From Tolypothrix carrinoi HA7290-LM1 (lineage in GTDB: Bacteria; Cyanobacteriota; Cyanobacteriia; Cyanobacteriales; Nostocaceae): a stretch of DNA of 17,621 bases. Positions within the stretch are counted from its first letter, which is position 1. The number at the start of each line of letters is the position of its first letter. The notes under the pieces were generated by a model. The model was given only the letters and a program-made list of their open reading frames with translations. It was not told where the DNA came from and made no database searches. This document shows, piece by piece, positions 1 through 17,621 of the stretch. The translations under genes and the position numbers were made by a program. The DNA lies in assembly GCA_019358935.1 (NCBI GenBank), contig JAHHIK010000142.1, positions 1 to 17,621 on the forward strand. Reading direction: 5' to 3'.

Positions 1-121
1 GTCTGCGGGAAGCATGAAGCAACTAGGTCAAGCGAAACGTCGAAAATCTCAGGCTGAAATTGCTAATAATGACTTGGGGAATGTAGAAACCCCAAGCTCA
101 GGCGAAGCCAGCTTGGGGTAG
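1..121 (+). CDS. tnpB: 3' end (partial, cut by window edge) of a probable TnpB RNA-guided endonuclease of an IS200/IS605-family element
   Basis: Frame +2 is open from the window edge to TAG at 119-121 (SAGSMKQLGQAKRRKSQAEIANNDLGNVETPSSGEASLG*). This resembles the C-terminal tail of cyanobacterial TnpB proteins and overlaps a typical right-end hairpin. RuvC motifs lie outside the window. Confidence 0.62.
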   Translation, partial: SAGSMKQLGQAKRRKSQAEIANNDLGNVETPSSGEASLG

Positions 122-126
122 TTCAT
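86..126 (+). mobile_element. IS200/IS605-family right end (subterminal hairpin plus TTCA(T) cleavage site); 3' part of the predicted omegaRNA scaffold
   Basis: GAAA followed by a perfect 10-bp stem ACCCCAAGCT(89-98)/AGCTTGGGGT(110-119) with an inner GGC-GAA-GCC hairpin, then AGTTCAT. Sequence switches abruptly to IS110 coding sequence at about 127. Confidence 0.72.
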
Positions 127-1015
127 CTCAAATGAACATACAACTGCATCAAGCCGGAGCGTGATATTACAGGCACTACAGGAATGGCAATCAGACGAGC
201 GATTGTCGCTGGGGAACGTGACCCACAAGTACTTGCTGCCAAAAAACACCACCGTGTCAAACGTAGTGAAGCTGAAATTGCTGCAGCGCTCAATGGTGAT
301 TACCGCAAAGAACACTTGTTTGTTTTACAACAAGAGTTACAACTGTATGATTTTTACCAAACCCAAATTGTAGATTGTGACCGTCAGATTGAGGACTGCC
401 TAGCTCAATTTGACGATAAAGTTGATATTTCACAATCTCCCCTTAAACAACCCAAACACCTTCGTCATCAACCTCAAGGTAATGAACCTGCCTTTGATTT
501 GCACACCTCACTTTACCGGATGAGTGGTGTAGATTTTACTCGTGTTGATGGTCTTGGTGTCCTGACAGTACAAATTATTCTCTCTGAGGTTGGTTTAGAC
601 CCCTCTCGATTTCCCACAGTTAAGCACTTTACTTCCTGGCTTGGTGCAATGCCTGTGGCAGTCGCATCACTGGTGGCAAAGTTAAAAGTCAAGAGACCCG
701 TCCGGTTGTTAATCGTGCAGGAAGATGCTTTCCGCATGGCAGCACAGACTGCGGGCAAGAGTCATTCTGCTAGTGGTGCATTTTATCGTCGCTTACGTTC
801 TCGACTTGGTGCTCCCAAAGCCATTACTGCTACCGCTCATAAAGAACGCACGTATTTTCTACAAACTTTGGACAACAGGAGGAGATTATACCGATCCTGG
901 TATGGATTATTATGAGCAGCGCTACCGAGAGCGAATGGTCAATAATCTTCAGAAAAAAGCTCATTCTTTTGGCTTTGAGCTTATTCCTCAGCCTTCAGCA
1001 AATACGGTTTCTTAG
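127..1015 (+). pseudogene. IS110-family transposase, 5'-interrupted and frameshifted
   Basis: Stitched frames give QMNIQLHQ / DITGTTGMAIRRAIVAGERDP...GVDFTRVDGLGVLTVQIILSEVGLDPSRFPTVKHFTSWLG / GSRITGGKVK / AFRMAAQ...FYRRLRSRLGAPKAITATAHK / ARIFY...YYEQRYRERMVNNLQKKAHSFGFEL. Frameshifts occur near 157, 650-720 and 845. The N-terminal DEDD part is missing from the window. Confidence 0.9.
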
Positions 1016-1101
1016 AAGAGGGAAAACGCCACATGCAGAAAGTCTGTCGCTTCTAGCCTTAACGCGATCGCAGTGGCTCTTCTCTTGCAGTGCTGGACTC
1101 A

Positions 1102-1131
1102 CCATTACCCATTACCAATTCCCAATTACCA
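1102..1131. repeat. STRR-type heptamer repeat (CCA[A/T]TTAC-like, about 4 degenerate units)
   Basis: ccattacccattaccaattcccaattacca. Confidence 0.8.
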
Positions 1132-1193
1132 CTTGTATAACGCCAAGCCATCTGGAGAGAATATGTCCATCCAGTAAGGTGAATCCCCAGTAA

Positions 1194-1412
1194 CTCGCTT
1201 ACCCGATAAAGGCAGCATTTGCCCCAAATACCCACCGACGCCGACTTTCGCGCCGTCAAAGAGCGATCGCTTCACCCGATGGGATAAGAAAGACGCGCCA
1301 AGTTCCGCTACACCCAACGCTTTACTTTATTCTCGCAAACTATAAACCACCCCAAGGGATATGGCTGTTTCCCGGCATCGATGGGAAACATATCTCAATG
1401 CAAGCAGAGTAG
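1194..1412 (+). pseudogene. Degenerate tyrosine recombinase (phage-integrase family) fragment
   Basis: Frame +3, with no start codon so absent from the ORF track, reads ASPDGIRKTRQVPLHPTLYFILANYKPPQGIWLFPGIDGKHISMQAE*, preceded by FRAV in frame +1. This matches the K..R.VP / WLFP / ..IS patch of integrases. Confidence 0.65.
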
Positions 1413-1424
1413 TGCAGCAATTGA

Positions 1425-1703
1425 GTCAGGGCGATCGCGCAACGCCGGCGACCGCCGGCTGCACCTTTATTTACTTTATGGAACAATCGCGGTCTTTACA
1501 TCACCAAAAGCAAACGCATAACATCACTTGAAAAACAAGTCTTGGGACTTCAAAAACAGGTCGAGACTTTAACGATCCGTTTAAACCAAGCTTTCGTAAT
1601 GCTACTGCGTTCTCGTCCAGATTTGGCGCGGTCTTTACAGCGCGATTGGGAAGAAATTAATCAAGACGCGACGCCACCAGAGCGAAAACGTCGCCATTTC
1701 TAG
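1425..1703 (+). pseudogene. Start-less or frameshifted small ORF with coiled-coil character, unknown product
   Basis: Frame +3 is open from 1425 to TAG at 1701-1703 (…SKRITSLEKQVLGLQKQVETLTIRLNQAFVMLLRSRPDLARSLQRDWEEINQDATPPERKRRHF*). The ATG at 1478 is one frame off and would join by removing one A from CAAAAG near 1506. Confidence 0.35.
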
Positions 1704-1735
1704 TATTAAAAACTACAAAAATTTTCTTCGTACCA

Positions 1736-2234
1736 ATGCCCGTTTTAACACGACAGAACCAGGGGCGGCGCGCGTCGCCTCACCCCCAAAAGACAAAGTT
1801 TAGTTGTACGCCATCGGACTCGCCGTTTGAAGAAATAAGACAAGTGCAACAAAGAGATACGCCTTATGGGGACAGGCTTGTGAGCGTAGATCCGCTTTTT
1901 CACTCTTCGACTCGGAACTTCGGTTGCCTGTCCAAAAGCGAGCGTAGGACTGGTCGGCTCTCTTTTTCAAATAACTGCAATACACCATTTTTTGCCTGAG
2001 GGATTATTTCTAATCCCCCTTACGCGCGGGAGATGTTGGCTGTCAAATGAGTGTCCAGCATCGGACAAACGGGACATCAAACGAACCAAACGCAACCGTT
2101 CTCGCGATGCTTTTAAAATGAGAATCGGTATGGGGACGGTGCTTGAGCAGTCTGGAGATGATTTAATTGAAAAAGCCTCACACTGGGAAGCTGTGTCGAA
2201 TAGCACTTTGGCAATACGTACTGTGTCAGGTTGA
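1736..2234 (+). pseudogene. Possible frameshifted hypothetical gene (ORFs 1736-1999 and 1992-2234)
   Basis: The frame of ORF 1992-2234 is open back to about 1890. Removing one T from the T-run near 1896-1900 would fuse it to the ATG at 1736. No family recognised. Confidence 0.25.
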
Positions 2235-2309
2235 AACCGGCAAACTAAAGCGTAACTCAGTTACAAAGCGTATGATTGGACTACAAAGATGATTTGAAGA
2301 ATCTCACTA

Positions 2310-2342
2310 CACCTCAAGGCAAGCAGCACCTCAAGGCAAGCA
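2310..2342. repeat. Perfect 16-bp tandem direct repeat
   Basis: CACCTCAAGGCAAGCA at 2310-2325 and 2327-2342. Confidence 0.9.
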
Positions 2343-2436
2343 CTTACATTCTTAAACTTATGGCGAAAGTTGCCTTCCATGCTTTTTGATGAACTGGTGA
2401 AGGCAAAGGGCGCAACCAACTAACTAAAGTGAAGCA

Positions 2437-4209
2437 ATGGTTAATCAGACATACACGGCTGATGTTTTAGTTGTCGGTGGGGGAACCGGCGGAACTGCTG
2501 CTGCTATCCAAGCAGCGCGAAGAAAAGCAAAAACTATCCTGGTGAGCGAATTTCCTTGGTTGGGGGGAATGCTGACTTCAGCCGGGGTGTCTGCACCCGA
2601 TGGTAATGAATTAGAAGCATTTCAGACAGGTTTATGGGGTGAGTTTTTGCGAGAATTGCGTTCTCGACAGCCAGGAGGATTAGACAATAGTTGGGTAAGC
2701 TTTTTTAGTTACGATCCCCGCATTGGGGCGGCGATTTTTGCCGATTGGGTGCGAGAATTACCAAATCTGCATTGGATTGCTGGCAAAGTTCCCTTAGAAG
2801 TTTTGCGACAGGCAGATTGTGTTACTGGCGTTCGCTTTGCTGATTTTACTGTCAAAGCTAAGATTATTCTCGACGGCACAGAATTAGGAGATTTATTAGC
2901 TTTGGCGGAAATACCTCACCGTTGGGGTTGGGAATTGCAATCTCAGTGGCAAGAACCAAGCGCCCCAGCAAATTATAATTATATCACAGAAAAATATCCT
3001 GTGCAAGCGCCGACTTGGGTTGTGATGATGCAAGATTTTGGTGAAGAAGAACGACAAGAAATTGAGAAAGCACCCAATCAAGATTTATCAATGTTTGCAG
3101 GCGCTTGGGATGATTATGGTGCCGAGAAGTTTTTGAATTACGGACGCTTACCGGGGGGGCTGTTGATGATAAATTGGCCCATCTGTGGCAATGACTACGG
3201 CAAAGAAGTCGGGCGTTTGATAGAGTCAGAGACATCAAAAAGTGAGTTTTTACAAGAATGTCGCTGGCACAGCCAAAATTTTGCCCATTTTATCCAAAAT
3301 CAGCTAGGTCATCGCTACGGCTTGGCAGAACAAGTTTTTCCCGAATACCGAAATTCCAGCACGGCTTACGCCCTACATCCCTACTACCGGGAAAGCCGCC
3401 GTTTGGTGGGACTAACTACTGTGCGAGAACAGGATATTTTGCCGATCGCTCTTGGTAGAGTTGCATCCTTAAATATCGAAGCAATCGCTATTGGTAATTA
3501 CGCCAATGACCACCATTATCCCGGAGTCAACTACCAGCTACAACCCAAATCTATCCGCTGGGGGGGACGTTGGACAGGAACTCCCTTTACAATTCCTTAC
3601 CGTTGTTTAATACCCGCGCAAACGGATGGTTTATTGGTGTGTGAAAAAAATATCTCTGTATCGCATATCACTAATGGGGCAACAAGATTGCAACCTGTGG
3701 TAATGGGCATCGGTCAAGCGGCAGGAATGGCAGCTGCTATGTGCGTTGAATTGAACATTCAGCCGAGAGATTTACCTGTGAGAATGCTGCAAAATGCTTT
3801 GTTGCAAGACTTACATTCTCCGGCTACAATCGTTCCATTATTCAATTTACCGCCCGATCATCCGGAATGGCTGGACTGGCAACTGTATTACTTAGACAAC
3901 CCAGATGCTTATCCAGCTACTGGAAATTGTCCCATTTCATCTAATATTCAGTACAGTAACTTGCAAAATCAATACGTACAATCACTTAAAGAAGAATATT
4001 TCCGGGGCATCTTCCATCGCCTAGATCGGCAAGATTACAGATTTAGCATCACCACAGCAACTCAAAACCAATTGTTTTTACAACTTGTGACCTTGCGATC
4101 GCATATAGACGAGCAACTGCAAAATTTTATTGATAAGCAACCGCTACAAATTTGCGGTTCCTGGAATCGTGCTGGTAATTGGTTATTAGTTGAACATATT
4201 GAAAAATAA
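2437..4209 (+). CDS. FAD-dependent oxidoreductase (590 aa)
   Basis: N-terminal Rossmann motif DVLVVGGGTGGTAAAIQAAR, plus LGGMLT, YYRESRR, IPYRCLIP and ATRLQPVVMGIGQAAG motifs. Confidence 0.92.
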   Translation: MVNQTYTADVLVVGGGTGGTAAAIQAARRKAKTILVSEFPWLGGMLTSAGVSAPDGNELEAFQTGLWGEFLRELRSRQPGGLDNSWVSFFSYDPRIGAAIFADWVRELPNLHWIAGKVPLEVLRQADCVTGVRFADFTVKAKIILDGTELGDLLALAEIPHRWGWELQSQWQEPSAPANYNYITEKYPVQAPTWVVMMQDFGEEERQEIEKAPNQDLSMFAGAWDDYGAEKFLNYGRLPGGLLMINWPICGNDYGKEVGRLIESETSKSEFLQECRWHSQNFAHFIQNQLGHRYGLAEQVFPEYRNSSTAYALHPYYRESRRLVGLTTVREQDILPIALGRVASLNIEAIAIGNYANDHHYPGVNYQLQPKSIRWGGRWTGTPFTIPYRCLIPAQTDGLLVCEKNISVSHITNGATRLQPVVMGIGQAAGMAAAMCVELNIQPRDLPVRMLQNALLQDLHSPATIVPLFNLPPDHPEWLDWQLYYLDNPDAYPATGNCPISSNIQYSNLQNQYVQSLKEEYFRGIFHRLDRQDYRFSITTATQNQLFLQLVTLRSHIDEQLQNFIDKQPLQICGSWNRAGNWLLVEHIEK

Positions 4210-4253
4210 TCATGGCATTTTTTTTAGTCAAAAACATTGCTTTTGTCAAAATG

Positions 4254-4282
4254 TCCGGACGCAGGAAAAAAAACTAAGTATA
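4254..4282 (+). promoter_or_regulatory. DIF1-type (HetR-dependent, heterocyst-specific) promoter of patX
   Basis: TCCGGA at 4254-4259, an 18-nt spacer, then GTATA at 4278-4282, about 35 nt upstream of the patX ATG. Confidence 0.8.
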
Positions 4283-4316
4283 AGTTAAGTGGAGAGTTCC
4301 AAAATAGACACTTACT

Positions 4317-4559
4317 ATGCGTGCAACTATTTCACTTCTAATTACTAGCTTAGTATTCGGCTCCTTAGCTTTTAACTGCCAAGCGATGGCAAATCGCTTA
4401 TCTAATCTGTTCCTATCCTATGATGATTCAGAACAATTTATATCGGTGAAACCCAAGCCCAAACCCAGAACTAACCAACCAGAACTGCCAATACCTCATC
4501 GGGGTAGCGGACGCAGAGAGTTAATGCAATATGTCGGTCAGACATATCCTGCTGTTTAA
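4317..4559 (+). CDS. patX: Heterocyst-inhibiting signalling peptide PatX (80 aa)
   Basis: Hydrophobic N-terminal signal peptide ending ..CQAMA, Pro-rich linker and PIPHRGSGRR motif near the C-terminus. It has a DIF1 promoter and lies between an FAD oxidoreductase and the glnA region. Confidence 0.92.
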   Translation: MRATISLLITSLVFGSLAFNCQAMANRLSNLFLSYDDSEQFISVKPKPKPRTNQPELPIPHRGSGRRELMQYVGQTYPAV

Positions 4560-5075
4560 CAACTATAAGGGAAGGTAACTTGTTAAAGCGACAATTTTCT
4601 TGTAGCAAGAAAATCTTCATCGAGTTAAACAGGGTGTTATGTCAAAATATTTGATACATACACCCTTAGTACATATATAGCAGTAGAGATACAAAAACGG
4701 GCAGCGATCGCTCAGTACTTCGACACTTTTGCTTCTGTATACATACGAGAGTCGTAAACCTTGCCTCAAAACGCGAAGCAACCTAGCTTCACGGCAAGAC
4801 AGCATCACAAGTTTTTCAATTACAACAATAATCGGAAAATTCTCAGCTCAACTTCAACTTATCTAGAAAAAATCTCATTAAGGCTATCAGTTAAGCTTTA
4901 GTAGTTCGAGCTGCTTTGATATTTGCAATGTTGTTCGTTCTAGGAAATAGCCTGAATGCTTCTCTACTTTGGTACGCTCACAGGCTTTCTCATGCGTCGA
5001 AGGCAGCTAGCTAGTTATTTGGCGTTGCTGAATTATTGACCTTTAATACCATTTCACGATCGCAACACATATAAA

Positions 5076-5106
5076 TGTAGAGACGTAGCATTGCTACGTC
5101 TCCACA
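5076..5106. repeat. GTAG-headed REP-like palindrome; possible terminator or stabiliser for the ferritin-like gene
   Basis: TGTAGAGACGTAGCA-T-TGCTACGTCTCCACA (one mismatch), 20 nt past the stop at 5127. Confidence 0.75.
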
Positions 5107-5126
5107 AAAACCCTGCAAGGATTGTT

Positions 5127-6017
5127 TTATGATTGCTTAGTCTTTTCTGTGCCCTTAATGCCGTTAAGGAACATCGGCACGAATTTATCCATAAACGCTT
5201 GTGGGTCGCGCTGCCAAGCCTTTTGTGCCGCCATAATTCTGGTAAACTGCAAGTCAGGTGCTAACAAAGTCTGCGGTAAGCGCTCCATTAAATACTGGGG
5301 ACGTTCCCAAACAGGCATTGTGTTTGCCACTTCTACCAAGTTGGCAACTCGGCGCAATTCCGCTCCTAAGGTGATATCCATTCCGGATTCAAACGCTGCT
5401 TGTTCAATTGCTGCATATTTCCGCTTTGCCTTTTCCACCTGTTGTTGATGTTCTGGACTCTTGCGGGCAATTTCTGCTAACCAACGATTACCCCAGCGAA
5501 CGTGTCCTGCTTCTTCTGGGAGAATTTTCTCAATCGTTTCCCGAATTTTAATATTTTCTTCGGTTTGGGGTGCTTGCTTGAGAGCGTAAATGTGTGCCGA
5601 GAAATATTCGCAACCTCGTTTTTCAGTGACGTTAATCGCTGCGAGGGAAGAAATCAGAAAATCATCAAGGTCTTTAACTGGATCTTTTTGGTCGCTGTCT
5701 AAGAGCCTTTCAAATTCGTTGATGTAGGATGAACCAGGGGGAGTTCCCACATCGCTTTTCAACTCCACCAACAAATCAGTTAGCCACATCGCGTGACGAG
5801 CTTCATCTGAGATATGATGTGATAAATCTCGGACTAATTCTGGTGGTTTGCCGTTAAGTAGTTCAATTACCTCAGTCAGGTCTTTGCAGCTGCGTTGTTC
5901 GCTGTAACGGTAGCGGTTGAGGGTGATTAAATGAATTTCGCGATCGCCCACTACCCGACTTAAGATATCTCTCGCACCCAAAGCATTCTGAAATTTACGT
6001 GGGTAAGCAACAGTCAT
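5127..6017 (-). CDS. Ferritin-like (diiron-carboxylate) domain protein (296 aa)
   Basis: Two E...ExxH pairs (SEQRS...DEARH; TEKRG...EEAGH) in a helical protein. Confidence 0.85.
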   Translation of the reverse strand: MTVAYPRKFQNALGARDILSRVVGDREIHLITLNRYRYSEQRSCKDLTEVIELLNGKPPELVRDLSHHISDEARHAMWLTDLLVELKSDVGTPPGSSYINEFERLLDSDQKDPVKDLDDFLISSLAAINVTEKRGCEYFSAHIYALKQAPQTEENIKIRETIEKILPEEAGHVRWGNRWLAEIARKSPEHQQQVEKAKRKYAAIEQAAFESGMDITLGAELRRVANLVEVANTMPVWERPQYLMERLPQTLLAPDLQFTRIMAAQKAWQRDPQAFMDKFVPMFLNGIKGTEKTKQS

Positions 6018-6093
6018 AGTTTTTATAGAGTTTTGTAAACCGCTATTTTTGATAGTAACTTAGTACTAGCTCGGTTGATCGTTATAACGTGTA

Positions 6094-6136
6094 GCGATCG
6101 CCTCACCTTTTTTATCAAGGAAGGTTGGGCGATCGC
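6094..6136. other. Intergenic hairpin closed by two HIP1 sites
   Basis: GCGATCGCCTCACCTT...AAGGTTGGGCGATCGC between the methyltransferase stop and the ferritin-like start. Confidence 0.6.
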
Positions 6137-6162
6137 GCGTGCTGCAAATATCCGCAAAAATG

Positions 6163-7218
6163 TTATGCTGGCTTATGAGCAATCAAATACTTACTCATAA
6201 AGTGGACTTGAGTTGTAATATTCTCAAAACCCGCTTTTTCTAAACGCTCCACCAAATTATCTGTGGTGTAATGCTTGTAGTAAGGTTCGTGGAAAGTTTC
6301 ATGGAAGTTTTCCATGATTGGTTCCATTTCCGGAGAATCGCTCATCTGAATTGAATCACAGATAATAAACACCCCACCTGGTTTTGTCACCCGGAAGCAT
6401 TCTTCAATTACCCGCTGACGTACCGCTGGGGGTAACTCATGGAAAAGGAAAACAGAAGTTACAGCATGGAAATAGTTATCTAAATAAGGTAACTCTTCCG
6501 CATTTGCTTGTAAGAGTTGCGGTAACTCCCCAGGTATTTGGGATAACAGTTCTATAGCCTTACGCAAATAAGCCGGCGATAAATCTGTACCATACAAAGA
6601 CGCTTGAGACAAAGCAGCGCGAATCGACTTTAGAGTGCGACCTGTTCCACAAGCTACATCTAAAACACGTATTTGCCGGGGTGACACATCACTGAAAACT
6701 TTCAGCCCCTCCTTCAACAAAGCGAGAATCCGCCGGCGCATTGCATCCGCAGAACCACCAAAGAGAATTTCCACCTGCAAATCATACAAATTAGCTGAGT
6801 AATCACTCAAATAGCCATCAGTTTGGTGATGGAAGTTCTGTACATAATAGCTGGGATAACCCTCAATATCCACATTTGAAGAAAATTCTTGATATTTCTT
6901 TTGGTTAGCGCGTTCCCAGAGTTGGGGTAAATCTAGCCACATTGCTGGATAGTAGCGGAAAAAGTCTGACCAAGGGTTATCAAATAGTAAGCTTGTAGGA
7001 TACACCCCCCGTTCAGCATCTTGCCAATCAACTTCAAGTAAGTTATTTAGCCTTTGTTGAACTTTGAATAAAAGCTCAGTTGGCAGCGGTTTGGTCTGGT
7101 GCTGACTGGGAGAGATGAGATTCATTAAGCGCGTGCTTAAAATTTTGTGTGCCAGACCAAAGTAATTTTTACCTTGCTGAAAAGTCTGATAAGTCAGTTT
7201 GGTCAAAGTGTCAGACAT
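6163..7218 (-). CDS. Class I SAM-dependent methyltransferase (351 aa)
   Basis: VLDVACGTG motif I, GTDLS, ANAEELPY, FLFHELP, RVTKPGG. Confidence 0.92.
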   Translation of the reverse strand: MSDTLTKLTYQTFQQGKNYFGLAHKILSTRLMNLISPSQHQTKPLPTELLFKVQQRLNNLLEVDWQDAERGVYPTSLLFDNPWSDFFRYYPAMWLDLPQLWERANQKKYQEFSSNVDIEGYPSYYVQNFHHQTDGYLSDYSANLYDLQVEILFGGSADAMRRRILALLKEGLKVFSDVSPRQIRVLDVACGTGRTLKSIRAALSQASLYGTDLSPAYLRKAIELLSQIPGELPQLLQANAEELPYLDNYFHAVTSVFLFHELPPAVRQRVIEECFRVTKPGGVFIICDSIQMSDSPEMEPIMENFHETFHEPYYKHYTTDNLVERLEKAGFENITTQVHFMSKYLIAHKPA

Positions 7219-7462
7219 GAGTGAGAATGGCTGGGATTATTTTACCTGTAGTACTTTGTTGTAAATAATTGTAAAATTTTTCTCATCAATCTTCAGAAAG
7301 ATGCGGACTAAAGGATGAAGTGTCAAGTCTGAAGTCTGAAGTCAATCTGAGCGGATTATTTGATCGCGAAGCTTTTAGCCGTTCACCCTTCTAGGGTGTC
7401 GGGCTTCGTAGTGGCATTACTTTACCTCATAAATATTAAGTTTTATTGCGAAAAGGCATTTT

Positions 7463-7494
7463 GTAACTTTGGTTACAGAATTTCTTGATATAGT
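7463..7494 (+). promoter_or_regulatory. NtcA box in a repressing position at the gifA promoter
   Basis: GTA-ACTTTGGT-TAC (7463-7476), perfect GTAN8TAC, only 12 nt from a candidate -10 TATAGT (7489-7494), so it overlaps the -35 region. Confidence 0.85.
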
Positions 7495-7552
7495 AGTTAT
7501 GTAGATGAAAAACGAATCTATAAATCATTAAAACAATAAAGAGGAATTTGAT

Positions 7553-7756
7553 ATGTCTACCCAAGAAAAAGCGCGTGCTTTGATGATGCGTCATTACCAG
7601 CTGGTCAAGAATCGTCAACAATCGATGCTGGAACGTGTTGGTGAAGAACTTGGTCTTCCTGCTGGCGAAGCATCCCATTACTGGAACCCGATTCAAGGCA
7701 AGATAGATCCTACCGTTCGTATGACTTACGATCGCAGCAATGCCACAATGAGCTAG
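7553..7756 (+). CDS. gifA: Glutamine synthetase inactivating factor IF7
   Basis: 67 aa, MSTQEKARALMMRHYQLVKNRQQSMLER signature, GAGGA RBS, convergent with glnA. Confidence 0.93.
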   Translation: MSTQEKARALMMRHYQLVKNRQQSMLERVGEELGLPAGEASHYWNPIQGKIDPTVRMTYDRSNATMS

Positions 7757-7832
7757 GGACTCTAAATGTGTCTTATTAACGTAGTGAGCGATTTATCGCT
7801 CAATTTAATCAGAACAACCCAAGTTCCTAGTC

Positions 7833-7861
7833 AAAAAAAAAGCCACCACTAAAGGTGGCTT
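7833..7861 (-). terminator. Intrinsic terminator of glnA
   Basis: Stem AAGCCACC/GGTGGCTT (7840-7847 / 7854-7861) followed on the minus strand by a T-run (A-run 7833-7841 on plus). Confidence 0.8.
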
Positions 7862-7939
7862 AATTATGTTCTCAAATACCGCATTTGGGCTGAGGTGAGG
7901 ATTGCTATTTTCAGCAACGCTTACTCAATGCGTATCCTT

Positions 7940-7998
7940 GATTTAAGCGTTGAAACGCTTACGCTCAATTAAGATTTAAGCGTTTCAACGCTTACTAC
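7940..7998. repeat. Two tandem REP-like palindromes in the glnA 3' UTR
   Basis: GATTTAAGCGTTGAAACGCTTAC (7940-7962) and GATTTAAGCGTTTCAACGCTTAC (7973-7995). The minus strand starts with GTAG at 7998, and a related GTAGTGAGCGATTTATCGCTCA lies at 7781-7802. Confidence 0.75.
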
Positions 7999-7999
7999 T

Positions 8000-9415
8000 T
8001 TAACAATCGTAGTAAAGACCAAATTCGTAAGGATGAGGACGCAGACGCATTGGGTTAACTTCGTTATCTAACTTGTAAGAAATCCAAGTTTGAATGAAGT
8101 CTTCAGTAAACACACCTGGTTCTGTTAAGAAAGCATGATCGTTCTCTAATGCTTCCAATGCCAATTCTAAAGAACCGGGTGTGGAAGGAACCTTAGCCAG
8201 TTCTTCTGGGGAGAGTTCATAGATATTCTTATCTAGAGGTTCACCAGGATGGATTTTGTTCTTGATACCATCTAAACCAGCACAAAGCATCGCAGCGAAT
8301 GCCAAGTAAGGGTTAGAAGTCGCATCCGGACAACGGAATTCTAAGCGTTTTGCTTTGGGGTTATTGCCGGCAAGAGGAATACGGATAGAAGCTGAACGAT
8401 TACCTTGGGAATAAGCTAAGTTTACAGGTGCTTCATAACCAGGTACTAAGCGCTTGTAAGAATTAGTGGTAGGGTTGGTGATTGCTAACAGTGCGGGTGC
8501 GTGTCTGAGGATACCACCAATGTAATGCAGCGCCATTTCGCTCAAACCAGCGTATTTATCGCCTGCAAATAAAGGTTGACCGTCTTTCCAGATAGACTGG
8601 TGACAGTGCATCCCAGAACCGTTATCGCCGAAGATTGGCTTGGGCATGAAGGTAACGGTTTTGCCGTATTTCTTGGCAACGTTCTTGATGACATATTTGT
8701 AAGTCATCAGCCAGTCAGCAGCTTCGATTAATTTACCAAAGCGGAAACCGAGTTCGCATTGTCCACCGCTAGCGACTTCGTGGTGCTGTTTTTCAATGGG
8801 TACGCCGCATTTTGCCATTGTCAGCAGCATTTCTGTGCGGATGTCTTGGAAAGTGTCGGTGGGGGGAACTGGAAAGTAACCTTCTTTGAAGCGCGGTTTG
8901 TAACCTAGGTTGGGACCTTCTTCTCTACCGGAATTCCAACGACCTTCTACAGAGTCTACATAATAGTAGCCGGAGTTAGCGTTTTGGTCAAAGCGGACAT
9001 CATCAAAGATGAAAAATTCAGCTTCTGGACCAAAGAAAACAGTGTCACCAATGCCCGAAGAAACCACGTAGTCTACTGCTTTTTGGGCAATAACGCGGGG
9101 ACAGCGATTGTAAGGTTCACCTGTACGCGGTTCTTGAATGCTACAAATTATACTCAGCGTCGGCTCTGCCATGAACGGATCGATCCAGGCTGTGTTCGGG
9201 TCAAGAACCATTGACATGTCTGATTCGTTGATCGCTTTCCAACCCCGAATGCTGGAACCGTCGAAAGGTACACCCTCAGTAAATGAACTCTCATCAATTT
9301 GGTTATGAAACACCGTGAGGTGCTGCCAAGTTCCTGGCGTATCGATGAATTTCAGATCGATCATCTGAATGTTGTTGTCCTGAATCATCTTCAAGACTTC
9401 TTGTGGGGTTGTCAT
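8000..9415 (-). CDS. glnA: Glutamine synthetase type I
   Basis: [62 protein letters not shown]. Confidence 0.99.
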
Positions 9416-9511
9416 GGTTACTCCTTGTATGCTTATTTACTAAGGTAGAACTGAAATTTTCAATGCATTCTGACCCTGCTTGGTGAAACCAAATTGTGAG
9501 ATACCTGGAAT

Positions 9512-9554
9512 ATCCTAGAGATAGGACATCAGGTAGTTTTGTTGCATAAGCTAC
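9512..9554 (-). promoter_or_regulatory. NtcA-activated-type promoter of glnA with a variant box
   Basis: Minus strand GTA-GCTTATGC-AAC (9554-9541), 23-nt spacer, then -10 TAGGAT (9517-9512). Confidence 0.7.
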
Positions 9555-9770
9555 AAAAACTCATGATTAAAGTTTATATTTACCTTTGCTTAACGAGTTT
9601 CACAAAACTTAACAGTTCATTTCACAGGGTCAACTTTGACATAGAATCCTTATGTGCCGATGGATTATTTTTTGTGCTGAGACTTTTGCCGTAGCACAAA
9701 AATTTATAGGCGCATAAAAGCAGCCAGATAAATATCAAACCATAAATAGGATTGATTGGGAGAAAAAGGA

Positions 9771-10280
9771 ATGCGGGATGCAGTAACAAGTTTAATTAAG
9801 AATTATGACGTAGCTGGACGGTATTTTGACCGGAATGCGATCGACAGTCTCAAGTCTTACTTTGAAAGTGGTACAGCACGAGTACAAGCAGCTGGGGCAA
9901 TTAATTCTAATGCGGCGTCGGTTGTCAGACAGGCTGGTTCTCGCTTATTTGAAGAACAGCCGGAGTTGATTCGTCCTGGTGGAAATGCTTACACTACTCG
10001 TCGCTATGCGGCTTGTCTGCGGGATATGGATTACTATTTGCGCTACGCTACTTATGCGCTGGTTGCTGGTAGTATGGATGTTCTAGATGAGCGGGTGCTG
10101 CAAGGGCTGCGGGAAACTTACAATTCTTTGGGTGTGCCTATTGGTCCGACGGTTCGCGGTATCCAGATTATGAAGGATATTATTAAGGAGCAAGTGGCGG
10201 CAGCTGGTGTTGCTAATACTGCTTTTTTGGATGAGCCTTTTGATTATATGACGCGGGAGTTGAGCGAGCAGGATATTTAG
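9771..10280 (+). CDS. apcF: Allophycocyanin beta-18 subunit (169 aa from the ATG at 9771)
   Basis: MRDAVTSLIKNYDVAGRY, RPGGNAYTTRRYAACLRDMDYYLRYATYA; divergent from glnA. Confidence 0.96.
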   Translation: MRDAVTSLIKNYDVAGRYFDRNAIDSLKSYFESGTARVQAAGAINSNAASVVRQAGSRLFEEQPELIRPGGNAYTTRRYAACLRDMDYYLRYATYALVAGSMDVLDERVLQGLRETYNSLGVPIGPTVRGIQIMKDIIKEQVAAAGVANTAFLDEPFDYMTRELSEQDI

Positions 10281-10316
10281 TTTTTATTCGGGGTTCGCCT
10301 CAGAAGATAAAATAGG

Positions 10317-10345
10317 GCGAGTTTCTTTTGGAGACTCGCTTTTTT
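10317..10345 (+). terminator. Intrinsic terminator after apcF
   Basis: GCGAGTTTC...GAGACTCGC stem followed by TTTTTT. Confidence 0.75.
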
Positions 10346-10381
10346 ACGAACCGCGAAGACGCAAAGGGCACGAAGAGAAGA
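10346..10381 (+). repeat. Dispersed purine-rich repeat (CGAACCGC...ACGCA family)
   Basis: ACGAACCGCGAAGACGCAAAGGGCACGAAG, related to copies at 14056 and 17310. Confidence 0.65.
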
Positions 10382-11194
10382 TTGGTTAAGCAGCGATTGG
10401 ATATGTTGTTGGTGGAGTTAAATTTGTGTGCTTCCCGCGCTTTGGCGCAACGGTTGATTCAAGCGGGGGAGGTGACTGTTAATCAACAAGTTGTGGATAA
10501 GGCGGGGACGGTGGTTGATGTGGCGGCGGATATTAAGATTAAGGAGCGATCGCGTTTTGTCTCTCGTGGCGGTGAGAAGTTGGCGAAGGCTTTAGAATTT
10601 TTTAATATTTCTGTGTCAGGACGGGTTTGTTTGGATGGCGGTATTTCGACGGGAGGCTTTACTGATTGTCTTTTACAAGCTGGGGCAAAGCTAGTTTACG
10701 GGGTTGATGTGGGTTACGGTCAAGTTGATTGGCGTTTGCGAAATGATTCGCGGGTGGTTTTGCGGGAACGCACTAATTTACGACAACTGCAACCGCATGA
10801 GTTATATGGTGAGGCTCAAAAAGCTGATTTGGCGGTGGTGGATGTTTCGTTTATTTCTTTAACCAAGATTTTGCCTGCTTTGTGGGAGTTAACTCAATCT
10901 CAGAGAGAAGCAGTTTTACTGGTGAAGCCACAATTTGAGGTTGGTAAGTCCCGTGTGGGGAAAAAAGGCGTTGTTCGTGATTCTGGTGACCAAGCTGAGG
11001 CAATTTTTCAGGTTTTGCAAACTGCTCAAAATTTAGGATGGAAGTACAAGGGTTTAACTTGGTCGCCGATCACTGGTCCTGCTGGGAATATTGAATATCT
11101 TTTGTGGCTGGATATGGAAAGCGAAACACCACCGCCTAATTTAGAAGCTATTCAGCAAGTTACAAAGTCTGCTGTTGCTGAATTGAGAAATTAA
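10382..11194 (+). CDS. tlyA: TlyA-family rRNA methyltransferase (S4 + FtsJ domains); probable TTG start at 10382
   Basis: KQRLDMLLV, FVSRGGEKL, LDGGISTGGFTDCLLQ, DVSFISL, LVKPQFE, SPITGPAGNIEYL. The longer ORF start at 10328 runs through a terminator and a repeat. Confidence 0.93.
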   Translation: MVKQRLDMLLVELNLCASRALAQRLIQAGEVTVNQQVVDKAGTVVDVAADIKIKERSRFVSRGGEKLAKALEFFNISVSGRVCLDGGISTGGFTDCLLQAGAKLVYGVDVGYGQVDWRLRNDSRVVLRERTNLRQLQPHELYGEAQKADLAVVDVSFISLTKILPALWELTQSQREAVLLVKPQFEVGKSRVGKKGVVRDSGDQAEAIFQVLQTAQNLGWKYKGLTWSPITGPAGNIEYLLWLDMESETPPPNLEAIQQVTKSAVAELRN

Positions 11195-11469
11195 AGGTCG
11201 TAGATTAGACATTCTACTGCTTCTGGATGGCGATCGCAGTAGCTTTCTAAAGAAGATTTGCCTTTTGTTTTTTGGTTTTTGTGAGATTTCTCTGCTTGCA
11301 ATTCTTCGACGATATCCCAAGCTACAGCGCAGTTAGCAGAATTGCTACCGCTGAGATCGCAGGTTTGACGGGCTTCTGCAATAGCATCAAAAATCACTTC
11401 TTCAAGGGTTTTGCTTTGATTCTCGACGGAGTTAATAGCAGCCTGGACTACGTTTGAGATGTCAGCCAT
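11191..11469 (-). CDS. cp12: Calvin-cycle regulator CP12 with both Cys pairs
   Basis: C...C-AVAWDIVEEL core and C-terminal YCDRHPEAVECLIYD. Stop codon overlaps the tlyA stop (TTAA 11191-11194). Confidence 0.93.
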   Translation of the reverse strand: MADISNVVQAAINSVENQSKTLEEVIFDAIAEARQTCDLSGSNSANCAVAWDIVEELQAEKSHKNQKTKGKSSLESYCDRHPEAVECLIYDL

Positions 11470-11592
11470 GATACTTACCTTTGTGTGTTGATTTAGAAAT
11501 CGACTGCGAGCTTCTGAATTATTTCAGGTGCTTAATTTCTAGTTTAGACAAGCTTCACATTAAATGCCGGTAGGAAAACCGTCCATGCGTTT

Positions 11593-11677
11593 GGGGAAGG
11601 GGAAGGGGGAGGGGGGGAGGGGGACAGGGGGAGAGGGGGACAAGGGGGACAAGGGGGACAAGGGGGACAGGGGGGAA
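11593..11677. repeat. G-rich 9-mer tandem repeat (GGGGGACAA-like)
   Basis: Visible tandem units. Confidence 0.9.
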
Positions 11678-11804
11678 AGAAATATCCTTTACACTTTGAT
11701 TGCTGTAGATGCTAGCAAAAAGCTGTATCTCAAAATGGCTCTGTTGACAAGTTATTGTAAGATGTTGAAAAAATTTAACAAACTTGAGATAAATTGACAA
11801 AATC

Positions 11805-11952
11805 TAATTGGGTAATTGGTAATTGGTAATTGGTAATTGGTAATTGGTAATTGTTCTTTCTCCCCATCCCCCCCTGTCCCCCTCTCCCCCTGTCTTTGAA
11901 AGTCCCCCCATCTCCCCATTCCCGATTCCCCATTACCCATTACCCATTCCCA
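11805..11952. repeat. STRR block: (TAATTGG)n, then a C-rich 9-mer, then (CCCATT[C/A])n
   Basis: Visible tandem units; the last units overlap the GTPase stop codon. Confidence 0.9.
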
Positions 11953-13289
11953 ATTTTTAATTCTTGCCGCAAGCGGTACAAAATTGTATTTTGGTCAACT
12001 TGGGATAAAATTTCTTGAATGACGGTGCTAGCGCCCAATTGACCCCATGTGCAGCCTTTTTTCAGATACTCTTGTGCGGCTTTACCGATCGCATAGGCGC
12101 CATAACCGGCGATACCAGCTTGAGCGATCGCACTTCCGGCGAAGGCTGTTATATTGGTGGGATTTTCACCACTGGCTAAGGCGGTGGCACTTTTGCCTAA
12201 GCCTAAAAGCACGCTGCTTCCTAATTCTCCCAAAAGTAAACCGCCAGAACTAAATAAAATTGTCTTAAGAAGTGAACCTGCTTCGTAACCGGTCATCGGT
12301 AAGCCGTATAATCTTGCTAAGGAGCGAATTAACGCTAAGTCGGCAACACTTCCGCCAACGACATCTAAAAAGGCGATGGGATTTAAGCCGACTGCTAAAG
12401 CTTTATATTTGGTAAACTGCCAAATCAGGTCTTCTGCTTGTTGTTCGCGTAAGTCGATAGTTTTTTGAGCGATCGCTGTTTCTGCATCTCTTGCTTGAAT
12501 CAGTGCATTTAAGGCGAGAAGCGATCGCCCTTCGCGATTGAGAATATTTAAAATTGTCTGTTTGAGTTCCTCTACTTGAATTGGTGGTGTCTCCCATTCA
12601 TAAGTTACACGTCCATCAGTCCACTCAACCCGTACTTCCATTAGCGCAGGTTCCGCTGCTACCATGACAATTTCATCTGGTAATAGTGGCTTTTGTTGGG
12701 GATGTCCTGCACCGAGTTGTTGCAAATTTTTATAAATAGCTGTTCTATCTGTATCTGGATACAAGTCTATTTTGTTAAATACAAGAATTAGGGGTTTTTG
12801 CGATCGCCGCAATTCTAGCAGTGCTTGATACTCCGTCTGCGTAATATCACCAGACACGACAAACAATATCAAATCAGCTTGCTGCGCTACATCTCGCGCC
12901 ATTTGCCCTCTTACCTCACCCTGAATTTCATCTAATCCGGGGGTATCAATTAATTCTACCTGAACCTTGCCGCCAGGAGTCCACCGCAGGGAACGAGGAT
13001 ACTGAGTTACGCCGTTAAGGGGACCTGTTTGGAGAATTTTTTGTCCCACTAAGGCGTTTAACACTGCGGACTTACCACGACTGACTAAACCAAAAGCGGC
13101 AATTCTAATTACGTTAGAGTCGAGCTTATTGAGAGTATTCGTCAATATTTCTAATTCTGGTTTGACAAAAGATGCTAATTCCAGGTTTGATTGCGGTTGT
13201 CCTGGCTTGCGAAGATATCCATACCAAGACAGCACTTGTCTGAGACTAGCACGAGCGCGATTTAAATGAGTTTCTTGGAGATTAGGCAC
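11940..13289 (-). CDS. Era/MMR1-like GTP-binding protein with a C-terminal DUF697/YcjF-like domain; probable GTG start at 13289 (ORF extends to 13355)
   Basis: G1 GLVSRGKS, G2 GVT, G3 DTPG, G4 NKID, hydrophobic NPIAFLDV region. Confidence 0.88.
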   Translation of the reverse strand: MPNLQETHLNRARASLRQVLSWYGYLRKPGQPQSNLELASFVKPELEILTNTLNKLDSNVIRIAAFGLVSRGKSAVLNALVGQKILQTGPLNGVTQYPRSLRWTPGGKVQVELIDTPGLDEIQGEVRGQMARDVAQQADLILFVVSGDITQTEYQALLELRRSQKPLILVFNKIDLYPDTDRTAIYKNLQQLGAGHPQQKPLLPDEIVMVAAEPALMEVRVEWTDGRVTYEWETPPIQVEELKQTILNILNREGRSLLALNALIQARDAETAIAQKTIDLREQQAEDLIWQFTKYKALAVGLNPIAFLDVVGGSVADLALIRSLARLYGLPMTGYEAGSLLKTILFSSGGLLLGELGSSVLLGLGKSATALASGENPTNITAFAGSAIAQAGIAGYGAYAIGKAAQEYLKKGCTWGQLGASTVIQEILSQVDQNTILYRLRQELKIGNG

Positions 13290-13518
13290 GTTCTTGCCTT
13301 TGTTATAACAAGCTACATATCTATTTTGATTCAATTCCATAACAAAACTCAGCAATGCCTAAAAGCGCTACTGAGTTATTAATTATTTAATTATCCACAA
13401 TCTGTGGTTAATTACACGTTTGAATTATGCGATGTCTATTAATATAAGTTAGATAAAATTGCGCTTTTCTGATAGAGTTTAATTATCAGCCAGAAATAAA
13501 AATTCCTGGCTTAGATAT

Positions 13519-13848
13519 CTATCGCCAAGTCCGGTTTCCGTCTTCGTCAGTTCTTGCTTGACGAATGACATCGGAAATTTCTTCCGCATCTTTTACGTGG
13601 TGAAGTGCTTTTTGTTCACCATCTGGTTCATCGACAACAAAATAAGTCGGTACTGTGATATGCTCGCCTGTGATGTCTGGTGAATCTACTGCAATTTGTT
13701 GAGCTTTTTCTTCAACTGATTCTGGCTTATCATCAATCACATCTCCGGGATTGACTGTCGCGTTCTTTTCTTTAGGTGTTGGTTCTTCTCTGGATTCTAT
13801 AGTTGGGCTTACTGGTTGCTTAATTTCATTTTCTGATTGATTAGCCAT
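13519..13848 (-). CDS. Acidic hypothetical protein (109 aa)
   Basis: ATG start, coherent D/E-rich composition and a downstream hairpin AGCCAGAAAT/ATTCCTGGCT (13488-13511). Confidence 0.75.
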   Translation of the reverse strand: MANQSENEIKQPVSPTIESREEPTPKEKNATVNPGDVIDDKPESVEEKAQQIAVDSPDITGEHITVPTYFVVDEPDGEQKALHHVKDAEEISDVIRQARTDEDGNRTWR

Positions 13849-13961
13849 AATCTTTAATTTTCCAGAATTCGTCTACTAACATTACTTTATAGAATCAAAG
13901 CCGTGAAGAGTTCCTTCTCAAGAAAGACTTTGAGCATACGACTAAATGAGGAATTTATTAG

Positions 13962-13980
13962 TTGACACTCCCACGGCTTA
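13962..13980 (-). mobile_element. Remnant half of an IS200/IS605-like right end
   Basis: Minus strand TAAGCCGTGGGAGTGTCAA resembles the 3' arm plus TCAA terminus of such ends; the 5' arm is missing where a REP hairpin now sits. Confidence 0.4.
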
Positions 13981-13986
13981 AAGTAA

Positions 13987-14022
13987 GTAGGGTGCGTTAT
14001 GGCTTGGCCTAACGCACCCTAC
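13987..14022. repeat. GTAG-headed REP-like perfect hairpin
   Basis: GTAGGGTGCGTTA-N10-TAACGCACCCTAC. Confidence 0.85.
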
Positions 14023-14029
14023 ATAAATA

Positions 14030-14165
14030 TAGGACTTACGCAACAGTCATGAAAAACGAACCGCAGAGGACGCAGAGAAGCCAGCGCGTTGCGGGGGTTC
14101 CCCCTGTTGTAGCGACTGGCGCGACACAGAGGAATGAGGAAGAGGGAATTTTTGCGTAAGTTCTA
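14030..14165. mobile_element. MITE-like element (136 bp) with a nested 45-bp insert
   Basis: TIRs TAGGACTTACGCAA (14030-14043) and TTGCGTAAGTTCTA (14152-14165), one mismatch; flanked by AAATA direct repeats (14025-14029, 14166-14170). Confidence 0.75.
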
Positions 14166-14171
14166 AAATAG

Positions 14172-15176
14172 TTACTTTTGAGGTTGAAATGGTGTATACT
14201 TACCGCCTAGAGCCTCAACAATGGTGCGGGTATTCGCTTCCATCATTTTGATGTAGGAATCGCCTTCGCTTCCAGGGGCACCAATTGAATCAGAATAAAG
14301 TTGACGCGGTGCTAGTTTGACGTTGGCTTCTTGGGCAACTGTGGTAATTAAAGCTGGATTAATCGTTGTTTCGGCAAAAATTGCGGGAACGCCAATCTTT
14401 TTAACTGACTCTACCAAACGTTGTACTGTTTGAGCGCTGGGTTGTTCTTCGGTGCTGATGCCAATTAAAGTTCCGGCGATCGCTATTCCATAACCGCGTC
14501 CATAATATTGAAATGCATCGTGGGTTGTTATCAGTTTGCGTTTCTCAGGTGGGATAGTTGCAATTTCTTGTTTTATCCAACTATCCAACTGTTGTAATTC
14601 TTTACTTAGTTGCGTTGCGTTTTGGGTAAATTTCTCTTTATCTTCTGGCGATAACTCTATTAAAGCATCCCGAATCGCGTTTACCATCGCTCGTGCATTC
14701 TCTGCGTTACCCCAAACATGCGGATCTGGTACTATTTCACCTTTACCTTTATCTAACTGCAAAGGCTTGACAACTTCCCCCACTGCAACCTGACGCGCTT
14801 TTCCTCCAGTAGCTTTCATGATTTTAATCAGTCCCGGTTCCAGATTGTAGCCGTTATACAAAATCAAGTTAGCTTCTTCTAAAAATCTACTATCTTCTGG
14901 TCTTGGTTCATATACGTGCGGATCTGTACCGGGTTTGAGGATTCCCGTCAGCTTAATTTCGTCTTTGCCAACATCTTGCGCTAAGTCAGCAATGATGGTA
15001 CTTGTCGCGACTACTAACGGTTTGCCATCTGCGTTTGGGGTGTTACGGTTATTTGCTTGGGTACAACTAAGTAAGGTAAAGGGTAAAAGGCAAAAGGTAA
15101 AAGTAATGATTGTTTTCAGCTTTTGAGCTTTTGTCTGGCTAGAGGTGCGGACTTCTGTCTGGGGTATTATTTCCAT
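14172..15176 (-). CDS. mntC: Mn ABC transporter substrate-binding lipoprotein
   Basis: LLSC lipobox, VVATSTII, DPHVYEP, DPHVW, HDAFQYY, LYSDS; no His-rich Zn loop; ManR-type box upstream. Confidence 0.85.
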   Translation of the reverse strand: MEIIPQTEVRTSSQTKAQKLKTIITFTFCLLPFTLLSCTQANNRNTPNADGKPLVVATSTIIADLAQDVGKDEIKLTGILKPGTDPHVYEPRPEDSRFLEEANLILYNGYNLEPGLIKIMKATGGKARQVAVGEVVKPLQLDKGKGEIVPDPHVWGNAENARAMVNAIRDALIELSPEDKEKFTQNATQLSKELQQLDSWIKQEIATIPPEKRKLITTHDAFQYYGRGYGIAIAGTLIGISTEEQPSAQTVQRLVESVKKIGVPAIFAETTINPALITTVAQEANVKLAPRQLYSDSIGAPGSEGDSYIKMMEANTRTIVEALGGKYTPFQPQK

Positions 15177-15207
15177 TTATATCTGATATTGCTTCCAATT
15201 ATAGATG

Positions 15208-15226
15208 TTTTCATATTTGTCTCATA
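15208..15226 (-). promoter_or_regulatory. ManR-type direct-repeat operator in the mntC/mntAB divergent promoter
   Basis: Minus strand TATGAGAC-AAA-TATGAAAA, matching the (T/A)ATGA(G/A)A(A/G) x2 pattern with a 3-nt spacer and one mismatch. Confidence 0.8.
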
Positions 15227-15265
15227 TTTATAGTAAGCTCAAGGAAAGCAATATTTAACTTCGTT

Positions 15266-16087
15266 ATGAAAACTGTCTCGTACCCGAAATTTGATTTATC
15301 CAAAAGGAACCCAGGCAAGATGCCTTTAGAAGTTGTCACAAGTGAGGCAAATTCCGCTGAAGCGATTAACATTGCTCATTTAGGGGTACACTACCGCACG
15401 CAAGAAGCTCTGAGAGACGTTAATTGTATTATTAAGCCAGGGAGACTAACAGGAATTTTTGGTCCCAACGGTGCCGGTAAAAGTACGCTGATGAAAGCGA
15501 TGTTGGGATTGGTTCCCGCTAGCCGTGGTACAGTGTTGTATCACGGTAAACCTTTGATGCAGCAACTTGAGAAAGTTGCTTATGTACCGCAGCGATCGCA
15601 AATCGACTGGACTTACCCCGCTACCGTTTGGGATGTGGTGATGATGGGACGAGTCAAGAAAACAGGTTGGTTTCGTAACTTCTCCACAGTTAGCCGTCAG
15701 GTAGCGAAAAGTGCTTTAGAAAGAGTTGGGATGAGCGAATATAGCGATCGCCCAATTGGACAACTTTCTGGAGGACAACAGCAACGAGTATTTTTAGCCC
15801 GTGCTTTAACCCAAGAAGCGGAAATTTTCTGCTTTGATGAACCGCTTGTAGGGATAGATCAGAAAACCCAGTCAGTAGTTTTTCAAGTTTTTGGTGAACT
15901 CGCTGCCGCTGGTAAAATCGTCTTGGTTGTCAACCACGACTTAGGCGAATCAATCACCCACTTTGACGATTTGATTTTGTTAAATCGCGACTTAATCGCC
16001 ACAGGAAGCCGCCAACAAGTGCTAACTGAAGACAATTTGTCAAGTGCCTATGGTGGGAAAGTTATTTACTTTTCTGATGCAGCGTAA
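15266..16087 (+). CDS. mntA: Mn ABC transporter ATP-binding protein
   Basis: [33 protein letters not shown]. Confidence 0.88.
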
Positions 16088-16250
16088 ATTGGGAATTGGG
16101 CATTGGGCATTGGGCATTGGGCATTGGGCATTGGGCAATGGGCAATGGGCATTGGGCATTGGTAATTGTCCCCCTTGTCCCCCTTGTCCCCCTTGTCCCC
16201 CTTGTCCCCCTTGTCCCCCCCTCTCCCCCTTCCCCCCCTCCCCTCCTCCC
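16088..16250. repeat. STRR block: (TTGGGCA)n then (TGTCCCCCT)n and a C-rich tail between mntA and mntB
   Basis: Visible tandem units. Confidence 0.92.
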
Positions 16251-16275
16251 TTGACGGTTCGTATTACAAATAATT

Positions 16276-17202
16276 ATGCTTCAATCATTAATTGAGCCGT
16301 TGCAATATGGCTTTATGCAGCGATCGCTTGTAATTGCGATTTTAGTTGGTTTGTTGTGTGCGATTGTTGGCAGCTATTTGATGGTGCAGCGATTAGCTTT
16401 GCTGGGTGATGCTATCAGTCACTCGGTTTTGCCAGGATTGGCGATCGCCTTTTTGTTGGGTGGAAATATTTTTATTGGGGCATTTATTGCGGGTGTCATC
16501 AGTACAATGGCGATCGCTTGGATTAAAACGCGATCGCCTATCAAAGAAGACGCAGCAATGGGGATAGTTTTTTCAGCATTTTTTGCTCTTGGTGTCACTC
16601 TAATTACTGTCATTCAAAAAGATAATAAAATTGACCTCAACCACTTTCTTTTTGGTAATATTCTCAGTGTGACAGTTGACGAAGTTAGAGACACATCAAT
16701 CATCGCTGCGATAGTGTTGCTAGTCGTCTTTTTATTATACAAAGAACTGTTATTTTACACCTTTGACCCTTTAGGCGCTCAAGCTGCTGGATTGCCAGTA
16801 AATCGGCTGAATTTTGGATTAATGCTGCTGATTGCTTTAACAATTGTCGCCAGCATGAAAGCTGTAGGTGTGATTTTAGTTTTATCACTTTTAATAACAC
16901 CAGGAGCAACTGCTTATCTATTAGTTAAACGCTTGCATCAAGTAATGATTTTGGGGGCAGGAATTGGCGTAATTTCTAGTATTAGCGGTATGTATCTGAG
17001 CTATTTTTATAATTTGCCCTCAGGACCTGCGATTGTTTTGGTAGTATCAGGATTGTTTTTCTTGACATTTTTATTTAGTCCCCAACACGGTGTTTTTACT
17101 TATCGTCAAGGAAATTTATCTCGCGTAAAGATAAGCCAGCGCCGTGCGGGGGTGGAGGAGTTTGAGGCGATGAAAGCGCAAATACGCGAAGAAGAACAAT
17201 AA
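16276..17202 (+). CDS. mntB: Mn ABC transporter permease
   Basis: [43 protein letters not shown]; multiple transmembrane segments. Confidence 0.88.
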
Positions 17203-17282
17203 AAAGAATGAAAGCAAGATGTTTTATACTTATAGGTAAAACACTTAATTTAGTTTTTTACTATGCCCTACAGTCAATTTAA

Positions 17283-17520
17283 TAGGACTTACGCAAAGTC
17301 ACGCATGGAACGAACCGCAGAGTCCGCAGAGAACACAGAGAAATAAGAGTTTGGGAGAGGACGCAGTAGGGTGCGTTGTGCAAGAGCGCAACGCACCTTG
17401 CACAGGCGTTGGTGCGTTAGCTAAAAGCATAACGCACCCTACAATTTAAGCACTGGCTCCCCTACAATTTAAGTTTATTAACTAAAATACTTATAATTCA
17501 GGACTTACGCAACTGGCACA
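17283..17520. mobile_element. Composite repeat cluster: MITE-like left part, REP doublet and a further TIR copy
   Basis: TAGGACTTACGCAA at 17283; CGAACCGCAGAG..CGCAGAGAACACAGAG at 17311; inverted GTAG-REP pair at 17366-17442; duplicated CCCTACAATTTAAG (17437, 17460); CAGGACTTACGCAA at 17499. Confidence 0.75.
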
Positions 17521-17621
17521 TTGCGATCGCCAATTAGTAGTAATTTAGTACTAGAAACAAGTATTTCTGAAATCAGCCCTTTTTAGAATTGTTGATAGAA
17601 ATGAATCAAGTAGATTCCGGG

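Follow-up and report, generated by a model that had tools for sequence, protein, structure and literature searches.

An IS605-type element nested in an IS110 pseudogene of Tolypothrix carrinoi and its predicted IS110-derived guide

TnpB is the ancestor of Cas12, and TldR repressors, TnpB-family proteins with gene-matching guides, are defined by an inactivated RuvC, a fixed guide and a lost transposon context. The closest described relatives of the element presented here are ISDra2 and ISGst2-4. As far as the reports on them go, these combine a Y1 TnpA with TnpB, insert 3' of a 5-nt TAM (TTGAT and TTTAT are the ones described), bear subterminal hairpins, have a right end overlapping the 3' end of tnpB and take their guide from the flank (PMC8612924; 10.1101/2023.03.14.532601). 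In ISDra2, the last ~16 nt of the RNA are described as flank-derived and the TAM as equal to the insertion motif (PMC8612924; also PMC10278001), and in ISGst elements end motif and TAM are described as differing at positions 3 and 5 (10.1101/2023.03.14.532601). An IS605 element residing in repeated or mobile DNA gains, according to one preprint, a guide against every uninterrupted copy of that DNA, 'plasmids and other MGEs' being the wording used (10.1101/2025.02.20.638934). Such insertion into a mobile element is one proposed route by which TnpB-type nucleases gained a defensive role, a question on which the present locus bears; in the same preprint the route is shown so far for plasmids. In the literature searched, mostly open-access and with preprints taken without supplements, no report of a TnpB guide directed against IS110 was found, and the word 'IS110' occurs zero times in PMC10691335.

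The window, i.e. the whole stretch of DNA analysed (17,621 nt), is the entire contig C142 of a 7.96-Mb, 184-contig assembly of Tolypothrix carrinoi HA7290-LM1. From its letters alone, a tnpB element had been predicted to lie inside an IS110 transposase gene. This layout is confirmed, with the correction that the window begins at a contig end, the body of the IS605-type element lying outside. The relevant features are as follows.

1..126, + strand: right end of an IS605-type element present in several copies (tnpA and tnpB, 1,982 nt); the start of contig C149 and the end of contig L081 match it at 100% identity
2..121, + strand: 3'-terminal 39 codons of tnpB with the stop, the same as in the 452-aa ORF of L081
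89..119, + strand: subterminal right-end hairpin (z -5.2), arms paired in 54 of 54 related ends
122..126, + strand: end motif TTCAT, found in 11 of 11 copies of genome G028 and at 54 of 54 further loci
127..146, + strand: predicted 16-20-nt guide, IS110 coding sequence reading TQMNIQL in intact copies
127..1020, + strand: 3' part of an IS110-group element, covering its gene for a 457-aa recombinase from codon 164
1013..1015: stop of the IS110 gene, the right end of the IS110 copy lying at about 1018-1020 as placed by three copies of genome G205
2437..4209: FAD oxidoreductase gene (PF12831)

The boundary of the element lies at 126|127. Sequences of relatives align either to 1-126 or from 127 onward, their ends after tnpB being 70-88% identical to 1-126, and C149 starts with bases 3-126 identically, after which the two contigs diverge. 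In G028, all 11 copies have GGTAGTTCAT as their last letters, with differing flanks behind it. At 54 of 54 other loci GGTAGTTCA is followed by T, only this final base of the end motif having been left free in the search pattern and the rest fixed. The predicted element end at 126, with IS110 sequence directly behind it, is thus borne out. The hairpin predicted at 89-119 stood up equally well: its arms (89-98/110-119) fold with -13.4 kcal/mol as DNA, and none of 200 shuffled sequences equalled them. Its variable arms pair in all six distinct variants, as 83 of 10,000 shuffles do equally well. A left-end hairpin was noted by eye only. Window frame +2 reads SAGSMKQLGQAKRRKSQAEIANNDLGNVETPSSGEASLG with the stop TAG at 119-121, and because 1-126 equal the end of L081, the TnpB-like frame ending at 121 had been recognized correctly, with the 39 residues on their own matching no Pfam family. 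Bases 1-126 are predicted to form the 3' part of the omegaRNA scaffold; against Rfam, the window yielded nothing at gathering score, nor did 1-400 at E up to 5. Among relatives (L008-L024), the tnpB stop varies in place, from 69 nt short of the right end to 2 nt past it. Such a floating stop in otherwise conserved DNA suggests RNA or DNA structure as a constraint on the tail.

The body of the element is represented by L081, a 1,987-nt contig. One of its termini matches C142 and C149, the other C26, C38 and C58, all with 100% identity. We take L081 to be the collapsed element of the present strain, or an identical one; tnpB was thus read from this collapsed contig and not separately from the copy in C142. 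L081 contains a 139-aa TnpA ORF (NF033573, 130 bits, cut-off 55), with what we take to be HVH and Y..Q motifs, and, divergent from it, the 452-aa TnpB ORF (NF040570 guided_TnpB, 229 bits, cut-off 100; on the narrower NF038281 model 162 of 425, under the cut-off). Both frames are open. The closest full relative of TnpB fetched shows 88% protein identity, and the best natural match of solved structure has an E value of 1e-23, which, together with the length of 452 residues, distinguishes this protein from those of ISDra2 and ISGst2-4. D188, E283 and D375, along with the CxxC pairs CPKC 347 and CKNC 365, are present; judged by motif, we presume them to be the RuvC D-E-D triad and a zinc finger. 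A full tnpB with intact RuvC D-E-D, sought leftward of the window, is therefore present in the collapsed contig, and TnpB apparently is an intact nuclease. A promoter scan of L081 found 8 sites (4.4 expected). In one relative (L019:1-950, minus strand), an ORF replaces the 5' part of tnpB. It carries what we take to be reverse-transcriptase and HNH-like motifs, presumably those of a group II intron-like sequence.

The apparent integrity of TnpB bears on one suggestion made in the original prediction, that a nuclease-dead, TldR-like TnpB represses transcription of IS110. The locus resembles TldR systems in pairing a TnpB-family protein with a gene-matching guide, and since the copies are collapsed in L081, the tnpB of C142 itself could differ from the one read. 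Against this, TnpB has the triad and both CxxC pairs, and the element retains an intact tnpA as well as its two ends. The element is mobile, its guide differs at each copy rather than being fixed, the site lies in the middle of a gene and the target is absent from the assembly. As TnpB is not dead, we regard repression as so unlikely that its chance is close to negligible.

The element appears to have spread in this strain. At least five copies are present, their right ends being followed by different flanks in C142, C149, L079, L080 and L082; four records were recovered when metagenome contigs were scanned, namely the right ends L079, L080 and L082 with new flanks and L081 itself. TTTAA precedes all four left ends found in the strain (C26, C38, C58 and a stub of IS110) and 11 left ends of relatives (L018, L025, L039, L040 and seven further loci). 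The left-end motif itself was found in 8 of the sufficiently long loci among the 54, with a loose pattern that missed others. The insertion motif, and hence the TAM, of the element is TTTAA, other than the motifs described for ISDra2 and ISGst2-4; TTCAT differs from it at positions 3 and 5, the same positions as in ISGst elements. With a Y1 HUH TnpA, tnpB, fixed motifs and subterminal hairpins, the element belongs to the IS605 group. Those genomes with related elements that carry names are mostly of filamentous cyanobacteria. A near-complete element of this cyanobacterial family was also seen under a Saprospiraceae label (L106), either through bin contamination or through transfer.

What also sets the locus apart from ISDra2 and ISGst2-4 is that one flank is the coding sequence of another transposon. 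From position 127 on, the window shares 85% identity with an intact IS110 element in contig L007; the protein of this element, a DEDD plus Transposase_20 recombinase, reaches 274 bits on NF033542 (cut-off 140). On the left, the non-coding end of the family measures about 280 nt, the right end being very short, and the family thus resembles bridge-RNA recombinases of the IS110 group such as IS621, in which the same domains and the same long left and short right ends are described (PMC11208160). Unlike IS621, the window copy is interrupted, frameshifted and apparently devoid of its DEDD half. Only a C-terminal part of its protein remains (69 bits, under the NF033542 cut-off). The flank had been predicted to be IS110 coding sequence, and so it is, with the correction that it contains five +1 frameshifts, near 153-160, 645, 653, 723 and 843. 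These lesions mean that the IS110 gene is broken independently of the insertion. In X1, a sequencing run flagged as the possible source, the copy is present at single-copy depth.

Some of these lesions recur elsewhere (records L056, L074 and L052). The one at 153-160 is repeated letter for letter in two copies of genome G017 and is missing from a closer copy in X2, a data set from another organism, and the one near 723 (716-726) is repeated letter for letter in a 68%-identical IS110 of genome G135. Being common to separate lineages, these lesions look like site-specific recurrent change and not shared ancestry.

At the insertion site, the intact IS110 of L007 reads AAAGC TTTAA|CTCAAATG. The right junction of the window is restored to TTTAA|CTCAAATG of intact copies without target duplication, and the prediction that the insertion motif, acting as TAM, precedes the site in intact IS110 copies has proved right. 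The left flank is rearranged. Contigs of X1 and X2 were aligned to L007 at 80% likeness. In X1, a 2,814-nt contig (depth 562) runs from the non-coding end of IS110 to L007 position 982, which is 29 nt short of the start codon, and there passes into TTTAA and the left end of the element. A second X1 contig of like depth (520) begins at L007 1501, which is the window junction. The far side of the element had been expected to hold the 5' half of the same IS110 gene. It is indeed IS110, but the non-coding end about 515 nt upstream is found instead of the 5' half, an outcome that tells in part against the original prediction by its own terms.

With the left end of the element joined ~515 nt further upstream, the catalytic half of the recombinase appears to have been deleted. 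The simplest reading is one insertion and a loss of about 515 nt that took away the ribosome-binding site, the start codon and codons 1-163 with the DEDD domain. No X1 contig covers L007 1028-1483; such a hole in cover proves nothing, so the deletion call rests on the two junctions. Alternatively, two elements may have inserted separately, at two TTTAA sites of one IS110 or in two copies of it, the middle having been either kept or recombined away. The full TTTAA at the left junction would fit this, and the missing cover does not speak against it, as the collapsed repeat hides how the two flanks are paired and leaves their pairing a matter of probability. However, none of 14 relatives read has TTTAA at the upstream position of the left junction, and a 3-nt TTT microhomology between a T-run there and the downstream TAM explains the joint, which favours deletion. 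Two insertions would also require an extra mutation and an extra insertion. We find them possible, if rather doubtful; they would alter neither the guide nor our verdict. Either way, the restored empty site reads TTTAA followed by the guide.

By the precedent of ISDra2 and the 126|127 boundary, the guide is predicted to span 127-142 to 146, in agreement with the position of 127-146 given in the original prediction. Of the 388 other family genomes, 13 contain TTTAA with all 20 nt of this guide, at 15 exact places in total. With 16 nt and up to two mismatches, there are 30 places in 25 of 389 family genomes, the window included, and all 15 exact 16-nt targets remain exact across 20 nt. One exact target resides on NZ_CP040275.1, a plasmid typed as conjugative. 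The exact TAM and 16-nt site is missing from 375 of the 388 other genomes, absence thus being the norm.

No such target was found in the assembly of the strain itself. Among 35,234 TTTAA sites in its contigs of at least 10 kb, none is followed by the guide when 1 mismatch is allowed over 12 nt, 3 over 16 or 5 over 20. At two sites, 2 of the first 12 nt differ from the guide and the sequences diverge beyond. The guide target is also absent from the viral contigs searched. The claim that intact IS110 sisters carry TAM plus target therefore holds for other genomes and fails for the assembly of the host. The shortest contig of that assembly is 10,054 nt, and repeats and short unique pieces are missing from it, so that repeated IS110 copies may be hidden. 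X1 indeed contains a more distant IS110 at depth 1,559, about three times chromosomal, which is not in the assembly; compared over guide positions 3-20, it has mismatches at 3, 12 and 18.

Other IS110 sequences in the assembly are remnants. The only other close one, on C78, is 88% identical to L007 and starts 3' of the target site; the DNA interrupting it is a different one, and it shows an additional gap of 65 nt. C96 carries an IS110 with 60% protein identity, itself truncated, and short 3' pieces lie on C67, C9 and C94. Searches of the assembly for the IS110 5' half (PF01548, blastn and tblastn) returned the C96 protein and three weak unrelated matches. The left end of the family is absent from the assembly as well, which is no proof given that short contigs were dropped.

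C96 was considered as a target and rejected: it matches window 129-150 over 22 nt, but reads GCTTA where the TAM should be and is mismatched to the guide at position 2. With ISGst TnpB, single TAM changes are described to abolish cleavage (10.1101/2023.03.14.532601). The match in this 66%-identical sister (C96:713-734 of genome G000; record L001), perfect over guide positions 3-24, could be an escape allele or chance. The next-longest run in the same alignment is 17 nt, so the 22-nt match is no clear sign of conversion.

Could the element nevertheless have spread by homing, with TnpB cutting intact sisters and recombination copying the element in, as a drive through the IS110 family? Cut-and-copy is established in published descriptions for sister chromosomes (10.1101/2023.03.14.532601) and for multicopy plasmids (10.1101/2025.02.20.638934), and the described plasmid drive resembles the present locus in having a guide against uninterrupted copies of the host DNA. 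It differs in that the target here is an insertion sequence and not a replicon, and that the element sits in a pseudogene from which one arm is apparently deleted, with no drive to be seen. The junction contig has single-copy depth, meaning that no second converted copy is seen, and none was found in the other genomes searched. The left homology arm beside the cut appears deleted, identity between the right arm and intact copies in other genomes is only 84-88%, and no uninterrupted sister with TAM and target exists among the contigs of at least 10 kb. Homing is highly improbable on these grounds.

Recurrence of the insertion was not seen either. A degenerate junction pattern had no match in the genome_contigs and metagenome_contigs collections, from which our own records were possibly left out. 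Among 111 IS110 matches to the 500 nt around the site (80 of 389 genomes, two candidates scored per genome), a break at the site occurs once, in the window itself. None of 58 other loci of the element adjoins IS110. Of 68 flanks, 44 yielded 56 open frames, none with a match to a transposase family, while in the remaining 24 no frame at the junction reached 45 codons. Landing in a transposase gene is thus uncommon, about 1 in 70. TTTAA is found once per 226 bp and four times in an intact IS110, frequently enough for the insertion site to need no special cause, and a pseudogene is a neutral landing place. The notion that a family of IS110 sisters is cut or homed into within the genome of the host is therefore unsupported: the IS110 copy is frameshifted and single, no TAM-flanked target was found in the assembly, a deletion apparently adjoins the insertion and the junction was met in no other genome searched.

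A more far-reaching alternative is that the element acquired immunity against IS110 and that this immunity has acted. Active TAM-bearing sisters would have been cut, copies lacking the site would have survived, and the family, plasmid-borne members included, would now be kept out. The exact site of TAM and 20 nt does exist in 15 copies from 13 genomes, one on the conjugative plasmid, and both close remnants of the strain (C142 and C78) are without an intact site. Moreover, X2 holds one uninterrupted, closer IS110 over L007 800-2391 at about twice the flank depth, sharing many of the differences of the window from L007 and lacking the first frameshift. TnpB defence by the same logic is also described for plasmids (10.1101/2025.02.20.638934). 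However, we are dealing with a single event whose junction does not recur, the five frameshifts suggest that the host IS110 died earlier, the different interruption and 65-nt gap of C78 are explained by ordinary decay, and 375 of 388 family genomes lack the site just the same. We consider immunity of this kind unlikely. It is likewise improbable that the genome has been shaped by it, the basis for that being one other remnant without the site. Nor do we give much credence to the family-invariant IS110 site serving as a natural 'spacer' against another RNA-guided transposon, by which resident copies were cleared and arrivals, those on conjugative plasmids included, are cut.

Ordinary nested insertion into a lone decaying IS110, with the guide serving retention of the element at its excision site, is the explanation we hold to be probable. 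An autonomous IS605-type element, spreading in a cyanobacterium, would have inserted 3' of TTTAA by the ordinary choice of TnpA into an IS110 that, as far as the order of events can be inferred, was probably decaying already, and ~515 nt left of the insertion would have been lost. The last 16-20 nt of the omegaRNA would come from the flank, as at the other sites of the element. By analogy with ISDra2 and ISGst, TnpB would cleave the site vacated by the element on excision, whereby the element would be regained. The IS110-derived guide would then be a by-product without other target in the present assembled genome, and an incoming intact copy of the same IS110 family would be cut, again as a by-product. 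Several points speak against nested insertion: landing in a transposase is uncommon (0 of 58 loci, 0 of 56 frames), IS110 copies may be hidden, as the depth-1,559 copy in X1 exemplifies, and the target region is missing from C78 too, the one further close remnant, as would be expected after a purge. In addition, the comparison of matches around the site scored two candidates per genome, and the two flanks are linked through a collapsed repeat.

All parts of the locus are of known kinds. As known at present, it is one insertion in a pseudogene, with no selection for the guide to be seen; by analogy, it would turn a known mechanism, the cutting of empty homologous sites by TnpB, on a new kind of target, namely incoming IS110 copies. 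The locus offers a natural test for insertion sequences as targets, with an apparently intact TnpB, a defined TAM and end, a natural guide and perfect targets in 13 genomes and on a conjugative plasmid, and adds a multi-copy cyanobacterial TnpB with well-mapped ends. Were the immunity reading true, one insertion sequence would possess CRISPR-like acquired immunity against another without an array.

The remainder of the window was inspected as well. Upstream of the FAD oxidoreductase gene, seven relatives are all different in a comparison of synteny. The stretch from IS110 to this gene (1020-2425) is missing from most relatives in the genus, and pieces of it, 70-81% alike, are found on C102 and C146; it is probably more mobile debris. 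Further on, there is what we take, by likeness, to be a glutamine synthetase gene (8000-9415, minus strand), adjoining a small ORF (7553-7756) presumably like an inactivating factor, and an allophycocyanin-like gene (9756-10280). TlyA-like methyltransferase and CP12 genes, presumably, also lie within 7553-17202, and 14172-17202 would encode a metal ABC transporter by the same kind of likeness. Short tandem repeats are present near 11,600-11,900 and 16,100-16,250.
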